Assembly: GCF_035594765.1 (NCBI RefSeq)
Contig: NC_085845.1
Span: 29,506,024-29,570,023 of the forward strand
Source: Anolis carolinensis
Lineage: Eukaryota
Direction of reading: 5' to 3'
Length of the DNA stretch: 64,000 nt
In this document: piece after piece, positions 1-64,000 of the stretch
Position numbering within the stretch: position 1 is the stretch's first letter
Layout: each line of letters opens with the position of its first letter
Program-made: the position numbers and the translations under genes
The notes under the pieces: generated by a model
What the model was told of the DNA's origin: nothing
The model's database searches: none
What the model saw: only the letters and a program-made list of their open reading frames with translations

Positions 1-2
1 AA

Positions 3-971
3 ACGCCGTTCTTTGCAAACTACGGCTTCCATCCACGTTTCTTTCCCCCTGTCATTGAAACTTCAGAAGTTCCCGCAGCAGAAGAATGGCTGCAGGAACT
101 CACAGCGGTACAACAACTTTTGCTCCAGCAACTGGAACAAGCCAAGGAGGACTATAAACGTCACGCGGACAAACATCGCCAGCCGGGCCCCGAAATCAAG
201 GTAGGAGATCGGGTTTTTCTGTCCACTCGCTTTTTGCCCTCCCATCGCCCTTGCCGGAAGTTAGATGCCCGTTTCATTGGTCCCTATCCAGTGGTGGCAC
301 AATTAAACCCCGTGACTTTCAAACTCCAACTTCCGCGTTCAATGCGCATTCACCCAGTGTTTCACCGCTCCCTGCTCCTTCCGGCGGATGGTGTGTGGCC
401 AGATGTAGACCGGCCGGCCCCCGTCCCTATTTTGGTGGATGGGGAGGACGAGTTCGAGGTTCAGGACATTTTGGATTCTCGCTTTCACCGCCGCCGCCTG
501 CAATATCTCATTGACTGGGTGGGTTTTGGCCCTGAGGAACGCTCTTGGGAAGACGCCTCCACAGTCCATGCTCCTGATCTAACCCGTCGCTTTCATCAGA
601 CCTATCCCGCCAAGCCGCGACCTCGCGCCTCGGGGAGAGAGTCCCAGTTTGGGAGGGGCCTTGAGGAGGGGGATAGTGTGATGACTCATGGGCCTTGTAG
701 TCCTGCTCATGACATTGTAATACCTGATGAAGAAGAAAACTTGGGTTTTTTACCTTCCCAGTCAGAACTGGAATCTTCTCAGCCAGATCTTTCCCAGGCA
801 GATCTGGGAACCTTGCACCTGCAAGAAAGTTGTGTCCCAGAAGTATGTCAAACAAACCCTGAGCCTACATCTCCCGTGTTCTCTCGCCATGAGTTTTGTA
901 AACAACAGAGGGGTTTGGAAGCAGCTTCGCGCAGGAGTGCTAGAATAGCAGCTAAGAATGTAGCCAATTAA
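3..971 (+). CDS. Gypsy Pol C-terminus: integrase end, GPY/F (SH3-like) region, chromodomain and LTR-encoded tail
   Basis: Frame is open from base 3 (TPFFANYGFHP). Motifs KLDARFIGPYPV, IHPVFHRSLL and chromodomain FEVQDILDSR...QYLIDWVGFGPEERSWED. Stop TAA at 969-971. Confidence 0.93.
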   Translation, partial: TPFFANYGFHPRFFPPVIETSEVPAAEEWLQELTAVQQLLLQQLEQAKEDYKRHADKHRQPGPEIKVGDRVFLSTRFLPSHRPCRKLDARFIGPYPVVAQLNPVTFKLQLPRSMRIHPVFHRSLLLPADGVWPDVDRPAPVPILVDGEDEFEVQDILDSRFHRRRLQYLIDWVGFGPEERSWEDASTVHAPDLTRRFHQTYPAKPRPRASGRESQFGRGLEEGDSVMTHGPCSPAHDIVIPDEEENLGFLPSQSELESSQPDLSQADLGTLHLQESCVPEVCQTNPEPTSPVFSRHEFCKQQRGLEAASRRSARIAAKNVAN

Positions 972-1650
972 GCCTGCTTTTCGTGAGAATCTTTAAGGAG
1001 TCAAACATCTGGTCTCAGAGTTTAGCTTTCGTTTCTGGTTCCCAGAGAACTGCTTCGGCGGGAAAGTTAGACTCTATATAGGTGTTTTACCCGCGAAGTA
1101 ACTTCGCGGAGTCAATTCGTCAGCCTCCGGAGCGAGTTGTGTCTGGACAGCGCGCTCCGTTTCAAGCCTCGTTCCTGCTCAAGCCTTGTCCTTGTTTCCA
1201 GCCTTCGCTCCTGTTTCCCAGCCTTTGTTTACCTACGGACCTTGCCTTGTTTCCCAGGACTAAACCTTGCCTTGTTTCACGGATTTTACCAAGTTATTCC
1301 ACGGACCTTGTTCTTGTTCCTCGTTACCTTGTTCCACGATTCAAGCCTTGTTTCAAGTATTAAGTTATTTCCTAGCCTTGCTCAAGTTCATGGACTAAAG
1401 GACCTTGTCATCTCCCCTCACTTTGCCTGGCAAAGTGAGTGTTTCGGTTATTGGATTACAACTTTGGACCTTAATATTTCATATTGGACATTGTTTCTTT
1501 GGACTAATTTTGACCTTTCCTGAAAGGTCTGCTTCTGGACTAACTTTTACATTTGCTTTTATTAACTTTATATATTTCCTTAATAAAGATATTAGATAGA
1601 ATCTGGCCTCTGCGTATGGTTATTGGTGCTCTGTAGCCTGGGTCGTGACA
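677..1650 (+). repeat. 3' LTR, 974 bp
   Basis: Starts TGTGATGAC directly after the PPT and ends GTCGTGACA (7/9 inverted terminal match). TATA-like CTATATA at 1074-1080, AATAAA at 1582-1587, internal CCTTG(C/T)CTTGTTTC repeats at about 1160-1420. Confidence 0.9.
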
Positions 1651-1663
1651 CTTGGAGATGAAG

Positions 1664-1708
<45 letters not shown>
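1664..1708. repeat. (AAT)n microsatellite
   Basis: About 15 perfect AAT units. Confidence 0.98.
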
Positions 1709-1930
1709 TCCATTGGAACTTGTGCCACAAATACCATCTGGCTGTAATAAAGAACTGGTGGGATCAGAAGTCTGAAAAGTTACTGAAAATGAATGCTAAA
1801 TTACTCTGGCACTTCCAAATTAAGACTGACAGAGTTTTGGAGCACAATACTCCTGACCTCAGAATCGTGTTAAAAAACAAAATATGGATCATCATTGTTG
1901 CAATCCCAGTTGACAGCAGAATCGACAAGA
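1708..1930 (+). mobile_element. R4/Dong-clade non-LTR retrotransposon fragment (restriction-like endonuclease region)
   Basis: Translates IHWNLCHKYHL...NWW...KLLW.FQI.TDRVLEHNTPDL.IV...IWII.VAIP.DSRI, which resembles the PD-(D/E)xK RLE domain of R4/Dong elements. Confidence 0.8.
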
Positions 1931-1933
1931 ACC

Positions 1934-1981
1934 AAAACACTTCTGATCTCAAGAATTTTGGATAAGGGAATACTCAACCTG
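1934..1981 (+). mobile_element. Tigger/pogo (MER46-like) DNA transposon terminal fragment
   Basis: AAACACTTCTGATCTCAAGAATTTTGGATAAGGGAATACTCAACCTG resembles the MER46/Tigger4 terminus as I recall it. Confidence 0.6.
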
Positions 1982-2211
1982 TGCAATGAATTTTCTACTT
2001 CATATTCTACTTAGCCTTTAAGAGAGCTGCTTTACTTCCAGTTATGATTCTAACTGTAAGGTAGAAAAAGCCAATAAGAATGACATAATTCAGATGATAA
2101 ATCTCAAGTTCTTAAAGGACAATATAAGAAAAGGACCATTTTTACTGAAGTCTGGTAATCAATTAAAAAAACCCACACAACAATAATTTCATTGGAAAAA
2201 AAACAGCTTAC

Positions 2212-2343
2212 CTGAAGACAGCAAGGCTCAGAGACCAAAGAACTAGTGGTTTCCTTAGTTCAAATTTTGCTCGTTTGTTCATTAGATGCCGACCACCAAA
2301 TATAAAGGCAGCATATAAAGCAGAAAACAGGAAAGATTTTTTC
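2212..2343 (-). CDS. ELOVL6: Elongation of very long chain fatty acids protein 6, internal coding exon (132 bp, phase 2-2)
   Basis: Encodes (W)[43 protein letters not shown](S), nearly identical to vertebrate ELOVL6. Acceptor is a pyrimidine tract ending TTTTTACAG at 2344; donor GTAAG starts at 2211. Confidence 0.97.
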
Positions 2344-2831
2344 CTGTAAAAAAAAGCAAAACAAACAAATGATATGCAGGCATCCTTTATGCTGAAAAAA
2401 ATTCCTTCATCCCTTTTTTGTATGCATGTGCTCGATAAGTACACAAAACTGCTTATATAAATTAGGAACAACTGCACTGACTGGCTTGAATAAGGGCCAC
2501 TTTATTTAACCTATGTCTTATTTAAGTTATTTGGAGCCAAAAGGAGCCTTCCCTTGGTCAAACACCTGAGCCCCAAGAGCAGTCCAATATCAAAGTGGCT
2601 TTCTGTCTGGCCACTTACTGAAAGGTAAACCTAGGATAGTGAGAGTTATACTCCCAGGTCTGCCTCAAGAGTAGATCTCAACCCCAGGACGTATGAAGGC
2701 CATTTCAGAATTGTACTCTACACCAAAAGGGCGCCAAGCTGAACATCCAAGTCTCAAATCTTCCTCTGGTTGCATGCCAAATGGAATCCTGTTTACAAAC
2801 ACCATCCCAGACAAATCATCCAAGTCCCTTA

Positions 2832-3457
2832 GGTCCCATCTACACTGCCATACAATGCAGTTTGAAATGGCATTATATGGACACTGTAGACTCATAATCC
2901 AGTTCAGCGCAGTTAAACTGCATTATATGAGTCTACACTGACCATATATCTATATATATAAAAGGGTAATGAAATTTCGGCCTAGGACAAAACAACAAAA
3001 CTACACATCCCAGAAACACTAAACTTGGCAGCACAACCCCTCATCCATGCCTCTACGCTCATACAACAAAAAGAAAAGAAAAATAAAGTCCTAATTAGAG
3101 GGAGAGGAAGAATTGTTTTTATCCAATTGCTGCCAGTTAGAAGGCTAAGCTCCGCCCACTTGGTCTCCTAGCAACCCACTCAGCCCAGGGGACAGGCAAA
3201 GTTAGGCCTCATTTAGGCCTCTTCCACACTGCCTATAAAATACAGATTATCAGATTTTAACTGTATTATATGGCAGTGTAGACGCAAGGCCCTTCCACAC
3301 AGCTATATAACCCATTTATAATGGACTTAATGTAAGGTAAAGCCTTTACCCTTTACCTTAATTACCACCAATTCCTCAATACTTTATTTCCCATACCACC
3401 ATACTTCGCCACAGCAACGCGTGGCCAGGCACAGCTAGTGGTAGTATAAATGGGAGC
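2832..3457. mobile_element. PIF/Harbinger-like palindromic MITE, split by a Helitron
   Basis: Left end GGTCCCATCTACACTGCC; a degraded right end TGGTAGTATAAATGGG resumes immediately after the Helitron. Confidence 0.6.
2949..3438 (+). mobile_element. Non-autonomous Helitron
   Basis: A|TCTATATATATAAAAG ... GCCAC-agcaacgc-GTGGC hairpin (3408-3425) ... CTAG|T. No TSD, and a second copy lies at 15327-15669. Confidence 0.9.
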
Positions 3458-4200
3458 TCAGACACAGTATGATTCAGGTAGAAAACCCAGGTAAACGACA
3501 GAAAATACCATACCCTGTAGTGGCCAGATATTTTTACACTGCACTGAGGGTGGGTCACACTGTAGGAATTAAGGCATGTGATGGGGGTTTCTGGCCTTAA
3601 ATAGCCCATAGACCTTCTCCAGTCAGATGCAGTATTCTAACGCTTAGTGCTCATGCAAAGCCTTCTGATCTTTGGCCATGGAGGCCATCACAGAAGTACC
3701 ACCCCTGCAGTGTATTTTCACTGCGCACTCCAGGTTTGCAGTCTCTTGACATAGAAGTCATCCTATAGTATTTCCATCCTCTCCTTCATCACCATGGTGC
3801 CTGCAACCATTTTAACCCTGGTTACTTCTGCTGCTTCTACTACAGTATTGTTACACTGGTTATGAAGACTGCAATCCAAATACTCTGATAGAATAGCAAC
3901 AGCAGCAGCAGCAACAACAATGCAATATAACAATGTGTGTGGAGTAATCAGTTATGAATAGTTGATGTCATTACAAATGAACTCCAATGTAGCGATACAA
4001 GCCCACTTTGTCTTTATCCATTTTGACACTGAATCGTCTAACTGAATTAGAAAAAGGGCCATACCCTTTCTTTTTATACACTCCAATATCTTTCAGGCAA
4101 ATAATTCAGTCAGCAATAATTAGGATTTTGTCCTAATCTAAATGGTACATTTCAATCCTATCCAGATACAGCTCAAAATATTATACAGTTATTACTTCTA

Positions 4201-4250
4201 ACACTGGACTTCTGACACTGGACTTCTGGCTCCGGACTTCTGGCTCCGGA
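4201..4250. repeat. 14-bp tandem repeat, about 3.5 units
   Basis: ACACTGGACTTCTG x2, then GCTCCGGACTTCTG and GCTCCGGA. Confidence 0.9.
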
Positions 4251-4919
4251 CAGAAAAAAACTTTATAGGTTTTCGCATAGAAGACAAAACTGTAAAAATT
4301 AATCCACAAGGATATGTCATAACTTAAAGAGAATGTCATTGTGATTTAGATACAAGAATAAAAATATTTCTAGTTCACTCTGCTTTCAGATTAGATCTTA
4401 ACTGGAATCACATAGAAATTCATCTTATAGTTAACACAGCACAAAATTCAAATTACATGTTTCCAAAAAAAAAAAAAAAAGGCACATTTAATACAGATTC
4501 ATGACAAAGGCCAAGACCAGAAATGGAGATAGAAGAAAATAGGTCTGAACAATATAATCCAGTTAGTCAAAATGTCAAATGGATCCAGTATAAGTCTTGA
4601 TGAGTTCTGAAGCTTCATTTTCTATCTCGTTTTTCCCTCTTACATTAAGCATGTGAAGTCCTACAGCTTATTTTGATTTTTAAAAATGTATTTTATATGC
4701 AATGTATGGATAGATAGCTTCCAAAAGATTGGGCATAACTTCAGAAATTAGGTCACACCACAGTGCCTAAATTCTGAAATCCACAATTGTGCTCATTGTT
4801 GTATGAACAAGAGAAATGCAATAAATGTATTCAAAATAAGGCCACAACATTCTGCTGTATTACAGTGTGTTTAACCCGAGCTCACAGAGACAAAATATAT
4901 CCACATTAATTTCTATTAT

Positions 4920-5050
4920 TTGTTGTTGTGTGCCTTTAAGTCATTTCCAACTTATGGTGAACTTACAAGGTGATTTCTTGGCAATATTTGTTCAGGGATT
5001 GTCCTTGCATTCCTCTGAAGCTGAGAATGTATGACTTGCCCAAGGTAAAC
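4920..5050 (-). mobile_element. CORE-like SINE fragment with RTE-type tail
   Basis: TTGTTGTTGTGTGCCTT tail and TGACTTGCCCAAGGT core; related to 24063-24265 and 29920-30140. Confidence 0.6.
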
Positions 5051-5464
5051 CATTAATTTTTATCAGCGTCCATGTAGAATTATTGGCCCCAAATAGCCAA
5101 AAAGAACCTCACACTCATATTGATTAATACATTTCAGATTTTACTCCTGTTTTTTTCTGATTGTATACTGAGTTAAAATAATACCAGCTCCTGGGGTTGG
5201 TTTATTTTAGCCAACCCCAGGAGCTGACAGAAAATATCTTGAGATAAACAAAACATATATGGATCTCTAAATTAAAATCAGAAAGAATAGGAACAAAGTC
5301 TGGGACTTTCGGTCTTGCAGATGAGCCCTGTAAATTGGAAATGACTTGGAGGAACACAACAAAAACAAATATTTAAAATGTGTTGTCGAAGGCTTTCATG
5401 GCCAGGATCACAGGGTTGTTGTATGTCTTTCGGGCTGTGTGGCCATGTTCCAGAAGCATTCTCT

Positions 5465-5505
5465 CCTGACGTTTCGCCCACATCAATGGCAGGCATCCTC
5501 AGAGG
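5465..5505 (-). ncRNA. Minimal type I hammerhead ribozyme (sense to ELOVL6)
   Basis: Reverse-complement copy of the same motif with an intact core. Confidence 0.8.
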
Positions 5506-5532
5506 TTGTGAGGTAACCTCACAACCTCACAA

Positions 5533-5573
5533 CCTCTGAGGATGCCTGCCATAGATGTGGGCGAAACGTCAGG
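5533..5573 (+). ncRNA. Minimal type I hammerhead ribozyme
   Basis: CCT-CTGAGGA-stem II (GCCTGC/GTGGGC with GU pairs)-GAAA-CG-TC-AGG. Palindromic ACGT replaces stem III; predicted cleavage after C5570. Confidence 0.8.
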
Positions 5574-6062
5574 AGAGAATGCTTCTGGAACATGGCCACA
5601 CAGCCCGAAAGACATACAACAACCCCAAATATTTAAAATGCTTGTGTAACTATCTGTATATTCATCTCTGTATATTAAATTCAAAAGATTATCAAAACTT
5701 TAAAAACCCCAAACAAAACTGCCAGATATGCAAAGGTTTCAGATAAAAGAAGGAATAAATCCAAAATCCCATTCTCTAATTCATCATAACCAAAATACAT
5801 TTATTTCAGAAAAATGCATCTGTTATTCCTGACATGACATTTATATTCAAGCTACTTTAAGTAGGTCAGAAACTATATTTATATATATTAGGTCACTTCA
5901 CTGCTTTTTAATTAGCTCCTTGTTTCTGACTTTTAAAGGTCACAAATTATCTATATTATCTCCATACGATATTTCCAAAAACTTGAAATAATCTCATGTT
6001 ACTGCCATATTGGCCTGACATAATCTGTGCAGGAATTCTCACTTCACCTCCAAGACATTTTA

Positions 6063-6214
6063 GGCCCCTTCCCTTCCACACAGTTGTATAAAATCCACAT
6101 TGAAATGGATTTTATGGCAGTATAGACTCAGATAACTCAGTTCAAAACAGAACTGAGTTATCTGTGGATTATCTGCCTTGATATTCTGAATTATATAGCT
6201 GTGTGGAAGGGTCC
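6063..6214. mobile_element. PIF/Harbinger-like MITE
   Basis: Inverted ends CCCTTCCACACAG / CTGTGTGGAAGGG, with TTA and TAA flanks. Confidence 0.7.
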
Positions 6215-6239
6215 TAAAATAGTGAGACACGTGTTTTTG

Positions 6240-6383
6240 GATGGTTCAATGTATGCAATGTTTGTTTCATGCACAAAAGTATTAAAAGTATTGTGTATAA
6301 AGTGACTTTCAGGCTATATAATAAGGTACAAGGTATCTATATATATTTTCGCATTTAGACTTTGATTCCATCTTCAAGATATC
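6240..6383 (+). mobile_element. MER46C-like Tigger/pogo internal fragment
   Basis: GATGGTTCAATGTA...TTTGTTTCATGCACAAAA...TTCAGGCTAT...TTTAGACTT...CAAGATATC, recognised from memory of MER46C. Confidence 0.6.
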
Positions 6384-6624
6384 ACAAGTATGTCAAGGTG
6401 GAGATTGTGAAGAGAGGAAGCAAATAGCAACTGCTGAAACACCTGAAAAACCACCAAAACTGAAAAACACGTTTAAGGGAAGGTACCTATGTCCCTAACA
6501 GGATGCCACTTAATGGCTTATTTCTGCTTTTGGGTAAAGTACTGAGAAAAACTATGCATCCAAACATTGTATTTGGTGAGTTATAGTATTCACCAGTTTT
6601 GCAGACATTGATGTCCTAGACTCA

Positions 6625-7460
6625 GAGAATCATAGAGTTGAAAGAACCACATGGACCATGTAGTCCAACACCTACCACGCAGGAAAGCACAATCAAAGTA
6701 CTACTGATAGATGGCCATCCGGCCTCTGTTTAAAAGCCTCCAAGGTAGGAGCTTCCACCACACTCTCAGGCAGAGAGTTCCAATGCTGAACAGCTCTTAC
6801 AATCAGGAAGTTCTTCCTAATCTTCAGGTGGAATCTCCTTTCCTGTAATTTGAACCCACTGCTCTGAGTCCTAGTTTCCAGGGCAGCAGAAAACAGGCCC
6901 GCTCCCTTTTCCTTATGACATCCTGTCACATATTTATATATGGCTATCACGTCTCCTCTCAGCCTTCTCTTCTGCAGGGTAAACATACCCAGCTCTTTAA
7001 GATGCTCCTCAAAGCACATAGTCTCCAGATCTTTGATCATTTTAGTTGCCCTCCTCTGGACACCTTCCAGCTTGTCAATATCTCTTCTAAACTGTGGTGC
7101 CCAGAATTGGAAACAGTATTCCAGGTGAGGTCTACCTGAAGCAGAATAGAGAAGCACCATGACCTCCCTCAATCTAGGCACTATACTTTTGATGCAGCCC
7201 AAAATCCCATTGGTTTTTTAAGCTGCTGCATCACACTGTTGCCTCATGTTCAACTTATTGTCCACAAAGACTCCAAGATCTTCCTCATGTGGACTGTTGT
7301 CAAACCAGGCATTCCCCATTCTGTATCTTTGCATTTCATTTTTTTCTAACTGTAGTATCTTAGATTTGTCCTTGAAATTCTTTTTATTAGTTTTGGCCCA
7401 GCTCTCTAATCTGTTGAGGTCGCTTTGAATTCTGACCCTGTCCTCTGGAGTATTAGCTAT
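6625..7460 (-). mobile_element. CR1 LINE, 5'-truncated and decayed
   Basis: ORF 6693-7202 has [20 protein letters not shown] and LQKRRLRGD. (TTCTATGA)-type tail at the low end. Confidence 0.93.
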
Positions 7461-8797
7461 TACCTGCTCTTATAACAGAAATCAGGATTGTTGGATGGGA
7501 TGGAGAGAGGTTCCTCCATTTCTCCTTCAGAGATATTTGGAAGATCTCCCCCTACACGCAGTGAAGCAAAGCAGCAAGTAAAGCAGAAATGCTCAGGCTC
7601 CCATCCACATGATGAACTAGATTTGCACACTGGGGAAGGGGAGTATAGCATCATCCAGCCCAAGCCATTGTAAAGAAAAATCATTTTTCTTCTTCTACAA
7701 AGAAAGCAAAATTACCCAAAGGAGATTTCATGTCTGTGGTTTAGACAGCTCTAGAAATATATAAGCCAACAATGACACAGCATATTAGAAGCATCTGTTT
7801 GACAACTAATTTAAGAATAGTAAGAGATGAAAAAAAGAGAAGAGGGCAAGGGAAACATTGATTTAATATGTGTGAACAGAAGCAAGCTGGTTTCCTTCTA
7901 TAAATGAACATCCTTTTGACATTTATATTTAGAACATGAGTGATGTGCGCACTCATGGTAAGTGTTCCCATTAGTACATTTTTCAACATGCTAGAACAAA
8001 GTGTATGTTTTAATTGCACAGACAAACATGCACAACTTTGAGGCAACTCACCAAAATATTACTGTTAATGATTGTCCATAGAGAAAACATGGATATAACA
8101 TTAACTGTTCTTTTTTTAAAAAAAAAATTGGACAGAAAGAATGGGACATGGGTACGTTTAGAGATGTTGCTTAGGATTAAACTCTAGCTATCAAAGAACT
8201 GGCCCCAGGCTCACTGGTCATGACCTCAGTATGAATCATGCAGGGATATTTTTAAAATCCTAAATGCAATTAAAAGATAGTGGCTAGGATCCCAGTTCTC
8301 TTCTGTGGATGGAATAGAATTAATGTTCTTGGGATAATCTTCCCTGCTTTCTGGTTCACTTTGCAACCGCTATCATCCACTGGTGACTACCTAAATACAT
8401 ATGATTCAGAAATTGAGAAACAAGATACATTCCAAGCAAAGAACCAGTGAGTGGAATGTATGCTAATAATGGGAAAGTAAAGGTTGTTGCTAGATACATG
8501 AATCTTCCTGGCAACAAATAAACACCTGAATCAAATGAAGAGAGGTTACAGTAGATCAATAAAGCAGTCAAAATGGGATGGGCTACAAATTGGTTTGCAA
8601 TGAGATGCCTGGATGAAGGGAAATTGGGAAATAAAACATAAATTGATCAAATATATCCTCAGGCAGATATCATTTGTCCTCTGAGATCTGTTACTAAATT
8701 GAGTCCTTTTAGAAATGTGATTGCATTGTCTGATTCAGGAAATGAATACAGTCAGTCATCCATAACCACGGATTCTGTATTCAGTCATCCACAACCT

Positions 8798-9741
8798 AGA
8801 ATCATAGAATCATAGAGTTGGAAGAGACCTCATAGGCCAACCAGTCCAACCCCGTGCCAAGAAGCAGAAAAATTGCATTCAAAGCACCCCCGACAGATGG
8901 CCATTCAGCCTCTGCTTAAAAGCCTCCAAAGAAGGAGCCTCCACCACACTCCTGAACACACTGCTGAACAGCTCTCAGAGTGAGGAAGTTTTTCCTAATG
9001 TTCAAGTGGAATATCCTTTCCAGTAGTTTGAAGCCATTGTTCCATGTCCTAGTCTCCAGAGTAGCAGAAAACAATCTTCCTCCTTCCACCCTAGGACTGA
9101 ACTACGGATAAAGCATGAGGATGAACAGATTTGATTTTATGTTTGAAATTTATATTTTGTCATTTATAATGTATTTTAATAGTTTTAACTGTTTTATGCA
9201 CTGTTTTATATTGATTTGTATGGGCATCGAATTGTTGCCGTTATTGTAAGCTGCCCTGAGTCCCTTCGGGTGAGAAGGGCGGGATATAAATGTGAGAAAT
9301 AAATAAATAAATGACTTGCCCTCACATATTTATACATGGCTACCACATCTCCTCTCAACCTTCATTTCTGAAGACTAAACATATCCAGCTCTTTATGATG
9401 CTCCTCATACGGCTTGTTCTGCAGACCCTTGATCATTTTAGTCACCCTCTTCTGGACACATTCCAACTTCTCAACATCTCCCTTAAATTATGGTGCCCAG
9501 AATTGAACACAGTACTCCAGGTGTGGTCTGACCAAGGCAGAAAAGAGGGGTAGCATGACTTCCCTGGATCTAGACACTAGACTCCTATTAATGCAGGCCA
9601 ATATCTTATTGGTTTTTTGTTTGTTTGTTTCTGCATCACATTGTTGGCTCATGTTTAACTTGTTGTCCACGAGGACTCCAAGATCTTTTTCACACCTACT
9701 GCGGTTGTGCCAGCCGTCCTCCATTCTGTATCTTTGCATTT
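8798..9741 (-). mobile_element. CR1 LINE, 5'-truncated, interrupted by an L2-type fragment
   Basis: [19 protein letters not shown]...[13 protein letters not shown] and a TAGAATCA tail. CAACCT duplicated at 8792-8797 and 9742-9747. Confidence 0.92.
9099..9310 (+). mobile_element. L2-type LINE/SINE 3' end
   Basis: GCCCTGAGTCCCTTCGGGTGAGAAGGGCGGGATATAAAT stem-loop with an (AAAT)n tail; AGGACT/ATGACT flanks. Confidence 0.75.
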
Positions 9742-11789
9742 CAACCTGTTATTATTTAAACATTCCAAAAAGCAAATTTTGATTTGCCATTTCATTTAAT
9801 GCACACTGTGTTTCCGCACCAATGTATATAATAGGACCTGAGCATCCACAGATTTTGATACCCATGATGGTCCTGGAAACAAACCACAGTAGATACTAAG
9901 GGCCAGCTGTACAGCTTTTCCTGGTAAGACAGACTTGTTAATAGGGCTCATTCTGAATGAAGGAGTGTTCTGCCAGGTTCCTTCCTCTTGCTTCAGTTTC
10001 TACATGGTGATAATTTACAGCACTGAAAATATGCCATTGGAAGAAACTGGAAATTCCTTGGACAGAGCCTGGAAAAATGTCATTTTTGGGATTACCACTC
10101 ACACTAACCAGCATGAGAGCAACTTCTCAAAGCTCTGCCCTTAGGAATGAGTTGTAAAACATACACTATGTAAAACAGCAGCTATAGAAGGAGATGTGAC
10201 CTGTCCAAACAAACAAAAATATCTCTTCTTGTGTGTGAATGGAGAAGCAAAATGGCAATCAAATCAGTGCTTCCTTTCTTCCTTTCATTGTGGTACATCA
10301 ATGTAATGTCAGCTTAAAATTGTCAACAACATTAAACTAGTCTTTCTGCTTCTATACAACTGTGAAGTAATAGAACCTAGGTTGTTCCATATCTTGGATG
10401 CTGCAAACAAAAAGCCCCTCTCTGCTTTACCCTCAATAGTAGGAAGAAAAATGAATGGATGTAATATAAGGATACAGTTAAAAGCAGGGGTGCACGTAAC
10501 TATAGGATGTTGCATGAAACCCCCAAGGAGACCCTGAAAAGCAGCAGCTGCTGACTGCACCTACTCCAACAAAAATGTAAATGTTTTTGCCCTCAAACAC
10601 TTATAGAGAACATGGGGGAATTCTCATCATATTTTCGGACCTTCCTGGGGCATTTTAGGCACAGGAAAGGTCATTTGTAACAGCAAAAATAGAGTAGGAG
10701 TCATTTCATGTTTCAAAATAGGCCTCTTCTGTTTCCAAAAAAAAAAAGGCCCAAGGGCACCCCAAAAATAATGGACATACTCCCACACTCTCTGGACAGC
10801 ATTTTGGGGCCAACAAGTTTAATTTATTTTGCAAAACTTTGCATTTTTTTCACTTTTAGGGATGTCTGGTGCCTTAAAATGTAATATGAATGCCCTCTGT
10901 GTTCTCTAGAAATCACTTGGGGAAAATTTGGAGCAATTCTTTAACTTTGGGGGCTGGAAGCCCAAAAATGTCCTGGGTGCCCACTTTACCCACTCCTGGT
11001 GTAAAGGGAAGTTCTTTTTTCTATAGGTCCATCAGCTTCAATATCTACCAGACCACATTACCTGCAACTAAATGCTAGCCTCATCCTCCTCCAGACCAAT
11101 AAAACCAAATGATAGTTTAACAAGTTAACTTTTTCCTTTTTCTTTTTGTCTTTCAGTTCCTGTTCCAGAAATAATACATTTTAGTAAACATTTCTGCTTC
11201 ATGTATCACTGACATCCTTTCAGCAAACGCAAGCTATGCTGAGGGTTGTATCACTGCCGGTTCAACAAATGCAAGCTAAGCTGCCAGAGTTAACGTTAAC
11301 TCCACGAACATGACAATAACTGCGGTTCTATAAATGTAAGGGCTTTCAATGCAACAGAGAACTCCATTAACTCACTGCTAGCTAGGAATTAGCAAGGCAA
11401 TGGATAAAGTACACTTTGCAGATCTTTATATCCAGCTAATACTTTCCAAGATAAAGCGAATTATATCTGCAAGGATTTTCATCTTTTGCATATTGCTCAG
11501 GAAATATCATTATGGATTAGGGCAGGGGTGGAAAGTTGTTCATTGCTGGACTTCTGCTCTCAGCAGCCATACTCAGCATAAATAATGGTGAGGGATGCTA
11601 GGATAAACAACAACATTCAGCAAGAACTGGAGGGTCATAAAGCTTTTACTTCTGGACGACGGTAAAATTAAGCATTCATAAGAATCATAGACTTGGAAGA
11701 GAGCATAAGAGCCATCCACTCCAACCTTCTCAACGTATCTTTATTGAAACCATTCATTTGTCTTGGACAGAAGGACTGATATTCTAAGA

Positions 11790-12187
11790 CAGTAGTTCTC
11801 AACTGCTGTGGCCTAGCAGTGGGCCACAAGAACAAAAATCCAGTCCGCGAACTTCCTTCCTCTTTATTTATTTTATTAATTTTATTTCCACTATTTTTAA
11901 TTGCATCGGATAGACTACATCAGATGTAGATTACTATAGTGGGAGAGCAGATGGCAACTACTGCATGGTATATGTTCTGTATCAGAAACTAGAGCTGATG
12001 TGGTCTATCCAATGCAGTTTTCTGAATCAGCACCCCAAATAACCAAACCGATTCTAAAGTTGACCAAAAACTGTTTCGTAACCCTTTTGGTACTAATGTT
12101 GGAGAGTGGTCCCTGATCAAAGTGGTTCCGGGTCAAAGTGGTTCCTGTTCAAGTGGGCCCTGGTCAAAAAATAGTTGGGAACCACTG
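11790..12187. mobile_element. hAT-type non-autonomous DNA transposon
   Basis: TIRs CAGTAGTTCTCAAC / GTTGGGAACCACTG; 8-bp flanks TTCTAAGA/TTCCAGGA. Confidence 0.8.
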
Positions 12188-12786
12188 TTCCAGGAGAAAA
12201 TACTGAACTGGCAATGATTCTCAGATGCTGTCTGCATAACAGTTACTTTCTGATATCAAATAATAAATAAAGGAAGGTAAAAATAGGGATTCCTCAGAAC
12301 CCTTTAGCTAATATGTCACCTGGTAATGATGACTTGGGGCTTCAGGGAGATGTAACTTTTCCAAGCTTTTGAACAAGCCTACATGGCTTGTGACTCACCA
12401 AACTGGATATGGCACCCAACAAGTCCTTGATAAATATCTATTTTTGTTGCCTTACTGTGGGACAAAATTCTGTACAAATCCTCAGGGGAGCTTTTCAAAA
12501 CTGATTAGGCCAAGATACATTTTGATGGACCATGTTTGGTGTTTCACCCAAGTTGTAAAAGCCTGGAGTCAAGACAGAAAATTGACAATAACCTCAAGTA
12601 ATGGAATTAAGTCAGTAATGTTATCGGACATGAAAGAAATCCTTAGGGTATATGGTTAAAGTGTAACTTTCACAGCAGCTGTGAGAAAGAACATTTCAAA
12701 AGAGAGAGAGAAGGTAACATGACCTAAAATGTGATGACTGGAAGAGAGAAGGGCAAAAATAATTCATTAGTGATCATAGGATAGAC

Positions 12787-12920
12787 CAAGCATAGGCAAA
12801 CTTGGGTCCTCCAGGTATTTTGGACTTCAACTCCCACAATTCCTAACAGCCTACCAGCTGTTAGGAATTATGGGAGTTGAAGTCCAAAACACCTGGAAGG
12901 CTCAAGATTGCCTATGTCTG
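12787..12920. mobile_element. Palindromic hAT MITE
   Basis: Inverted repeat along the whole element; 8-bp TSD GGATAGAC/AGATAGAC. Confidence 0.85.
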
Positions 12921-13148
12921 AGATAGACTCACCAAAATGCGTTACTTTTAGGAAAATGTGACGGCATTTCTACAAAGGGTGAAATATATGACCTGCACTA
13001 CAAAAGCAATCATAATCAAAATTGGATTAGCTCCAGCAATGGAAATAAGGAATATTTTCAGAGGGACCTACATTGTATTATTGTATTTTGTCTTCTTTGG
13101 TTCTATTTCATTTTTTTGTCATTTTTAATATTGCTTCAAGCTGCATTT

Positions 13149-13292
13149 AGGCTGGATCTATGCTGCCATATAATGCAGTTTGAATTTGCATTATATAATC
13201 AGCATAGACCCATATAATGTAGTTCAATGCAGTTAAACTGCATTACGTGGGTCTACACTGACCATATCTAAAATGGCATTATATGGCAATTT
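13149..13292. mobile_element. PIF/Harbinger-like MITE, same family as 2832
   Basis: Shares GCAGTTAAACTGCATTA...GTCTACACTGACCATAT with 2832-2948. Confidence 0.65.
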
Positions 13293-13764
13293 AGAACAAT
13301 GAAATGAAAAAGATGTTACCTAGAGTTACATTTTAGAAGTGATTTGGGTTCCAATCTACACAGAAGCAAAAACATATATCAATGTGACCTGTATCTTGGT
13401 GAAGTAAAGATGCAACATATTGGGTAACAAGATTCGGGAGCACACATTAATCTAGCATTTGCAACACCTTTTATATGACTCAAGTAATCTGCTTAGATGC
13501 AAATCCAATGGTAAAATGTGAACTGCCTTTCACTTTTCAATTGCCTTTTTTAATTGCTAGTCTTGAAGATTTTTAATTGGCTATTGAAGCTGACAAGGTT
13601 CTGTCAAGTTGTCTGAAAACCCAAACAAATATTTTGTCAGACAATTAGTTGAGCAATGTTGTAATGGTGCATGGAAGCATGGTCCACAATTTCCTATCAG
13701 TGTCAAACTTCTGACTGATCATTGCTGAACTCCATAGATTTACTATGTCTCTATAGATTTACTA

Positions 13765-13813
13765 TGTCTCCCGAGTCCCTGTTGGGAGATGGTGGCGGGG
13801 TATAAGAATAAAG

Positions 13814-13896
<83 letters not shown>

Positions 13897-13897
13897 G
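13765..13897 (+). repeat. L2-type 3' end with compound (GTT)n(ATT)n microsatellite tail
   Basis: CCCGAGTCCCTGTTGGGAGATGGTGGCGGGGTATAAGAATAAA followed by (GTT)13 and about (ATT)15. Confidence 0.8.
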
Positions 13898-14380
13898 AAT
13901 GTGGTACCTTACATTCAGAACAGAAGCGAATAAAGCCGGCTTTAGAGACACTATTTGTGTTTAAAATGTAGACTGGAAGTGTGGGAACTTAGGTGAATCA
14001 TTATTTTGTAATACACAAAACACAATTCGGACAGTAACACAAAGCCATCATCTTCTTTGGCCTAAATTCAGTTTCTAAGTCCTAATTAGAACACATCCAT
14101 CGAATCACTGACAATTATGTAATTGTTGGTTTACTAGTCAACATTTAATTCAATGGGTTTAGTGTAGCTGGGAATGATAACTGGGTTTAGACCTATGATC
14201 TGGGTGAGTTATTGCCACAAGTTTGTTTTATACAGTTCTACAATTTGTAAACTTATTATAACTTACTTACTTTGTAAGCAATATTGTAGTTGACATTATT
14301 TGGAATCCTTTTTTTAAAAAAATCAGCACACATACAGTTATTATTATAAAAACATAAAAGTAAAAACTAAAACTAAATCT

Positions 14381-14828
14381 AGAAAGTGTCCAGAGGAGCG
14401 TGACTAAAATGATCAAGGGTCAGGAGAACAAGCCCTATGAGGAGCATCTTAAAGAGCTGGATATGTTTAGCCTGCAGAAGTGAAGGTTGAGAGGAGACAT
14501 GGTAGCCATGTATAAATATGTGAGAGGAAGTCATAGGGAGGAGGAAGCAAGCTTGTTTTCTGCTGCCCTGGAGACTAGGACGCGGAACAATGGCTTTAAA
14601 CCACAGGAAAGAAGTTTCCACCTGAACATTAGGAAGAACTTCCTCACTGTGAGAGCTGTTCGGCACTGGAACTCTGCTTCAGAGTGTGGTGGAAGCTCCT
14701 TCTTTGGAGGCTTTTAAGCAGAGGTTGGATGGTCATCTTTCAGGGGTTCTTCGAATGTGATTTTCCTGCTTCTTGGCAGGAGGTTGGACTGGATGGCCCG
14801 TGAGGTCTCTTCCAACTCTATGATTGTA
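14381..14828 (+). mobile_element. CR1 LINE 3' fragment
   Basis: RGDMVAMYKYVRG...[15 protein letters not shown]; ends TTCCAACTCTATGATT. Confidence 0.92.
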
Positions 14829-15326
14829 TAACCCAAATACTCTGGACAGAGTAGATTGAATCAACTGTTGAAAATTGAGCCAGCACTAAAGTAAGTCCCA
14901 TTGATGTAATGAATGCATTCTAGTTGTGACTACCGATAAGATTTAGAGCTATGTCTCATAAATTGAAGTCAACCATGCTTAGATGATACACAAGGTTTCT
15001 AAACAAGTGCCATACAAATGCAAGCGTGGTTGGGACATGAGAACACATATGCTGGCACCATTTCCCACATCAGTTGTGGACCGCTGTGTGAGGTTTAGGG
15101 CTATATTAGCTCACCAGGAGACCTTGTAGGTGCTGCACCTCTCATACAATTTTTTTTCCATTCACACGACATGTGTTATAGGGAGTCCCCAGAGCATTTT
15201 AGATCCAGGACAGGCCTTTTTAATAACAGAAAGTGAGTGATTTAATCATTTTTTCCAAAAATTTCAAAACTTCTGGGAAGTAAATCCAATGTGCGTACAT
15301 GCATATGCATACACACATATACAGTA

Positions 15327-15669
15327 CTAGCTGTGCCCGGCCACGCATTGCTGTGGCATTGTCTGGTGGTGTCTGTATTTTATAGGCAGTGTGGAAGAGG
15401 CCTAAGCGAGGCCTAACTTTGCCTGTTACCTGGGCTGAGTGGGTTGCTAGGAGACCAAGTGGGCAGAGCTTAGCCTTCTAACTGGTAGCAATTGGATAAA
15501 AACAATTATTCCTCTCCCTCCTATTAGGACTTTATTTTTCTTTTCTTTTTGTTGTATCAACCTAGAGGCATGGATGAGGGGTTGTGCTGTCAATTTTTGA
15601 GGTTGTGGAGTGTTTAGTTTTGTTGTTTTGTCGGTTGCCAGGATTCCATCACTCTTTTATATAGATAGA
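15327..15669 (-). mobile_element. Non-autonomous Helitron, shorter relative of 2949-3438
   Basis: Minus strand reads A|TCTATCTATATAAAAG ... GCCACAGCAATGCGTGGCCGGGCACAGCTAG|T, with a shared internal sequence. Confidence 0.9.
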
Positions 15670-16019
15670 TGTGCAAAACCATATATGGGATTCATGGTGT
15701 ATTTATAGCATGGTCGAGTCATATGGGTAGAACTGAGTGTCTTAGGGACTACAGTGTGATTGTCAAACCATTTGTTCATTATTTGCAACTGGCAGAAGCT
15801 CCCCAAGAGTGCAAAGAGGAATCTCCCCCATACTTACCATGATTTGAATCATGGTATTCAATCCCCATGGTTTGAATCTGGGATCTTAATCAGGCAAATC
15901 GTATGTTGTATTTGTGGAACTATTAACAGATTTCCCCAAACTTTAATAGGTACCCTTTCCCCCCCACTCCCCCTGTTTTAATTATAATTCAGCACTATCT
16001 TAGTATCCATGAAGATGAA

Positions 16020-16441
16020 TGGAACAATTACTTGTTTGGTCAGGTCCAATAAGATATTATAGCAAGCGTATTCTGGGGGGAAAAGAAGGAAGATAAAATG
16101 AAAAAAATTAAAGAGAAATGGTTGATATATACAGAATGGATAAATAGTGGTGAAGCCAATGTAAATATTGTATGGAGATGAGGAAAACTGAGCTCATGGA
16201 TGAAGTTAAAATTCTAATGGAAATTGTGGTAGGGGTATAGGGTAGTGGAAGGTGGAGGGGGGAGGAAAAAAAGTGAACAGAACTAAGATGTATTAGATAA
16301 ATGAGTGGATAATATAGAATGGAGGAAGAGTGAGGAATAGGAAGAGGACAGAGAAACTGTGTTATTGATAAATGACGTGTATGGATTAAATGTACAAAAT
16401 TTACTCGTATAATGAAATATAATATTAATAAAATATTTTTA
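16020..16441 (+). mobile_element. 5'-truncated retroposon, probably an L1/Tx1 3' end, with 18-bp TSD
   Basis: AGTATCCATGAAGATGAA at 16002-16019 and 16442-16459; purine-rich body with AATAAA near the 3' end. Confidence 0.7.
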
Positions 16442-18776
16442 AAGTATCCATGAAGATGAAGAATGGTTTGAAATATAATAGAATAAATAATAATAAATGT
16501 CAAGATTCAACTTAAAATGGCCATATCATTTGGTTCCCCAAAGATGGCTGAGATGGATCTTCACCCTGAATTCTCAAGGAAAAAGTTCAAGTACAGCTTT
16601 ATAAAGAAAACATTGAATAGCCTCAAAGAATGGATAAAAATCTTCCATAAAATCCTCTGTCCACACAAAAGCTCAGCATAGTATGATTTGAGTACAATGC
16701 AGGCAATGCATCTAGGTCATGGTGGAAAAATATGGCCCTCCAAATGCTGTTGGACTGAAGTCCCATAAGCTATGACCAGCACAGATGATGGCAAGAAATG
16801 CTTGAAAGCTGCAGACTAACAGCATTTGAAGAGCCATACAAACCTAAGTGTCTTGTACAAGTGAACTAACTACCTTGTAAAAGTGATGAACATTGTATGT
16901 TCTTCTAGTTGTACCCAGTATTTTAGGGCATATAAAAATGAGATTTTTTAGCTTCTACTTTCAGAACTCTAGTGAATAAAAGCAGCTTGTAAAATACGTT
17001 GGCTTCCTCCAAGAAAAAGACATTCTGCAAATACATTCACCTCTTTCCTGAACTTGGATATACTTATGTTCCACTCTTGGTTTATCAATTAATCATGCTA
17101 AACTAAAAAAGGGAACAAAAAGTTCAAAGAACAGCCTGGGTACCACTGCAGTATCTTTCCTGAAGTTGTCAATTAATTACAGGATCAACTTGATAATGGG
17201 CTCTGCTAAACACAGATGTGGACCAACATTTCAAAAAAAAAATGCCAGAGGCATAAGCAGTCTAAAGTAAAATAGGTTTAAAAAAAAAAAAGATGATCAC
17301 GTGAAAATGAGATGTGATGGTATGGCAAAGGTAATGGAAATGTTAGTCCTTCTTCTGAAAGGACTTGGATAGTGTGTGCCTCTCTCAATTCTACTCAAAA
17401 CGCTCACCCTCGTGGAAAAGTAGGAAGGCAATTCATATAATTACTTTATCATCCCATTGCCACCCCACAATATTTTGGATGATTCCTTGACTCTCCAAAA
17501 TAAATTTGAGGATTGTAGGGGCTGTGGGGAAAAGGGGAGTAAGAAAATCAACGTTCCCTCCATTTGTGGCCACAAATTGTAAATTCTATGAGATTTTTTT
17601 GATAATATTACAAGGAATCTTCAGACAATATACCTGGAATACAGTGGTGGCTGGTAGCCACTACTGGTGGCATGTAGGACAAGATCACTAGAAGTGGCAA
17701 CAAGAAGCCGTGATGGGTAGATCAGTAAGCAACCTAGATCAGAGAAAGGAAGGCACACTACATGATCCTGAATACAAAGTAATGAGTGGAGCAAGTCACA
17801 CAGCCATTCTAAAGCACCTCTTTGGAATTGCATATTTTTGCCCCAGCAATGGTCCACATTGCTCTGAAATAGGAAACCAAGATGAACTATTTTAAGCAGG
17901 AGAGAGAAATCTACATAGCAGCAGAAAAGATACATTCTTTTCAAGATGTATTCGTTATGTCATCTCTTTTTTCTCCCTCCTCCTCCTTCTCAAGCGACAA
18001 TCAAAATCTAGGGCACATCCAACCTGGAAAACACCTCTCTCCCAGCCACCTTAAAGACATCACACTTTGGAGACAACAGATGCCCACCTAGTTATGGCTC
18101 AATGAGGCTGCAGTTAGCTCAGCTGTCTTTGATAAGGCAGACACTGGGATGCAAATAAAACAGACAAACATCAAAAGCATTAGCCCAGACATGCTACAGA
18201 GGTAGGGAAAGGTGTGGATATGAGCCTTGGGCTCTGGCACTGCTTGGGAAGAGGGGGAAAATGGAAGGGAAACATGATTTCAGGTTGGAGTCAAGACATT
18301 TCTGTTGCCAGTTCCATGCAGGTGCAAAGCTTCTTTAAAAACAACATCCCAAAAGTTACTGGTTGTGTTCTTCTTCTGTGAATGCAACATATTTCAAGTA
18401 ACATGTGTTAATCCTGAAAAATCTTGGGAAATAAATCAAGCCAAAAGTGAAGTTTGCCAGGAGAAGAAGGGAAAGGAGGAACGAAGGAGAGGGGTGCATT
18501 CAACTATGCACATATAGTTGAAAATGCACAGTGACTACAGTTGCACATGTGCAATGGGACTGTTGAAGCAGATGAAAGCTCAGTCACCAATGAAGCAGCA
18601 TAGAAGTCAGCTCACTACTGGTATGGGTCTGGAGAGTTGGGATGGATTTATAATTGGCGATGATAAAAAAAGGTCCCCTCCATTCATATTGGCATTTCAT
18701 TTCTGTTGACTGGAACCACTGAGATAATACAAGAGCTGCTTTGTAAGAGAAATAAATCTCTTAGGAAGCAGGCATA

Positions 18777-18978
18777 GGGTGCATCTACACTGTACAATTA
18801 ATGTAGGTTGACACAACTTTAACTGCCATAGAATATTAGGATTTGTAGCTTTGTGGGGCATCAGTACATTTTAGTAGAGATGGCTAAAGACCTTATAAAA
18901 CTACAGCTCCCATTAGCATTAAACCATGGCAGTTAAAGTGGTGTCAAACTGCATTAATTCTACAGTGTAAATGCACTG
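18777..18978. mobile_element. PIF/Harbinger-like MITE
   Basis: GTGCATCTACACTGTA / TACAGTGTAAATGCAC ends and internal inverted segments. Confidence 0.7.
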
Positions 18979-21354
18979 AGTCTAGAAAAAGCTTATGCTA
19001 CCTACTTAATTCTTTCAGTTAGTCTTTAATATGCCACATGATCTGAAGATTAATTTCCTAATTTTCAGGTGTAGTTGATTCCTTAGGGCAAGGCTCCACT
19101 TTCGTCATCCATTTCTTGGGAAGGATACACAATTTTTCTGTTCCCACAGCTGGAAAAATTTAACATGCACCTGAATCAGGTGAAGAAATGTAAGGCCCAT
19201 GGTACAGAACACTAGCAGTTAAACTCCAACAAACAATATGAAACTTTTGATCTTTAAAGTTATTTGTGACTCATATCCTAGAATGTAAGATGAAGTGTTT
19301 GCTGGTGCACAGGAGTGATATAGATGATGTATAGCTGGGTTATGATACATGACACAATTGTAATGAGAGGACAGCAGTCTAGAAAGTTAGATATTGGAAA
19401 CTAACCCAGACCCTGATATTATGACTGAATTTGAGCCTGGTCTTTGCAAATTGGAGCCTCAGTCCATGGACCCACTGAAATCCATATCCTTAGATCCATT
19501 CCCTCCTCCACATCAAAATCCATATCTCCCATCTCAGTTCCATAGGCAAGCAAAATAATAGAGTTGGGATAGATATTGTCCCCCATGTCCTCGCTCTGGA
19601 CCATTGTGGTGCACAATTATGGTTTTCAGCCGTAGTAGAAGCATTTGCAGAATTCCTTACCACACAGCCCTAGGGAATTGGGAAACATCTGGATTATGTT
19701 CACAGAATTAATTCTAATCACACCAGAAATGTCCACAATCTGAGAAAGATGTAAATTGAGATTGCAGAACAAGAAAAACAGGAAGCAGAGGTGGAGAAAC
19801 AACTGAGCAAGATACTGGATACAAATGCAGAATGGGCTAGTGGGAACAAAACCTTGAAAAAGAGAAGTTTGAGAGATCTGGCCATCAGGAGCTATCAGGG
19901 AAAGTACTTAAAATGGACTATAGGAATATTATAATACTGAATGATTTTGGTTAAATCAAAAGAGTTTTTGAACCCAAGAGATGTACTGTAGATGGAAAAT
20001 ATATTTGATGTAACACAGAAAGAGAGACAGCATAATAATGATAAAATGATATAAATATTAACCTGCTAACAATCCAAATGAAAATTGTAGAACTATCTTT
20101 GTAGATATTAATAATAAATAATTTAAGAAAAAATAATGACATAATATGTTATGAAAAATTAAGATAAATTTTCATTGAAGAAGAACTGAAAAAGAATATA
20201 TGAAGAACAGAAGACAAAGTGAGAAAACATAAGAAGATACAACCAATGGACTTAAAATGAAAATGGTTAGAATCCTCAATATTTTATGAAATATGTGTTA
20301 AAGACATAGAGATAAAGACTTAGTTGTGACAATGATAATTTTGTAAAAGAACTCCCCATAACTCAACAACTCTCATCCTCTTTGTTTCTTCCTTGTGACA
20401 TATTAGACATATTATTGGACAACCAACCAATAACTAATCTGTTATCCCTGGATTTTTCCTTTTCCTTCCCTCAATCCCCACTCTCCTAGTAAATGTTTAA
20501 TAAAAATTATTTGAGAAATAATAATAATAAAGCCAGAAATGATGCAAGGTCATTTTCAGCTTCTTGATTAAAGTTTCTGAAGCTAAAACATTGTTGGAGG
20601 AGCATGCCTTGCTTCAAGCCAGGATCACAATCCTATGATTTCGTATCTTGCCCGGCAGTTTTATGGGATGTCCAGGGCACTCTGGAGGCTGAAGGAATGG
20701 TTTTAAAAGACAGCATGAAGTTTACAGTCTCTGCTTTTTTCACCATATGAACTATTGGTACTCCCTCAGAGATAAGGAAGAGGGTTAACTATCAAGCTAG
20801 ATTAATCTTGATTTATTTAAAGCCTTCCACTCAAAAAAAGAGGTGAAACATGGGCCGTCTGGACTTGAAGGGTACATATAAAGTTTGGGGTTTTATATGG
20901 TGCTGCCAGTACTGGACTGTTTAGTCCAATCATGCCCCATGGGCTTTCAAGGTCAGAAACAAGGGACCAAGACTAAAGCTGTAACTTGAACTGAAAAGTC
21001 GGACATCTGTGACTCAGTTAAAATTAGAGCTCCAATTAACCAGCCACTTTTCTCCCTCCCAGCTCTTACCACCGCAAACTACCATTTATTATTATGCACA
21101 GCAGTCCCAAAGGATGAAGTGCTACTTGTAAGTTGAAGTTCAACATGCTAGTTCTGCACCTTTCCCTTTCAGGAAACCACTTGGGGCTAAACATTTGAGT
21201 TTCCATTCTCCTTTCTTTACACCCTTGATATTCAATATGCCCTGCCTTGGAATGAAATGCCCTCAACCAGTCTGAGCTACCACAACAGAATGGAAGGAGG
21301 ATTGTGTACAGAGCTGTTGTCAAAAAACCAGAGCCCAAAATCATGAATCCCATA

Positions 21355-21566
21355 GTTTTCTTAATGACTTAATATGTTTGTAATTATGTGTATTGAATTA
21401 TATCTTGTTTATTTAAGTTGTTTTATAATGTAATGAGTTGTTTTTGATTTGTTTATTTATTATTGTTTGCATCAAATGTTTGTCATTGTCTATTTTGTTG
21501 TAAGCCACCCTGAGTCTCTTTGGGGAGACAGGGCGGGATATAAATAAAGTTTCATTTCATTTTCAT
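21355..21566 (+). mobile_element. L2-type 3' end
   Basis: T-rich UTR, then TGTAAGCCACCCTGAGTCTCTTTGGGGAGACAGGGCGGGATAAATAAA-like terminus and (TTTCA)n. Confidence 0.72.
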
Positions 21567-21921
21567 AGTCCGCAGTGTGGACTTCATTCCCCAGTTTAGA
21601 TTTATTTTCATTAACTCCCCCAGAATGCCGCACAGACATTGTGCACACCTCATACCTCAGTGGATGGCAACACTTTAGTTAACATAATCCCTGGGAAGAT
21701 ATATGGGACATACAATGGGATTACACAAAAGCCTCTGAGTTCATGTTTCCTCATCTCTGCCACCAAGTCGGACATACTCCCTGGGACTTCCACTGAAGTT
21801 GTCAACATTCTGAGCAACCTTTCTGTGTATCTGACTGCCACTCATTGTGTTAATCAGCACTGGAATATCAAAACCTATTTCAGCCCATTATTGCTTGCCC
21901 CACCACATTCCTTTCCGATTG

Positions 21922-22320
21922 TAATAATAATATAATAACTTTATTCTTATACCCTGCCCCATCTCCCCAAAGGGACTCGGGGCGGCTTACATGGGGCTAT
22001 GCCCGGACACAACAGCACAAAATCAAAACAAAAAACAATAAACAAATCAACCAACAATAAAACATCAACATGGATAAAAACAGTCATAAAAGGTCAATAT
22101 ACAAAATAATGTTAAAATCATGAGTTGGATCAAAAGATCTGGACCAAGGTGCAGAAAAATATCAAGTCATCAGGAAGGGGTAATTACACAGCAGGTGTAG
22201 TACTTAAAGTGCTAAGTGTAATCCTGAGAAAGCATACCTGAGGGTCTATTGCTTAGTAGGCAAGTAATTCGATCCTACAAGGATCAATCATCAAAGGCCT
22301 TCTGGAAGAGCCAGGTTTCC
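21922..22320 (-). mobile_element. L2 LINE 3' end
   Basis: Reverse-complement terminal stem-loop at 21945-21991; upstream sequence translates ETWLFQKAF, like the L2 ORF2 C-terminus. Confidence 0.7.
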
Positions 22321-24062
22321 AAGAAAAGAAAAGAAAAAGTTGTACCCAACTCCTGGGCAGATAGCTGTCAAAGTACTATAAATAAATCAGTATGTTTGCA
22401 ATTCCAGTATGTCAGTTCTGTGGAGTGTTGTCTCAACTGACATCCTCTTTGTCCACTGAGAATAAAGCCTCTGATTTTGCCTTCAACTTGTCTGTGTCCC
22501 ATCTGACCTTCTGGAAGCTTGGCACACTGGGCCCCGAACCTGCAGTTCTTGCGTAAGCTAAAATCACATAACAAAACACTGTCTATGTCATATAGGGAGA
22601 AGAAGTCTGTACTAGGTGGAGCTGCAAAGGAGGTTGGGAAGAAAGTGCAGGACAGAGTCATGGCAGTTAATGTGGTATCAAAGCACTGAAACTGTGAAGT
22701 ATGTAGTATGCCCTGCCTTCTTGTCCAAATAGAAAGTAGTGAAAAAATATGTCAGAAAGAACCAAGAAAGAATCAAATGTGAACACATTTTATTTGAATT
22801 TATTGCTTGTAAATGCAATGCCTCCATCTTCAAATGTGAATTACCAACCTGGGTTTGGTTTGCTATGTTAGAATGATGGCTAGAAAGTGAGACAGCTACA
22901 GTGAAATTGTACAATTGTCTGTCTTGTCTGCATATAAGCAGCACTGAATGTTTGCCACATATGTATGTCCTGTGATCTACCCTGAGTCCCCTTTGGTGTG
23001 AGAAAGGCAGAATATAAATACTGTAAACAAATAATAAATAAGATAAATAGCATGAAAACTCCAGTCTTGGTATGGTACAGATTCAAAATGCAATGCATTT
23101 AGACTAAAAGTAAAGTGATTGCTCAAACAACATTTCTTTAATCAAGTGACAGCCCCAGTCTGAATACATTTATCACTATCAAGATTTGCAATCAGAAGTA
23201 GTCATCTATTTGGAAAGTTCAAGTGGGATGGAAAACTGCCTTACTTTCTCCCTATCCCTTTTGTGAATATATTTCACACACTGCCTGCAGCACTCTGAGA
23301 TCTATGTCTCCTAGGATATTGCATTACAAGCATGGCAAGTTTGATGACTCAGAATCCTCTAGTCGCCAAAATAGCAAGCTGTATATCTCTGATGCAGTTC
23401 TGCCTAAAGCATGCAACAAGTATGATGCTGCTGTCTAAGTACTGGAAAGGGATACCTCCAAAGTATTTAGTTTCCTCTCTAAGGAGACAGATGTTCATTG
23501 TGTTCCTTGAGAAATCACACTAATCTGGCTCCTATGACCGGTAGGCCACCTGCCAGGATTGTGTCACTGTCTAGTTCTAAACCAGATATTGTTGAGTTCC
23601 CTTCTACACTGGCATCTTGAAAACAACACCAGGAAGGGATTTCCTTTGTTTTTATGTATTCCTCCCCCCTTGCTTCCTCCCACACACAAACATTTTTTGA
23701 AACTGAGAGGATGTAAAAAGGTTTTGTACTGACATTTCAATCATGAAGCTTCAGTGATTTTATTGTCAGGCTAGATAACCTGCATCAGGACTGATTTACC
23801 CATGACACATGTTAGACAAGAGTGGTTCCCCAGGAGTCATGGTTTTCTTATTTTATCCTGCATATGTTTTTTCCAGCATAGCTTAATTTATGATTACTGG
23901 CATGGATTGTTGCATGACATGTTCAAATGTTGCTTAATTGAACTCTAGGCTAGCACAACTGCCATTTTGATAGATGCCTGAGGTCCAAAATGTATAAGAC
24001 AGAGTATTTCAATGTGTTACGCTTTATAATATGGTTTTAAAGTTATGTGCTTCAGCATTTTG

Positions 24063-24265
24063 CCAATGTGATGTTGTGGTTTGAGCATGGACTTTGGCTC
24101 TGGAGACCAAGGTTCAAATCCCTGCTTGGCCATAGAAATATATTGGGTGATTCTGAGCAAGTCACATTTTCTCAGCCTCAGAGAAAGGCAAAAGTAAAAC
24201 CCCTCAGAATAAAACTTGTCAAGAAAACTGTGTGATAGGCTTTGCAATAGGGTTGCCATAACCAC
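24063..24265 (+). mobile_element. tRNA-headed CORE-like SINE with RTE-type tail
   Basis: B-box GGTTCAAATCCC, MIR-like core GGGTGATTCTGAGCAAGTCAC...CTCAGCCTCAG, tail GGGTTGCCATAA. Confidence 0.7.
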
Positions 24266-24926
24266 AATCATGTTGTAAGATGCCCAGAAGGTGAAATCAC
24301 AAAGGGTGGCTTATGGATGATGAAATAAAGGCATGTATAAATAGACATTTTCATCACCTCTTGATACATTGCACAACCAGCATGAATAAAAAAACCACAT
24401 GTACTTTCCCTTGCCTGTTATCTATGTAGGACCTATCTTTGTTCCAGAGTTGCTGGAAGATAATGAAATGATATGAGCATATCATGCAAAGTATTGTTAA
24501 TCAACTTTGTTAATTTGACACTTGCTATTTCACTAAATGATTACATTCAAAACAATCTCAACAGCAGGCCACCTTGTCATGCGAGCTCACTGAATGACGT
24601 TTCATTTATATGCGAAGAGCTTTGAATATCAAATAATCACTTTGGAGGACCTAGAAATGCTTAGCAAAGTGTTCTCTCTAGGCCTCCAGTATGATTCTAT
24701 GTGATTCTGCTGGAGGCACACAGAGAACACTTCCCTAAACATTTTCTAGGACCTCCAGAATGATTCTATATTATGCTTCAGTCAGAAGCCCAAGACACTG
24801 TTAATTTGAAATAAGAAAAATAAGATTTCAGATTATATGAAAAATGTATTATGTGAAGGATTCTGGAATGGATCCCTCACATAAAGCATTGGGCTACTGT
24901 ATTTAGGATGTATCATCAGATCAGTG

Positions 24927-25247
24927 AAGCCCCCGGTGGCACAATAGGTTAAACCCTTGTGCCAGCCGAAAGGTTGGTGGTTGGAATTCGGAGAGCGGGG
25001 TGAGCTTCCATCTGTCAGCTCCAGCTTCCCATGTGGGGACATGAGAGAAGCTTCCCACAGGATGGTAAAACATCCAAGCATCCCCTGGGCAATGTCCTTG
25101 CAGATGGCCAATTCTCTCACAACAGAACTGACTTGCAGTTTAATAATAATAATAATTATTATTATTTATATACCGCTCTATCTTCCCAAAGGGACTCAGG
25201 GTTTCCACAGGTAACATAGTTTCTCAAGTCACTCCTGACACAAAAAA
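24927..25247 (+). mobile_element. tRNA-derived SINE (same family as 29053), interrupted by an inverted L2-type 3' fragment at about 25141-25215
   Basis: Collinear with 29053-29318; AGTTT is repeated on both sides of the insert. Confidence 0.8.
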
Positions 25248-25732
25248 TCAGCCCAATGTTTTGTAACCATCAGTAATTCCTAGAGGCATGGCAACCCAGT
25301 CTATTGGAGAGAAAAATAGAATCTTGTGCCTCTGAACAGACGCATTGTAACGCATTGTAACTCATTGTGTCTAAAGCATTGTTACAGTTAATGATTAGAC
25401 ACTAACCTATCTCCTCCTTTCTAACAGTAACATATGACCAACAAATACAGTATTTATTTTGCAAGACAAAAAGTCAGCGGCTTTTGCTATTAACTGTAAT
25501 TAGTTTCATGACTATTAATGAAATAAACCATTTGAGCTTCTACCACTCAAATGTTAATGAGAAATACAGGATGATGGCTTTGTAATGGGATCTAGATACA
25601 TTTATCACTGGTTCATTAGTTCAAATCTGTTTGCTATCTAGAGTGACCATGGATCCCTTTTGTCTGAAGGACATTGAAAGATATTTAAACTGCACATCTA
25701 GCTACTGTTGTCTACCTACTATTAAAATCATT

Positions 25733-25995
25733 TCACTGACTACCAATTAGTTTCCAGGCAAAGTACAAACTGTTGGTTATTAACTTTAAAGTCCTGCATG
25801 GTTTGCATTCAGTTACACCCTGCATATTCAGATCCTTTGGAAGATATCTACTTCAGCCTTCAAATTAGGCTGACTGTTAACCAAAGGACACTTTCATCAG
25901 TTGCCTTAAGACTATGGAATGCCCTGTCAGAAGAGATTCATCAGCTTGAGATGTGGTCAGTATTTAAATCAGCAAAATGACCAGTCTCTTGTGTG
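25733..25995 (+). mobile_element. Decayed L2 ORF2 C-terminal fragment
   Basis: H*LPISFQAKYKLLVINFKVLHG and RTLSSVALRLWNALSEEI resemble the L2 HWLP and RAFS..AP.LWN.LP motifs. Confidence 0.65.
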
Positions 25996-26078
25996 GGACA
26001 GATTACTTTGAAATAATGGTTCTTATAGTATCTACTCATGGTTTTTAATATGTATTGGTTATATTATGCTTTCTTAAC

Positions 26079-26388
26079 CAGTGGGTTAAACCGCTGAGCT
26101 TCTGAACTTGCTGACTGAAAGGTCAGCGGTTTGAATCCGGGGAGCAGGGGGAGCTCCCGCTTTCAGCCCCAGCTTCTGCCAACGTAGCAATTTGAAAACA
26201 TGTAAATGTGACTAGATTAATAGGTACCGCTTCGGCGGGAAGGTAATGGCGCTCCATGAAGTCATGTCAGCCATATTACCTTGGAGGTGTCTATGGACAA
26301 CGTCAGCTCTTCGGCTTAGAAATGGAGATGAGCACCAACTCCCAGAGTCAGACACGACTAGACTTAATGTTTACCTTTACCTAACCTA
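26079..26388 (+). mobile_element. Sauria-type SINE
   Basis: tRNA-like head, CAGAGTCAGACACGACT BovB-like 3' segment and (ACCTTT)n tail. Confidence 0.85.
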
Positions 26389-29052
26389 TCTTATGTGTTA
26401 TGTTTGCTGCTGTTCCTTTACCTCATTCCATAATAAGTACCATCATCATCATTATAGTTAAGCTTAATTTTTAAAGAATCATAAACCAAAATCATGATTT
26501 TGGCTATGAGTGTCTCCCCTTCAAGATCTACTCTCAGGCCCACTGCACATTCAATCACTTCATGGAAGATTCTTGTAACTGCTGAAACAAAAAGTGTGCC
26601 CATTTCTCCAGTTAGCTTTTCAAAATCTGATGTTGCTAAAAAAAAAACAAAAAACCCATCTATTTAGACCAGTGCTTCCCAGACTGAGTGATCTTGCCCT
26701 CTGGGGGAGCTGGAATGATCCAGAGGGGCAGTAATAGCCTGAGTTACAGTTGGGGGCCATATAATAAAAACAAAGCGGTGGTAGAAACATAAGAAGATTA
26801 TAACATTTTAAAAATCCATTCATACATGCTTCATCTGATGTGCAACACAGAGTTAAAGTTATAGTGATTACTTTATTTTCCAAATGAACACACAAAACGT
26901 AAATTATAACCATTCAGTAGTCAAGCCCACAGACAGGTCTCAACAAGCAAGCATTGCCAGGTTAGTGTACTGAGCATTGTTGGTAAGTCCAGCATGCACT
27001 GGCAGGAATATATTATTGTAATGACTGTTTAACAATATGATACTATAAATAGGCAATATAGGTAGAAATATAGATACATAAAAGAAGGCAAATTTATCAC
27101 TGAATCTTTATGTTTGTTTGCTTAAAGAAGGTAGATTTCCAGGGGAGCGCTGATTTTTTTTTTCTGAAAAGGGGGTAGCAGGCCAAATAAGTTTGGGAAC
27201 CTTTAATTTAGAGAGACCAAAAGGAAGACTAGAGTTAGGTAGAATAAGAAACATTGCAAGAAGGAACTTATTTCTTATATGTTTATTAACTGAGGTGTGC
27301 TTGTAAGTATGCATGATGCTAGAGCATTTCCTAGGATTTTTATCTGCAACCAATCACAGAATAGCATATGTACATGTGACCTTTCCAACTGACTTTACTG
27401 AGCAATAAATGTACATTTGATTGTTATTTTTCATAGTTTATATGCACTGTGCCCAAGAAGGCCATCGGTTGCAAGGAGACTGTGTTTACCAACATTCAAA
27501 CTTGAAAAATGTATCTGGTGAAACTGTAGTTGTCATGTTTATGCACCTGTTCAAACTGAAGCAAACAATACCGCTCTGGTTCTAAGCAAAGCATGAAAAA
27601 ATACTATGTGTTCAAACAAACTCTTAAGAGACAATAGAAATATAAAAATGTATAGCAACTTGCATCAACTGTAACTGTTGTAATTTAAAGCACAATGACA
27701 GCCCTTTACAACACTGAAACTGCAATTGTGTAACTTGCACAAGAAGAGACTTGCTTTTTGAATAATTATGTAGAGCATTGGATTATAAATCTACTGTATA
27801 ATTTCTCACCCATCTTGGAATCTTACTCAATAGGGATGGGAAAAAAATGAAAAATATGGAGGAAGGGCTGAGATTGCTGCTAATTGCATCCTTTCTGGAT
27901 TTTGCACTTTGCCCCTGGGCATTTTAATCTATTTTATTAATTGTCAAAAGGGCAGAGATGTTCACCTGGAGATGTTCTAGCTTTTTAACATCTACAATTT
28001 TCTTCTGAATGTTCTGCATGAAACACAATAAGAAGGCAGTGCTCACAGAGTACCTTCCAATGACATTCCTGAAATAACTGTGGAGAGGGAATAATGACTC
28101 TTCTCTTTACTTTATAGCTTCTCTTAATACAAGGTAAGCAGCTTTACGAGGCTTAGCTCATCTCTGCTTACCTAACTGCATATTTTCCTTCTATGACAAG
28201 CTACCCCGAACTATTTTCCCCAGGACAATATACTGTAGTTCCATACAAATTTTCTCTGGGGGAGGAAAGATGTGTATATGTTTTGCCACCTCATATCATT
28301 TTTAGCCACACCTTTATTTAATATAGGTGTGCCTCCCTTTCATACGTAAAAGCAAAGCAGCATTCCAACGAAGCTGCAAGGCATGTTGGCCGGTTGGGTA
28401 CTGGCATTCTGCTTACAACTGTTTTGTATTTTGCATGCCTTTTGATGAAAAACCATCAGGCGCAGACACAGCATCCAATTTCCGGGCGGCTGGCAGTGCA
28501 TCAGAATGAGGCAATCAGCACTGCTGTGTTTTCATAGGATCAACCTGTAACAGAAGAACACAGCCTGCATGGAGAGCACAAGGTCATCGGCTGAACAGAG
28601 CAATCCCACTGTGGGTGTATTTGAAATCAAAACAGAGCAACGTTTTGACATCCTGTGCACTGTTCAGAAGGAAAATGTTGTGAGTTTAGTGAGCTAGTGC
28701 TTGCCAGATGACATTTTTTGGATTAGTTTTATCCACAGGCAGGGCCAGTCCTAGCATTAGGCAGAGTCAGGCAACTGCTTCAATTGGCAGATCTTGGGGA
28801 CAGTAGTGGCAACTCCACAACCATTTTAACCCCTCCTGGTTACACCACATACATGTGTGCACCATATGTCTTGCGCCCATAATCTATCTTAGAATACATT
28901 CATCTATCGCGAGTGCACAGTTAAGATTCTATTGCAGATATAGTTTATTTATGTACATATGTGAAATTCATCACAGGGAACCATCTTTGCAACCCAAGCT
29001 TTTTGCTCTTTTTGCTCAGAAAGCAAAATGTCTTGGGTTCACCCTGTCAACA

Positions 29053-29318
29053 GGAGCCCTCTGTGGTGCAGTGGGTTAAACACTTGTGCCAGCAGGAGTC
29101 ATGACTGATAGGTTGCAGGTTCAAATCTGGGGAGAGAGGGTGAGCTCCCTCTGTCAGCTTCAGTTCCCCATGCGGGGACATGAGAGAAACTTCCCACAAG
29201 GATGGTAAAACATCAAACATCTGGGCGTCCCCTGGGCAACATCCTTGCAGATAGCCAGTTCTCTCACACTAGAAGCGACTTGCAGTTTCTCAAGTTGCTC
29301 CTGACACATTAAAAAAAA
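29053..29318 (+). mobile_element. Full-length tRNA-derived SINE with A-tail and 10-bp TSD
   Basis: A box TGGTGCAGTGGG, B box GGTTCAAATCT; CCTGTCAACA at 29043-29052 and 29319-29328. Confidence 0.88.
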
Positions 29319-29919
29319 CCTGTCAACAAGGCATATGATTATATTTTCAAGTGCCATGAAGAGTATTTTTGTGTCCTTGTGAGTATGTAAGTGTGCATGT
29401 GCACACCTATGGATCATACAGGTGGTGAGAAATACACTTTTTGGGCTACCTCCCCGCTATATTATGTTAGCTAGGAATTGCGGGGTTTATAATCCAAAAA
29501 TACCAATTTCTCAAATCAATTAGAGGATTCCTAGCACTACTATGCATATGCATGAGCACAGTACATATGGTTCTACAAGGCCTGAAGCATAACACAGTAT
29601 TGCAAATCCACTCTGACTCGCCAGTTTGAAGAATTTTGTCAAAAGGGGGTCATCCTGGCATTTTTTTTTATAAGAACATAGTGGCAGATATTGGCTGAAG
29701 GGAGACTAGAACAAGTAGTTGCAGTTCTTGAGTCTGTGAAAAAAAATCTACCATTGATAATGTAAACAAATCTCTTGAATTCCACACCCATATTACTAAC
29801 ATATAACACTCAAATTCATTTGAACAGCTTGGGAAAGATCCAAAGCATACAGATAATGAGAGGTCTGGATAACTAGAAGCATTTTAATTATCAGGTTTTA
29901 TAAATACAGTGTTGATGGT

Positions 29920-30140
29920 CACTGTGGTGTAGTGGCTTGAGTATTAGACTATGACTGTGAAGACCAGGGTTCAAATTCCTGCTTTGCGATAAGAATCCAC
30001 TGAGTGATCTTGGCTAAGTCACATTTTCTGAGTCTCAGAGCATGGAAGAGGTAAGTTCCCTCTGAACAAATGTGGTCAAGAAAACCTTATGAGGCGTTTG
30101 CAATAGAGTGGCCATAAATTGGGAACACAAGCACACAAGA
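29920..30140 (+). mobile_element. tRNA-headed CORE-like SINE
   Basis: Collinear with 24063-24265; B-box GGGTTCAAATTCC. Confidence 0.7.
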
Positions 30141-30396
30141 ACAGAAGTGTTTCTTCCCTCCCCATAGAACTATGCAGGAACACAATCTATCCAATGGAAT
30201 TGCTATGCTTTCCATCGTATGTAGTATCTTTGGGACTATTCGCAGAATTTTAAAAATGAAAATTGGAACTCATTACTTTCCTCCACGAGGTTTAGTAAAA
30301 CATGTATCAGATTGTTCTCTAAATGCAAAACATCTGTCTTAATTATGTGAAAGGGGGATTTTGCTTTGTAACCTAATTGGGAGGTACACATTATAC

Positions 30397-30709
30397 TAAG
30401 GTAAAGGTAAAGATTTCCCCTGACGTTAAGTCCAGTCATGTCTGACTCTGGGGGTTGGTGCTCATCTCCATTTGTAAGCCGAAGAGCCAGCGTTGTCCGT
30501 AGACACCTCCAAGGTCATGTGGCCAGCATGACTGCATGGGGCGCCGTTACCTATTGATCTACTCACATTGGCATGTTTTTGAACTGCTAGGTTGGCAGAA
30601 GCTGAAGCTAACAGCGGTCGCTCCCGCCGCTCCCAGGGTTTGAACCTGGGACCTTTCGGTCTACAAGTTTAGCAGCTCAGTGCTTTAACACACTTCACCA
30701 CCGGGGTTC
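30397..30709 (-). mobile_element. Sauria-type SINE with 10-bp TSD
   Basis: AAGGTAAAGGTAAAG tail; CACATTATAC at 30387-30396 and 30710-30719. Confidence 0.9.
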
Positions 30710-31838
30710 CACATTATACACTTAATTATAATTTCTTTTAAAAGGAGAACTAAGCACAAAGTGTGGGAAGATAGGGATCGACAAATAGAGGTCGAATCCC
30801 AATGAACTCCAGCAGGCCCTTGAATCACATCCACATGCAGTGAGGAGGCTGCTCTTTGCTATAGTACTGTGTAGTATCTCTCCACCAAAAAACCCTATGA
30901 GCATAACCTGGAACCAATTGGCTGAATTCAAAACGATTTTGCATAGTTGCTGCCCAGAAGGGATTCCTCCCTCCCTCTCCTCATAATGGTAATCTAATGC
31001 TCATGGGATTTTTAAGATAACTAAAATAAGCGTTGTTGATATACACACAGCTGCAGGCATTCCTTGAACTTTGTTTCCTCCAATGCACACCCCCATTTAG
31101 CTGGATGTTTTTTCTTCATCTCCTCTTTTAGAGGCTGGCCTGTCAGTGTTCCAGAGAAGTGAAAAACACTGACCTTTATCTAAAGAGCAATCTTTAATGA
31201 CATGCTCATGGTGCAGGCATTTGGGGAGAATTCAGCTTATTTCCAGACATTGTTTATTATAGTACATATTAATGTGCTGTATTTCTTCTATGTATGACCT
31301 TTTTTTTGGAAACCAATTTCAGCACCCTGGATAGTTCTTACAGACCATGTATATATAACTCCTGCAGTACTCAATACAAATTCACACAACCTCTTCTTCA
31401 AAATACATTGCAGTAGTTGCCTTGCACAACCCGGTCTAATTTTGATGCAAAAGACTGCTTTAGAGTGCAATTCTTTGCATGTTTATGCAGAAGTTACATT
31501 ACATTACATTACACATGGATTGTTCAATTAAGGAGGACAAGACCTTGAATATGCAAGACTGAGATGGATTATTGATGAACATAGCTGTCAGAGGTCTCTC
31601 ATTCATAGAGTTGCTAACTATGTATTTAACTTGATTACATGTGACAACAAATGTTCAGAAGTTCAGTTGGGGCTTATTCTTATGTATAGAATACCCCCCC
31701 CCCCAATCCATGGTTTCTGCATCTAGATATCCAATATACTGTGCTTTGAAAAAAAATTTTTACAAAAGGAAAACTTTGATTTTGCCATTTTATATACACC
31801 TACATATATCTAGGTATATATACACCTACATTATACAC

Positions 31839-32244
31839 CAGTGATTCTCCACCTGTGGGTCCCCAGATGTTTTGGCCTTCAACTCCCAAAAATTCTAACA
31901 GCTGGTGAACTGGCTGAGATTTCTGAGAGTTGTAGGTCAAAACACCTGGCGACCCACAGGTGGAGAACAACTGATTTAGGCCATCCTTTAGAAACCTTTC
32001 TTGATGATCCGTCTTTATATGAACCAGACCACACTCATATACAAATTCTATTCTCTTAAGAGTTGGAATTTCTGTCTCTACCTGGAAGATCTGTCACCCC
32101 ATCATGCCACACTGAACCAATTCTGAGTAGTATTATTCATTGTTTCCTCTCTTGAAAAATTAAGGATTTTGGCATATGCAGTGGCTGAGATTTCTGGGAG
32201 TTGTAGATCAAAACACCTGGGGATCCACAGGTTGAGAACCACCA
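31839..32244. mobile_element. hAT MITE, about 200 bp of unrelated DNA and a second MITE half, all inside a Tigger-like element (about 31690-32362)
   Basis: Palindromic MITE at 31839-31973, second right arm at about 32183-32244, outer flanks TTATACAC/ATATACAT. Confidence 0.65.
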
Positions 32245-34335
32245 ATATACATCATTTTAATACATCTACATAATCCAGTTTGATCACCAATGGATTTGGG
32301 TATTCATGAGAGGTGGGATGGTGTCCTAGAACCAAATGTAGTGGATAACGAGATCTCACTATAATTATATATATAAATATATAACTGCTGTTTGTTTCTT
32401 TAATCACTTATAAATATACATGTATAAACATGTATGCAAGCACAGCCATCCATCTACATTTGAAGATGAACCTTTGTATGGATTTGATCATTTGCATGTG
32501 GTGGAGAAGGAGATTGGAGGGGGAGGGGGAGAAGGGAGGGCACTGACTCAGGTGGGAAGATGAAAGGGATGGAGGAGCAGGATGAATGGAGACCCTTACA
32601 CCACCTGCCTGCCTTCCTCCTGCTCCCTGTGTTCTCTTTCCGCCTCCCACTCTTCCATTCACTTGGGTGGGAGGTGGGAGGAGATAATATAGGGATCAGG
32701 AGGAGGGAAAGCAAGTAGGTCTCCGGAGCAGATTCAGGGAGTGGGGCAGAGGAGTGGAGGATGAAACAGCCAGAGCAGGAGGGTGAGATGGTGGAAGGAA
32801 GTTCTTGGCTGGAAAACTATGGCAGTTGTACAGGTGGTACAGGACACCCACCTATCCTGCCAGGACAGATCCAAGTAATGTGTTCCAAATACACTTGTTC
32901 TTTTTGTTGCTCACAACACTTTTGAAGGTGACCTTCATTTAGGTCAAAATTCTTTAAGAATTGGGATACATAACTGAATAGGTCTTCCCCAAAAGAGAAC
33001 TAAATGTGAGACCTTTTTGAACGGGGACTGAATGAACTGAAAAAGAATGCTTAAGATCATGCAAAGGAAGAGGTTGGATAAACGACTAATTGTATTTGTC
33101 TCCACCTCTAGGAATCTTCTTGGTGTCATCTCTAGTAACTCTTCACCCCAGTAAGTGCCAGTGTGATTACAAAGTGTTTTGGAAGGAAAGGAAGAAAGCA
33201 GAAGTGACTATGAGTAGAAAGTGAAGATTCTAGAGAAATTGAAAATCATATGGTCACATTTGTCCTTTAGTCAACCATTTTGTCCTTTAGTCAACCATTA
33301 TTCTTAGAAAGGAGTGAAGAGAACAAGCATAACTTGGTACAAGGCAGCTTCATATGAAATAACGAAGGTTGGAAGGTTGTACTCATTACAGAGTGGTGAT
33401 ATGAAGCTAGGCCTCGCTGGTCAAAGTCTGATATACTATTCAGTACTTACCCTGGTATCTTTGCCTTTGACATACATACTGAGTACATAGATACCGTCTG
33501 AGGATTTGTAGCAACAGTCTCTCTCTATCCCAGGGAGCTGGCCAAACCCCTGGGTGTTTCTGAGAAATAATTATACAAGGTTGGAACTACAATGGAGTGG
33601 TACTGGCATGGGTCCCACTACAGTAGTAGTGATCTGCAAATGGCACTGACTTGTTCCAAGTTGGCTTCCCAAGAATGGGACATTTCCTGCTGCTACTGCC
33701 AACTTTTAATGATTTTCAAGCTTCCCTTCTGAGTACACTTTTTTTAAACCAGTCTTCCAAATAAACAAAGGCAAAAATATTTCAAAAATACATTGCATAT
33801 GAAAACTGAAGTATCGTTGGAAAAACTGTTGCCTACTTGAAGAGCCCTACAGTAGCAAAGAGCTTTGAAACCCTCAGACATTTTCCTCTGAAAAGTTTTA
33901 TATATTTATCCAGGACACATAAAACAGATTGGGCCAAATTAATTCATGGTTTAATCCAGATAGTGCCAAGTCAGACTAAGAGGTTTCAACACTGGATAAT
34001 AGTAGGCGTCCCTAAGTGCCAATCAGTCAAGGTATGTGTCACCTGAGTGTTTTCTAATGTTACACCAAATTATATATACATTATCATTGATTTAGAAATA
34101 TGAAAACCAGGCAACTATAAGAGAAACTGCGGTATAAGATCTTACTTGAGATTTTCTATAAAGCCACAAAAATGCTACTTGCTTCAGCATTAGAAAGATG
34201 AAAGTCTACCTTCTATTAATCACTGCATGGTGAACCCCAGACACATTCAACATTTCACTGTATCACACATACACATGAATTTCACATGGACACAGGTTTG
34301 TACATTTAGTCATCTTTTAAAAACATTTGTGAATA

Positions 34336-34462
34336 TGTGTTGTCGAAGGCTTTCATGGCCGGGATCACAGGGTTGTTGTATGTCTTTTGGGCTGTGTGGC
34401 CATGTTCCAGAAGTATTCTCTCCTGACGTTTCGCCCACATCTATGGCAGGCATCCTCAGAGG
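34336..34462 (-). mobile_element. Penelope-like element 3' end (single arm) with TSD
   Basis: Nearly identical to 5381-5510; TTGTGAATA at 34327-34335 and 34463-34471. Confidence 0.85.
34422..34462 (-). ncRNA. Minimal type I hammerhead ribozyme (sense to ELOVL6)
   Basis: Minus strand CCT-CTGAGGA-TGCCTGCCATAGATGTGGGC-GAAA-CGTC-AGG. Confidence 0.8.
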
Positions 34463-37400
34463 TTGTGAATAAATAGTTTTGTACTAGTGAATTTTCAATT
34501 TTTACCCCCTGCATATTTTTTAAAATTAATTTGGTTTTGCTTCTATATGAAGTGGGCTATATGACATGCTTACAAAATGAAGTAGCTGATCTAGGATACC
34601 AACAATAGTCATCAACATCATCATGTTCTGATGATAATATCTCATAATGTATTATATATCCATCCACTGAGATTCATAGAGTTCAACAAGGAGAATTAGC
34701 AATTAGAACTGGACCACTGTGGAGTTTAGGGATTAATCTGCCATGGTGACAGCCATATTAGAGGGCCTGAATCAATAAGGAAAGTAGTGTACTTGAGCAC
34801 TTGCGATGCCAGCAGTACGCAATGAACTGCTGTGCCTTCCTGTCTCCATTCCACTTTGCTTAATTTTGTCTCTCTCCCAGTTGATCCTGCTGGCCACCTA
34901 CACACAACCTCAACAACCATAATCAGTGAACATGATCAAGTCTTCCACTGGAATTCCTTTCCACATCTCACCACCTGACTGCATCTATGTGTGGGTTCTC
35001 TAACCATAAGAAACTAATGTGGCAGAGCCCAACCTTCTTAATCTATCTCATAAACCCTAGGTTATTTGTAAGGCTAGAGTTCCTGTGGGCAGTCAGCAAT
35101 TTTCCACATTCCAGTTCTTACACCTACTTACTTGTAAACAATGCTGTTAGCGTCCCTTCCTGGTACTTGGTATGCTGCAAATGTCAGCATGGTATGTTAT
35201 ACTGCTGACAGAAACAACCTGAACATAGGTCACTCATGTGAAATAACCTATTTCTTCCCAAACAAACCCTTCCTCTCAGTATATTGCTACTTCTTTTGCC
35301 TTTGCCTTTGGGATCAGAATACTGTTTACCCTCAACTTTCATGGATTTCACATTCATGATTTTGGTTGTTTGCAAGTTTGTAGCTGTTGTCCAGCTATCT
35401 CAAACTCGTCCTCCTCCATCTTCTGTCCTGGCAACAGCACCACCCACAACTCTCTTTCTCACCTTGGGAACACAACACAACACCCCTGCCATATTTTGCA
35501 AAGCCTTTCCACCTTATTCTACACTTAAGATGATGTCAGAAGGAGAAGCCTTCCACATGGACATTCCTCTTTGTAGGCAATGCTTCGTGATTCCCTCAAT
35601 TCTAAGGAACAGAGCTATTGATTTCCATGGAAACATTGTTCAAAAAGATGCTTAAACCTATTGAAGGAAATAACTTCATCTCCAGAAATGAAGGTTTATG
35701 AAGTTCCTCTGCTTCCCTTCATATTGAAGTCGATGTTAGCAGAAGCACTACAAATCCACATGCACTTTGGGATAGTGCTTCGCGATCCCTCTGCTACTAC
35801 ATTCCATGTGCAAAAGCTTTTTTTGGGACAGTGCTTCCATGTAAGCCAATAGCTCTGTTCCCCGTAGATGGCATGATCACAAAACACTGTCCAAAAAAGT
35901 TATTGTGCACATGGAAGGTTTCTGTTAACACTGGTTTTGGTTTGGAGGGAAGAAGAGGGGCTTTACAAATCTGGCACCGGCATCATGAAGTGTAAGGGCA
36001 GGAAAGAGAGGTATGACTTGTACTGTTGGCAGGAAAGGAATGCATTTTTGGAAGGGGATTCATGATACTTGTAGCTTTTCCACTTTCAATGGGATTTGTA
36101 CCCCTAAACCTCACAAACACTAAGGGTCAGCTATGATTACATCTATCCCACACTACGTATTATAATTATGATTCTTTGATTCCATTCTAAGATTTCTCCT
36201 ATAATTTATGTACTGTAAATATAAACTATATTTATTCTACATTATGTTGCCCATTGCTGAGCTGACTAGCTGCTGGTGTAGTTTCCAGGCACACAGGTTT
36301 GCATTCCACTTTAGGAACAGAATAATTACACTTCTGTTAATAATTTAATAAACAAGCAAACACAAATTATCTGATCTGTTACCCCAGCCAGCCTCTTTCT
36401 GTTCCTCTCTGCCTGTGAGCAAAGTGGGGAACTATTGCTATCCCTGCTCCTGGGCATCAAATTTGGCCTGCCTCTTTGGGACCAGAATATAATTATATAA
36501 TAGAAGAACCCAAAGTAAAAACCAAACAAGCCAGTTACCAGCCTGCTGGCCTCCTGTTCAAGCAAAGGAAACAAATTCCTGGTATAAGTACCACCCAGAG
36601 CATCAGAGCTGATGACTTTGCCCCCATGTTTGAAAGCAATTACCGGTATATATATCTCATATTAACAATATAATAATCAACAACATCCATCACCAATGAA
36701 CTTACTGGCCTTATCTGCCTCCTCTTCCTCCTTTCAGTTCATAATTATTGTATGTACCCTAGAATCATAATTTGGTTACCAAACAATTGACTAACCTTCC
36801 AACCTTACATGGCCTTTGCCTGTGGCAGACTCTTTGGGAAAAGATACATCTAGTACTGCTGTGAAAATACATGTGTGTAAAGGAGGAACGGGAGCTCTTG
36901 CCTGCTTCTAGCCTGGCTCTCAGCTATGTCTGTGATGAACTTTTCCTTTCCTTTTGGAAGTGCTGAACATGAAAACAGAATTTTTCCTGCCTATCTTCTG
37001 TTTCAGTGAGCAAACAAAATGCCTTATGGTATATCCCGTCTCCCCCTTCTCAAAAAATCAACTCATAAACCTCCTGAGTTACTCATCATTCATATACTGA
37101 TTGAAGGTGTTTCATGACTGGAGCACTAATTCTTGAATCATTGCTGCTTTTGCAAACTATTGTGTCTTCAGTCCCTTCAGTCCCTTTTACATTCAAGCCC
37201 CCCTCATCCCAACACCAGCAGGAAGTTACATAGACAGTCATCATGGGACTCTGCCCTGCCACAGGGCACTAATGTACCCCTTTGATGTTCCCTACTGAGA
37301 AGCAAGAGAAACCAGACAGGACCTCCTGAGATGTATTCTTGTCATAACCTGGAGGGGAAGCTTGGAAAGACTTTTCAAGCCATAATGTTGTGACATCCTC

Positions 37401-37580
37401 AAAGGTCTCTGGATAATTCTGTGGCAGCTAGAAGGCATTAACTCATGAGACAGAAGGTTATGTTTTGGTCCTTCAAATGCATCATAAGGCCTATGACTCT
37501 CCCCAGCCCTGTTCTTCTTCCAAATAACCTTCAGTGAGGATAGGAAGGGAGAGCACTAGAGCTTCAGAAAAGGTTGTTTA

Positions 37581-37801
37581 CAGCCAATCCCTGATATCTG
37601 GTGTGGTTTAGTTACAGGAGGGATTGTGGATATCAAAATCCATGGATGCTCATGTCCTGTTATATGAAATGGTATAATTAAATGGAGACAATATAAAATG
37701 GCAAGAATATGGTTTGTGTCTGGAATTTTTGTTCTGAATATTTTCAAGCCATGGATAGTGAAATCCATTGGTGCAGAATCTGTGGCAAAAGAGGCTGACT
37801 G
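37581..37801. mobile_element. Tigger/pogo-type MITE
   Basis: TA|CAGCCAATCCCT ... GAGGCTGACTG|TA; internal AAAATCCATGGATGCTCA motif. Confidence 0.7.
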
Positions 37802-38305
37802 TATTTGAGCTTTTCACACACACACAGATGCAAGAAAGAGAGATACAGCCTTTCCCTTCTCCTAGAGTGCACTATCAAACAGTATCTCCTTGGTTGATAT
37901 TTGTGGGAGGGAGGGAGAACTGACTCTGACCACGAAAAGGCAAAACTTTCTAGAATTTACATCTAATTCTACTATTATACAATACTCCTGTTGGATGAAG
38001 ACAGTCTGAATGGCTTTCATGGCTAACAGTCACAGACCAATTCATCTACATTTGTTCATAAGATAATAATTCCACTGAGTCCTTGCCTCTGAGGTTGCCC
38101 CTAATCAGTCAATATAATAGTTTACAGCACTTTAGTTGATTGACAATGTGTATCTATTATTGCACCAACCATCCTGATTCAAGAGCAGCTTAACAAGCAT
38201 AAACATGAGCCTCCTGGGTTGAAAAACATTTATCCAAACAAGTACATCTTATGAAGCACAAGCCGCCATAATTGGAGAAAGGCAGTTTTCTCTTTCATTC
38301 TTGTT

Positions 38306-38456
38306 CTACAGTGCCATATAATCCAGGTTATCAAAGCAGATAATCCATATAATCTGATTTGAACTGGAATATATGAGACTACACTGCCATATAATCCACT
38401 TCAATCAAGTTCAAACCACATAATCTGGATTTTATTTGGCAGTGCAGAAGGGGCCT
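38306..38456. mobile_element. PIF/Harbinger-like MITE
   Basis: CTACACTGCCATATAATCC repeats; ends GGCAGTGCAGAAGGGGCC. Confidence 0.65.
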
Positions 38457-38495
38457 CAAAGCATACCAAGTTAACTGCAAATGTAAATGCATGTA

Positions 38496-38776
38496 CAGTA
38501 GTCTCTCACTTATCCAAGACTCACTTATCCAAGGTTCTGGATTATCCAAGGCATTTTTGTAGCCAATGTTTTCAATATATCACGATATTATTGCGTATTG
38601 AACTACTTTTTCTGTCAAATTTGTTGTATAACATGATGTTTTAGTGCTTAATTTGTAAAATCATAACCTAATTTGATGTTTAATAGGCTTTTCCTTAGTC
38701 CCTCCTTATTATCCAAGATATTCGCTTATCCAAGGTTCTGCCAGCCCATCTAGCTCGGATAAGTGACACTCTACTG
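38496..38776. mobile_element. Tc1/mariner/pogo-type MITE
   Basis: TA|CAGTAGTCTCTCACTTATCC ... GGATAAGTGACACTCTACTG|TA; subterminal TTATCCAAG repeats. Confidence 0.85.
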
Positions 38777-40541
38777 TATTTGCAATTTAAATGCTGCTGA
38801 GATTTTTAAGATTTGCACTGAGCCAAACAACTGTATTATGAATAAATCATTAAACAGCACCAGCAAAGGAGATGCACAGACAGACACACAAACAGGTGGC
38901 ACAAAATATAAGGAGAAAGGAGATGCTCAGAACCTTGTCTTCCTCATTAGGCAGTGATAGCTAAATATCAGGAACAAGGATATTTCCACCATGTTTTTAA
39001 ACTGCATGGCGAAAATAGTTTCCCAAACCTGTTTTAAAATGCTAAATTCTTATTTTGTGATATTTTTAGTTTCTGAATTAATATGGGTTTGGAAAAATGC
39101 AATATTTACTACTTACTCCATTCCTTTCAAAGAAGTGGCAATACAATTTGTATTTGTCATAGGAAAATCCAAATACAAGAGGGAGGCTAGGGAAACATTT
39201 ATTTCACAGAAAGGATACATCTTTGCATTTTCAATGGCTAATCATGCCATGCTTTGCATCTGAGGCAAATGGAACTGGCAAGGAGGAGGAGGAGGAGAGA
39301 CACTGTAGAGACAAGCATGATGATGTGCTGACAACAGGTCCTCTGGTAAACTGGGCACTGTTCAGATAAAGCCCTATATCCACAACTTTAAATTTTAATT
39401 TTGGAGCTCTGCTCCAACAATCTCACAGCCCAAAGATATTATTGAAAGGATGCTTCAAAATTGTTGGGACTACAACTCCCAGAATTCTCCCAGACCAGAA
39501 CAGTCAAGTTAGTTTTTTCACTTTTCTGTATCATTTTTTCCAAGTTCTATCTGTACCAATCTTTTCATATTGAGAGAGACCCTAACTCAATAAGAGAGTA
39601 AATGCTTTGCCTGCAGAAGGTCCCTGGCTCAACCCATGGCTTCCTCTCTTAAAAATCAAAGCTGGTGACAGGAAAAACCTCTTTGGAATGTAGACTTTGG
39701 TCAAAATTGAAAAAATAGGCTCTAGCCAAGTATAAAACAACTTCATAGGAACCACTTGGTTCCTTTGGTGCTTTTAATCAATCTCCTCCACCCAAGGAAC
39801 ACTTGTTCTCTTTCTCCCGGCAAATGAAGACCCTTTTTTGGTGAAGGCCTTTGAGATGTGGATTGTGTTAGCAGCAGATGTGTGAAGTGTCTACTGTTTT
39901 TTTAAACCATAAATCATTTATATTTTAAATATACTTAATTGTTTAATTGTGGTTTAGGAATACTGGTAGTTAATTATTTGTAACTTTTGTAGAATAGGGA
40001 TTTTAATGCAATATTGCTTTATAGTGTTGATAGCTGTGTTGGATGCCATCTCGGGAAGAATGAAGGGTATCAATTCAACAAATAAAGAAAATAATAAAAC
40101 ATGCATTGGGAAAATCTTGGGATAACCAATGGGGCTGATTCCTCCCACCATTTCTGAGTGTGACACTCTCTGCAAGCCATTGCTGTAGCGCTGATTCCGA
40201 AATTCTAAATTTCTATAGAAACACATTGGACAAAACTTTTATGGAACCGTTTACAAGATGCTTACTGAACAATACAGCAGTTTTGCTACAGCATTCATTT
40301 TCAATAGTCCTTGTATGGAAACATTGTCTAACAGAAATCCACAGGGTCTACATATTCATTTTAGCATTATCTCTTTTTTCAGCAAGACTGTTTTAATTTT
40401 TCTGCACAAACGATTAAAATACAGAACACATTTTAAAAAGAATACTATTGGAAGCCCTATAGCTTTATAAACAGAAAACGAAGAAAACAATTTTTAAGGG
40501 GAGAGAAAATAGTGCTTGCTAGTAATTAATGCAGAACTAAC

Positions 40542-40863
40542 CCCTGGTGGTGCAGTGGACTAAACCACGGAGCTGCTTAACTTGCTGACTGAAATCTGGG
40601 AAGTGGGGTGAGCTCCGACTGTTAGCTCCAGCTTCTGCCAACCTAGCAGTTCGAAAACATGCAAATGTGAGCAGATCAATAGGTACCACTCCGGCAGGAA
40701 GGTAACCACACTCCATGCAGTTATGCCGGCCACATGACTTTGGAGTTGTCTACGGACAATGCCAGTTCTTTGGCTTAGAAATGGAGATGAGCACCAATCC
40801 CCAGAGTCAGACACGACTAGACAATGTCAGAGGAAAATCTTTACTTTTACCTTTAACTGTCCT
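40542..40863 (+). mobile_element. Sauria-type SINE with 8-bp TSD
   Basis: Collinear with 26079 and 30397; GAACTAAC at 40534-40541 and 40864-40871. Confidence 0.88.
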
Positions 40864-43655
40864 GAACTAACAAAGGGTGCAATGGTGGGATTGAGGATTA
40901 AAACTACTTTTGCTATTCTGAGAATACAATGAGAAAATTAAAATTGGTTGGATCCGATAACTTCTGAGATTATTGGATTTGGAGGTGTTCTAATACTGCT
41001 AGCTCTACACCTGTGCTTCCTTCTGCAGTCAGCAGATGCTTGTTCACACTGCCTACAGGCCAATAAAGAGATTACTTCAAAGAAACCATAAACCTCCAGT
41101 GAACTTTCCTCCAATGAAATTTAACGCTGCAAAAGCTGCTGTGAACTTCATACAGCCCAGGAAACCTGGAACACAATGGAATGATATTTTACTGCAAAGG
41201 GTGGGGAACCTGCTGGTCAACTACTACTCCCAACTCGCTATCCTGTGCAGCAGGTCTGAGAATTAACATGTGGAGGAAACGTATTTATTGTAATTTGAGT
41301 GAAAATGCCTACTTCAGCATTCTTCAACCAGACACTCTCCAGCATTGCTAGACTACAACCTCCATCATTCCCAACCAGCTATCCAGGATGGAGCTCCAGG
41401 GTAGATGGATTTCGGACCAAGATTAAATATTGTAACACTCTGGGCCTTCTACACTTAACTAAATCCCAGGAGGAACTGGGATATAATAGCCTCCCACAAC
41501 CCCACATTTTCCCTCAGGGGTGGCAATGTGCCCTCCTGGTTCGTCCCCCCAGGAAATCCCTCCTCTCCCCTCCCAAATCTCCTGACGCATCATTTTCTCA
41601 CGTCATGAGAACTCTCCAAAGTGGCCTGCTCTGCTGGCATGCCACTCAAATAAGTTTTTGGGAGGAAATGGGGTCTGCCTTCCGATCTTTTCAAATACCT
41701 CCGTGGGAAATGGCAGTGATGACCAGGGTCATCTGGCTCCCTGAATTGGGATTAGTGCTTTTCCCTCTCTGTGAAATGACACTCGACTTATCCATGGGTC
41801 ATATCAAATTTTGTAATTTTGGCCACAAAATATGTCCTTGATTTATACATGAAGTCGACATCTTATATATGGTAGTCTTCTGAATGCAAATGGAATCTGT
41901 CTCCACTGTATTCTGATTCTAAATATATATATAATAATCCCCAAAGTATAAGTATCAAGTGTTCCTATCCCATGAAAACCTGTAGCCCTATCATTTCTTG
42001 GCAAAGCCTGGAATAAGTAGTAGGTCTCTGATTTAACTCTCTGATCCTGTGCCCTATCAATTTACATGGACTGGGAACTGAAAAACACTATTTCTGTGCA
42101 AGCTAGAAGTCTCTTCCTTAGCTGTGAATTCAACTTCACCTACCAGAATGAGAGCTGTGTGTTATTATCGTCATCTCAGAGCCCAGAAAGGTAAAGAGGA
42201 AAAAGACTATTAAAAATGAGAAATTGCTTCTTTCATATATCAGTGACAACTCTGTCTATTTCAGCAGAATAGATTTTTCTGCAGAAAGGCCACCCACAAT
42301 CTTGCCAATGTAGTGCAAGATGATTGTCTGCAGAATAGCAATGAGGAGGAAAGATTAAGTTATCTACAAACAGAAAATGCATCATTATACTGTAACTTAC
42401 AGTAAGTTCAGGTGCTGCAGTCTGCAAATGTTTTACTGAAACAGCTCAAGAAAGAACCTGTATCACTTGGAGTTTCTTTCTCTTCCAAATAGATCAATGT
42501 GCCTGTCTGTCTTGGGACCCTCAGAAATGGCATCAACACTTGATCCTTAACAACTAAACCAAGCACTTACCTATTGTATCTAGATCAAAAAAGGCAAACA
42601 ACAGAAGTATTCCCCACCCCAGAATGCCCTCAAGCCTACTATTTCTGTTAATGTTGACAGGTTTTCCTCACCCCAGAGCCTAGAGGTTTGATATTTATTC
42701 AAAACACTACCATAGTGAAGGATAAGCAAGAAGAACACCACACCTTGTTAACATGTTGTATCCTTCCTAACATCACAACAGAGATGTACCTCAGAACTTT
42801 GACATTTCATTTACTCGAAATGCTCACATCACAACTTTATAGCTCGATGATGCTCTCAAAGCAGCCTTCAAAGCATTACTTCAACAGCACACATTCTGTT
42901 TGCATGGACCAAAAAGATGTGATGCTCATGTGGTGCCAAGGTTATTAAGATAGAATTTCTTAATCTCATCACTAAACTTCATTAACTTTGTCATTTGGGT
43001 ACAGTCCCTTTGAGTTCCTCTGAAGCAAGAGAGTGTAGCCAAGGAAAATGGATCTTGTTCATCCCATGAAGGATGCAGTTCCTCCCTTGTGTGCCCTTCC
43101 TAGGCATGACTTCTTTTTGATAATCTACCTCCTGAGGCATCGGAACTCATTCAGCCTGTGCTGGAAGCAAGTCTTTCTTTGCTTTTCTTTGGTGATTTCA
43201 TTTCTCACTTCAGGCGCATCAAAGGCCCCTCACACATGAGCTAGCTGAAAGAACAAAACAACAAAAAGTCTTGTGGTGGCAATTTAACTGGCTGAGGCCA
43301 AGATTCAATCCAGAATTAGGATGATGAAATTTATCATGACAGAAGTTTTCTGGAACTTGAGTCCATTTGATCAGATGCTATTGGATTTCAGTCTATTAAA
43401 GTTTACACCTTAATACATTTCTTAGTAGTTTTTAAAGTGACAAAATTTCTTCCATCTTCACTGAAGCACAGACTGATACAAAATAGAAATAGATTCGAGA
43501 AGTGCAAAAATCTCCAAATCTTCACCATAACTGCGAGAATTTCTAGTTTACATATTAAACCAACTATGACAGAGAAAACCACAGGAATATAATTTAAAAA
43601 AATGCATCTACGTTTATCTTCCCAGCATACTCATGATTTTAAACACCTGATGTTA

Positions 43656-44546
43656 CTTTCACCCTCCCTATTCAACTTGTACGCAGAACACATCATGCGA
43701 CATGCGGGGCTTGAGGAATCCAAAGCCGGAGTTAAAATTGCTGGAAGAAATATTAACAACCTTAGGTAGGCAGATGACACCACTCTGATGGCCGAAAGCG
43801 AGGAGGAGTTGAAGAGCCTTATCACCAAGGTGAAAGAAGAAAGTGCAAAAGCTGGGTTGCAGTTAAACGTCAAGAAAACCAAGATCATGGCAACTACACC
43901 TATTGATAACTGGCAAATAGAGGGAGAAAGCGTGGAGGCAGTGACAGACTTTATATTTCTAGGCGCGAAGATCACTGCAGATGCAGACTCCAGCCAGGAA
44001 ATCAGAAGACGTTTACTTCTTGGGAGGAGAGCAATGGCCAACGTTGACAAAATAGTGAAGAGCAGAGACATCACACTGGCAACAAAGGTCCGCATAGTCA
44101 AAGCAATGGTATTCCCCATAGTAACCTATGGATGCGAGAGCTGGACCACAAGGAAGGCTGAGCAAAGGAAGATAGATGCTTTTGAACTCTGGTGCTGGAG
44201 GAAAATCCTGAGAGTGCCTTGGACCGCAAGAAGATCCAACCAGTCCATCCTCCAGGAAATAATGCCCAGCTGCTCACTGGAGGGAAGGATATTAGAGGCA
44301 AAGCTGAAGTATTTTGGCCACATCATGAGGAGACAGGAAAGATTGGAAAAGATCACGATGCTGGGGAAAATGGAAGGAAAAAGGAAGAGAGGCCGACCAA
44401 GGGCAAGATGGATGGATGGTATCCTTGAAGTGACTGGGTTGACCTTGAAGGAACTGGGGGTGGTGACGGCCGACAGGGAGCTCTGGCATGGGCTGGTCCA
44501 TGAGGCCACGAAGAGTCGGAGATGACTAAACAACAGCAGCAGGAGT
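43656..44546 (+). mobile_element. RTE-BovB LINE, 5'-truncated
   Basis: GVKIAGRNINNLR*ADDTTLMAESEEELKSL, YGCESWT, RKIDAFELWCWR, GKRKRGRPRARWMDGI. Tail GAAGAGTCGGAGATGACTAAACAAC; TSD CTGATGTTA/CCGATGTTA. Confidence 0.95.
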
Positions 44547-46133
44547 CCGATGTTAGAGTACTACTGAGCAACTTGTATATTGGTGGAACACAGGATGTGC
44601 AATGGAAGTCTGTCACAAAGTGGCAGTTGGGGGTTGAAAGTGTAACCTCTAATTCTCCCTCTATGCAAGAAGATAGACATAGTTCAGTGGCAGAGCTCAT
44701 TCATCCCAGCATTTCCAGGTAGGGCTGGACTACACTCTTGCCTGAAACCTCTGCAGATATACTGTGGGTCGGTACAGAGAACACACACCTAAATGGACCA
44801 ATGGTTTGAACTGGTAAAAGTCAGCTTTGTATGATTTACATTAACTGCCCTTCAAACCAACGTTCCTTTGTTAGTTCAGGGCAAGTAGGCCAAGTCTGGA
44901 CTAATTTTCCCTAAACTCACTACAGACCCCATCACTCGTAATTCTAAATCTAGAAATGGCTGGAATTCTATTTCAGGTTTCATAGCAATGCTGTTTGGAG
45001 ACAAAGGAGGAAAGAGGTTTTTTCTTTTTCTGCAGGTTTCCAAGCAGGGGAAATTCACAATTCCTGATAATTATATCTTAGTTTTTGCATGTCAGAGAGA
45101 ATTACATGTTGTCTACTTGCAGTTTAGAGTAGGAATGGTTTGAACAAGGAGCTTTAGTGCATTCATTTATATAAAACATGTTATCTGCAATTAATAACAC
45201 CAGGGGGTGAAAAATAAGAAGATTGGTACAAGAAATTGATAGTGATAACTGGGTCAAGTCCTTCCAAAAAGCATTTGCTGTTATGGAAGTGTTTAGTACA
45301 CACACAGGGAGAGGGCTCCTTGTGCCTGGCTCTGAGCAGCTTGCAGAGAAAGCTAAAAACACATCTTGACAACTCTGACCAGCATGCAGGCCAAATGGGA
45401 GCATCTTAGGATTTTGTGCCTAGTGCACTGTCAGAGCCAATTATATTGTGAAATAGTCACAGAAGCAGTACTTAAGAGTCTGAACACCACCATCGAAGTA
45501 GAGATAAAAATCAAATCAGTGTGTGTGGGGGTTGGGGTGGGGGCAATGGTGATTCAGCTGATTAAGGCAATGTTAGATTGACAAGTGTTTCTGACTATTA
45601 AAATCAATATGTGCAATCAGATCTCCATTTCATGCTGCTAAATTGGAAATACATCAACATCTCATTTCCTTTTCTTCAGGATGATCTATTAGTTTCCATT
45701 TTTTTCTGTATGACTGGATGGTCGTTTTTTTTTTTGGTAGCTTCTTAGAGATAATGGTCGAAAATCAAGTCAACATTTACAAATATTCTAGACACAGCTG
45801 AATGCTTATGGTGCATACAGATAAAACGTCTGTGATTAGCCAGCTTTGGAAGTGTACTTTCATTCCAGTTTTGGGTGGTCCTGTTTAGTCTTCTCCACTA
45901 CAATAAGCTTTGTAGACTTGTGCTTCTGTTTTATACCAGAAACCAGATTTGTATTTACTAACTGTCCCTTGAACCTTTCAGAAGCAGGGGGACTATGCAC
46001 AGTGGTGATCTGATTGCTCAACACAGTGCAGCTCTCATCTACCTGAATCTTTTTAAAAGTACAAATAAGAAACTATGTGCATTCTAGGAGCCTTTTACTT
46101 TTAGGAGCATCTAGTCAAACTGACATAGGAGAT

Positions 46134-46166
46134 GTGTTGTCAAAGGCCAGAAAACACACAACAACT
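46134..46166. mobile_element. 33-bp remnant of an inverted Penelope-like insertion with 14-bp TSD
   Basis: GTGTTGTCAAAGGC and CAGAAAACACACAACAAC match the two outer ends of 5381-5625; CTGACATAGGAGAT at 46120-46133 and 46167-46180. Confidence 0.7.
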
Positions 46167-46789
46167 CTGACATAGGAGATATTTCAGATGTCCTATTCAG
46201 TTTCCATACTATGCTAACCAACCATGATTTAAAGATCTTCCTGATTGTCTTCAACTCAGAATTTGTATTATTTTATTTATTTATTTATTGCATTTATATG
46301 CTACTTTTCTTCCAAAGTGGAACCCAAGGTAGCTTCCAGAGAAGCTAAATGACGGTGAAAACAGCTGCCTAATTTTTTTGGGAGGGATTCATTGAAAACC
46401 TATTCATTGTGTGAATGTCACTGAGCTACAGCCATCCCTCAAAAGTTTAAGTTTCATATATGACAACAGTTCACATACAGGTTCTCCCACTATAGACTCA
46501 GAAGAGCAAACAAAAGTTGTGTAGATGCTCTGTATCATTCTTCAAAGGGCAAGTCATAAAAGAAGATCATCAACCAGATAGGCATCTGTGTTTTTTTTTA
46601 CTACCTGAAAAGGAAAAAGTCCCTTCATCTTAAAGAGTTAATCCTACATCTAAAATTCTGCTAACACTGGAATGTGTGTTCTGGTAACATCATGTCATCC
46701 TCAAGTACCTGAGCAATATAGGTACCAATTAGTTGCTTCATTAATAGTTGCAAATTTGTAAAACCTTTCTAAGAATGCTTGGGCAATAG

Positions 46790-46990
46790 TAATAAATTTA
46801 TTCTTTGTATGCCGCCTCCATCTCCCCAGCTGGGGACTCGGGGTGGCTCACACAGAGAACAAGCCCAATATAATCACATAAAATAATAAAATAACAATTT
46901 AGACATCAGAAAACACAATTTAAAAACAATTAAAACAAGTCATAGTTAAAATCGACATAGTTAAAATGTTAAACAATCATCCAGGCATTA
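46790..46990 (-). mobile_element. L2-type 3' end
   Basis: AATAATAAATTTATT...GCCGCCTCCATCTCCCCAGCTGGGGACTCGGGGTGGCTCACA followed by the A-rich complement of the UTR. Confidence 0.7.
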
Positions 46991-48279
46991 AAGGTACAAT
47001 ATAAGATAACATCTGGGCGATAATCAAAACTGATTTAGGGAGTGTCTATTACAAATAGGACATACATCAAATAGATACAACTGGTAGGGAAGATAAATCT
47101 GAACGGGAATCAAACTAAAAAATAAGCAGGGCAAGTTTCAGTGTAGATATGGTTGTATGTTGAAAAAGCTTGATTGCATGTCATGATACAATTAAGTGAG
47201 GATATTATGCAGGGCCAAATTTCAGGATTGATCCTGACGTCTTTCTCAATGCTGTACTTCTAATGGTAAGGTCATTATCATTTTAAAGGAGGGCACCAGT
47301 GCCTTAAACAATTGTATGCCAAATTTAACAGGTTAATGTTGTATCACTTTTTAACTGATTAGGCCCTTTGGTTCTAATCCTGGGGAAAATCAGGGCATGA
47401 ATGAATATAACAATGGCAACACATGTTGTGCATAGGTCAACTCCAAATTGTTGAGTTGTTGAAGACCTGTGGAATATGTGAAATGTACCATTCAGAAATC
47501 TGTACTGAATCTGTGTTCACTTGTCATTCAGCAATAAATCCAACATGTCTGCGTTGAGACAAGCAGTTGAATTTTAACTGGAGTTTGCTGTGATGGAGTA
47601 CAATTAGCAAGAAAGTAAGACAAATATTGGGGGTATTGCGTCATAAGCTCATGCCAACCCCAGACTTATTATAGTCTTCATGAAAAGATGATAGTCCTAT
47701 GTCTCAAAAGAAACAGAAGCTATAGCTACCTGGTCATTTCAGTAATGTCTAGAAGGAAGAGGCTTAACAAGCTGTGACAAGATGGGAATCCCACTGCAGA
47801 GAGATCAGGACTGTCACCTCTAAGCATGATCTCTGTAACAAAAGTATATCTGACAGTTACAAGCATTCAAAGGCTGACTGGCAAAAGATCTAGGACACAG
47901 AAAAAGAAAAGGACATTTCTTTACAAACAACAAAATTATTTTCTGGAATTCATTGGCAATTCAAGAAAATGTGACAGCCACCAACTTCAGTGGCTTTTTA
48001 AAATGTTACAGATTCACAGAGTATAAAAACAAATTTTTTGCATGAAAGATCCCAGAAGGTAATGTGGGAAATCCAAAGGGAACTTTTCAAAGCTTTGCAA
48101 ATCCTTGGATAGTAGGTCTATTAGCAGTAGTTATCAATGAAAACTTAAATAAAGCCTCCATATGGATCAGAATTATGTTTATGAATATCAGATTCCAGAA
48201 ATAAACAACCTGAAAAGGAGGGGAGGACTCAAAATGTGGTTCTTCTACTCTATCCAGTGGGGACCAGACTAAACACTAT

Positions 48280-49818
48280 GGGCTCTTCCAGACAGGCTCA
48301 AAAATGTGGGACCTGTCGGTCTTTTATCTGAGGCATCCAAATTACGCTCACCAATGCGTCGTCTTCATCCTGGAAAGAAGTGACAAGTGGAGTGCCGCAG
48401 GGCTCCGTCCTGGGCCCGGTTCTATTCAACATCTTTATTAACAACTTAGACGAAGGGTTAGAAGGCACAATCATAAAGTTTGCAGACGACACAAAACTGG
48501 GAGGGATAGCTAACACTCCAGAAGACAGGAGCAGAATTCAAAATGATCTTGACAGACTAGAGAGATGGGCCGAAACTAACAAAATGAAGTTCAACAGGGA
48601 CAAATGCAAGATACTTCACTTCGGCAGAAAAAATGGAAATCAAAGATACAGAATGGGGGACGCCTGGCTTGACAGCACTGTGTGTGAAAAAGACCTTGGA
48701 GTCGTCGTGGACAACAAGTTAAACATGAGCCAACAATGTGATGCGGCAGTGAAAAAAGCCAACGGGATTCTGGCCTGCATCAATAGGGGAATAGCGTCTA
48801 GATCCAGGGAAGTCATGCTCCCCCTCTATTCTGCCTTGGTCAGACCACACCTGGAATACTGCGTCCAATTCTGGGCACCACAGTTGAAGGGAGATGTTGA
48901 CAAGCTGGAAAGCGTCCAGAGGAGGGCAACTAAAATGATCAAGGGTCTGGAGAACAAGCCCTATGAGGAGCGGCGTAAAGAGCTGGGCATATTTAGCCTG
49001 CAGAAGAGAAGGCTGAGAGGAGACATGATAGCCATGTACAAATACGTGAAGGGAAGTCATAGGCAGGAGGGAGCAAGCTTGTTTTCTGCTGCCCTGCAGA
49101 CTAGGACACGGAACAATGGCTTCAAACTACAGGAAAGGAGATTCCACCTGAACATCAGGAAGAACTTCCTCACTGTGAGAGCTGTTCGACAGTGGAACTC
49201 TCTCCCCCAGACTCCTTCTTTGGAAGCTTTTAAGCAGAGGCTGGATGGCCATCTGTTGGGGGGTGCTTTGAATGCGATTTCCTGCTTCTTAGCAGGGGAT
49301 TGGACTGAATGGCCCATGAGGTCTCTTCCAACTCTACTATTCTATGATTCTATGATTCTATGAAAAGGCGAATAAATTCAGAACAAAGCAGAGTTTACCT
49401 GCTTTGTTCTGAATTAATTAGCTACCCCATTAGATCCAGGCCTTTTTAAAAGGACAGGGTCTAATGGGGTATTGGGCCTGTGGGGACTCACTTCTGGGAT
49501 TACCCAAGATGAGTCCCCACAGCCATCTTTCTTAAATATATCCTGTAATTGATGATAATGAAACCAGTTATTTATCCCTAATTCTTCTCTCCCTTTTAGT
49601 TTTCATTGTCCTTTTTCTTCAATAAAGATAATACTTATAAGTTCTCAGTTCCTCATTATATGCTGTTTTAACACTGCTTCCAAAGGATGAAGCCATAAAA
49701 GGATTTTCTGCTCCATCACTTCCATCTGGACACCCCACCAGGAAATCCACTTTTTTGGGGGGGAGGGGTGGAATTAAACACACAAATGTGCGGGTTAAAC
49801 CCATGTCTGGAAATGTCC
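48280..49818. mobile_element. PIF/Harbinger-like non-autonomous transposon hosting a CR1
   Basis: TAT|GGGCTCTTCCAGACA ... TGTCTGGAAATGTCC|TAT (3-bp TSD); a related terminus occurs at about 55805-55848. Confidence 0.6.
48346..49363 (+). mobile_element. Young 5'-truncated CR1 LINE with open RT C-terminal frame
   Basis: [38 protein letters not shown]; (TTCTATGA)3 tail. Confidence 0.97.
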
Positions 49819-50084
49819 TATAGGAAAAAGTAATATAAACTAGATGGGTTGGTAGCCAATCAGGCAAAGCTGCTCCTAAGACCAGAGTTAGGACTGAGGC
49901 AAGATGGAAGTCAAGGCAAAGAGGAAATTTCACACTGGGTTATTGTTCAACACGGGGTAAAAATGTGAATGATACGAAGATTGGGTTCTGCTTGTTAGTG
50001 GCTTCTGCTCTTTGGTTTATTTATAGCTTCACCTTAATAAATATGTCTGGAGACTTGGAGATGAGGGGCGTAAGTATTCTACAG

Positions 50085-50262
50085 GTACCAGATCCTGTCT
50101 GATCTTAGAAGCTAAGTATATACACTCTGGTTAGTACTTCAATGAGAAACTACCAACAAGTACCTCTGTAAGGTGTATCAGAGAAATAAACTGGCAAAAC
50201 TACCTATGAAATTCATGAGGTCACATAAGGTGATAAGTGACTTGAAGGGATATACATACACA
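50085..50262 (+). mobile_element. 5S rRNA-derived SINE (SINE3-type), decayed
   Basis: CCAGATCCTGTCTGATCTTAGAAGCTAAG...CTGGTTAGTACTT matches the 5S rRNA internal control region, followed by an RTE-type tail GAGGTCACATAAG...GACTTGAAGG. Confidence 0.75.
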
Positions 50263-51354
50263 TGGATAAGAACATCTTATAAAATTGCACATCTCATAAA
50301 ATAATGTTCACACAAGGTGAACATTTTCAGGATAGATCAATAGCTCATTCACTTTGGCATTCATTCTGTTCTGTCTGGATAGAAGGATGATCTTATTCAA
50401 AATATTTTGAAAGAGCTATTATATTTCATCAATAATTTAAAGAACAGCCTAAACCAGCAAAATTGAAAAAATAAAATAAAATATTTCTTCAGTCCTTACT
50501 ACCAGCTTATTGAAGGAAAAAAAGAATACGCAAACAGAAAAAAAATCATCACATTTTTCCACAACATCTCAAATTGAGACAGAATGGTACAAACTGTAGG
50601 AATAGTTAGTATTACTATTTATGTTAAAAAGACTTCAGCAAGGCTACTGCAAAATGAGCTTGTAGTATTTACAGGTCTAATCCCTCAAGGAGTTCTTGTA
50701 AGGTAAAAAGAAAAACTTATGTTTAATGTCTCAGGAAATCTATACTGGTATGGGAAAGGAGAAAGATAAAAAAGTTGGCATATTGCTTACAAGAGCCCCT
50801 AAAGTCTTGCTGTCCTATATGGGAGAAAGGTAGTAGTCTTTATTGAGTTTGGAATTTCATGGATGCTTCCTTCCCACAAAGGAACTAAGAGATTAACTGG
50901 TTGAAGGAGAAAGAAGCCCCAACAATTAAGAAAGAAACAAAGGATTTCAGTTCATAGAATAAAGAAAGATACAGAGAAATGAAACAAAGGCCAGGTGCTT
51001 TTTCTAAAATAATCACTTTTTTACAAATTACATCATGTCTTTCTGCTTCCCATAAGTAGTATGGTGTGGATGTAACATGAACTTCCATTCTATGGTTCAG
51101 AAAAGAGACTGAAAAAGTTGGCAGAGAATCCACAGAATCCCTCAGCCATCATGGACAAATGGTTGTAGTACAAAAGCTGTAGTACAAATCAGGTACTTCA
51201 ACTCCCACCATTCCTAACAGCCTCAGGCCCCTTCCTTTCAGAGTTCTGATTCTGAGTTAGTATTAGCTGCAGTCTGTTTGGATTGGATATGCAAAACTAC
51301 GGATAATAGAAAATGCTACTGAAACATACCTAACCTCTATGCCACTTTTAATAG

Positions 51355-51530
51355 GGCTTGACTTCCAGACCTTTGATCATTTTGGTCACCCTTCTCTGGA
51401 CACATTCCAGCCTGTCAACACCTTTCTTAAATTGTGTTGCCCAGAACTGGACACAGGATTCCAGGTGAAGTCTGGCCAAAGCTAAATAGAGTGTCACTAT
51501 TATTTCCCTCAGTTTAGGCACTATACTCCT
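51355..51530 (-). mobile_element. CR1 fragment
   Basis: TTGATCATTTTGGTCACCCTTCTCTGGACAC...GCCCAGAACTGGACACAG aligns by eye with the other CR1 copies. Confidence 0.75.
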
Positions 51531-52671
51531 AGCTGTTCCTTTACCCCAGATGAACTACTGCAGTTGGATGGTGCCTAGAGCTTCACCCCTCCTGCCAGAG
51601 AAGAGGCACACCAGTGCTGTCAAACTATATCATGCAGCCAAATGCAAAGGAAACATGCACATGAAGATTTATGTTCTGCTGGCAGTATTGGTAGATTTCA
51701 GTCTGAAAAAAGCAGCTGTGCCTGCCATGTAGCCAAGTGTTTAAAGTAGGTTCTGTATATTCTGTGATACCCCCTCCCCCAAATTATGCCAGTGTTCAAA
51801 GTTGATAGATACAGGGTGTAGTTTTGTGCAAGTATACTGTAGAAAGAGGTATCTTGTACTTTCTTATGCGATTGACTTTCTGCCATGCTTCTTGCAAGTG
51901 AAGACTTATGCCAGTTTAGGATGCTTCCAACCATACAGCGCCTAGCAATACTGATTAACACATAATAGTCACACACCCTTTTAGGGGTATTTTTGCTTTC
52001 CTCACATAATAGTTGCAGCCTTGATTCATCTGCTAAACATACTGCTAGCAGATGACCAGCATATGGAAGCAGAGGAAGACAGCTGTAAAAGGTCTAGCTA
52101 GGCTTCCATCTCCACGTACGTATCTAGCTGTACTGAATAAACAACAGCTTTGCACATCTGTTCGCCCTCTTTCAGCTATGACACTCCACTCACCTGTACA
52201 ACCCAGTGCTCACCCAAAAGCACTGAGTTGAAGAGAGTAAAAAGTTTCCCCTGACGTTAAGTACCACTCTCTTAAATCCCGTGCTTTTGGATTCAGCAGC
52301 ATGAAGCACTATAGCTGAAAAGGAAGTTAGCATGTGGGCTATTTTTTTCATTGTGTAATAGTCACGCCTCCACTTTTTTTTTTTTGTAAAAGTGACTATT
52401 ATATGATAAAATATGGAATTCAGACTTTTCTTTCTTCACAGATTTTTCTATGGTTAATAAATAGTTATCCAAAGAAGCATAGAAAAAAGTGGAAATTCAG
52501 GAAAAAGGACAAAAGTGGAAGAACATGAAATAAATATCCGACTATAAGTTATCTGATGTAGAAAGGTCAGTAGTAAACAAAGGTCTATCATTTGTTCCCA
52601 CCCCTAAATTTAATGCATTTTGAGCACGAATAGATTTATTCAAGCTATTTAGAACCATCCGCTTAAGAGAC

Positions 52672-54720
52672 ATGTTTAAAGACAGCATATCCAACACAAC
52701 CACAGATCCTTTCAAACCTAAAAGTACCTTCTGCCCTTCCACAGATAACATTTACATTAAATGCTTTGAAAAAGCTGTAGAGAGGGACTTTAACAAGCTA
52801 ACTACTCATAGACAACCATACCACTCAAATTTATCAGAATTAGAAAGAACCACTCTGGTCAAATTGAGCAACCTTAAAGAGGTAGTCTGGAAACCAGCAG
52901 ATAAAGGGGGAGCTATAGTATTACTTAACAAAAGAGATTATATTAAGGAAGTCAACCTCCAGTTATCAAATAGTAAATTCTACCAACCTATTGCAACAGA
53001 CCCCACTAAACACATTCAGTCCCTTATTAGGGTGGTGTGTCAAGAGGGATTGTCCATGGGATTTATTTCTTCTTCTACATTTAAATACTTACAAAATGAC
53101 TTCCCCAGGATACCTATCTTTTATATTCTTCCTAAGATTCATAAAGGCATCACTCCACCCCCAGGCCGACCTATTATTTCTGGTTCATCTTCTGTATTGG
53201 AACCAGTTGCTAAATATCTAGACTCCTTTTACCAACCATTTGTCCCTCTCTGTGATTCCTACATTAAAGACACAAAGCACTTCATTAATATCGTAGAAAA
53301 TCTCAAAATTGAGGACGACAGCATTTTAGTTACGATTGATGTCACCTCACTCTATACTAACATTCCACTAGATGAGGCTCGTACCATCATAGAGAATATC
53401 CTTCGTAGGAGAACAAAATTGCAACCACCTACACATTTCTTGATGGACCTGTTAGATATAGTACTGGAGAAAAATTATTTCCGTTTTCAAAACCAATTTT
53501 ACTTTCAGACCTTCGGTGTCGCTATGGGAAGTCCGTTAGCCCCATCGATTGCCAATCTATTCATGGCACATTTAGAAAACACTATATTGCTTAATCCATC
53601 TTTAAATATGTACTATTCTAATATAATATACTATGGCCGATTTATTGATGATATATTCATAGTATTTAAAACAACTGAGGCCGCAGTAGGATTCTCTAAT
53701 TGGATTGACACTATACATACGTCTATTAAGTTTACCAGTCATCTCAACCTGTCACATATCAATTTTTTAGATGTTACTGTGTATAAATATCATAACAAAC
53801 TTTTGGTCAAGAACTTCAGAAAACCATCAGATAAAAATTCTTTTCTTCATTATAACAGCTTCCACCACTTTGGTTTAAAGACCAATCTTCCATTTTCACA
53901 ACTACTTAGACTAAAGCGTAACTCAAGCTCTAATGAACACTTCATTCATGAAAGCCTGACCTTAAGCCAGGAGTTTAGAAGTAGAGGCTATCCTAAACAT
54001 GTCATCAAAAAGGCATTAATTAAAGCTGAAAAAACTGATAGAACCACCCTACTGAAAGAATCTGCTAAACCAACTAAAAATCAAATTATCTGGACACAAG
54101 AATTATCGCATTACTCCAAACACATAATCCAAATTATAAAAAAGCACTGGCATCTTCTTCAAGATATTTCAGGTTGTGATAAATTACCTATTTTTGGAAA
54201 CAGGCGTACTAAAAATATTAGAGAATATTTAATCCATACAGATTTAATCACTCCCATTAGTACACCGAAGAGCACCCTGAGAGGCCATTATCCTTGTGGT
54301 CACTGTAAGTGTTGTCCTCAATCTTGGAAGACTAAGGAGATATATAATCATAGGAACAAAGTGGGCACCACACTAAAACATTTTTCTACTTGTAATAGCA
54401 GCAATGTAATCTACCTCTTGACATGTGGCTGTGATCTCTGGTATATCGGAAAAACAACCAGATCCTTGAGAATCAGAATCTCTGAACATAAATCCAGAAT
54501 CAAAAATTTATCTACAGAATCTCTTTTATATTCACACTTCACCCAATACAAACATTCATCTACCTCATTTAAATTTTGTGCTCTGGAATGCATCTCTCAA
54601 AAACCTTTCATGGACTTGGAAAAACTATTATCCCAAAGGGAAATGTACTGGATCTTTAAGTTTAAAACCTTTTCCCCTCAGGGACTTAATGAATCACTTA
54701 ATTTTAGCTGTTTCCTTTAA
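52672..54720 (+). CDS. Penelope-type reverse transcriptase / GIY-YIG endonuclease (682 aa open; N-terminus disrupted upstream)
   Basis: KPADKGGAIV, GRPIISG, IDVTSLYTNIP, GVAMGSPLAPSIANLFM, RFIDDIF, NFLDV; linker CGHCKCC; endonuclease NVIYLLTCGCDLWYIGKTTRSLRIRISEH...REMYWI...PQGLNE. Confidence 0.95.
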   Translation: MFKDSISNTTTDPFKPKSTFCPSTDNIYIKCFEKAVERDFNKLTTHRQPYHSNLSELERTTLVKLSNLKEVVWKPADKGGAIVLLNKRDYIKEVNLQLSNSKFYQPIATDPTKHIQSLIRVVCQEGLSMGFISSSTFKYLQNDFPRIPIFYILPKIHKGITPPPGRPIISGSSSVLEPVAKYLDSFYQPFVPLCDSYIKDTKHFINIVENLKIEDDSILVTIDVTSLYTNIPLDEARTIIENILRRRTKLQPPTHFLMDLLDIVLEKNYFRFQNQFYFQTFGVAMGSPLAPSIANLFMAHLENTILLNPSLNMYYSNIIYYGRFIDDIFIVFKTTEAAVGFSNWIDTIHTSIKFTSHLNLSHINFLDVTVYKYHNKLLVKNFRKPSDKNSFLHYNSFHHFGLKTNLPFSQLLRLKRNSSSNEHFIHESLTLSQEFRSRGYPKHVIKKALIKAEKTDRTTLLKESAKPTKNQIIWTQELSHYSKHIIQIIKKHWHLLQDISGCDKLPIFGNRRTKNIREYLIHTDLITPISTPKSTLRGHYPCGHCKCCPQSWKTKEIYNHRNKVGTTLKHFSTCNSSNVIYLLTCGCDLWYIGKTTRSLRIRISEHKSRIKNLSTESLLYSHFTQYKHSSTSFKFCALECISQKPFMDLEKLLSQREMYWIFKFKTFSPQGLNESLNFSCFL

Positions 54721-54932
54721 ACCTTCAAGTACTCTTTAAAAACCTTTGAATGAACCTCCAGAATTACTCGCAGTTGAAATCACCACAAGCAGAGTCACTC
54801 AGTGAAAGCATTTAGCACTATGTAAGTATAATACTGTTATATGGGTTACCTTTACTTCTGTTAATACTGCTGGTAAAATACTTGTTACTCTATGTTTTGT
54901 TTTAGATAGAAATTCATTGTTGCTGAGTTTAA

Positions 54933-54998
54933 CAACTCCTGAAGAAGGGGTTTTTCCCTGAAACAGGGTCAAAAATACCCGGGACCCCTGTAGACTTG
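54933..54998 (+). ncRNA. Type I hammerhead ribozyme
   Basis: Stem I CAACTC/GACTTG (one mismatch), CTGAAGA at 54939-54945, stem II AGGG/CCCT, GAAA at 54960-54963, stem III CAGGG/CCCTG, cleavage triplet GTA (after 54992). Confidence 0.85.
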
Positions 54999-55854
54999 GG
55001 ACTTTATTTGGACTTTACTTTTGAAGACTTTTTTGAGAGCGGTGCTCCATCATTATTTTCTTCAATCCAGTATACAGCAACACGACCAACCATCTGTTTG
55101 GAAGGTATTTTCATTGACTGTATCCCTGAAGCCTATATGTATTGGAACCAATACCAGACTTGAACAACTTTTGTGTTAGAGCTGTTGCTCCTTTTCATTT
55201 TGTCAGGTACGGCCAAATTGAGCTTTGTACGAGGAACTGTAACAATATATGTCATTTGGACACATTTTCTTTGTACATAGACAATCGTTTGTGTGTATAG
55301 ATACTTTACAAGTATTCTGGGACTTTGTATAATATCCCTCTTTACCCCTGTGGAGACTGCTTCCCTCCCATGCCGGTTTTTAAAAGCCCGAAACAGCTGA
55401 TCAGCTGTTCAAGCTCCCACAAACAGCTGATTTCCAGCTGGTTTCAAGAGAAGAGAAGTGGAGAGACACTAGAAGTCTCTGAAAGTGTTTATTTTAAACT
55501 TTATAATATTAAATAGATCATGAATAAGTAACTGGAGAAAGAGGGAAATCTGGTGGCATTTTTTAATAAAAATCCTGCCGTTATGATGCTTATAGGCACA
55601 CAAAGGAATCTCTTCATATTTGTATTAGGATACTCGCTTATGTGTGCACATAAGCATCAGCACATAACTGATTTAAAAAAAAAAATCCAACTTCCAGCAG
55701 AAGTTCCCCATCCTCCCTCCATTTTATCTTGAGACACAGAAGGGCTCTGAGGACGACAGGGGAAGAAAGCCTGGGACCAGCAGGTCTATTGCGGGTTTAT
55801 TTATCCCACAAATTAATCCCACATTTTGGCACTGTCTGGAAGCACCCCCACTGA

Positions 55855-55990
55855 CTGGATAGCTTTGGGAAAGTCACACTCTCTCAGCCTTAGAGGGAGG
55901 CAATGACAATTCCCTCTGAATGAACCTAGACAGAAAAATCTTTCTAAGTCTTTATAAGTCTGAATTGGCTTGAAGGCATACAACAACAAA
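55855..55990 (+). mobile_element. CORE-like SINE fragment with (CAA)n RTE-type tail
   Basis: TTGGGAAAGTCACACTCTCTCAGCCT...CTTGAAGGCATACAACAACAA. Confidence 0.65.
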
Positions 55991-56254
55991 ATGAATTATG
56001 TTGGTGTCATGTTTGCTATTAACTGCCTTGAATCTCTATTAGTCACATTGATGTCCTTGACTCCATATATCATAAAATGAGATCAAATCTGAGTAAATAC
56101 ATAAAATACACAAAACAATCTAAATTATAATAAAATATAAGAAAAACAGTGCAAAGAAGTACTTAATACTGTATTATCTCTTGCTTTATATACCGTCTGT
56201 TTAAGCATTCAATATTAGGCAATTTGACTACTTGCTTTTAGACATTTATACCTT

Positions 56255-56422
56255 CTAGAATCATAGAATAATAGAGTCTGAAGAAACCCCGAGGGCCATC
56301 CAGTCCAACCCTCTGCCATGTAGGAACGCAAAATCAAAACACCCCTGACAGATGGCTATCAAGCCTTTACTTAAAAACCGACAGAGAAGGAGAATCCACT
56401 GTGCTCTGAGGCAGCACATTCC
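56255..56422 (-). mobile_element. CR1 3' end fragment
   Basis: TAGAATCATAGAA tail, GGCCATCCAGTCCAACCC and GACAGATGGC. Confidence 0.8.
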
Positions 56423-58854
56423 TTTTTGTATTATTTTTTCCAAAGTGGTAATAGTTCAAAATGGTCACTTTAAAAAATTGAATTTCTTCCTAACTAATGG
56501 CCACATTGTTTAGAAAAAAACACTGCAAAAGCAGCATGCAACTGTGTGCACATATGTGTGTTTTTTCCCAAAGAACATTCGAGCCACAGTTTTGTTTATA
56601 AACTAGAATAAATTTGGAAACAAATGTTTTGGAATAAATATTGTCTCTTAGAAAGAATAATGTATTGTAAATCATATGATTTAAAGCAATACATAGTAAC
56701 ACAGTATCTTGAATCATTGCATTTAAAGTATGTTTTCTTCTCCTATGTATACACTGTTTCTTCCCTCATGCTGACTCTCTGTTCTTATGTTAAATATGAG
56801 CAAAAGGGGGAAAGAAAGAAGAAAAAAGGAAGCACATAAGCTAACGGGGGACAGTTTCAGGACAGGAAGAAATATATATACTTAGCCAAAGAGAAACGGG
56901 TTTTAGGGTATTCTGAATGCTGAATGGTGGCTCCAAGAACAGGCGAGTCAAGTTTCGGTGGCATTTCAGGCGTGCATGCACACACCACACACACACACAT
57001 ACAAACCACACAGACCCTTTTGATGACATAACCTCACATTCTCTAACAGTCAGCACAGTTCTCCTGGTTTCCTATTGGTGTGCCCTATATCAGCAGACAT
57101 CAGAAGATAAGTATTATTGGCTGGACCCTTGCAAGTAAAGTAACTGTCATTTACTGCCGATGGCACAAACTCAGCAGTCTGTACAAATGAAAGGAAAAGA
57201 GAAAGTGGGATTTTTTTTTGCCTTTTGCTTCAGTGGTTTAAAAATTTAAAAAACCAAGTTAACTTTGCAGCTTTAAAAACATTTGCAGTTGCCAGTCAGA
57301 ACGGCAGAACAAGACCTTATTTTAAAGTCACATCTAGTAATGATTGTAAGTTTCCTGTACGCAAACCATGTGTAGCTAACTTTTGACAGACGGAAGTGTC
57401 AGGTCAAATGCATGTCTAAGTGATGCAATGCTAAACAATGCAGTTGGTGGAAAGATGCTGTGCAAAGAAGTGTTTAATTAAAAGCATTTGGTTTTAAAGG
57501 GGTGAGGTGTTTTGTATTCTTGCAATGATGATCCCAAAATGGAGTAAAAGTAATCAGATTACAGGCCAACTACAAAGACAAAGGACGAACAATTGCATAG
57601 TATGCAATGTAAGATGGCCTCTATAAACACCTACTCACTTGTTTCTCAATATTCAACCTCTAGTCTACTTCTGCATGCCAAATAATGAAGCACATATAAT
57701 CTTGCTCAAGTTTCCTTCATGTGTGTGGATGGTGCTGTTTTTGGCTACTTAAGAGCAGTACTCAAAAGAATGAGTTTCCTTAATCACAAAATCAGGTGCT
57801 GAGCTATGGAGGACTGTACAGCCAAAATGCATCAGTCATTTCAAGATTTGCAGGAGTGCAAAAAGTAGTTAAGGGGAGAGGAACTACTACACCCTGTCCC
57901 CCTAGTAAACAGTAAATATGGAGCTAATGTGCTCAGTAGTCTGAGATTGGCAAGCAATGGTTGAAGTGGGGCAGGAGAGGTGAATAAAAACATCGGGGGG
58001 GGGGGGGATTATCCTGAAGGAAAGCTTAACTGACTTGAACAGGAATACAATCAGCTCCCCACATTTTCTGGAGTTTGGGGCATAGGATCTGCACATAGAA
58101 CTGTACTGGAAAATTTAGAGATTCCCAGAAAGAACAATTAAACCTGCAAAAGTCAAACTTGCAAATGGGGAGGGATGGCTGTACTGAAGCCTTTGTTTCC
58201 ATAGTCTCCACTCTTAACAAAAATGGCCATTTTACTCTAGCAGAGTCTTTTTGTCAGTTGTTTGATTGAAATGGGGAGGGGGTGCCCTATAGTGTTTATC
58301 TAAAATTGACCTCTCTGACTAGTGCATGCTTTGACAGACAAGTAATTTCTTCACAGGCCAGGTGTGATGTTTTTAGGTGTGTTGTTCTTTCCAAATTGTT
58401 AAGCGTTTTGGGAGAAAGGCAAGACACAAATATTAATACTAATACTAACAACTAGTCAGAAGGTATGCAACTACAAGAACTGGCACACAGGGTTATCAGA
58501 GGCCAGCTCTATTATGATCATTTTGCCCAGAACATGTTGCTGCCAGATCTACCAGAACAGATAAGGCAACAGACTGACATTTTTTTAAAACATGTGCAAC
58601 TAGACACAATGTTCACTGGTGACAGGGGAAGTGCATTTCTCCATTTGAAAATCCAAGTAAACCTGTTAATAATATGCCACTGTCAGCACTAACCTATGTA
58701 TAGTATTTTTCCAATTGTTGTTGAGGGAGAAATTCACTGTCTCTCTCACATACAGATACCACCCCTTCAATATTCGCCTGTTTCCTGGTGGCCCCTTCCA
58801 GCTGGTACAGAGCAGGGGCCAGCTAAGAATCATCTGCCTGTCTTCTTGTAGCTC

Positions 58855-59132
58855 AGTAGTTCCCAACTTTTGGTCCTCCAAGTGTTTTGCATTTCAGATC
58901 CTGCAATTCCTAACAGCTGGTAAGCTGTCTGGGATTTCTGGAAGTCAAAGTCCAAAACAACTGGAGGAACAAAGGTTGTGCATGACAAAGACATCATCTA
59001 GGACAGTGATTCCTGAACTCTGGGCCTTCGTGTGTTCCAAATTTGACCACCTCAGCTTCCTTGGCCTATGATCAGGCATTCTGGAAGCTAAAGTCCAAAA
59101 CACTTGGAAGTCCAGTGTTTGAGGAAATACTG
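58855..59132. mobile_element. Two adjacent palindromic hAT MITEs (about 58855-58987 and 59004-59132)
   Basis: CAGT(A/G)(G/A)TTCC termini; the second has 8-bp TSD ATCTAGGA/CTCTAGGA. Confidence 0.7.
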
Positions 59133-59387
59133 CTCTAGGACCTCTGGAAGTCCATGAGAATGACATCATCATTGTGCATCTAGCTCTAGGGACAGCTGTG
59201 TCCAGTGGGAAATAAGACACATTTGAGAAGAGAGCTAGAGCAAAGTTCTACCTTGGTGGAACTTTTTCACCCACTTCCCCATGCAGGATGGCAGACAGCG
59301 TATGATGTTAGTCAATGTAAAATGTGGTTCTAATGAATAATGTTAATGAACAGCTTTGCTTAAGAACATATTATCAAGAGCGAAGAG

Positions 59388-59462
59388 GCTAAAGGTAAAA
59401 GTTTCCCCTTGACACTAAGTCGAGTTGAGTCCAACTTTGGGGGTTGGTGCTCATCTCCATTT
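59388..59462 (-). mobile_element. Sauria-type SINE 3' fragment
   Basis: AAAGGTAAAAGTTTCCCCTTGAC...GGGGTTGGTGCTCATCTCCATTT. Confidence 0.75.
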
Positions 59463-61389
59463 TCCCACTCAAAAGAATTCCTGCAGGCTTTACTGCTGTT
59501 CCTCAGTTTCCAAAATGAGTATGGTTAGAAATCTGTGGCCTCCAAATATTGTTGGACGACAAGCCCCAGTAGTCTTAGTGATTGATAGAAGAATCCTGGG
59601 AATTGCAGGCCATAAACATCTTGAGAGCTACATAATTGCCTCTGATTTGGATGGGTTTGTTTCCTGCCAAGTTATGGGAAGTTGTCAATATTCCATAATC
59701 AACAATAATTCCAGAAGAGAAGTGCCAACAAATACTCAGTTTATCTGATGTACTGTTACTTCATTCTCTCGTCTCTGTCTGGTTTTCTTAACAGCCATGC
59801 ATGCATGAAGATGGGTTTTTTTTAATCATTGAGTAAGTCATGGGTTTGAAACATAAACTTCAATACACATGGCTGCATTAATGGAGAAATGTATATTTCA
59901 TTGATTTCCTGACCCCAATGGGATTTCCAGTGTTATATTTTCTTCCCTCTCCATGGGTCAAACTATTGATCAGCAGAGGATGTAACTTCTTTTTCACTGC
60001 ATCACAGTTCAGAAAGAACAAACAAGGGACTTCTAGAGGAATGGCAATATATTACAATGGCTGGAAAGGACTAAAAGCAATAGATTTATTTGGAGAACAT
60101 GCATGCATGTATGTGATCTTGGGTGATTTTCATTTGTTAAAACAAAACTGCCCATAGGAGATTGTTGAAATCTAGGGAAACTGTTAACAACTTTCAGAGG
60201 AAAATGCCATTACATGTTTACCTTGTCTGTCTTGTTTTGTTTAGAATGTGTACAAAAGTTAACTCCATGGGTGAAATGTCTTGTCTGATACGTTTGGGTT
60301 AACATCTCTCATCCCATATAAAGTTGTGTTGGTCTTCACCATGCCTCTCTTGAGAAGTCTGACTTTCAACTCTCTTCTTCATGTCAAGTTTCTACTCAAG
60401 AGTGGCAAAAACTTGCTTCCAAGCAAAAAAACTATATATGAAGGAAAATGCACTGGTATGTTGTGGTGTACACAATGTGTGACACCCACACTCTCTTTCC
60501 TGTGTCCCCCCACCCCACCCTGGAAAATTCCTATACTCACACATCTGTACCAATTGGATCAGATCCTTAATTAAACAACAGTGCTTGCACTGAAATACTT
60601 GAATTTTAAAAATAATTTTTACATTAACTCTTTATGGCATTTCAACAGAAAACAGAAAAAACAGAAAACAGTGTCAGAAAGATAGAGTCGTTTTGTTATG
60701 AACGATATTACATTGGGTCCTTGGTATATGTTGGAGTTTGGTTCCACAATTCCTGTAGATACCAAAATTCATAGATGTTCAAGACCCATTATATAAAATC
60801 ATGTAATAAAAATAACTTCTGTAAGCATAATTCGGTCCTCCTGCCCAATTCTATAGTATGCTTTGGATGGAAGACCAAGACACCATTCATTTGAGATAAG
60901 AAAAATAAGGTTTCAGTTTATGTGAAAACTATATTACATAAATAATGCTGGAATTGCATGTCTTAATAGTCAGGCCTCCTGTACTCTCACCCAGCAAAAC
61001 CTGTATTCACTCCAATAAAGCATGTTACAACAAAACTTTTGAAAAATGTATCAAACACTTTTCAGTATGCTAAGTGCTGTTGAGTACAAAAATTGCCTAC
61101 TTGCGTGCTCATACTGGAGTGCTTCTCAGACATGCTGGGAAAGTTTCACAGACTTTATCAGATAATAATTGTAGTGATTGCAAAACATATTTATGAATTC
61201 ACCAGCACCCATTACTTTCTCCAGAGAGCTCCCACACTTTTAAAGAACACTAATACCAACAATACCATTTAATGTCAGTAGCTGACTTTGACAGTAAAAA
61301 TCATACTTCTAAACTGAAGTGTGATGGCTAAAAACATTTATTTATGTAAAGAGAACATTCAATTAAAAATTTTAATAGAACCTGAAAGA

Positions 61390-61436
61390 ACACACACACA
61401 CACACACACATATTCATTCATTCATTCATTCATTCA
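61390..61436. repeat. (CA)n plus (ATTC)n compound microsatellite
   Basis: Read directly from the sequence. Confidence 0.95.
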
Positions 61437-61618
61437 AACTGTTAGGTCAGAAAGAGACATATCTTGAGTTAGTATGTTACAGGTGTGAAAACACATCAGC
61501 TTTATTCCATGTTTCAGAATATTATCAACATTCTTCTCCAGTCCTAGTTCTGCAACCTCCACTCCCAACCCCACACAAAAACTGTGTGGATTTTTCAATG
61601 TGGTTTCCCCCACTCTCA

Positions 61619-61650
<32 letters not shown>

Positions 61651-62629
61651 TAATGTATGCATTTGGTAGACATTCCTCTAAGATAGGCATGTTGTGTGCA
61701 TGCTCTGCAGACTAAAGTTTATTTTTGAGCATTTTTAAATGTATGCATTTTAGGTCATGCACATTATTCATAACTCCACCCCATTTCAGGTTTTGTTTGT
61801 GTGCAACTTTCCAAGGCAAAACTTGTTCTATCCCACTGCCAACCTTAGGAAATGCAAACTCTACACGTTTCTTTCAGACTCATAGAACACTGCCAAATGC
61901 AAATCTCTAGCCATCTATGAAGTTTGCTGCATGATTTGGGCAGATCTTGAAAAAGTGGGCACAGAGATTGGACAACAGTGCACAGAATGACCCCACTAGC
62001 CTGGCCACTGGATATGCGAAATGAAGCATTCTGCCAATTGCAGTCCTTTGGAAATAATTTGTACACATTTTGAATTTGGAGTTAGACATTGTCTTTTAAC
62101 TGGAGTCTTTTCACACTACAAAGTTAAAGCACTTTCCATCTCTATGATCCAAGACAGACAAGTGAATGTACAAATAGCTATTTTCCATTTCTATGAATGC
62201 AGTCACATAGAAGCTCCAGTTCAAAGCTAGAATATTCAAAAAATGTGCTAATCCAGCATCTCTTTATGGGGCTGGTCCTCAAATCCATCACATCTTGTCT
62301 AGAGCTGAGACATACTTATGTTGTAAAAGTTACTTCTGTGGACCATTCCTCACATAGTTTTGCCATGGTTATGCTCATTCAGGTGCTCCAAAAAGGTAAT
62401 TTCTCCACATTCTGCCTGAGCTCCAATCTCACAGGTGTTATGTGTCTGATCAAGACCAACTTGGATAAAGACAAAATCTGTGTCTCATTCATCCCAAAAG
62501 GATGACTTAGCCATACTGTGTGCAGAAGCTGCCTCAATTCCTCTGAAGTCACAGCAGACACCTTTGGTGTTCCATCTTGATTCAGAAGTAAGTTTGAAAA
62601 CAACAGACACTTCTTTTACACAAGTTTAC

Positions 62630-63580
62630 CTTAATTGCCTTAATGTTGATGACAACCTTTGTGATAAAATTCCAACATGCTGATGATAATGGCTCATTCA
62701 AAGGAAGACCTTAAACACCTCCACAGATGCATATGAAAAGCTTGGTCTCTCACGTTACATTGAGAAAACCAAAGTGCTCTACCAACAGGCACCAACCAAG
62801 CCCTCTACAATGCCAGAAGTACAGCTTAATGGTGTAATGCTAGCAAACGTTGACCCTTTCTGCTACCTAGGCAGTTTCCTCTCCACAACAACATCTGAAG
62901 TCTTTGAGTACAGCATCTTTTTTTTTTGAATGAAGCAGTGAGTGTTCGAGGATTGGGACATTTGTAGAAATACCAAGACACTTGTTTATAAAGCTATTGT
63001 CCTTCCAACTTTCTTATATGCCTGTGAAACATGGACCATCTACAAACTTAACTTTTGACTTCTGGAGAGATTCCATCAGCATTGGCTTCAAAAATCCAGC
63101 AAATCTCTTGGGAAATACAGACAAATATCAGCATTCTGGAAGAAGCTAGACCACTAGTACTGAAGCAATGATCCTCCGCCATCAACCACTGGAGTGGCCA
63201 CATTATCAGAATGCCCAAATAAGCTACTTTATTCTCAGCTCAAGGACAAAAAATGAATGTCAGTGGACAGCAAAAGAGATTTAAAGATGGGCTGAAAGCT
63301 TATCTTTAAAAAGGTGGCATAAAACTGAGAACTGGGAATCCCTAATACTCAAGCATTCTAACTGGAAGTTAACTGTTACCAAAAGTGCCATGGATTTTGA
63401 GGAAACACAGATAGAGGGTAAAGGGAGAAATGTGCCAAGAGGAAGGAGCATAAACAAACCCTTGTGATTGCCTTTAACCTGGAAACCTATGTCCTCATTA
63501 TGACAGATCATGTGGATCCAGAACAGGTCTCTACAGTAACTAACAGACCCACTGTCAAGACTCTATGCTTGGAAGAAGAT
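62630..63580 (+). mobile_element. Old, frameshifted RTE-clade LINE (distinct from BovB)
   Basis: Relics of ADD, EKTKVLYQ, F.YLGS, VYKAIVLPT.LYACETWT and LERFHQ spread across frames. Confidence 0.75.
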
Positions 63581-64000
63581 CATTGTCAGTATATGAAACA
63601 CGGGCAAGGGGGAATAGGCACAGATTCTCAAGTCACTCAAGACCTATTGCAGATGGATGGCATAAAGAGCTCTATAGATACTGTTAATTAGTTGATATTA
63701 ATTACCTGAAGCAAGATAAAGGACTCTCTTGCCTCATGTAATTTTGGGCAGTTGTATAAATTCTGGAGAGCTGTTTAAGTGTAGACAGCGAACTTATCAT
63801 CTTTAAGCTCTTTCATGGTCCTCAGCTCCCAGAAACCCTAGCCAGTCTGGCCAATGCCAAAGGATTGTGGGAACTATAGTCCAAAACAAATGCATGGCCA
63901 GTGGCTCTTGATCTTTAGCAAAGACATTACTGAAGCCAATGAACAACTGGACTGGGACTGAAGCTACCTGAGCTCTTTCCTAGATCTTTCCAGCACTTTT

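Follow-up and report, generated by a model that had tools for sequence, protein, structure and literature searches.

The locus analysed here raises the question of why the reading frame of an integrase should continue past its chromodomain into a long terminal repeat (LTR), and what the peptide encoded there might do. The DNA (hereafter the window) is a stretch of 64,000 nucleotides from Anolis carolinensis and contains the 3' terminal part of a chromovirus (Ty3/gypsy) that is intact and whose features in the window all lie on the plus strand. The 3' end of pol, i.e. the integrase C-terminal region, is one open frame of 322 amino acids (positions 3-971, TAA at 969-971). It belongs to a pol of 1261 codons, counted stop to stop in the -1 frame (L031:6186-9971, in upstream sequence), in which protease-like, RT, RNase H, integrase, SH3 and chromodomain parts follow each other. 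Within the window, a Tf2-1-like SH3 (GPY/F) domain of integrase is found at 204-380 (aa 68-126; Pfam PF24626, E 4e-16) and the chromodomain at 453-599 (aa 151-199; Pfam PF00385, above cut-off). The polypurine tract (PPT, 663-676), recognised by its sequence, adjoins the LTR start and is read through by pol in frame. The 3' LTR (TGTGATG...CGTGACA, 677-1650) has 974 bp and is 100% identical over this length to the 974-bp 5' LTR (L031:4228-5201, likewise upstream), and a target-site duplication, CTTGG (1651-1655), flanks both ends of the element.

Two LTRs, a target-site duplication, gag followed by protease, RT, RNase H and integrase, and a chromodomain at the integrase C-terminus identify the element as a chromovirus. 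Its gag comprises 343 codons with a zinc knuckle, and env is missing. Vertebrate Tf1/sushi chromoviruses of the Amn/sushi-ichi type likewise combine a gag zinc knuckle, the order PR-RT-RH-IN-SH3-chromodomain, the lack of env and a predicted self-priming primer-binding site (PBS). The lizard element groups with amphibian and fish chromovirus families in trees built without a named reference element. The database proteins nearest to the tail-bearing Pol are Anolis carolinensis entries. The family is young and large: its best 40 DNA matches are 99-100% identical, and copies are dispersed along all large contigs. At the three aromatic-cage positions of HP1, the aligned chromodomain has F, W and F, so that the cage is intact and of the group I type defined in PMC3605345. 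As methylated H3K9 is bound by MAGGY's chromodomain, also of group I (PMC4600332), the lizard chromodomain may, by analogy, read the same mark. The window further contains three RT ORF pieces of other retroelements (43770-44525, 48332-49363 and 52624-54720), several dispersed repeats and short inverted repeats, for example one with arms at 5413-5514 and 5524-5625 (99%).

An earlier sequence-only reading of this stretch had proposed that pol crosses the PPT into U3 and ends close to its stop in an HMGN-like motif. This proved correct: the frame passes the chromodomain and the PPT and adds an LTR-encoded integrase tail at 678-971, made of 97 sense codons (678-968) and the TAA, all inside the 3' LTR. 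An in-frame ATG at 681 opens 96 of these codons, as also stated there. The tail consists of an acidic Ser/Pro-rich linker with conserved islands, followed by a basic tip, RRSARIAAK (930-956), which resembles HMGN, Dot5 and Dsup and is predicted to anchor by arginine on the acidic patch of H2A-H2B; pol ends RRSARIAAK-NVAN-stop. In column tallies of 77 distinct copies, the islands DE[ED]EN[LM]GF (726-749), SPxFxR (870-887) and RG are as conserved as the motif. The first of these may resemble FxGF-type LEDGF/TND-binding motifs, but without the first Phe. The tail of 96 residues had no Pfam match at E up to 1 and no PDB match at E up to 10. The presence of RRS.R[LI] exceeds chance: shuffling these residues yields it at p = 8e-5, and elsewhere in the window the pattern is absent from all 124,596 residues of the six frames.

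The same stop was reached in all 30 of the closest copies, chosen by likeness to the query, so that no family-wide stop lies near the PPT; as these copies are 99-100% identical, their open frames prove little. None of 150 scored tail matches had an internal stop in the tail, and about 120 of them, counted by eye, lay within the 1261-codon frame. Searches with the tail as query favour intact tails; an unbiased set was provided by 25 older copies picked by the chromodomain alone. Here the motif was present in 24 copies, and pol itself reached it in 12. The LTR frame was open to the motif in 21, even where pol was out of frame upstream. In 11 of the 25 (L136-L160) the LTR start was out of frame with pol, apparently through decay or length changes in or near the G-run of the PPT. 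Across five subfamily groups, 109 of 120 copies had RRS.R[IL] in frame from the LTR ATG. Among the 77 distinct tails, R1 was kept in 75, R2 in 76, S3 in 73 and R5 in 74; over all families that carry the motif, position 4 varies (A/L/V/P/R) while these four residues stay, and half of the anole subfamilies have RRSLR instead of RRSAR.

Near-identical copies cannot reveal selection, and diverged subfamilies were therefore collected, giving 120 loci in five groups. Frame preservation and dN/dS over the LTR-coded tail, suggested earlier as a check, both indicated that the motif is conserved as protein under purifying selection. Pairwise comparison covered four groups with 95 copies, of which 25 were dropped for stops in the compared interval and 70 were used; it gave between-subfamily dN/dS of 0.17-0.56 for the LTR-coded tail, 0.03-0.08 for the integrase core and 0.01-0.15 for the chromodomain. 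For the 77 distinct open tails, the codon-model omega was 0.342 (lnL -3287.5 vs -3357.4 at omega 1, i.e. 69.9 better). By part, it was 0.195 for the nine codons of the motif, 0.175 for the first eight codons and 0.429 for the other 67; these values are conservative, since neutral decay on the terminal branches is part of them. Bootstrap intervals of pN/pS for the pol frame stayed below 1 in five of six subfamily pairs; that of the pair C110-D117 included 1. The other five frames of the tail hold stops, with pN/pS mostly near 1 except in the reverse frame that shares third positions.

The coding part of U3 varied in steps of three (252, 255, 258, 273 or 288 bases), while non-coding LTR was full of gaps of one or two bases. 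Subfamilies differ at 22-38% of U3 bases and, within the motif, third positions differ between groups at 45-77% of codons; even the arginine codons change (CGC/CGG, AGG/CGA/AGA and AGA/CGG). The motif is thus preserved at the level of protein, not of DNA. These observations bear on another reading of the locus, namely that the read-through is a neutral accident, a stop lost in a young family. The near-identity of the closest copies would suit such an accident. It is refuted by omega well below 1, frame-preserving lengths and synonymous turnover across subfamilies that differ this much in U3, and its probability is practically negligible.

Two further points of the sequence-only reading were not supported. 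One was that the tail is encoded in dual-use promoter DNA. Between subfamilies, dS was 0.42-1.37 in the tail vs 0.29-0.46 in the integrase core (up to about 3.5-fold higher), and since tail dS exceeds that of the core, promoter constraint is not apparent in the tail codons past the first eight. The excess may come from rapid turnover of U3 or from its exchange among subfamilies. Those promoter words that can be recognised are found 3' of the pol stop: the E2F-like GGCGGGAAA (1057-1065) and TATATA (1075-1080), which together form a predicted core promoter. The 10 bases at 1106-1115, 31 bases past the TATA (1075), are complementary to the PBS and would serve as transcript start and self-primer; in self-priming, the PBS is complementary to the 5' end of the transcript (PMC4600332). 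The transcript is therefore predicted to start near 1106. A second 10-base PBS match is found at 997-1006, so that the two matches lie on either side of the TATA box. As both lie 3' of the stop, the tail would be wholly U3 and present on element RNA only at the 3' LTR. A predicted polyadenylation signal, AATAAA, is located at 1582-1587. In 106 of 120 copies, spread over all five groups, GG[CT]GGGAAA stands immediately 5' of the TATA box (1057-1080 in the window); this is presumably an E2F-like site, which may tie transcription to the cell cycle.

The other concerned the 96-codon ORF that the ATG at 681 opens in any LTR copy; it could be argued that a separate 96-residue protein made from it in 5' or solo LTRs is what selection preserves. 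Conservation of the ATG is indeed high (76 of 77 tails), and in the older copies the LTR frame is mostly open to the motif (the 21 of 25 above). However, the ATG occupies LTR bases 5-7, as part of the terminal TGTGATG, and thus lies inside the att end; the LTR terminus fits the Sushi-type att TGTYANR (PMC3601003) at six of seven positions. It is also placed upstream of the TATA (1075) and 425 bases upstream of the predicted start (1106), Met is absent or shifted there in frog and viper tails, and the register from pol to LTR is kept in all young subfamilies. We therefore regard a separate LTR protein as very improbable.

The motif recurs in a related squamate, the wall lizard Podarcis. The Podarcis family shares 58% identity over 71% of the query, and the register of the junction is shared (GDGVM vs GDSVM). 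In its members P0009, P0141, P0146, P0147 and P0148, an unalignable acidic linker is followed by RRSARL (RRSARLKA near the end), and SP stands 18-20 residues before the tip (cf. the SPxFxR island). The linkers of Podarcis and anole are considered non-alignable because a search of the anole genome with the Podarcis tail gave a single match, at E 8.7. In the frog Leptobrachium, the clusters P0197 and P0198 have RRSPRL about 82 residues past the chromodomain, and P0066 has RRSRRL; LTR junctions in Podarcis and frog are placed by protein register only. The caveat raised with the original proposal, that RRSxR strings are common in integrase tails, fails for chromoviruses: RRS.R[LI] was found in 3 of 169 non-squamate chromovirus tails, all from this one frog, with 0.13 expected from shuffles. 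The three matches are not independent, as two come from sister families, and the 169 include as misses the models of Ranitomeya and others whose tails are spliced to host exons. RRSxR may occur in Copia integrases. Among 131 new representatives from a profile search, none had RRS.R[LI]; the matches were ranked by integrase core, not by tail, and the profile (435 positions) took in the upstream part of P0147.

Not all squamate tips are of this kind. In the worm lizard Rhineura floridana (P0330), junction and acidic linker are as in anole, and the tip is KRGRPVSLRPKR, with an AT-hook-like KRGRP and no RRSxR. Vipera P0258 as well as P0181 end in arginine runs without the motif. Each of these three is represented by one gene model. 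P0004, with a short tail, was considered as a further counter-example and rejected, its genomic family carrying the motif. In the trees, the Anolis, Podarcis and Rhineura families formed one clade with bootstrap 100 (inner order 47), joined by the pair of viper and P0181 at 87, and the frog families fell into a sister amphibian-fish clade. For the first tree, 15 near-duplicates and all proteins covering less than 85% of the integrase were removed; the second used 57 hand-picked rows, and neither included a named reference element. From this, the long acidic LTR tail of 100-140 residues can be taken to characterise the squamate clade, in which the motif would be either ancestral and replaced in some lines, or of multiple origins; the frog motif probably arose separately. 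Fish Tf1/sushi relatives (P0074, P0081, P0097, P0102, P0113 and others) differ in that an AT-hook-like GRGRP stands between chromodomain and PPT, and they end at a conserved SPE[FY]/SPD[FY] stop about 20 codons past the apparent PPT (placed by protein register only); this end is reminiscent of the SPxF island in lizard tails. The Pol clusters P0149, P0150 and P0011 hold or match isoforms of the lizard RefSeq models PCBD2, KCNQ5 and TM9SF2, which suggests exonisation or misannotation of these models.

What the tip might bind can be approached from its likeness to proteins of known action. It equals the yeast Dot5 segment RRSARIAT at seven of eight residues, and in Dot5, a change of R6, R7 or R10 or a mutated acidic patch abolishes binding to nucleosomes (PMC13347269). 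In the cryo-EM structure of Dsup (RRSSRLTS), R1 contacts H2B Q47, the serine contacts H2A E61/E64, and the fifth residue anchors on H2A E61/D90/E92 (PMC12487698). The residues that touch the patch or are needed in Dot5, Dsup and HMGN2 are thus, as far as described in these sources, those fixed in lizard tails, i.e. R1, R2, S3 and R5. The known patch residues are H2A E56, E61, E64, D90 and E92 and H2B Q47 and E113.

Modelled in complex with H2A-H2B of the same genome, the last 40 residues scored 0.78, and the best of three controls 0.02; among solved pairs 51 of 78 attain the mark applied, among mismatched pairs 2 of 108, and peptides fall outside this calibration. Runs agreed in at least 76% of contacts, with partner pLDDT of at least 58. 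The modelled contacts follow the Dsup register (R1 to H2B Q47, S3 to H2A E61/E64, R5 to H2A E61, with D90 in the interface); patch residues E61, E64, D90 and Q47 are named in the model, and E56, E92 and E113 are not. The placement of RRSARIAAK on the acidic patch, as originally proposed, was thus obtained as a predicted interaction. As the model may recall solved HMGN, Dsup or LANA structures, it speaks for likeness, not for binding; AlphaFold 3 misplaced HMGN2 (PMC12487698). HMGN, Dsup and Dot5 have in common with the lizard tail an RRSxR[LI] core within a low-complexity chain, and differ in that the lizard motif is placed at the very C-terminal end of a Pol protein from a retrotransposon. 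HMGN proteins are small and stand alone with a full HMGN domain, whereas the lizard tail is part of Pol and alike in the motif alone. HMGN has a lysine-rich DNA-binding part downstream of its motif; only four residues follow the lizard motif, so that such a part is absent.

The tip could instead be a generic basic signal, such as an NLS or a DNA/RNA-binding patch, its HMGN likeness being incidental. The ends of Rhineura, Vipera and P0181, which lack the motif, suggest that a basic tip of any kind may suffice, many of the short tails of fungi and fish are basic, and some integrases of retrotransposons are known to carry an NLS at the C-terminus (PMC3605345). Yet a generic signal would allow exchange of R and K, and R1, R2 and R5 are never K in the 77 tails, where S3 and the hydrophobic residue 6 are also kept; moreover, the same spacing recurs in Podarcis and frog. 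We consider this reading unlikely, and still less probable is that the motif serves as a kinase or docking site (basophilic RRxS/RxS), regulating the integrase or recruiting a host factor together with two of the islands. Such a role would agree with the serine in 73 of 77 tails, with DE[ED]EN[LM]GF and SPxFxR being as conserved as the motif, and with the diverse C-terminal regions that set the targeting of Copia integrases (PMC11735389). A phospho-site, however, needs neither R5 nor residue 6, and the conserved serine is also explained by an arginine anchor, because the serine of Dsup contacts H2A E61/E64. A kinase or docking role and an anchor can coexist.

We therefore favour, with moderate confidence, an integrase with two chromatin tethers, the chromodomain and a predicted HMGN-type arginine anchor on the H2A-H2B acidic patch. 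Read-through, protein-level selection on the tail, recurrence of the motif in other families and an intact HP1-type cage are the observations from which this reading starts. Cleavage of Pol would release an integrase in which the SH3 domain, the chromodomain and about 110 flexible residues precede the anchor. The latter would grip nucleosomes whatever their marks, and the chromodomain would read methylated H3K9, so that the pre-integration complex could attach to chromatin in two places. The grip of the anchor could be turned off if the motif serine is phosphorylated, as proposed for HMGN, and the slot at the tip would be modular, filled in sister families by an AT-hook-like or plain basic tip. 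In 65 3' flanks, no 10-bp A/T periodicity was detected (p = 0.82), the number of sites being too small either way.

A further-reaching version is offered tentatively, as one that we find rather doubtful as a whole. The U3 end of vertebrate chromoviruses might be an exchangeable coding "tether slot", holding an HMGN-type anchor in anole, wall lizard and frog (with at least two origins), an AT-hook-like tip in the worm lizard and other basic tips elsewhere. The lizard integrase would then be a bivalent reader of methyl-H3K9 and acidic patch, switched by serine phosphorylation and deciding the landing site.

Extension of pol into the 3' LTR is known for plant CRM elements of group A and some beet elements (PMC3059260, PMC3605345). 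The parallel to CRM drawn in the sequence-only reading holds for the architecture, in which pol runs into the 3' LTR, but not for the tail itself: the CR motif of CRM replaces the chromodomain, whereas here the tail is added behind an intact one. Group A CRM elements are described as centromeric, while the lizard copies are dispersed and belong to a vertebrate clade; the lizard element is a chromovirus and a member of neither CRM nor HMGN. Tethering to the acidic patch is described for foamy virus Gag, probably MLV p12, KSHV LANA and hCMV IE1, and the Gag tether of foamy virus shapes its integration sites (PMC9040877). These are, or probably are, arginine anchors of genome parasites (in foamy virus the Gag CBS), as predicted for the lizard integrase. 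They reside in Gag products or herpesvirus proteins, whereas the lizard one would belong to the integrase itself, combined there with a chromodomain, and would have an LTR as its coding DNA. In the accessible text of the review cited (PMC9040877), neither "retrotransposon" nor "HMGN" occurs, and a literature search that covered few subscription papers returned none that describes the lizard tail or an HMGN-like motif within the integrase of a retrotransposon. The read-through of pol in this family may already be on record. A working HMGN-type motif is listed for few proteins (HMGN, Dsup and Dot5), with more expected (PMC13347269, PMC12487698). According to a review, HMGN1 has been fused to an engineered non-LTR retrotransposon protein (PMC13708176), and the lizard family would be a natural counterpart of this fusion.

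How vertebrate chromoviruses hold on to chromatin and choose their sites is a largely untested field. If the anchor works, the family would add a mobile element to the known cases and an instance of mimicry of host chromatin proteins, one accessible to a test with a single peptide. The family also shows that LTR sequence can, in part, follow the evolution of coding DNA, which bears on the dating of LTRs and on their annotation.

What the first reader, a model, noticed from the sequence alone, without database searches (positions are those of the whole stretch)
5366..5640. Palindromic mini-Penelope with a hammerhead on each strand
Seen: two inverted arms of about 110-130 bp, a short ACAACCTC duplication at the axis, one 15-bp TSD around the whole unit, and an intact CUGAGGA...GAAACGUC core in each arm. 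Known: Penelope-like elements form inverted terminal structures and carry minimal hammerheads thought to act as dimers through a palindromic stem III. Inference: one insertion event made a cassette that gives ribozyme-containing RNA in either direction. In ELOVL6 pre-mRNA it should fold into a long duplex that masks the ribozyme and could be an ADAR or Dicer substrate.
Basis: partly seen in the sequence, partly recalled or inferred. Interest (0 to 1): 0.7.

Follow-up and report, generated by a model that had tools for sequence, protein, structure and literature searches.

The report
Twin-primed lizard Penelope palindrome stub
This 245-base mirror-image insert in a lizard gene's intron is one of more than 1,300 similar stubs of a known jumping gene (Poseidon); it was likely built when both cut DNA strands copied the front of the element's RNA, and its two ribozyme motifs are predicted to be locked in a long hairpin and so likely silent.

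Summary
In detail: an exact 15-bp TSD, a 134-nt and a 102-nt arm head to head (one mismatch), an 8-nt duplication at the axis, an intact minimal hammerhead core in each arm, inside an ELOVL6 intron. The arms are the -18..+116 and -18..+84 stretches of Poseidon_Ac (PAc), the anole Penelope-like element studied in vitro (PMC11167929). It is the shortest form of the known 'inverted pLTR plus tail' layout, not a special cassette: 1,316 such junctions occur in the genome. In 50 sampled palindromes, 47 have one long and one short arm and none has two alike; arms share subfamily letters (225 of 231 sites); in 8 of 47 each arm holds sequence the other lacks. This favours two cDNAs, primed at the two target nicks from the element's two internal start sites and joined at their 3' ends, over fold-back. 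The ribozymes would cost 75-82 kcal/mol to form. Editing and small RNAs could not be tested. The scan reached this reading before on other DNA, also in this genome.

The parts
5366..5380 (+). Left copy of the 15-bp target-site duplication; its last four bases match the element's +117..+120 on the minus strand (4-nt microhomology at the long-arm junction)
   Evidence: microhomology read by eye against the template printed in PMC11167929
5381..5412 (-). 32-nt 'tail' (+85..+116 of PAc, counted from the ORF's ATG), present on this arm only; forms the 3' side of a stem closing an AC-rich loop
5381..5515 (-). Long arm: PAc -19..+116; two changes from the majority of 50 loci (+12, +93)
5465..5505 (-). 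Minimal type I hammerhead in ELOVL6 sense; predicted cut between 5468 and 5467; one private change in loop II (5485)
5516..5523 (+). Extra 8-nt copy (ACCTCACA) at the start of the short arm; likely slip-back of the cDNA 3' end during junction formation
5524..5625 (+). Short arm: PAc -18..+84; no change from the majority of 50 loci in 102 nt
5533..5573 (+). Minimal type I hammerhead antisense to ELOVL6: stem I 5533-5535/5571-5573, CUGAGGA 5536-5542, stem II 5544-5549/5557-5562, GAAAC-GUC 5563-5570, predicted cut after 5570
   Evidence: cut 26 nt after the start codon as in PMC11167929
5626..5640 (+). Right copy of the 15-bp target-site duplication
2214..2345 (-). ELOVL6 coding exon (residues 31-73) with its splice acceptor; the insert lies in the intron upstream of it

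Best explanation
This is a single insertion of the anole Penelope-like element Poseidon (PAc) in its shortest inverted form, likely made by twin priming, and its hammerheads are predicted to be inactive passengers. Steps: (1) the PAc endonuclease nicks both strands of an AT-rich site 15 bp apart (TSD shown; two-strand nicking published in vitro). (2) Each freed 3' end primes reverse transcription inside the element's RNA, one at about +116/+118 and the other at +84 (arm ends shown; two internal starts with the tail between them published; their pairing with the two nicks inferred). (3) Both cDNAs come from one RNA or from RNAs of one source locus (inferred from shared subfamily letters); on one RNA, the +84 cDNA would be made first and be displaced by the +118 cDNA. 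(4) Both stop near -19, likely the RNA's 5' end, 31 nt behind a TATA-like box (stop shown; start site inferred). (5) Here the short arm's end slipped back 8 nt on a direct repeat and was re-extended (inferred). (6) The two 3' ends pair through 1-2 bases and repair fills in the palindrome (inferred). In ELOVL6 pre-mRNA the arms would form a 102-bp duplex that prevents the ribozyme fold (computed); it is likely spliced out without effect.
For: Identity: by eye both arms match the PAc template printed in PMC11167929, apart from +12 and +93 in the long arm. Abundance: 42,657 exact copies of a 17-mer; 1,316 head-to-head junctions with an axis of at most 30 nt, control 0. Of the first 50 such junctions on C1: 47 have one long (+111..118) and one short (+79..95) arm, 3 have a broken or cut partner, 0 have two long or two short arms, against about 49% mixed if starts were independent; 45 of 50 show a TSD of 7-16 bp, 38 of them 11-16; 35 distinct axes in 50. 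Arms agree at 225 of 231 subfamily-diagnostic sites (2.6% discordant; background 2.0%; permuted pairs 37%, 0 of 5000 as low). Not nested: the short arm reaches 3 or more bases further 5' in 8 of 47, the long arm in 9 of 47, so in 8 each arm has sequence the other lacks; these 8 are not older than the 9. 17 of 51 axes (the 50 plus this one) have no spacer at all, which a self-priming hairpin cannot give. 81 of 100 arm 5' ends lie at -18..-24; TATATATTAA at -51 and CCATACC with A at -20 in L002. The 8-nt duplication occurs 30 times genome-wide, 21 at a palindrome axis against 21 of 95 ordinary copies (p 3e-6), on long and on short arms. Telomere repeats abut the -17..-22 end in 7 places, 5 at an axis, a sign of free cDNA ends. 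Both nicks have the same A-rich context at -4..-2 (22-29 of 40 loci). Ribozyme masking.
Against: This locus alone is nested apart from the duplication, so it does not by itself exclude fold-back. Exceptions to one-long-one-short exist outside the 50: L170 (+85/+86), L227 (+84/+88), L160 (+118/+116, arms 178 nt apart). The pattern only admits arms reaching -12 and short axes, which sharpens the 5'-end peak; among 90 unselected copies only 27 end at -12..-26 and the rest trail to -162. The test for a cap-derived G at -21 was inconclusive: 61 G to 39 A in 100 rows, but 31 to 34 once rows with G at -22 are dropped (p 0.16), and the control was swamped by a subfamily variant. No RNA 5'-end data. 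Spacer inversion after insertion or gene conversion between arms could mimic non-nesting and concordance. Near twins exist: L121 differs from this insert at 2 bases and has the same axis; L204 and L205 share a telomere-bearing axis with different flanks. One RNA versus two from one locus is not resolved.
Confidence: 0.7

Rival explanations
1. Twin priming, but from two RNA molecules held by a PAc protein dimer, perhaps paired through the hammerhead's palindromic ACGU.
For: PAc is predicted to be a dimer and extends both strands (PMC11167929); minimal hammerheads are built to pair two RNAs (PMC4209133). RNAs from one active locus would also give concordant arms. L061 has discordant arms at +40 with only 2 differences in all.
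Against: Needs a separate reason why the two RNAs use different start sites in 47 of 47 intact cases; discordance at diagnostic sites is no higher than background (2.6% vs 2.0%).
Confidence: 0.12
2. Fold-back or self-priming: one cDNA (or an antisense template) turns on itself and copies its own strand; the second end is then trimmed or cut at the tail. This is the published proposal.
For: Proposed for rotifer PLEs from palindromes at inverted junctions (PMC3846280 passages); tail ascribed to endonuclease resolution (PMC8557442 passages). A natural 5-bp hairpin CCUCA/UGAGG sits at -17..-1 and several loci join exactly there (L008, L105, L134, L159, L162, L197). Explains concordant arms.
Against: Copying one strand makes nested arms, yet 8 of 47 are not nested and both polarities are about equal; the hairpin-joined class also comes in both polarities (L159, L105 against L162, L197); 17 of 51 axes have no loop; short arms end at a site that single copies also use (38 of 90 end at +82..+89).
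Confidence: 0.1
3. The palindrome is itself a mobile mini-element that is copied as a unit.
For: L121 is a near twin with the same duplicated axis and the same +93 change; L204 and L205 share a complex axis.
Against: 35 distinct axes in 50, repeats only among the simplest; +93 T is a CpG change found in 10 of 47 long arms; simple duplicated axes recur independently; L204 and L205 have opposite long/short polarity.
Confidence: 0.05
4. The insert has a function in ELOVL6 RNA: a two-way ribozyme, or a hairpin that is edited or diced and regulates the gene.
For: Both cores are intact; a 102-bp duplex with one mismatch is a fit substrate for ADAR or Dicer by general knowledge; the filled site is seen in 5 of 6 whole-genome runs laid.
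Against: Intact cores are expected in so young a copy (0 and 2 changes; both cores intact in 30 of 50 peers); the active fold costs 75-82 kcal/mol; the PAc hammerhead needed PAc protein to cut; one of thousands of like hairpins.
Confidence: 0.03

Closest known systems
Poseidon_Ac / PAc, Penelope-like element of Anolis carolinensis (Frangieh et al. 2024, PMC11167929; main text parts 1-3 of 4 read, two supplement files gave only stray figure text)
   Same: [quoted passage not shown]
   Different: No ORF beyond codon 39 and no upstream pLTR; two copies head to head. The parts of the paper read do not discuss inverted insertions.
Inverted-pLTR insertion units of endonuclease-bearing PLEs (Adineta Pen2a, PMC3846280 passages; overview in PMC8557442 passages; D. 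virilis Penelope, PMC2377424 passages)
   Same: Head-to-head inverted copy, 30-40-bp tail at one end only, one TSD around the unit, palindrome at the junction, TATA- and Inr-like motifs in the pLTR.
   Different: Smallest form, both arms ending at about the same 5' point; those papers explain the inversion by self-priming or endonuclease resolution, which the non-nested arms here do not fit.
Minimal PLE hammerheads (Cervera and de la Pena 2014, PMC4209133; parts 1-2 of 4 read)
   Same: Type I core, no helix III, palindromic 15.2-16.2 positions, extra base before stem II, G10.1-C11.1 pair; the paper also notes paired motifs 100-700 bp apart on opposite strands in Schistosoma.
   Different: Opposite-strand pairs cannot form the tandem dimer in cis; stem I is only 3 bp.
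Twin priming of LINE-1 (recalled; no call read it)
   Same: Both target strands prime cDNA on the same RNA; inverted join by microhomology; one TSD.
   Different: In L1 the two cDNAs cover different parts of the RNA and the second start is variable; here both cover the same part and both starts are fixed.

Membership tests
Poseidon_Ac (PAc) Penelope-like element | Sequence identity to the pLTR-ORF junction | tested here: met
   By eye against the template printed in PMC11167929: 102 of 102 and 132 of 134 bases; not computed, as the paper's sequence was not loaded
Poseidon_Ac (PAc) Penelope-like element | RT and GIY-YIG ORF | tested here: not met
   Only the first 39 codons are present: a non-coding stub of the element
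Inverted-pLTR PLE insertion | Head-to-head inverted copy with one TSD around the unit | tested here: met
Inverted-pLTR PLE insertion | 30-40-bp tail at one end only | tested here: met
   32 nt, 5381-5412; 47 of 50 peers
Inverted-pLTR PLE insertion | Empty site in another individual | tested here: inconclusive
   Filled junction contigs in 5 of 6 whole-genome runs; in X15 a 459-nt contig is laid only from 5642 with 100 letters unplaced, and the joint table is cut
Minimal type I hammerhead of PLEs | Core CUGANGA, GAAA, NUH; stems I and II; palindromic stem III remnant | tested here: met
   Rfam models do not score it
Minimal type I hammerhead of PLEs | Self-cleavage | not testable with these tools
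   Published for PAc only with protein; here predicted masked
Non-autonomous element mobile as a unit (MITE- or retrozyme-like) | Copies share one internal junction | tested here: not met
   35 distinct axes in 50; two look-alike pairs remain
microRNA or endogenous siRNA hairpin | Processed small RNAs or editing | not testable with these tools
   Only contigs available; Rfam microRNA hits below gathering score

The most novel reading that the evidence does not exclude
These palindromes record how Penelope-like elements build their inverted ends: the two internal reverse-transcription starts mapped in vitro for PAc are each assigned to one strand of the target, one RNA is copied twice, both copies run off its 5' end (the transcription start near -20, or less often the hammerhead cut at +30), and the free ends, sometimes re-extended by telomerase-like slip-back or capped with telomere repeats, are joined. 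Starts at +30 being 1.9 times those at +28 and +33 would then be a trace of ribozyme cleavage in the germ line.
Probability: 0.5. Interest if true: 0.62.

Novelty: new member of a known kind. Interest (0 to 1): 0.36.

Why it matters
The locus is ordinary: one young stub among thousands, with a described element, hammerhead and layout. The family matters more. How PLEs form inverted pLTRs and one-sided tails is called unresolved in the papers read (PMC3846280, PMC8557442), and this is the one PLE with a purified active protein, so the twin-priming model can be tested with an existing assay. Seven paper searches listed no paper stating this model for PLEs, judged from titles, abstract starts and the six papers opened; most subscription journals are outside that library. 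The count also shows that this genome holds at least 1,316 near-perfect 100-bp hairpins of one sequence, a likely source of double-stranded RNA against the element.

Tried and rejected
Rfam: no hammerhead match; microRNA hits are hairpin artefacts below threshold. Expression, editing, small RNAs: no RNA holder listed, all 24 runs are contigs; two guessed-RNA runs cover only parts of the unique flanks and no A>G or T>C row was listed, which is no evidence either way. Empty allele: not shown; X15 is suggestive, but its depth bins do not fit a simple empty contig cleanly and both lay calls were used. Cap-derived G: inconclusive. Independent insertion of the two arms: rejected, one TSD around the unit and none at the axis. 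Assembly artefact: rejected, junction contigs into unique flanks in five other runs. Post-insertion slippage as source of the 8-nt duplication: unlikely, only 4 of 30 lie inside longer copies. Look-up of earlier findings by sequence gave nothing. The 2026 retrozyme preprint (10.64898/2026.07.22.740005) was searched for six terms only and has no passage on inverted or palindromic forms. Supplementary figures S1-S2 and the GenBank file of PMC11167929 could not be seen; S2 shows genomic coverage of PAc copies and may already display the -19 and +84 boundaries.

Full report
Observation. The structure is as described. A 15-bp direct repeat bounds the unit at 5366-5380 and 5626-5640, is exact and occurs nowhere else in the window. 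Between lie a 134-nt arm on the minus strand (5381-5514), nine bases, and a 102-nt arm on the plus strand (5524-5625); the shared 102 nt differ at one base. Eight of the nine central bases repeat the start of the short arm. Each arm has an unchanged minimal hammerhead core. The region folds as one hairpin, z -27. The host is ELOVL6 on the minus strand; the insert lies in an intron of about 70 kb, 3.0 kb before the acceptor at 2345.

Identity. Read by eye against the template printed in PMC11167929 (main text parts 1-3 of 4 read), the arms are positions -18..+116 and -18..+84 of Poseidon_Ac, counted from the ORF's ATG. That paper reports that purified PAc nicks and extends both strands of AT-rich DNA, starts reverse transcription at two adjacent internal sites (chiefly +111..118) with the genomic 'tail' between them, is predicted to be a dimer, and that its hammerhead cuts only when protein is added and is not needed for insertion. 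That the second site is +84 is my inference from genomic ends; the figure could not be seen. An inverted copy, a one-sided 30-40-bp tail and one TSD are called the typical Penelope structure (PMC3846280 and PMC8557442, passages). The copy is young: 0 and 2 changes from the majority of 50 peers.

How common. A 17-mer at the hammerhead's start has 42,657 exact copies; 1,316 places have two of them head to head within 30 nt, control 0. Among the first 100 copies listed I examined 90; I left out 5 arms already held as palindromes and 5 extra units of two tandem arrays. 16 of the 90 (21 of 95 with the five arms added back) have an inverted partner within 35 nt. A second, single copy lies in this window at 34338-34468.

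Anatomy of the palindromes. I took the first 50 places and aligned both arms (part of the output was cut, the tallies come). 47 of 50 have one arm ending at +111..118 and one at +79..95, 3 have a broken or cut partner, none has two alike; single copies use long and short ends about equally (34 and 47 of 90), so independent choice would give about half mixed. 45 of 50 show a TSD. Arms agree at 225 of 231 subfamily-diagnostic sites, at background level and far from permuted pairs. 81 of 100 arm 5' ends lie at -18..-24, and 17 of 51 axes have no spacer. In 8 of 47 the short arm reaches at least 3 bases further 5' than the long arm, in 9 the reverse, in 30 they are within 2. In those 8 each arm has sequence the other lacks, which copying one strand back on itself cannot give; they are not older than the nested ones, so later spacer flipping is not the obvious cause. 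Both nicks share an A-rich context (40 loci with a called TSD, of 48 tried). Against the rule: L170, L227 and L160 have two alike ends.

The axis. The 8-nt duplication occurs 30 times in the genome; 21 are at a palindrome axis, 5 at a plain 5' junction, 4 inside longer copies, an enrichment over 21 of 95 (p 3e-6). It sits on long arms in 9 and on short arms in 12, as here. The template has ACCTC at -18 and again at -10, so a cDNA ending at -18 can slip back and re-copy eight bases (inference). Seven copies carry telomere repeats right at the 5' end, five at an axis (only this polarity was searched). Both point to free cDNA 3' ends near -18 on either arm. A TATA-like box at -51 and an initiator-like CCATACC at -20 (motif consensus recalled) suggest that this is the RNA's start, but the peak is only about fourfold over a trailing distribution in unselected copies (27 of 90 in 15 nt), the cap-G test failed to decide, and D. 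virilis Penelope has a TATA-less internal promoter (PMC2377424 passages).

Mechanism. Two nicks 15 bp apart each prime a cDNA, one at +116/118 (here with 4 nt of microhomology, by eye) and one at +84, on one RNA or on RNAs of one source; both run to about -19 and are joined by 1-2 bases. On a single RNA the order +84 first, then +118 with strand displacement, would explain why each site is used once. Shown: the layout and the family statistics. Published: two-strand nicking and two starts. Inferred: the pairing, the single RNA, run-off and joining.

The ribozymes. Forcing the active fold costs 75 kcal/mol on the plus strand and 82 on the ELOVL6 strand, against 10 and 8 in lone arms. On either strand the antisense arm is made first. 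With the published need for protein, cleavage of the host RNA is unlikely. 30 of 50 peers also keep both cores, so intactness reflects youth. Following a lead from earlier findings I counted copies that begin at the predicted cut: 195 at +30 against 107 at +28 and 102 at +33 (p<1e-6), and among 30 of those loci four palindromes have both arms beginning at +30 (L212, L225/L226, L228, L234/L235). This is a modest hint of cleaved templates; only two control positions were tried, microhomology could bias it, several of the 30 loci are mutated longer copies or tandem units, and PMC11167929 found no RNA-seq reads ending at the cut.

Population data. Six whole-genome runs (one of them, X12, labelled RNA by guess but of genome size) and two smaller guessed-RNA runs were laid, 8 of 24 listed. 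X8, X9, X12, X14 and X16 have a contig from inside the right arm into the unique flank, four of them also on the left; X15 has neither listed and may lack the insert, which could not be shown. Editing and small RNAs were not testable.

Earlier notes. My reading was written down before any was shown. The scan had reached the same reading in other genomes and at other places in this one; these are unchecked AI notes and add no evidence.

Verdict. Real, a new member of a known kind, interest 0.36. The locus is ordinary; the family statistics give a testable model for an open question on PLE insertion in the one element with a working in vitro system.

Noticed in passing
L201-L207 (e.g. G000:C1:28087, C1:3014580, C4:474832, C6:3369457): Two or three telomere repeats sit directly at the element's 5' junction, G-rich strand continuing the cDNA 3' end; 5 of 7 lie within 3.4 Mb of a large contig's start.
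   Followed up: partly
L204 and L205 (C4:474832 and C4:1129431): Same telomere-bearing axis, different flanks, opposite long/short polarity: possible re-copying of a palindrome.
   Followed up: partly
L121 (C3:69305561): Near twin of this insert: 2 differences, same duplicated axis and polarity, its own shorter TSD.
   Followed up: partly
L212, L225/L226, L228, L234/L235: Shorter palindromes whose two arms both begin exactly at the predicted hammerhead cut (+30).
   Followed up: partly
L003 (C16:252515 region), L007, L230-L232: Head-to-tail arrays of the short unit: 135-nt units (-18..+117) four times in L003 and twice in L007; 66-nt units (+30..+95) in L230-L232. Such arrays could give the tandem hammerhead dimers that the palindrome cannot.
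   Followed up: no
window 4914-4954 and 5331-5371: A 41-nt, 83% inverted pair of another repeat's 3' end (resembles a squamate SINE or BovB-type tail; name recalled, not tested); the Penelope insert landed at the end of the right one. L210 and L219 show the same kind of tail fused to a copy starting at +30, with identical 60-nt upstream sequence.
   Followed up: no
window 34338-34468 (-): A second, single PAc stub (-15..+118) in the same intron, in ELOVL6 sense, with an intact core and no inverted partner; a better candidate for an unmasked hammerhead.
   Followed up: no
window 12791-12916, 18779-18976, 31834-31978, 35606-35861, 58871-59114: Five further short inverted-repeat elements in the same intron, probably small DNA-transposon remnants.
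   Followed up: no
window 5185-5226: Perfect 16-bp inverted repeat with a 10-nt spacer, unexplained.
   Followed up: no

Follow-up and report, generated by a model that had tools for sequence, protein, structure and literature searches.

A type I hammerhead motif with a long helix III and a conserved loop palindrome in a Neptune-type Penelope-like element of a lizard genome

Introduction

Hammerhead ribozymes are already known as a class in Penelope-like elements (PLEs), and their function for these elements has been called unclear (PMC8557442). In metazoan PLEs the motif has been described as a minimal or short-palindrome type I hammerhead that lies in the terminal repeat and exhibits the core CUGANGAH with an extra nucleotide, a short helix I and a palindrome at the apex of helix III (PMC4209133); in the 56-motif alignment of that study (Fig. 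S3), which holds no Anolis motif, the helix III region reaches about 10 nt at most. Fungal and protist PLE hammerheads possess a large, stable helix III with no obvious canonical tertiary contact; these belong to endonuclease-deficient elements, one of them has been shown to cleave as a monomer, and a conserved loop palindrome is not described for them in the accessible text (PMC4209133). PAc/Poseidon_Ac stems from Anolis carolinensis, which is also the likely host of the element analysed here: in its hammerhead, helix III lacks a loop and the cut falls within the start of the ORF, cleavage is protein-assisted, uncut RNA is the main template with no reads ending at the cut, and copies end in a 30-nt tail (PMC11167929). 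In the repeat hammerheads of Aedes (PMC3088659, Fig. S8 legend) and the double hammerheads of newt and ASBVd, loop III is predicted to pair fully in a dimer stem of 10 contiguous bp.

The hammerhead that we analyse here lies in a 64,000-nucleotide stretch of DNA (the window) and combines traits of these systems. It shares with the metazoan PLE motifs the type I arrangement in a terminal repeat, the core with its extra nucleotide, the short helix I and the apical palindrome, but the helix III region of this lizard long form extends over 24–32 nt, with a stem of 5–7 bp in most families and a large loop. A helix III that should be stable is common to it and the fungal and protist motifs, although here the element carries an endonuclease. 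As for PAc, the copies end in a tail of about 30 nt and no ends were seen at the cut; in contrast to PAc, the predicted cut is located ~360 nt before ORF1. Full pairing of loop III is predicted in the dimer as for Aedes, newt and ASBVd, yet through two 6-bp helices and a 6-bp palindrome split by asymmetric internal loops. The combination of a long helix III with a conserved loop palindrome appears to be a new form of PLE hammerhead: no title, abstract or passage in the literature searched describes it, though it may be recorded elsewhere, for instance in Repbase.

Results

The hammerhead motif

All hammerhead elements listed by an earlier, sequence-only reading of the window could be located by inspection of the 66 nt at 54933–54998: every core nucleotide, the GUA triplet and a real stem III with a large loop (Table 1). 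The distance to the ORF, given there as about 210 nt, was measured as 212 nt from the end of the stop codon at 54720. With CUGANGA, GAAA and UH placed around three helices of which helix I is open, the segment is, judged by its sequence, a true hammerhead motif of type I, and it sits in a terminal repeat that belongs to a young Neptune-type PLE. A descriptor scan of the window returned two loose matches and one strict match, the latter being this motif, compared to 0.23 loose and 0.01 strict matches per shuffle over 100 shuffles; the Rfam hammerhead models did not match it in two scans (0/26 and 0/4 matches). The C-C mismatch reported for stem I is C54936-C54995, which is fixed in the young subfamily and replaced by C-G in a sister subfamily. 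The A-U pair with which stem II was said to open exists in one of two registers, but is better read as an extra A followed by a G·U pair: this A corresponds to the additional nucleotide known from the hammerheads of PLEs (PMC4209133). The motif thus shows the added nucleotide that separates position 9 from 10.1, the G at 10.1 and the palindrome at the helix III apex of the PLE minimal hammerhead, but not its absent or very short helix III; the palindrome itself had escaped the sequence-only reading. An extended helix I is predicted in most families and loop II is conserved in neither length nor sequence when judged against the canonical metazoan tertiary contact. The predicted minimum-energy fold differs from the hammerhead, with a competing hairpin at 54934–54952 (z=0.02).

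Table 1. Features of the element copy and its hammerhead in the window
Feature	Position	Strand	Basis or remark
Young Neptune-type PLE, 5'-truncated copy	52535..55334	+	Without ORF1 and upstream terminal repeat
Frame with RT, CxxCxxC linker and GIY-YIG endonuclease (698 aa)	52624..54720	+	In-frame stop upstream where relatives read through
Putative transcription start cluster	54755..54781	+	12/65 5' junctions, including all 7 spliced copies of the sample
84-nt GT-AG intron	54822..54905	+	Absent from 9 different genomic copies; junction exact in 6
Predicted extension of helix I	54925-54930/54999-55004	+	Beyond a 2-nt bulge
Helix I, 5' strand	54933..54938	+	Pairs with 54993-54998; mismatch C54936-C54995
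Catalytic core CUGAAGA (54939-54945) and extra A54946, between positions 9 and 10.1	54939..54946	+	Sequence; PMC4209133
Helix II, GGGG-UUUUU-CCCU	54947..54959	+	G·U and 3 G-C; loop UUUUU
GAAA core (54960-54963) and long helix III with 17-nt loop	54960..54991	+	Helix III covaries across families
Helix III strands	54963-54968/54986-54991	+	6 bp; 8 bp counting a bulged C
Loop palindrome CCCGGG, A on either side	54978..54983	+	Kept across families; predicted dimer contact
GUA (54990-54992) and predicted cleavage site 54992/54993	54990..54993	+	Not a copy boundary
Tail, ~30 nt between two 3'-end clusters; putative reverse-transcription start sites	55300..55334	+	Copy ends; PMC11167929

The contrast drawn earlier with the other Penelope family of the window also holds: the minimal motifs of that family, at 5536(+), 5502(-) and 34459(-), have only ACGU as helix III, compared to 6 covarying bp here. 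These motifs are the loop-less minimal hammerheads of Poseidon-type Penelope ends at 5447–5591, a head-to-head inverted pair, and near 34420–34460. The open-reading-frame list contains further remnants at 3–971, 6693–7217, 43770–44525 and 48332–49363, which, by eye, resemble an LTR-retrotransposon pol end and CR1-type and RTE-type LINE fragments.

The host element and its setting

The 698-aa frame shares 98% identity with a protein that bears the label Anolis carolinensis, and the window copy is bounded by a 7-bp direct repeat (52533–52539 and 55331–55337) that is a possible target-site duplication. The full unit measures 3575 bp and contains an ORF1 of 254 aa that overlaps a frame of 753 aa; a genome search with the element gave at least 43 matches at 96–100% identity, with 40 of 639 candidates scored, and copies longer than one unit occur. 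Pfam identified only the RT in the element protein, the GIY-YIG motif was identified by eye, and ORF1 had no Pfam match above cut-off. RT and GIY-YIG domains, tandem and inverted copies, a 30–40 bp tail and a terminal-repeat intron are those of an endonuclease-bearing PLE. The CX2-5CxxC linker of the Neptune clade is present between RT and endonuclease as CGHCKCC; such a linker is also found in Nematis (PMC8557442), so to speak of Neptune is a probable placement by linker motif together with vertebrate distribution (10.64898/2026.07.22.740005), the RT tree having had no named references. Among full-length lizard Neptune elements, ORF1 comprises ~250–280 aa and overlaps the RT frame with a -1 shift (L202–L204, L206, L208), and a purine-rich motif preceded by a stretch rich in U is present at the RT-frame start in 6/6 families or subfamilies (L202, on the minus strand; L204–L208): the overlap is a candidate for programmed frameshifting.

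ELO-family exons are located on the minus strand at either side of the plus-strand element, one of them inside the window near 2175–2306 and the first coding exon ~8 kb beyond the window end; the element is therefore antisense, as had been proposed, and intronic. The gene is presumably ELOVL6, judging by the exon peptides. Owing to its orientation the window copy would not cut the ELOVL6 transcript; this lone truncated copy is likely a passenger and likely has no effect on ELOVL6.

Conservation across lizard families

The sequence-only reading had named conservation of the core and covariation across copies as checks. In the young family the core is unchanged in 36/36 matches (30 loci, some overlapping), but at 99% identity covariation within this family is uninformative; 12 of 17 older copies with an intact stem II exhibit G-C at 10.1-11.1. 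The genome was also searched with the C-termini of four diverged relatives, and 60 further loci were picked by hand from the matches, with the long form found in 25, a short form in 8 and no detectable motif in 27. The helix III of the short form is ACCGGU or a one-base variant in all 8. Comparison of 15 core-anchored long-form representatives (locus L137 was left out of this pairing comparison and of the energy comparison) revealed compensatory changes in helices I and II and at positions 3–5 of helix III, the latter switching among A-U, U-A and G-C; the extra A before helix II is present in 15/15, and the pair 10.1-11.1 is G-C in 8 and G·U in 7. In a 14-row alignment the count was restricted to 8 in-register pairs, as MAFFT shifted the helix III register beyond 2 pairs: 92% of the cells are paired and 14 changes are two-sided, a score reached in 0/500 shuffles and inflated by the relatedness of the families. 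Core and helices are thus kept, and all three helices covary, across diverged lizard families with an endonuclease identity of about 50–80%, and the covariation of helix III indicates that the long helix III is selected. In several families helix II has no more than 2 bp, with a helix I of 4–5 bp.

Two variations of the core were also seen. In one family (L165, L166, L169, L189, L190) a 15-nt duplication places two tandem CUGAAGA cores before one GAAA, and in whole families, some of them young and intact (those of L032, L091, L154 and L088), the fourth position of the core is occupied by A (CAGANGA) or C (CCGAGGA).

The loop palindrome

With one representative taken per family, the loop contains CCCGGG in 9 of 12 and ACCGGG, CCTAGG and CCTGGG in one each, with an A on both sides in 11. 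A 6-bp palindrome is present in 10/12 compared to 1.4 expected, a count that is not independent because the families are related; the flanks are unalignable in 58/66 family pairs, with a CpG o/e of 0.28. The 25 long-form diverged loci show CCCGGG (16), CCTGGG (4), ACCGGG (2), ACCAGG (1) or a deleted loop (2). In the sister clade, helix III is ACCGGU in 20/20 close copies, so that a CCGG centre is common to the long-form loop palindrome and the dimer-type palindrome of that clade. One old family has the loop ACCGGU in two copies and one CpG-decayed copy, and the sister subfamily of these copies has ACCGGG, in which only the 4-bp CCGG is palindromic. The best pairing partner of the palindrome is itself in 9/9, which points to self-pairing. 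Covariation within the palindrome is thin and its sequence almost invariant, such that self-pairing cannot be distinguished on this ground from a sequence-specific site. When loops in which the outer pair differs were sought, 9 matches came up compared to 48 in a reversed control, and 1 was a real loop variant. CCTAGG was rejected as a compensatory palindrome, being a single copy that equals double CpG decay.

Among 80 metagenome loci with related proteins, 30 carry a motif; helix III is short in 29 of these and nearly always palindromic, and one is long without a palindrome. No hammerhead was detected in the five nearest metagenome relatives, with 0.8–1.3 kb of downstream sequence. A split type I hammerhead was seen in 8 of 12 loci examined from a well-supported Neptune-like metagenome clade, counted without a shuffle control, in which the helix III strands (5–9 bp) and the helix I partner lie 140–315 nt apart (L218, L219, L220, L223, L227, L231, L245, L246). 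Our quick tree does not resolve the lizard families.

Copy ends and spliced copies

That cleavage defines the RNA end, as the sequence-only reading suggested, is not borne out by the copies. We examined 70 loci, taken from 100 of the 144 exact matches to a 24-mer near the 3' end: of their 88 3' ends, 27 fall at 55300–55304 and 47 at 55331–55336 (74/88 in total), which is a tail signature and lies 308–342 nt beyond the predicted cut. At the 5' side, the 65 junctions between 54720 and 55250 in these loci all lie more than 3 nt away from the cut, which 55 segments cross; as 0/65 would arise by chance 42% of the time, this means no enrichment rather than depletion. The junction cluster at 54755–54781 has a post hoc p of about 1e-4. 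All 7 spliced copies of the sample start in this cluster, six ending the intron at 54905 and one 4 nt later; beyond the sample, three older copies fit the 54905 junction with substitutions, which makes nine with the regular intron and a tenth with the later acceptor. In 10/10 the sequence continues past the cut position, where two of the older copies are mutated. They are most readily interpreted as copies of 5' leaders that were spliced but not cut. The search for copies starting at the cut gave 6 matches with a non-A before it, two of which align from 54993, and both were explained otherwise: one is an inversion junction with microhomology, the other a short tandem duplication. Since a circularised cut RNA would leave no junction at the cut, the circular route stays open to the element, and a role of the hammerhead in making unit-length or circular RNA is possible.

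Further 5' junctions lie on either side of the hammerhead, 5/65 at 54942–54952 and 6/65 at 55003–55019 (window-equivalent positions), and are possibly reverse-transcriptase stalls at the structure. In a second, old Neptune family (L374 versus L377) an intron likewise lies upstream of the hammerhead, and at least one genomic copy is spliced.

Energy predictions

The active monomer is predicted at 5.5 kcal/mol above the minimum for the window motif (1.6–9.9 across the 15 representatives); the predicted active share is 4e-5. The double hammerhead, modelled such that the helix III strands are exchanged and the palindromes pair, lies 9.3 kcal/mol below two active monomers in the window family and 8.3–14.7 below them in 14/15 representatives, an advantage exceeding that of at least 92% of the shuffled loops. 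It is nevertheless 5.0 kcal/mol above the monomer ensemble in the window family and below the ensemble in 3/15 only: the predicted ground state is neither active form, in energy models that penalise hammerhead junctions and were run with no known-active control. That the palindrome inhibits the monomer was not supported, as predicted monomer folding is no lower than with shuffled loops.

Discussion

We propose, with a probability of about one half, that the motif acts as a slow, conditional ribozyme that would cleave mainly when two copies pair via the loop palindrome. Transcription would start near 54766, and a tandem transcript would carry two hammerheads 3575 nt apart; the CCCGGG loops could then pair and the helix III strands swap to give the double hammerhead, perhaps with help of the element's protein. 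Many RNAs would remain uncut and be copied from the tail, whereas two cuts in one RNA would release a molecule of unit length, which might then become circular.

The sequence-only reading had favoured cleavage as a monomer, which is not supported as stated, given the palindrome common with the dimer-type sister clade and the energy of the active monomer. In its fuller version, each copy is able to cut on its own by virtue of the long helix III, read-through transcripts are trimmed to unit length, circularised and copied from the tail, and the palindrome is a relic or of minor importance. The covarying helix III of 5–7 bp in most long-form families speaks for this, a helix of 6 bp should be stable alone, helix I can possibly be extended across a bulge, long or split helix III is seen in metagenome relatives as well, copies beyond one unit exist, which could stem from a circle, and monomer cleavage is known for one fungal PLE hammerhead whose helix III is large (PMC4209133). 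However, the CpG palindrome is retained though its flanks are unalignable, spliced copies that begin at the putative start site continue across the cut, at which no junction was found, the early hairpin is predicted to trap helix I, core and helix II, and the helices I and II of several families are very short; we therefore regard independent cleavage of each copy as rather unlikely. The near-invariance of the palindrome and of its flanking A residues, with little compensatory change, would equally be expected if the loop ACCCGGGA were a sequence-specific site for the element's protein or a host factor, or one that acts as DNA within the promoter, with cleavage by a protein-assisted monomer as seen for the anole Poseidon (PMC11167929). 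This appears improbable to us: the site occupies the position of the helix III palindrome of dimer-type relatives, which is variable yet nearly always palindromic, and 29 of the 30 metagenome motifs have a short helix III.

The ribozyme may also be crippled in the young subfamily, by the C-C mismatch, the G·U pair at 10.1-11.1 and the competing hairpin, and simply be carried along in a transposition that does not need it. The fixed mismatch and the small predicted active share fit such a loss, cleavage was dispensable in vitro for PAc (PMC11167929) and Naiad elements exist without canonical hammerheads (PMC8557442), but the core and helices are kept over the diverged families and G·U is found at this pair in 7 of the 15 representatives, which makes a dead passenger a very improbable explanation. 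Pairing of two copies through the loop could also serve more than cleavage. At the retroviral dimer initiation site, a hairpin loop contains a GC palindrome of 6 nt between purines; the third arm of the Neptune hammerhead resembles it in this respect, the lizard hairpin, in contrast to the retroviral one, forming part of a ribozyme. It is conceivable, if doubtful, that this arm is a retrovirus-like dimer initiation signal, in which kissing at CCCGGG would join two RNAs of the element, or the two repeats of a single RNA, gate cleavage and keep two templates together for the tandem and inverted insertions that are typical of PLEs.

Within one lizard clade, loop-less and long-armed hammerheads are thus found with a common CCGG palindrome in young, intact families. 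With both forms at hand, it can be tested directly whether dimers merely make up for a weak helix III or are themselves selected. In addition, the spliced copies provide genomic evidence for uncut RNA as a template in vivo, in agreement with the in vitro result for Poseidon.
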